DNA of 14,204 nt from Candidatus Hermodarchaeota archaeon (GCA_048885535.1 JBHLLO010000077.1:1-14204), one strand, 5' to 3'. Shown: positions 1 to 14,204, numbered from the stretch's first letter. Notes: generated by a model from the sequence alone, not told the origin. Numbers and translations are program-made.

Positions 1-2
1 GT

Positions 3-3000
3 TATTATATAGATACCTATAGCGTTGGAGATTATGTTCGTTTTTATATCTCAATTTCAAACCTACAGAAAACTAAAACATATGAGATTGCATATACGCA
101 ATCAGCTACTTTAGGCGATGGAGATGCTGGGAGTATTAGTAATTTAGCTCAACAGTTCATGTCTACTGTTTCTCAAACAGATTTAATTTATTATATATCG
201 TCTGTACTAGATACAGACTATAGAAATTTTACTTTAATAGCTGGTATCAGATTTAACTGTGAAGATAATCTTGCCACACAATTTGATCTTGATGATTTTG
301 ATAGAGCAGTTATTAATTCAGTTAATTTAACTTTTACTTACGAAAAAACAATAGATCAGCTTTCTTCTATTTCTTTTGAACAAGTAGGAGATAGACCTAA
401 TGATCTTAGTAGTAATACTATTGTAGTTAATGAAGCAATTCTCAATTTTCAATATAAAATTAATGATACTTGGCCCACTGATTCTCCAAATTCAGAATTT
501 AGAATTTTAATTAATGGAATTCAACATTCAGAAACCGTTAAGCTAAGCAGTGCTATAACAACATTTAAAGATGCGAAAACTGGGGGATTCGATGTCACTT
601 ATTTAATAGACGAAAATAAAAACGTTAATCTTTCGCTTCAAGTCTATCTTGCAGATCAATTCAACTTAAATCGGATTATTAAGATTTCAATAGATAATGT
701 TTACCTTAATATTACATATACTGAGATTATTGAAGATATCGAAACAAGGAGCGAGCTATATCTAAATAGCGATAATAAAACTCTTGATCCTGTTATCTCA
801 ATTCCTTTAGGAGAAAGTTTGAATATAACAATAAAATATTTGGATAATGAAACAGGAAATCACATTTCAGGAGCAACAGTTAATTTAGAAGGGAAGGTTT
901 CTGGAGTTTTAACTGAAGATCCTGGCTCTGAACAATATTATAGGATCATTAATACAAATGATTTAGGAATAGGTGTTAAAACTCTAACTGTAGTGGCAGA
1001 AAAGTTAGATTATGAAACTAAAACCATTCCTTTTTTTGTCGAGGTAACTGAAAGAGAAACTGAATTACTTTTGTTTTTAGATGGTATTCCAAAAAATGAT
1101 GGTGATACTATCCAAGTAAAAGCCAATGAATTGATAAACGTGACAGTTTATTATAGAGATAATATAACCAAGCAATTTCTTAGTGGAGCAACTGTAACTT
1201 TATTAGGAATTGGAAATTTAGATGAAGCACCAGGACATTATAATTATACTATAGATACGGATGATTTGGGTCAAGGAATTACTGCTTTTACCGTTTTTGC
1301 ACAGTTAGAAGACTTTAAGCCTCAAAGCGTTCGATTTTTTGTTGAATTAATTGAAAGAGAAACTGAATTGCTATTATATTTAGATGATGTTCCAAAAAAT
1401 GATAAGGATAAAATTATAGTCAATATTGATGAATTCATAAATGTGACGGTATATTATAGAGATGATATAACCAAACAACTTCTTAGTGGTGCAACAATAA
1501 CTCTAGTGGGAATAGATAATCTAACAGAAACAGCTAGTTATTATAATATCACTATAAATACTAATGATCTAAATCCTGGAATTACTGTATTTACTATATT
1601 TGCGCAGTTGGCCAACTATCGCGCTCAAAGTATTCAATTTTTTGTTGAATTGGTTGAAAAAGACACAGAATTACTACTCTTTTTAAATGGGGTTCAAAAA
1701 GTTGATAAGGATAAAGTTGATATTCAAGTTGATGATACTATCAATGTGACGGTATATTATAGAGATGATATAACCAAACAACTTCTTAGTGGTGCAACAA
1801 TAACTCTAGTGGGAATAGATAATCTAACTGAAACAGCTAGTCATTATAATATAACCATCGATATAAATGACTTAGATCCTGGAATAACCGTTTTAACAAT
1901 TTTTGCACAATTAGATAATTACCAACCCCAAAGTATTCAATTTTTTGTTGAGATAGTAGAAAAGGAAACAGAATTACTTTTATTTTTGGATAGCAAACCA
2001 AAAAATGATGGTGATAAAATTCAAGTTGAAGTGAATGAATATATAAATGTAACAGTATATTATAGAGATAATGTAACAAAGCAGTTTCTTAACGGTGCAA
2101 CTGTTACTTTAGTAGGAAGAGGTGACTTTAGTGAAACAGGAGGGCATTATAATTTCACCGTAAACACCAATGATTTACTCCGAGGAATTACTGTTTTAAC
2201 AATATTTGCACAATTAGATAATTACCAACCTCAAAGTATTCAATTCTTTGTCGAAGTAGTCGAAAGGGATTCAAATTTAACACTATTTTTAGGAATTGAT
2301 GACATTACTCCTGATCCAGTCATAGAAGTATCAATTGGTGCTATACTAAATTTGATAGTGTTATATACTGATAATCAAACTGGTCTTCCTATTAGCGGAG
2401 GAACAGTGCAACTGATAGGGGAGGGTTTAGTGCTTAATTTCACAGCAGATATTGGTCAATATTATTTAATTCTTGATACACGTGATTTAGAGATTAGAGT
2501 AAATCTTTTTACTATTGTGGCTCAAGCAAACAACTTTCAAATTAAAACCATAGATTTAAGAATTACTGTTAACAGAATAAAGATAATGCCTAGTACATAT
2601 TCGGGAGAATCTTATCTAACTGGATTAGAAGGGGGTCAAGTAACACTACAAATTATATTAAATAACACAAGTTTACTTCCTTACGGAGAACTCATTAAAA
2701 ATGCGAATTTGACCTATTCATGGGATTATGGACAGGGAAGGTTCTTGGAAAATAATGGTATATATGAAGTAGATTTAGATCTAAATGTACCAGCGGGAAC
2801 ATATACTATAAGAATATATGTTCAAGATGAGTTTACCGATTATGTTTTTGAATATAATTCTGAAAATGGTCATGTGATATCATTGATTGTCAATGCAAGA
2901 CAAGGGTTAGATTTGACATTGTTACTCATTATTTTGTCTGCTGGTATAATAGGTCTTGTAACAGCTTTTGGTTTATATCAGAAACACTATAAGTATCCTC

Positions 3001-3197
3001 CATTGGTGAGAAAATTAAGAAAATTAAGGAAACAGATTAAAAAGGGGAAGAAAGTAAAACCAAAAGGATTTAGTAATCGAGAAAATATAACAAAGGAACT
3101 TTTTGAGGGGCAATTCCAGGAATTAAAACCAATAAAGTCTGAAAAAGGTTTCAAAGTCCAAGAAAATCCTAAAATTGAACAAAAAGGAGGATTTTAA
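3..3197 (+). CDS. Large membrane-anchored cell-surface glycoprotein with tandem beta-rich (Ig-like) repeats; 5'-partial
   Basis: The frame is open from base 3 (YYIDTYSVGDYVRF...), so ATG 159 is probably internal. It has about 6-7 beta-rich repeats of ~100 aa and many N-x-T/S sequons. A single C-terminal hydrophobic helix (LTLLLIILSAGIIGLVTAFGLY, ~2913-2978) is followed by a basic tail (YPPLVRKLRKLRKQIKKGKK). Confidence 0.88.
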   Translation, partial: YYIDTYSVGDYVRFYISISNLQKTKTYEIAYTQSATLGDGDAGSISNLAQQFMSTVSQTDLIYYISSVLDTDYRNFTLIAGIRFNCEDNLATQFDLDDFDRAVINSVNLTFTYEKTIDQLSSISFEQVGDRPNDLSSNTIVVNEAILNFQYKINDTWPTDSPNSEFRILINGIQHSETVKLSSAITTFKDAKTGGFDVTYLIDENKNVNLSLQVYLADQFNLNRIIKISIDNVYLNITYTEIIEDIETRSELYLNSDNKTLDPVISIPLGESLNITIKYLDNETGNHISGATVNLEGKVSGVLTEDPGSEQYYRIINTNDLGIGVKTLTVVAEKLDYETKTIPFFVEVTERETELLLFLDGIPKNDGDTIQVKANELINVTVYYRDNITKQFLSGATVTLLGIGNLDEAPGHYNYTIDTDDLGQGITAFTVFAQLEDFKPQSVRFFVELIERETELLLYLDDVPKNDKDKIIVNIDEFINVTVYYRDDITKQLLSGATITLVGIDNLTETASYYNITINTNDLNPGITVFTIFAQLANYRAQSIQFFVELVEKDTELLLFLNGVQKVDKDKVDIQVDDTINVTVYYRDDITKQLLSGATITLVGIDNLTETASHYNITIDINDLDPGITVLTIFAQLDNYQPQSIQFFVEIVEKETELLLFLDSKPKNDGDKIQVEVNEYINVTVYYRDNVTKQFLNGATVTLVGRGDFSETGGHYNFTVNTNDLLRGITVLTIFAQLDNYQPQSIQFFVEVVERDSNLTLFLGIDDITPDPVIEVSIGAILNLIVLYTDNQTGLPISGGTVQLIGEGLVLNFTADIGQYYLILDTRDLEIRVNLFTIVAQANNFQIKTIDLRITVNRIKIMPSTYSGESYLTGLEGGQVTLQIILNNTSLLPYGELIKNANLTYSWDYGQGRFLENNGIYEVDLDLNVPAGTYTIRIYVQDEFTDYVFEYNSENGHVISLIVNARQGLDLTLLLIILSAGIIGLVTAFGLYQKHYKYPPLVRKLRKLRKQIKKGKKVKPKGFSNRENITKELFEGQFQELKPIKSEKGFKVQENPKIEQKGGF
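1050..2261 (+). repeat. Four intragenic tandem repeats of 303 nt (101 aa), with more diverged copies on both sides (~741-1049, 2262-~2570)
   Basis: Units start E(R/K)(E/D)TELLL at 1050, 1353, 1656 and 1959; the next unit (ERDSNLTL) starts at 2262. Shared motifs are INVTVYYRD.(I/V)TKQ.L.GAT, YN.T(I/V) and GIT..T.FAQL....QS..FFVE. Bases 1440-1525 and 1743-1828 are identical. Confidence 0.95.
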
Positions 3198-4325
3198 ATG
3201 CCAAAGGGATTAATAATAACAGAATGGTCAGAAGATAAAGGGTTGTTCGCTAAATTTAGCTTCCCAGACACCTTAATTGTTGATTTAGATGACATGATGA
3301 GGATATTCTATGCACATATCACTGGTGCGGGAGAGGCAGGTAAGGTTTTAGTCAGATTAGAAAAATCTCGTGCTAATGTTTCAAGTTACTTTACGGGAAT
3401 GGAATCTGAGGTACCATATATGATAAACTTAATGTTAGATTTAGGTGAAGATCCAGAAATATTTGGTGAAATGATAATTTCTCAAATAAATCAAAATATC
3501 TTATTATACTTAAAACGAATGAATCAATATCCAAATGAAATCTATGAAATTAATAAAGAGTTAACTAATTACGTAAAAAATTCATTATCATTTTTAGAAC
3601 GCCTAAAAAGTTTAACTAAAGAACAAATAATGGCTCAAATTTACACGAGTGAAAGAGGTAGAGTTATATTAGAGATCTTACAAGAGTTTTCATTAACAAA
3701 AAAAGAATTACAAAATTTACTTGAAATAAAAACTGGAAGATTTATAGCAAATCTCGATAATTCACTTGATCCTTTTGTAAAAACTGATCTAGTTAGACAG
3801 GATTGGATTGAAGGTGATTCCGATATATCTTTATTTCTCCTTTCAGATTTCATTATCATGAGATCTCCTGCCAACAAGTTAATTGAAGATGCTAAAAAGG
3901 GATTACCCAATCCTTATTTAGCTAGAAAGTATCTTGAGTCTGTAACAAACTTTTTCTCAAGTTACGAAGTTAAATTTGACGATAATTTGAAAATTGCATC
4001 CCATATGATTAATCCAGACATATTTGATTATATTATCCTTCTCAGAGAAAAACCGTACCCCATTAATAAATTTCCTAAAGGTCCTGGAGAAAGTTTTGAG
4101 CAAGTAAAGGCTTTCGTAAACACTTTAGAAAGGGATAATGTTATTGTAACTCTGGAGGGTGAAGATAATATGATATGGATTTTCTTATTAACTGATTTAA
4201 TCGCTAAGACTTTCTTTCCAGAATATTTGATTGATAATATTGGAAAAGCATTTGCAGAGAACAAAATAAAAAAGAAAACTGCAATTAAACATTTAGAACT
4301 CCTTGAACAAATTTATAAGAAATAA
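3198..4325 (+). CDS. Hypothetical protein: N-terminal longin/uDENN-like domain plus two winged-helix-like domains
   Basis: 375-aa ORF whose ATG directly abuts the upstream TAA, with GGAGGA just upstream. The N-terminus (GLIITEWSEDKGLFAKFSFP...helix...VLVRL/VSSYF/MINLML...helix) follows the longin beta-beta-alpha-beta-beta-beta-alpha pattern. RVILEILQEFSLTKKELQNLL...LDPFVKTDLVRQDW and a second similar segment look like wH domains. The CDS is secure; the fold is inferred. Confidence 0.7.
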   Translation: MPKGLIITEWSEDKGLFAKFSFPDTLIVDLDDMMRIFYAHITGAGEAGKVLVRLEKSRANVSSYFTGMESEVPYMINLMLDLGEDPEIFGEMIISQINQNILLYLKRMNQYPNEIYEINKELTNYVKNSLSFLERLKSLTKEQIMAQIYTSERGRVILEILQEFSLTKKELQNLLEIKTGRFIANLDNSLDPFVKTDLVRQDWIEGDSDISLFLLSDFIIMRSPANKLIEDAKKGLPNPYLARKYLESVTNFFSSYEVKFDDNLKIASHMINPDIFDYIILLREKPYPINKFPKGPGESFEQVKAFVNTLERDNVIVTLEGEDNMIWIFLLTDLIAKTFFPEYLIDNIGKAFAENKIKKKTAIKHLELLEQIYKK

Positions 4326-4349
4326 TTATTTTTGGTGTACCTAAAAAAA

Positions 4350-6296
4350 ATGTCTTTAAAAGAAGATGAATTTAAATCAACTAAACAGGTTCTAGAATTA
4401 ATTGGATTAAGCCAGGAGGAGGTTAATACATATTTTCATCTAACTGGCAGAGGTCCAGTTTTAACTGGAGAAATTGCTCTTTTAATTAATGTTTCTGAAG
4501 AAAAAGCAGCTCAAATAGCCAAAAATTTACTTAACAAAGGTTTAGTAAGAGAAGTTCCCGGGAAAACACCATTCTATGTTGCTCTACCACCTTATACAGC
4601 CTTATTAAACCAAATCGGGCAATTTAAGAACGTTGTAAAAGGGATTCGAGAAACTACTCCTAAAACTTTAGAATTGAAATTTCATGAAATTGAAGAGCAA
4701 TCAGCTAAACTCGGAAAGTTAAATGAATATCGTAATTATATTCATATGATGAAGGAGAATCTACCTGCTCAATTAAAAATTCAATTTAGTAGAATAGAAA
4801 AAGAGTTAGAGAGTGTGAAGAAATTTCAAGAAATCCGGAGTTTTATATTAAATCTGCGAGAGATAGTCCCCGATGAAATCATAAAGGAATTTGGATTAGT
4901 TGAAGATCGGTTAGAAAAGATGAAAGCAGAGATTTCAGATGCTTTTGAAAAACAATTTCGAATTGGGGCATTAAAAAGTATGGCAGAAAAAATAGTATCA
5001 CGAATCATTTCAGAACAGTTCATAGATTTAACTGATTATTTTAAAGAAAAGTTTGTAAAGGCAATTGAAAATACTCTTGATCAAGTAACTAATCAGCTTG
5101 CAACAATTTCTGATGCTGCAGGAGAGATGACTACAGATCTGGGAGATACTTTCACTGATATTGAAGGAAGATTAAGAGATACTTTAGAAGATTTAGATAA
5201 ACGTATTTCTTCAGTCTATGAGGATGTAGACAAGGGTATTGAAGAGTTAAAACAAATGTTCCAAAAAGAGATATATAATACTCTTGAAGAAGATATAATG
5301 CTAAGTATTATTAAGCAACTAGATTTATCAGAAGATACCATGACAGAATTTTTTGAGCGATCAAAGAGAGCTTCGATGTTATCATATAGAGATGTTTGGT
5401 TTGTAAGAAGTATTGAAGGAATGAAAGCACAAATCAATGAAACTTTAACACGTGTAAAAATGAGAGTCCATATAATTGCACCTAGTTTAGATGATATAGA
5501 TATTGTTGCAATCTCAAATGTAAAGAAACATATAAACGTGAGAATATCAACTAATTTTGATTGGAATAATAATAATCATAAAAATATACTTGCTCAAATC
5601 TTAAAATATCCTAATATAAGTATCCGTCATTATCCGCGAGAAAACATATATGCAATCAACCGCGATTTTGAAGAATTGGTTGTATGTGCAGTGTCAAAAA
5701 CAGAATTAGAAGATTTTGAGATAGCCGGAATGGGTTCCATAATCGAAGAGCATGTTAAATTATTCGCTGGCGTTCTTGAGGAGGTTTGGATGCAAGCAAA
5801 GAAAGTTAGTGATGAAGAAATTAAGTATGCTTTAGGGGCAGATTTTCAATTACCTGCACAAAAAGAAGTTAAACCTGTTATCCCCAAAACCACACCCAAG
5901 CCTGTAACTCAATTAAAACCAGAACCATCATATATACCAAAAAAAGTTGAACCACTTAAACAAAAACCTCAAGTTGAAAAAAAACCTCAAATGAAATCTA
6001 AACCCGCTATTGAAGTTCCTAAATCGGGTCCTATAGATTTAGCAGGAAAGTCCATCTTAGAACTATTTACTGAAGTTATAAATAATTTAGATAAGAAAGT
6101 AGGTACTGAAATTTCTTCTGATATTGAATTAATCCGGAATAAGCTTGTGGAAGAAAAAGGATATTCATCAGTCTTAGGACAAATGAGTATTACAATAGCT
6201 TCTCTAAAAATAACCCCTAAATTACTTACTAAATTTGAAATAGAGGAAACCAAGAAAAAGATTCAATTTTGGATGAAAAAGTTAAATATAAAATAA
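4350..6296 (+). CDS. TrmB-like protein: N-terminal wHTH, long helical/coiled-coil insertion, TrmB effector (PLD-like) domain, Pro/Lys linker, C-terminal helical domain
   Basis: LELIGLSQEEVNTYFHLTGRGPVLTGEIA...LLNKGLVREVPGKTPFYVALPP is a TrmB-type wHTH. VWFVRSIEGMKAQINETLTRVKMRVHIIAP...INRDFEELVV...LEEVWMQAK matches the TrmB middle domain. ATG 4350 is preferred over TTG 4332. Confidence 0.8.
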   Translation: MSLKEDEFKSTKQVLELIGLSQEEVNTYFHLTGRGPVLTGEIALLINVSEEKAAQIAKNLLNKGLVREVPGKTPFYVALPPYTALLNQIGQFKNVVKGIRETTPKTLELKFHEIEEQSAKLGKLNEYRNYIHMMKENLPAQLKIQFSRIEKELESVKKFQEIRSFILNLREIVPDEIIKEFGLVEDRLEKMKAEISDAFEKQFRIGALKSMAEKIVSRIISEQFIDLTDYFKEKFVKAIENTLDQVTNQLATISDAAGEMTTDLGDTFTDIEGRLRDTLEDLDKRISSVYEDVDKGIEELKQMFQKEIYNTLEEDIMLSIIKQLDLSEDTMTEFFERSKRASMLSYRDVWFVRSIEGMKAQINETLTRVKMRVHIIAPSLDDIDIVAISNVKKHINVRISTNFDWNNNNHKNILAQILKYPNISIRHYPRENIYAINRDFEELVVCAVSKTELEDFEIAGMGSIIEEHVKLFAGVLEEVWMQAKKVSDEEIKYALGADFQLPAQKEVKPVIPKTTPKPVTQLKPEPSYIPKKVEPLKQKPQVEKKPQMKSKPAIEVPKSGPIDLAGKSILELFTEVINNLDKKVGTEISSDIELIRNKLVEEKGYSSVLGQMSITIASLKITPKLLTKFEIEETKKKIQFWMKKLNIK

Positions 6297-6309
6297 AACC
6301 TTAAACTTC

Positions 6310-6330
6310 AACTTTTTTTAAAAATTTTAA
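6310..6330 (+). terminator. Putative archaeal oligo-T terminator
   Basis: A T7 tract lies about 16 nt after the stop at 6296. Confidence 0.35.
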
Positions 6331-6387
6331 TAAATTAAAACCATTTTCATTTTATATCTATTTATTTTAAATATTAAACAAGATTAA

Positions 6388-7842
6388 ATGAATACTATTT
6401 TAATTTACCCCCAACTTGAATTCACTGGAACACAGATTCCTACTCCTCCTTATTCGATTTTGTTTATTGCAGATTATTTAATCAGCAAAAAAATTGATGT
6501 TCAAGTCTATGACTTGCGATTTGACTCTACATCGAAGGTGATAAGTGCTATATCGGATAAAGGACCAAAGTATATTGGTATATCTGTAATGACAGGACCA
6601 CAAATTAATCATGCGCTTAATATTAGTAATTTAATTAAGGAAGAGTTTAATAATGTTAAAATAGTATGGGGAGGTGTTCATCCTACAATTGTTCCCACCC
6701 AAACTCTTCATAATAGGGCAATAGATTTCGTCATTCGACGAGAAGGTGAGAAATCTTTTTATGAACTCATAACTGGAAAAAATCTAAATCAAATTGAAGG
6801 GCTTTCATTTAAAAAGGATAAGAAAATATATCATAATCCTGATTCTGATTTACTGAATAGTGCAGAATTAAACTCTTTAAGTGTTCCTTGGAATCTAATA
6901 AATCCAAAACACTATGTAAAAAGTGGAACTTACATAAGCATTACTAGTCGAGGTTGTCCTTACCGATGTGCTTTTTGCTATAATACTCTTTTAAATAATG
7001 TATGGAGAGGATGGACAACTGATAAATGTATCGAGGAACTAGATAAGGTTTTAGATTTTGGTGTAAAGAATATAATTTTCTACGATGATAACTTTTTTGC
7101 AGATCTTAAACGAGTGAAAACACTTTTTAACTATTTTAAAGAGAAGGAAATAGCATGGAAAGCAGAATTACGTGTCGATAGATTAAATTATTCATTAGCT
7201 AAAGAAGCAAAAGAACATGGTTGTAGTCAAATGTACTTTGGAGCAGAATCAGGGTCACAGAGAATATTAAATGTATTAAACAAAAATATTTCAATAAAAA
7301 ATATAATAAGAAGTGCTAGAATTACTAAGGCTTTAGGAATTAAGGCAGATTATAGTTGGATGATTGGAATTCCAAGTGAAACTAAGAAAGACATCAAAAA
7401 GACTCTAGTTTTAATCAAAAAGACTAAAGAGATTAACCCTGATTGTGAATTTTCTGTAAAAATACTCTTCCCTTATCCTAATACTCCAATTTATGATAAA
7501 GCAATACGCATGGGATTTAATCCACCATCTAATCTCGTTGATTGGGGAAAAATTCGAAGGGAAAGGGCTCAAAGGTATTTGAAGCATAGAAAATTACTTG
7601 AAATGATCTCAATTACTAGCGCAATTGTTGGTAAAAAAGTTTTTGAACAAGAAAATGTACCAATATTTAAACTAATTAAAACCCCAGCAAAAATTAGATG
7701 GAAAAAAGAATTTTTCGGCGCAGGAATTGAAAACATCTTATTTAAAATCTTTCGAAATATTATTGAAAAAAGAATTAGTAGTAAAGAATCTAAAGAATAT
7801 GACCCTTTTTCTCAAAAGTTTATATTTAAGAAGCAGAATTAG
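6388..7842 (+). CDS. Cobalamin (B12)-binding domain radical SAM protein (class B methyltransferase/BchE-like)
   Basis: N-terminal B12-binding motifs (PPYSILFIADYL, IGISVMTG, IVWGGVHPT, DFVIRREGE), then TSRGCPYRCAFC (CxxxCxxC), FYDDNFF, FGAESGSQRIL, MIGIPSET and PYPNTPIY. Substrate unknown. Confidence 0.93.
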   Translation: MNTILIYPQLEFTGTQIPTPPYSILFIADYLISKKIDVQVYDLRFDSTSKVISAISDKGPKYIGISVMTGPQINHALNISNLIKEEFNNVKIVWGGVHPTIVPTQTLHNRAIDFVIRREGEKSFYELITGKNLNQIEGLSFKKDKKIYHNPDSDLLNSAELNSLSVPWNLINPKHYVKSGTYISITSRGCPYRCAFCYNTLLNNVWRGWTTDKCIEELDKVLDFGVKNIIFYDDNFFADLKRVKTLFNYFKEKEIAWKAELRVDRLNYSLAKEAKEHGCSQMYFGAESGSQRILNVLNKNISIKNIIRSARITKALGIKADYSWMIGIPSETKKDIKKTLVLIKKTKEINPDCEFSVKILFPYPNTPIYDKAIRMGFNPPSNLVDWGKIRRERAQRYLKHRKLLEMISITSAIVGKKVFEQENVPIFKLIKTPAKIRWKKEFFGAGIENILFKIFRNIIEKRISSKESKEYDPFSQKFIFKKQN

Positions 7843-7897
7843 ATACTCTTACAAATTATGGGATAAATTAAAAAAAATAAGATAATATTTAGATATT

Positions 7898-8383
7898 TTA
7901 AATTCTCGAGTCACTCGTAGCAGGAACAGTTTCTACTCTATTTCGGTTATAGATTTCAGAAAATATATTAAAGAAATCTGCTTGTCTTTGCCTAAAATGA
8001 ACTTTTTCCTCATGTTTGTTTTGCTGCAATATTAGTAGCCATTTCTTCAATTTGGGATTACCTTTTTTATCGGGTTTATATTGACCTTCCTTAGTACGTA
8101 CGACGACCCATAAAATTATCACTCCTGGTTTCTTTTCCTGTATATTCTGCACATCGTGCCATCGGACCCACTTACTTTTTCCCATAGACATATATGAACC
8201 TCTCATATATGTAACATGAATCCTCCAGGCAAACCCATTGTCAGTCACTACTAAAAAACCATTCTCTTTACTAAGTCTGCATTTTGAAGTAATTATTGGG
8301 TCACCTACATCATCTTGACCCATCATTTTATCATACTTTTCAACTCTATCTTCAGAAACCTCCCAACCTTCCATTATTGGCAT
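7898..8383 (-). CDS. Hypothetical protein, probable PH-like (bPH/GRAM-type) fold
   Basis: 161-aa ORF. GFLVVTDNGFAW ... VRWHDVQNIQEKK, further beta strands and a C-terminal amphipathic helix (DFFNIFSEIYNR) match the PH-superfold pattern. Confidence 0.65.
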   Translation of the reverse strand: MPIMEGWEVSEDRVEKYDKMMGQDDVGDPIITSKCRLSKENGFLVVTDNGFAWRIHVTYMRGSYMSMGKSKWVRWHDVQNIQEKKPGVIILWVVVRTKEGQYKPDKKGNPKLKKWLLILQQNKHEEKVHFRQRQADFFNIFSEIYNRNRVETVPATSDSRI

Positions 8384-8597
8384 ACAAAATCACGTTCTTT
8401 ATTTTTAGAATAATTGGATTTAACTTTTTATTTTTAAAAAATGAATTTTTTGGATAATAATAATTATGTTATATGCTATATTTAATTGTTTTTGATTTCA
8501 ATACAAAAATATTAACATTATTCAAGAATTAATAAGAAATCAATATTGATTATTATATGAAATCAATATTAAATATTATTTTCAAGTCTCTAAAACA

Positions 8598-8638
8598 TGG
8601 CCAGAGTGAGGGGGCGGATTTCCCTCACTCCAGTACCA
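8598..8638 (-). terminator. GC-rich stem-loop at the 3' end of the small-protein operon (terminator or RNA-stabilising hairpin)
   Basis: GAGTGAGGG (8604-8612) and CCCTCACTC (8622-8630) form a perfect 9-bp inverted repeat with a 9-nt loop. The stem can be extended by G-U pairs on the minus strand and is followed there by TGTTTT. It lies ~26 nt after the stop at 8665. Confidence 0.55.
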
Positions 8639-8664
8639 GTTAAAATACGGATATGGAAAAGAAA

Positions 8665-8793
8665 TTAACTTGAAAATATGGCTACCAAGGAATTAATTAA
8701 GAAAATTAAACTTAATACCGCAATAACTATTGTAGCAAACGTAATGACTCCATAACCAATTTTGTATAGTACATCCTTCTGACTCTCATTCAT
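8665..8793 (-). CDS. 42-aa single-pass membrane peptide (not in ORF track)
   Basis: MNESQKDVLYKIGYGVITFATIVIAVLSLIFLINSLVAIFSS*. Its ATG overlaps the upstream TGA (ATGA, 8793-8790), and it contains one clean hydrophobic helix. Confidence 0.7.
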   Translation of the reverse strand: MNESQKDVLYKIGYGVITFATIVIAVLSLIFLINSLVAIFSS

Positions 8794-9134
8794 TTTCTAA
8801 ACTTCACCATCCTGCATCTTGTTTCATTTTTAATGATTACATTAAAAACTACAGTCAAGGCAAAAGCCATCATTATTGACAAACTACTCAATACAAACAA
8901 ATAGTTAGCTAATAGCCGACCAATTACAAATAAGATTAGAAGCAGGCCAAATATGCTTGCTAAGATGATCACACTCTTAATAAGAACGTATGATAAGCTT
9001 TCTTTAGGATCTATCACATCCTCCCTTCTTTGGATGCTGGATTTAGCTTCAGGGATTTTATTTAGAATAGGATAAGGTTTTGACTCCATCACTATGAATG
9101 GTACATAATCTTCCTGAACACATTCTTGGCACAT
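8790..9134 (-). CDS. Small membrane protein with two TM helices and an N-terminal MCxxC
   Basis: 114 aa, starting MCQEC, with two hydrophobic segments (VLIKSVIILASIFGLLLILFVIG; YLFVLSSLSIMMAFALTVVFNVII). SD-like AGGTGG lies upstream. Confidence 0.75.
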   Translation of the reverse strand: MCQECVQEDYVPFIVMESKPYPILNKIPEAKSSIQRREDVIDPKESLSYVLIKSVIILASIFGLLLILFVIGRLLANYLFVLSSLSIMMAFALTVVFNVIIKNETRCRMVKFRK

Positions 9135-9185
9135 GCTTCTTTTCCACCTTTTTTGTAGATGAATTTAAAAAAAAATGAAAAGAGT

Positions 9186-9401
9186 TTAATAATTCCTAAA
9201 TAATCTCATCCCGTAGGAGTTGGTAGCCATCTTTGTCTTAACGTCTTTTATATTCATGTAATACTCGTGTTTATTAGCATAATCTTTTACTCGGCTGAGT
9301 TTTGCCTTAATTTCTTCAATTTTACTGAGCTTTATTTCCTTTCTAACCTCAGGAACCTCAATTAGGATTATTTCCTTTGGTTTCTCTAATATTTGAACCA
9401 T
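9186..9401 (-). CDS. Small basic hypothetical protein (71 aa)
   Basis: ATG-initiated first ORF of the minus-strand unit, with a purine-rich leader and a TATA-like element ~60 nt upstream. Confidence 0.7.
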   Translation of the reverse strand: MVQILEKPKEIILIEVPEVRKEIKLSKIEEIKAKLSRVKDYANKHEYYMNIKDVKTKMATNSYGMRLFRNY

Positions 9402-9460
9402 TTTTCTTTCACTCTTTTTCTGTTTTTTTATTTTTTTTCCTAAAATTTATTAGGATTTTA

Positions 9461-9470
9461 CTTTATTTAT
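9461..9470 (-). promoter_or_regulatory. Putative TATA box for the small-protein operon
   Basis: The minus strand reads ...GAACC-TATAAATAAAG directly after the inverted-repeat element. Confidence 0.45.
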
Positions 9471-9510
9471 AGGTTCGTGCTCCGGACTTTTTACCGAAGT
9501 ACGAACTTCG
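9471..9510. promoter_or_regulatory. Imperfect inverted repeat, putative operator
   Basis: AGGTTCGTGCTCCGG (9471-9485), an 8-nt spacer, then CCGAAGTACGAACTT (9494-9508): 12 of 15 positions are complementary. A nested palindrome CGAAGT-ACGA-ACTTCG spans 9495-9510. The element is a GC-rich island within an AT-rich divergent promoter. Confidence 0.6.
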
Positions 9511-9564
9511 ATTGAACTGCGGATAATGTTCTGAAGTGTAAAGCTTAAAAGGAAGTTTTGATAA

Positions 9565-9575
9565 TTTATATATAA
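9565..9575 (+). promoter_or_regulatory. Putative TATA box for the wH-TPR gene
   Basis: TTTATATATAA lies ~30 nt upstream of the TTG start at 9603, consistent with a short-leader or leaderless archaeal transcript. Confidence 0.5.
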
Positions 9576-9602
9576 GAAGATAGGTATATAAAGTGATAAC
9601 TA

Positions 9603-12557
9603 TTGAGTAATACTAAAGATTTGATATACCCTCCGAATGATATATTAAAACCATCTCTTCTGGAAAAAAATTATGAATTAATAATTCTTTGGATGCTTAA
9701 CAACAATAATTCATGCGGTTGGGCTGATTTTACAGAATATATTAATGAACAATTAATTCCAGAGTCAACTCTTTCAACTTATTTAAAAACCCTAAAAAGA
9801 CAAGGATATTTAGAAAAACCTGAAAGGAATACATATAAAATTACTGTAGATGGTAAAGATCGTTTAAATGAGTTATTGTTCATAAAAGAATCTGGAGGAG
9901 CTGTCTTAAATTATCCTCCAAAAATAATTACTGAAAAGAGGAATTATGATCATTGGATTTTATGGATGTTATATAATAACGAGTCGTGTAGATGGTCTGA
10001 TTTTACTAACTCCCCATTAAGCATAAATCAATCATCATTATCTAAAAATATTAAAGAACTTTTGGATAAGGATTTAATAAAGAATGAAAATAAGGAATAT
10101 ACCATAACTCCACTTGGAAAATCTGAATATTTTAATGTGTTAAGAGAATATGAATTAGATCGTCAATCAATTTTAGAAGAAGAGAGTAAACGTATTCATG
10201 AATTTACTACCTTTACAAACGAATTCTTTAATAAATTTGGAATTGAGGATAATAACATCAAATTTAGATTCCTAAATAACGTCTTAAAATTAAACTATTC
10301 TAAAGTAGAGAACTTATTAGAAGATGAGGAGGATTTCAACAAGATTTTACTATTCCTATCAATTAATCATCCTGATCAATATCCAGATTATTTTTCACCT
10401 GAGCGATTTTCTCATGAATATAGTATTAAAAAAACCACTTTAGATTTTTTTATTGAAAAGATTGTCGAAGAAGAATTCTATGATATAAAATTTTTCAAAT
10501 TTGAGGTTCCTCCAAACAAGGTTTACTATTTCCAATCAAATGAGAAAATCGAACGTCTCTTAAGAGCAATAATTGATGATTATATGACACGTTATACATA
10601 TTTAAATAATTTAAATCAAAATACAACCCAAAATGTACCAGCATTAACAATTTCTAATATAATTGAAAGCATATTAAATGAGATATGTGATCACTTATTT
10701 CATAATAACTTAAAAGATGCTTTAAGAAGATTTTTGCCAGAATATATTCAATATTTAGCATATAAAATTGAAACTGAAAAAAAATTGGGAACAGGGGATT
10801 CAAAATTGGAGAGTTTAATTTGGCAGACAATATCATCAGAATTTGAGACCTTTGCTTCTAGAGGCTCTGAAGACAAGATTGGTGAGAATGAATTGAACTA
10901 TACATTGGATTATCAAGTCTTTGAAGCTTTAAACCTTTTTTACTTAGATAAGTTGAATTATATTGAATATAATAATATCCATAAGGATTTTGAACCTTCA
11001 AATTTAGAACTTCTCAATGAAATTATGCAATTACTTAAAAATGGAGAAATAAATGAGGCTAATAATTTATTTAATGATAATAGTCAGAATTTAAACAAGA
11101 TTGAAAGTCTAATCATTAATGATATTATAAAAACCTCCCAATATAGGTTTGAAGAATCAATTGAAATAACTAACCATTTAATTCAAGGATTTCCCAATAG
11201 TTATATTGGATATTTATTTCAATCAATAACATACTTTTTGTTGGATAATCTAGAAGATTCTTTAAAAGTTATTGAAAAGGGGATAACTAAAGCGTTTGAT
11301 ATTTCATTAATCGCTCAAAAAGCTCAAATCTTAATAAAAAAAGATGAAGAAGAAGAAGGATTAAAAATAATTGAAGAAGCAAATATTAAACATCCAAACA
11401 ATATACTTCTATTACGTACTCAGTTCTTAACGCTTAGTTGTGAGGAAGGTGTCTGTTATAGGTCGCCTGACATACCGTTAAAAGCATTAAATGCTGCAAT
11501 CAAATTAAACCCAATGGATAAAGAGCTTCTAATTTTAAAGGCAGTAATATTATGTATAACTAGGAATTATAAAGAAGCAGAAAAGTTAATTACTGAACAA
11601 ATAGGTCTTAATCTTATACCCAAGAATCCTCGCATTCATAATGCTGCGTTTTTATTATTAGTTTATTCATATATTGCACGTCATAAATTTGAGGAAGCTT
11701 TAGAATTTGCAAATATAGGTGAAACTAGATATCAGGATTCTTCTTTCTCTTTCCTTACGAAAGCCTTTGTCCTTGGTTATTCATTGGTATACAATGGTGA
11801 ATTATCTGAGGTAAACTTAGATAGTTTTAAGGAATATATTGATAAGGCAATTAGCATCGAAAAGAGTAATTTTAATAAAGCCCTTTTTCTACAATCTAAA
11901 GCATACATATTAAGAGAGCAAGGAATCAACGAAGAAGCTCTGGATGCAATTGAAGAGGCGATTCAATTAAATCCAAAACATTATGATTTTTATCAAAGAA
12001 AGATTCAATTAATTATTTCATTGGGGCGGGATAATGAAGCAGTTGGATTAATTGATTCTATGATGAAAGAATTTCCAAAACAAAGACTAAAATTGTATAA
12101 AATAAAGTCATTTTTATATTTCAAACTTCAAGATTATGATACAGGTATAAAAGTTATCGATAAGGTACTTGAGGAATACCCAGATGATAAACATTTACTC
12201 AATAATAAAGTCTATTTATTATTTAAATTAGATAGGGTAGAGAGGGCACTTGAAGCAGCAGAAACATTAATCAATATTGATCCTGAAGATGGTAATTCTT
12301 ACGATACTTTAGGAGAGATGTTAATGGAGATAGGAAAATATGAAGAAGCTCTTGAAAACTTTGAAGAGGCGTTAAAATTGAATCCTTCAGGATGGTATAT
12401 AGTTGATACATATAGGAAAATGAGTATATGTCATGAAAAGCTTGGTAATACTGAGGAAGCTCAAAAGTGGCGCGATAAAATGGAAAGCACTGAACCAAAA
12501 ATGAGTCGCTTCTATAAAGATATGCATGAGAGAACATCTAAAGAAAAAGACCTATGA
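9603..12557 (+). CDS. Tandem winged-helix + tetratricopeptide-repeat protein (putative transcriptional regulator)
   Basis: Two homologous N-terminal wH units: LxYPPxxI...NY..xILWMLxNNxSCxWxDF...S(T/S)LS..(L/I)K.L......Y.IT..GK. The C-terminal half is TPR-like (EEALDAIEEAIQLNPK, ALEAAETLINIDPEDGNSYDTLGEMLMEIGKYEEALENFEEALKLNP). The start codon is TTG. Confidence 0.88.
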   Translation: MSNTKDLIYPPNDILKPSLLEKNYELIILWMLNNNNSCGWADFTEYINEQLIPESTLSTYLKTLKRQGYLEKPERNTYKITVDGKDRLNELLFIKESGGAVLNYPPKIITEKRNYDHWILWMLYNNESCRWSDFTNSPLSINQSSLSKNIKELLDKDLIKNENKEYTITPLGKSEYFNVLREYELDRQSILEEESKRIHEFTTFTNEFFNKFGIEDNNIKFRFLNNVLKLNYSKVENLLEDEEDFNKILLFLSINHPDQYPDYFSPERFSHEYSIKKTTLDFFIEKIVEEEFYDIKFFKFEVPPNKVYYFQSNEKIERLLRAIIDDYMTRYTYLNNLNQNTTQNVPALTISNIIESILNEICDHLFHNNLKDALRRFLPEYIQYLAYKIETEKKLGTGDSKLESLIWQTISSEFETFASRGSEDKIGENELNYTLDYQVFEALNLFYLDKLNYIEYNNIHKDFEPSNLELLNEIMQLLKNGEINEANNLFNDNSQNLNKIESLIINDIIKTSQYRFEESIEITNHLIQGFPNSYIGYLFQSITYFLLDNLEDSLKVIEKGITKAFDISLIAQKAQILIKKDEEEEGLKIIEEANIKHPNNILLLRTQFLTLSCEEGVCYRSPDIPLKALNAAIKLNPMDKELLILKAVILCITRNYKEAEKLITEQIGLNLIPKNPRIHNAAFLLLVYSYIARHKFEEALEFANIGETRYQDSSFSFLTKAFVLGYSLVYNGELSEVNLDSFKEYIDKAISIEKSNFNKALFLQSKAYILREQGINEEALDAIEEAIQLNPKHYDFYQRKIQLIISLGRDNEAVGLIDSMMKEFPKQRLKLYKIKSFLYFKLQDYDTGIKVIDKVLEEYPDDKHLLNNKVYLLFKLDRVERALEAAETLINIDPEDGNSYDTLGEMLMEIGKYEEALENFEEALKLNPSGWYIVDTYRKMSICHEKLGNTEEAQKWRDKMESTEPKMSRFYKDMHERTSKEKDL

Positions 12558-12589
12558 TTAGATTAAATTAAATTAACATTAGTGATGAA

Positions 12590-13240
12590 ATGGGATATAT
12601 ACATATAAAAGAACTTCAAAATAGTGCTAAATTTGGTAGGGTATTACCAATCGATTTTGATAATCAAATTCATTTCTTTCCAACGGAAGAAATATTTAAC
12701 GAAATAAAGGATTATTTTACAAATGAAGGTAGTCCTGACTATATATGGTTGAAGGGAATTAATGATATTAATTATTTTTTTGGATTTAGTCGTCTTCTAA
12801 ATAAAATAAAAGAAACCTTTCCAATGCAAAAAATAGGAGTATATGTAAATTCCTCTTTATTTAACTATGAAAATGTCCGAATATCACTTTTGATATGCGA
12901 TTTAGTTGTAATTAATTTAAACTCAGTTAATCCTTCAAATTTCCATAAAGCTTGTGCTTGTTCTGAGGATACTAATGTTCAAGATATTTTGAACGGGATT
13001 AAATTATTTAGAAATGACTTTAAAGGAACTTTTAGTATATTTACAATGTTCTTAAAAGATATCAATGATAATTTGAATGATGTAATAGATTTAAGGAAAT
13101 TTCTATTAGAAGTGAAACCAGATCATTTTTCGGTAAATGTATTTACAGGAAAAGGATTTGAGTCAATTTCTGATGAATTTAAGGATAAAGTTAAGGATAC
13201 CCTAAATAATCTTCCCTTTGAAGTGTCATTTACATTCTAA
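12590..13240 (+). CDS. Degenerate radical-SAM-fold protein (COG0731-like) lacking the CxxxCxxC motif
   Basis: SAKFGRVLPID, FFPTEEI, PDYI, VYVNSSL...VR..L..CDLV...L, ILNGIKLFRNDFKG and MFLKDIND are collinear with the SRRLGxSLGI-type radical SAM family as recalled. The three-Cys loop and GEP motif are absent. Confidence 0.7.
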   Translation: MGYIHIKELQNSAKFGRVLPIDFDNQIHFFPTEEIFNEIKDYFTNEGSPDYIWLKGINDINYFFGFSRLLNKIKETFPMQKIGVYVNSSLFNYENVRISLLICDLVVINLNSVNPSNFHKACACSEDTNVQDILNGIKLFRNDFKGTFSIFTMFLKDINDNLNDVIDLRKFLLEVKPDHFSVNVFTGKGFESISDEFKDKVKDTLNNLPFEVSFTF

Positions 13241-13262
13241 TTCTTTTTTATCCTTTTTTATT
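13241..13262 (+). terminator. Putative oligo-T terminator
   Basis: TTCTTTTTTA-TCCTTTTTTA tandem T tracts directly follow the stop codon. Confidence 0.5.
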
Positions 13263-13303
13263 GTTATAGTTTTCATTCTAATATTAAATTTTTAAGAAAG
13301 CAT

Positions 13304-13320
13304 GAGAAAGTTTTATAATA
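13304..13320 (+). promoter_or_regulatory. Putative BRE-TATA for the Roadblock gene
   Basis: GAGAAAG-TTTTATAA, ~65 nt upstream of ATG 13386. Confidence 0.4.
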
Positions 13321-13385
13321 CTAATTAGCGTATTTAAGAAGTAAGTATAAACAAAAAGTAAAGATAAAAACCTTAACTGCTAGTA

Positions 13386-13715
13386 ATGAAATTGTTTCAA
13401 GCTCGTTCTAATAGAAAAATCTTGAAAAAATTAAGTTCAAAGTTCCCCAAAATTAAAGAAGCAATAATTGTATCAGATGAAGGGATGCCCCTTAATTCAA
13501 CGCTTTCTCAGGAGATTGAACACGTCAAAATTGCGGGAATAACACTGGCAATTTTATCAGCTGCTAAAAGACTAATTTCTGAGACAAAAAATGGCAATTT
13601 TAAGCAGCTTTCTATTAAAAGTTCTGAAGGTTATCTAATTGGTTATTGGTTGAGTAGTAAAAAGCTATTATTTATTGTATCCCCCGAAGAACTAGCTCTT
13701 GATTCGATATTTTGA
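13386..13715 (+). CDS. Roadblock/LC7 (MglB-like) domain protein, apparently C-terminally truncated by TGA
   Basis: IKEAIIVSDEGMPLNSTL...KIAGITLAILSAAKRLISETKNGNFKQLSIKSSEGYLI is the Roadblock signature. The frame stays open for 15 codons after the TGA, up to TAG at 13761-13763. Confidence 0.88.
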   Translation: MKLFQARSNRKILKKLSSKFPKIKEAIIVSDEGMPLNSTLSQEIEHVKIAGITLAILSAAKRLISETKNGNFKQLSIKSSEGYLIGYWLSSKKLLFIVSPEELALDSIF

Positions 13716-13857
13716 GAGGTATTATTTTTTCGATCTAAATTAATAGATGAAATTGACTTTTAGTTCAAATCTCTATAAATGCATTTTTCTATATAATTTC
13801 AAGATCAACTATTTATTTTCTAATTTTCTTTAATATTAAAAAGATATTTGATGATAT

Positions 13858-14204
13858 ATGGCTAAAAAAGCTGATTATTATAAAATTCTGGGTATTAAGG
13901 AAGATGCTACTGAAGAAGAGATTAAAAAAGCATATCGTAAATTAGCGAAAAAGTACCATCCTGACCTCAATAAGACTGATCCAGATGCCAAGGAGAAATT
14001 TATAGAATTAAAAGAAGCTTATGATATATTGAATGATCCTATAAAACGCAGAATTTATGATCAATCTGGGTATAATCCTCGAAACATTGACATGAGTGAA
14101 ATTTTTAGGAACTATGACTTCATCCAAATAAGAGAGATTCTTAGAGAAATATTTGGTATAAATTATAGAAATGAGTATCATAAACCTCCACCAGAAGGTA
14201 TGTA
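13858..14204 (+). CDS. J-domain (DnaJ-domain) protein, 3'-partial (not in ORF track)
   Basis: [71 protein letters not shown]... contains the HPD motif. No G/F-rich region follows, and the ORF runs off the window end. Confidence 0.95.

Follow-up and report, generated by a model that had tools for sequence, protein, structure and literature searches.

Does a protein that joins winged-helix (wH) domains to tetratricopeptide repeats (TPRs), and that lies head-to-head with very small genes in an Asgard archaeon, answer to secreted peptides, or does it belong to a circuit that operates inside the cell? In RRNPP(A) systems (that is, PlcR/PapR, NprR/NprX, Rgg/SHP, ComR/XIP and AimR/AimP), receptors combine an N-terminal XRE/Cro-C1-type helix–turn–helix domain (absent in Rap) with a C-terminal TPR-type peptide-binding domain, and the adjacent small gene encodes an exported propeptide, the mature form of which is re-imported by an oligopeptide permease. 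The initial annotation of the locus proposed RRNPP-like logic for it. Having compared the window (that is, the whole 14,204-nt stretch of DNA analysed) with related loci, we lean towards a self-contained, lineage-specific one-component regulatory module with internal feedback rather than secreted-peptide signalling.

A divergent gene pair and its neighbours

The 984-aa regulator ORF (9603–12557, plus strand; TTG start, preceded by a Shine-Dalgarno-like AGTGAT at 9592–9597) is separated by a 201-nt gap (9402–9602) from a 71-aa ORF on the minus strand (9186–9401). Beyond the latter, on the same strand, lie a 114-aa ORF (8790–9134, with a Shine-Dalgarno-like GGTGG at 9144–9148) and a 42-aa ORF (8665–8793), the start of which overlaps the 114-aa stop by 4 nt (ATGA). 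All four ORFs and the gap were found where the initial annotation had placed them. On the plus strand, a 216-aa radical-SAM-like ORF without CxxxCxxC (12590–13240) follows 32 nt past the regulator stop; it is probably co-transcribed with the regulator, and its product is probably non-catalytic.

In Pfam, the regulator has weak winged-helix matches at residues 26–174 (HTH_45 at 27.7 bits against a cut-off of 25.5; HTH_34 and MarR under their cut-offs) and strong TPR matches at residues ~690–966; its N-terminal wH also matches the Sso10a family in NCBIfam. An AlphaFold2 model (pLDDT 81.8) resolves wH1 (24–97) and wH2 (115–182), each with the H-H-H-E-E elements of the wH fold (at 24–80 and 115–168), a third wH-like unit (217–311), a linker of long helices (314–417) and a TPR superhelix (468–983). 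The duplicated N-terminal wH domains and C-terminal TPRs first read from the sequence are thus borne out, with a third wH-like unit besides. Pfam and NCBIfam searches returned winged-helix families only, of DNA-binding type, and neither HTH_3/XRE nor ESCRT-II-type wH was among them; the N-terminal 408 aa found no sequence relative among solved structures in the PDB. For the TPR part, which Pfam, the model and Foldseek agree is a TPR domain such as RRNPP(A) receptors possess (with putative peptide binding), the top Foldseek matches were TPR scaffolds, APC/C subunits and OGT (that is, generic scaffolds), with no RRNPP receptor among them.

The regulator family is uncharacterised, has no name so far and is specific to one Asgard (Promethearchaeota-labelled) lineage. 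It comprises at least 1080 matching database proteins, is multi-paralog and occurs in forms of ~640, ~840 and ~990 aa; members are annotated just as 'tetratricopeptide repeat protein' or 'hypothetical', and the relatives named are Asgard-labelled MAG proteins only. Of the 400 genomes of the phylum, 155 have a match to the regulator N terminus, with E values below 1e-100 confined to family f1 and to one genome (G130) of its sister family f2. Within f1, 108 of 134 genomes have some match, and most hold from two to at least four regulator copies. The window's own genome encodes two regulators and two small proteins, each regulator being adjoined by one.

The constant divergent partner is the 71-aa protein. 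Among the 30 top-ranked regulator loci, 28 have at least 700 nt of upstream DNA, and in 22 of these an ORF of the small-protein family lies head-to-head with the regulator, 166–230 nt upstream on the opposite strand (three recognized at HMM E values of 4e-4 to 3e-3 and one judged by eye); the other six lack it. The partner is usually ~70–86 aa long. Its profile matches 86 of the 400 genomes (84 of 134 in f1, the single f2 genome and, for the rest, the window's own genome) and none of the 265 others, and the 216 database proteins of the family (90 clusters at 50% identity; all 51–125 aa; no fusions) come only from the regulator's lineage. With no Pfam or NCBIfam match, the family is, judged by sequence, new. 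Its members have an N terminus of the form MVQ(V/I)LEK, a K/E-rich middle, an AKxHEExIxIxKVK helix and an aromatic/Gly C-terminal tail, which is the most variable part, the N-terminal part being conserved; a low-confidence model (pLDDT 61) shows an extended N-terminal segment and helices at 25–48 and 51–69. The window's member (16 K/R and 10 D/E) and 25 aligned relatives are all highly charged and have no hydrophobic segment (maximum Kyte–Doolittle 19-residue mean ≤1.08), as befits a cytoplasmic protein. Because this holds for 26 of 26 small proteins, neither a signal peptide nor an SHP-like peptide is indicated, and a secreted RRNPP-type pheromone is unlikely, as is the cell communication by the RRNPP route that had been suggested.

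Hydropathy confirms that two of the three small ORFs are membrane-embedded: the 114-aa protein has a soluble N terminus and two TM-like segments, the 42-aa protein has one and the 71-aa protein none. Homologues of both occur in G261 (E = 6e-16 for the 42-aa protein; E = 5e-10 for the 114-aa protein, with 122 aa), and ORFs of 110–115 aa in a like layout were judged by eye in G255, G243 and G270; other loci have zinc-ribbon microORFs, Ras-family GTPases or nothing in their place. The two membrane ORFs are genuine, yet as cargo of the module they vary, and of the microprotein operon originally named as the regulator's partner, the 71-aa protein is constant but the remainder is limited to these few loci. 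Oligo-T serves as a termination signal in archaea, and a T9 run read from the sequence on the minus strand, 11 nt past the 71-aa stop (9167–9175), is a possible partial terminator separating the 71-aa gene from the 114-aa gene. The hairpin previously noted at the operon end is present on the minus strand (8598–8640) at the 3′ end of the 42-aa ORF, with an 11–12-bp G+C-rich stem followed by a U-rich tract. The surrounding 86 nt fold at −23.5 kcal/mol (z = −2.3; as good in 5 of 200 shuffles), and the stem (GAGTGAGG/CCTCACTC) recurs past the 42-aa homologue in G261. It was not called by a bacterial-type terminator scan; it is likely either to mark the end of the transcript or to stabilise it.

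The operator array and its co-variation with the regulator

Within the gap, a TATA-like element CTTTATTTATAG at 9461–9472 (CTATAAATAAAG on the minus strand) and a BRE/TATA-like element GTAAAGCTTAAAAGG at 9538–9552 on the plus strand would be the promoters of the small-protein gene and the regulator, respectively. The former occupies near-invariant or invariant columns of a 24-locus alignment, the latter a conserved block of the form AAAG(C/T)TTA(T/A)A(T/A)A, and the aligned upstream regions share one order: small-ORF start, Shine-Dalgarno-like motif, TATA (minus), ACTTC/GAAGT array and BRE/TATA (plus). In the window the array (9473–9537) contains the half-sites GCTCC (9479), ACTTT (9486), GAAGT (9496), ACTTC (9505), GAACT (9514), GTTCT (9528) and GAAGT (9533), and a near-palindrome, CGAAGTACGAACTTCG (9495–9510). 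ACTTCG is enriched 14.7-fold and found in 26 of 40 loci. At least three ACTYC/GRAGT sites fall within 62 nt in 27 of 48 operators against 0.56% of random windows, the commonest spacing in these operators being 9 nt; at least four sites in 70 nt occur at only two places in the 3.09-Mb genome, one of them 9496–9556. The inverted repeat that had been called striking is indeed part of this conserved array and abuts the TATA-like element (arms 9473–9485 and 9494–9506; 11 of 13 positions matching; 8-nt spacer), but it is weak alone: an equally good repeat arose in 38 of 500 dinucleotide shuffles of the gap, and the same score is reached at twelve overlapping placements in the window (about eight distinct sites), among which this repeat has the most G:C pairs. 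By itself only modestly unusual, it owes its weight to conservation across loci.

Compared across 48 loci, operators tend to resemble one another as the winged-helix halves of their regulators do, and small proteins as the TPR halves do. In partial Mantel tests on the 48 regulator/small-protein pairs, which are confounded in that the loci are mutually related and 40 of them were picked for having both genes, the operator correlated with the N-terminal half when the TPRs were controlled (r = 0.47, p = 0.001) and not with the TPRs when the N-terminal half was controlled (r = 0.01), although the anchor rule defining operator segments mis-registered some loci. Conversely, the small protein correlated with the TPRs when the N-terminal half was controlled (r = 0.60, p = 0.001), a correlation that could arise without other cause because both evolve fast, and little with the N-terminal half when the TPRs were controlled (r = 0.15). 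The association of divergent small ORFs and a repeat operator with wH/TPR homologues, first proposed from this single locus, therefore recurs and co-varies across many.

The window's regulator is itself a mosaic: residues 1–180 are 72–83% identical to those of G239 and G232, and residues 421–720 are nearest to G261a. Its operator is 71% identical to that of G239, 68% to that of G232 and 69% to that of G261b. The TPR/small-protein match is not clean in the explicit G261 case: the window's TPRs are nearest (61%) to those of G261a, a regulator without a small-protein neighbour, and its small protein shares 84.5% identity with the one beside G261b, a regulator with TPRs only 50% identical to the window's.

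Proposed mechanism and competing explanations

We suggest that the 984-aa protein acts as a transcription factor whose N-terminal wH domains would bind the ACTTC/GAAGT half-sites, mostly 9 nt apart, of an array filling the ~65 nt between two back-to-back TATA boxes, and that it would control both its own operon (with the radical-SAM-like gene) and the divergent small-protein transcript. Here the latter may continue, probably attenuated at the T9 run, into the two small membrane proteins. The C-terminal TPR superhelix would be the input domain, and the 71-aa protein, presumably made and retained inside the cell, would most likely be both target and feedback partner (that is, an anti- or co-regulator) contacting the TPR half, perhaps via its variable tail. 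As in archaeal MarR/PadR/TrmB/HxlR-like regulators, wH domains would bind DNA at sites adjoining BRE/TATA, and autoregulation is likely; unlike those one-component regulators, three wH-like units stand in one chain fused to ~13 TPR pairs, with Pfam scores near or below curated cut-offs and no sequence relative of solved structure.

SinI/SinR and lambda cI/Cro are small antagonist/regulator pairs and divergent switches, and they share with the Asgard locus a small intracellular protein encoded beside the regulator and divergent promoters around a multi-site operator. The small, K-rich protein could itself bind DNA as a co-regulator, either competing or cooperating with the wH/TPR protein at the operator between the divergent promoters; its extended N-terminal segment and two predicted helices speak for this. 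We consider this improbable: none of the 26 small proteins matches a DNA-binding family even at E up to 1, the model showing these elements is of low confidence, and the TPR half, rather than the operator, is what the small protein tracks (r with the operator 0.55 overall, 0.38 in the long subfamily). It also differs from Cro in having no recognisable DNA-binding fold and from SinI in bearing no similarity to the regulator, and the regulator here carries a very large TPR sensor.

To a role in a modification pathway we give equally little credence. The downstream radical SAM enzyme would act, or have acted, on the small protein as its substrate, with the wH/TPR protein regulating or scaffolding, and only binding or regulation would remain in the window because the enzyme is dead there. 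Its conserved N-terminal part and variable tail resemble those of precursor peptides, and an intact CxxxCxxC enzyme (63–68 bits to PF04055) lies downstream of the ~840–870-aa regulators of genus g1 (L012, L044, L068, L084 and L085). Downstream of long-form regulators, 29 of 30 loci have a cluster-less copy, which has lost ~20 residues including the motif but is still conserved; a B12-binding radical SAM gene also lies 1.3 kb off in the window (6388–7842). The 216-aa protein has a TIM-barrel-like core that aligns with the intact paralogues, as in small activase-like members of the superfamily, but it scores 24.6 bits to PF04055 against a gathering cut-off of 29.5 and lacks all three cluster cysteines, as would fit a non-catalytic derivative. 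Moreover, even the intact relatives fit no specific maturase family (NCBIfam matches reach 46 bits at best, where the cut-offs exceed 130), neither a SPASM nor an RRE domain was found, and, in the DNA examined, the ~640-aa forms and those of ~840 aa from genus g12 have a small protein nearby and no radical SAM gene.

It is very improbable that the wH/TPR protein is not a transcription factor and instead scaffolds the Asgard small-GTPase/Roadblock network, the intergenic repeats serving another factor. Roadblock/LC7 genes do lie downstream in the window and at L045, L048, L050, L054 and L055, the ~640- and ~830-aa forms have Ras-family GTPases beside them (each with a small ORF in front of it in L059), and the TPR part most resembles, in structure, scaffold subunits of APC/C and OGT. 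Matches to scaffolds are generic for TPRs, however, the wH matches are to DNA-binding families, and the repeats sit exactly between the TATA boxes of regulator and partner, their similarity tracking the wH half.

Least probable of all is RRNPP-like quorum sensing, in which the 71-aa product or a derived peptide would be exported, accumulate outside, be re-imported and switch the regulator by binding its TPRs: the recurrent architecture, the tracking of the TPR half, the variable tail and sporadic neighbours of relatives (an OppC-like permease in L046, a family-5 solute-binding protein in L058 and M3 oligopeptidases in L059–L061) would suit it, but the 70–86-aa partner is charged and bears no export signal, neighbouring genes include no conserved exporter or processing protease, each of these transport and peptidase genes turns up in only one to three loci (Opp-like genes in L046 and L058 only), some on the converging strand, and RRNPPA receptors, as far as PMC12700828 describes them, belong to Bacillota, their mobile elements and phages. 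The Asgard regulator differs from them further in its archaeal host, its two or three winged helices in place of HTH_XRE, a TPR superhelix of ~500 aa and a co-conserved radical-SAM-like gene, and neither the PDB sequence search of its N-terminal half nor the top Foldseek matches of its TPR part gave any homology to them, which we do not claim. RRNPP-like logic is plausible in a loose sense: in both cases a one-protein regulator with an N-terminal DNA-binding domain and a C-terminal TPR sensor stands beside a small gene for its presumed ligand, to which the TPR half appears matched, and many such paralogous, diversifying pairs occur per genome.

Regulator locus and family

We favour, with somewhat better than even confidence, a reading of this locus as an autoregulated winged-helix (wH)/TPR one-component regulator whose TPR domain has an intracellular small protein as its feedback partner. 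The regulator is encoded by a 984-aa ORF on the forward strand (9603–12557, TTG start) that lies head to head, across a 201-nt gap, with a 71-aa small-protein ORF on the reverse strand (9186–9401), on which two membrane ORFs are also found (114 aa, 8790–9134; 42 aa, 8665–8793, overlapping the stop of the 114-aa ORF by 4 nt). These four ORFs and the gap agree with the initial annotation, as does its description of two small products as membrane-embedded, given the TM-like segments of the 114- and 42-aa products. In the proposed circuit, the regulator would control two transcripts, that of its own operon and the divergent one that encodes the small protein, with the small protein acting on the TPR domain inside the cell.

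Pfam matches of the regulator to winged helices are weak (residues 26–174) and those to TPRs strong (C-terminal third), and NCBIfam adds a wH match to the Sso10a family. An AlphaFold2 model with 29 relatives as input (pLDDT 81.8) predicts wH domains at residues 24–97 and 115–182, a third wH-like unit at 217–311, long helices at 314–417 and then a TPR superhelix at 468–983. Foldseek with the whole model matched only generic TPR scaffolds (for example, APC/C subunits and OGT), and a PDB sequence search (E up to 1) with the N-terminal 408 aa gave no match to a related solved structure.

Matches to these 408 residues occur in 155 of 400 genomes of the phylum; any match is found in 108 of the 134 genomes of family f1, most f1 genomes carry from two to at least four copies, and matches at E < 1e-100 are confined to f1 and one genome of family f2. 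At least 1,080 relatives are present in the protein database, under the names 'tetratricopeptide repeat protein', 'hypothetical protein' or (JGI) 'TPR repeat protein/DNA-binding ... transcriptional regulator', and the named ones, among the matches listed, all come from MAGs labelled Promethearchaeota, Lokiarchaeota or other Asgard groups. The family falls into three size classes (~640, ~840 and ~990 aa, the last being the long forms), and nearly all invariant columns of its alignment are in the N-terminal half (1–403), the TPR half being variable. A one-component regulator that pairs a TPR sensor with a small partner encoded next to it is a known kind of module; for this wH/TPR family itself, literature searches outside subscription journals found no published description.

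Asgard archaea are the closest prokaryotic relatives of eukaryotes and, to our knowledge, almost nothing is known about their gene regulation. The module brings together a large regulator family, specific to the lineage, whose operator code can be read; a constant small-protein partner, called 'hypothetical' by automatic annotation; a conserved cluster-less radical-SAM-like protein; and, in sister subfamilies, connections to loci for small GTPases and Roadblock proteins. It also constitutes a concrete and cheap test system (that is, a protein fragment, 90 bp of DNA and the 71-aa protein) for asking how a TPR sensor is coupled to archaeal transcription and whether small proteins serve as internal ligands.

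Putative operator and modular co-variation

The inverted repeat that the initial annotation had called striking (9473–9485/9494–9506; 11 of 13 positions matching) is present and abuts a TATA-like element (9461–9472), but it is not striking when taken alone: 38 of 500 shuffled gaps contain one as good, and about eight distinct window sites reach an equal score. It corresponds to two half-sites, plus flanks, of an ACTTC/GAAGT array. In an alignment of 24 upstream regions, the conserved blocks begin with the small-ORF start, a Shine–Dalgarno-like GTGAT and CTTAATTTTA, continue with ATATATAG(A/G)TTC (the TATA box of the small gene, reverse strand) and the array itself (ACTTC..ACTTC..GAAGTTC..ACTTT..GAAGTG), and end with AAAG(C/T)TTA(T/A)A(T/A)A, the BRE/TATA of the regulator. 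The clade of the window has ~20 extra operator bases that hold one additional GAAGT/ACTTC pair, and other regulator size classes carry different palindromes at the same position (for example, GAACTCC-N3-GGAGTC). Half-sites are located upstream of both TATA boxes, a position that would fit activation or TBP/TFB occlusion.

ACTTCG/CGAAGT is 14.7-fold enriched across 40 upstream regions (found in 26), and at least three ACTYC/GRAGT sites within 62 nt are present in 27 of 48 operators versus 0.56% of random windows, with 9 nt as the half-site spacing seen most often. A regulon search (that is, a scan of the 3.09-Mb own genome for more operator copies) found only two clusters of at least four sites in 70 nt, one at 9496–9556 and the other, on contig C19, a run of direct GAAGT repeats. 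GAAGT-N4-ACTTC has nine copies genome-wide against ~3.7 expected; of these, two lie at the regulator genes and the majority of the rest inside open frames. Elsewhere in this genome (contig C14, ~11430–11470), GATATATAGTTTGAAATTTTGAACTTCACTTGAAGTT combines a TATA-like element with a perfect palindrome of the operator half-site, in the gap that precedes a TrmB-like wH/coiled-coil gene; the latter resembles a 654-aa protein encoded upstream in the window (4332–6296), which joins a TrmB-type wH to a long coiled-coil region and is syntenic in G261, a relative's genome.

Of 54 regulator/small-protein pairs that were assembled, the 48 with an operator anchor were used for partial Mantel tests. Across these loci, which are kin and of which 40 were selected for having both genes, the operator correlated with the N-terminal half when the TPR was controlled (r = 0.47, p = 0.001) and not with the TPR when the N-terminal half was controlled (r = 0.01, p = 0.321), operator segments being mis-registered in some loci. 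The small protein correlated with the TPR when the N-terminal half was controlled (r = 0.60, p = 0.001) and more weakly with the N-terminal half when the TPR was controlled (r = 0.15, p = 0.001), although rate alone may make fast-evolving parts correlate in such tests. For the 25 long forms, the corresponding values were 0.42 (operator/N-terminal half), 0.05 (operator/TPR), 0.68 (small protein/TPR) and −0.07 (small protein/N-terminal half).

A more far-reaching reading, which we put forward tentatively and would not bet on, is that these proteins are expanded modular Asgard receptors in which the TPR co-diversifies with an intracellular small-protein ligand and the wH part with the operator, so that module shuffling between paralogues creates new input/output pairs, with a dead radical-SAM-like third subunit and, in some subfamilies, Ras-like GTPase/Roadblock wiring. 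If true, it would represent an archaeal equivalent, working inside the cell, of the pherotype systems of RRNPP regulators (bacterial peptide receptors). The window regulator is a mosaic: residues 1–180 are 72–83% identical to the regulators of genomes G239 and G232 and 44–65% identical to G261a (one of two regulators of G261), and residues 421–720 are 52–77% identical to G261a and 30–52% identical to G239 and G232. Matching of small protein and TPR in this single explicit case (window versus G261 and G239) is not clean. The window small protein shares 84.5% identity with the one beside G261b (the second G261 regulator), where TPR identity is 50%, and 43% with the one in G239, where TPR identity is 45%; the closest TPR, that of G261a (61%), has no small-protein neighbour.

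Small protein and radical-SAM-like component

Of the divergent products, the 71-aa protein is the constant partner of the regulator. Among the 30 loci ranked top by similarity to the N-terminus of the window regulator, 28 have at least 700 nt upstream, and 22 of these 28 have a divergent ORF of 69–102 aa on the opposite strand, 166–230 nt upstream (assigned to the small-protein family with HMM E-values of only 4e-4 to 3e-3 for three and by eye for one), a recurrence that the initial annotation had proposed to check. The ORF is absent from the other six, one of which has a truncated remnant on reading of its upstream sequence; in the window's own genome, each of the two regulators has one small protein beside it, the second pair (on contig C93) consisting of an 846-aa regulator and an 86-aa protein. 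Shared features are an MVQ/MAQ(V)LEK N-terminus, a middle part rich in K and E, a helix of the pattern AKxHEExIxIxKVK and a variable tail with aromatic and Gly residues. A profile of the family matched 86 of 400 genomes, which are the own genome and members of f1 and f2; no match came from 265 other genomes. Its 216 database relatives are all 'hypothetical' and without Pfam domains, and form 90 clusters at 50% identity; because all of these fall within 51–125 aa, there are no fused forms. An ORF next to the regulator of locus L059 (MTQAFEK...) looks like a distant member missed by the HMM.

The small protein might itself be a Cro-like DNA-binding protein, which we consider unlikely. The 26 aligned members have no Pfam family in common, and notably none of the ribbon-helix-helix type, even with E-values up to 1. 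None of them, the 71-aa product included, has a hydrophobic stretch. The AlphaFold2 model of the 71-aa protein has two helices (pLDDT 61) and is too poor for a fold search, an ESM Atlas search for look-alikes gave no usable match, and NCBIfam searches of the 71-, 114- and 161-aa proteins of the window found nothing. Complex prediction of regulator residues 190–984 with the 71-aa protein, both as alignments, scored 0.00, which speaks neither for nor against binding.

Downstream of the regulator, a radical-SAM-like gene (12590–13240) has lost the CxxxCxxC cluster motif and is still conserved after long-form regulators, being present in 12 of 13 complete loci and 17 of 17 further loci (29 of 30); it encodes 216–232 aa and, in complete loci, lies 18–105 nt downstream. 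All long-form partners lack ~20 residues including CxxxCxxC, and the window copy scores under the Pfam cut-off. As the cluster-less copy stays conserved, its role is probably non-catalytic, and the protein itself would most likely be a pseudoenzyme that acts in regulation or binding. The alternative of a relic of a radical-SAM protein-modification pathway, about as improbable to us as a Cro-like protein, has on its side the intact radical SAM enzyme (CxxxCxxC) downstream of ~840–870-aa regulators in genus g1 and the retention of the cluster-less gene after long forms, and against it the missing cluster motif and low Pfam score of the window copy.

Cargo, neighbouring genes and comparison with RRNPP systems

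The 114- and 42-aa membrane ORFs are cargo of the module. Homologues of their products were found only in G261; ORFs of 110–115 aa in genomes G255, G243 and G270 resemble the 114-aa ORF, judged by layout, and elsewhere their place is taken by 32–46-aa zinc-ribbon-like ORFs or by nothing. In G261 (locus L045, G261:C28:310000-326500), two tandem paralogous units have the small protein facing one regulator and the TM pair facing the other, which, compared with the single unit of the window, points to a duplication followed by reciprocal loss, or else to recombination. Between the 71- and 114-aa genes of the window, read-through may be attenuated, as suggested by a T9 run (11 nt past the stop of the former) and a GGTGG motif ahead of the start of the latter. 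The hairpin noted initially at 8598–8640 is real (z = −2.3), with a stem that is found again behind the 42-aa homologue of a second genome; scanning the window against Rfam (E up to 1) and for tRNAs returned nothing, so neither the G+C-rich hairpin nor the repeat belongs to a known RNA family.

The ~640-aa class has Ras-family GTPases as cargo, with a small ORF ahead of each. Such loci would fit a rival in which the module is a non-DNA scaffold of a GTPase/Roadblock network, which we regard as a poor candidate, the operator co-varying with the wH-bearing half. With RRNPP systems the module is alike in layout only: of four testable features of RRNPP membership, the TPR domain was found and the other three were not; an RRNPP-like logic in a looser sense is still plausible. 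PMC12700828 places the RRNPPA family in Bacillota and their mobile elements, and among the papers listed by literature searches outside subscription journals, none dealt with archaeal RRNPP systems as judged by title or abstract start. Secreted-peptide quorum sensing, to which peptidase and peptide-transport genes near some relatives are relevant, is the least credible explanation, given small proteins that lack any hydrophobic stretch.

Those genes are sporadic: M3 oligopeptidase (PepF-like) genes lie beside three ~640-aa regulators (L059, 3043–4059; L060, 2257–4065; L061, 9691–11481), an OppC-like permease gene is found in L046 (1303–2343) and a family-5 solute-binding protein gene in L058 (15474–17255). 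Ras-family small GTPases flank ~640- and ~830-aa regulators (L059, 6138–8695; L054, L055 and L060–L062), the unit of a small ORF and then a GTPase being present twice in L059. Roadblock/LC7 and DnaJ-domain genes come after the regulator operon of the window (13386–13715 and 13858–14202), in an order kept in G261 (L045), and Roadblock genes are also near regulator relatives in L048, L050, L054 and L055. In loci of genus g12, conserved 32–46-aa ORFs with two CxxC pairs (MKCGKEIKL...C(R/K)xC), likely zinc-ribbon microproteins, come after the small protein; loci with these ORFs upstream are L021, L023, L024, L028, L029, L031, L037, L039 and L040.

Upstream in the window are a B12-binding radical SAM enzyme (6388–7842), syntenic in G261, and a 1012-aa protein (159–3197) with weak and scattered Pfam matches (phage tail tube-like, carboxypeptidase regulatory-like). 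Two tandem 23-nt copies at 8532–8577 (ATAAGAAATCAATATTGATTATT and ATATGAAATCAATATTAAATATT), each partly palindromic, lie ~150–190 nt upstream of the 161-aa gene (7898–8383, reverse strand) and are possibly another operator.
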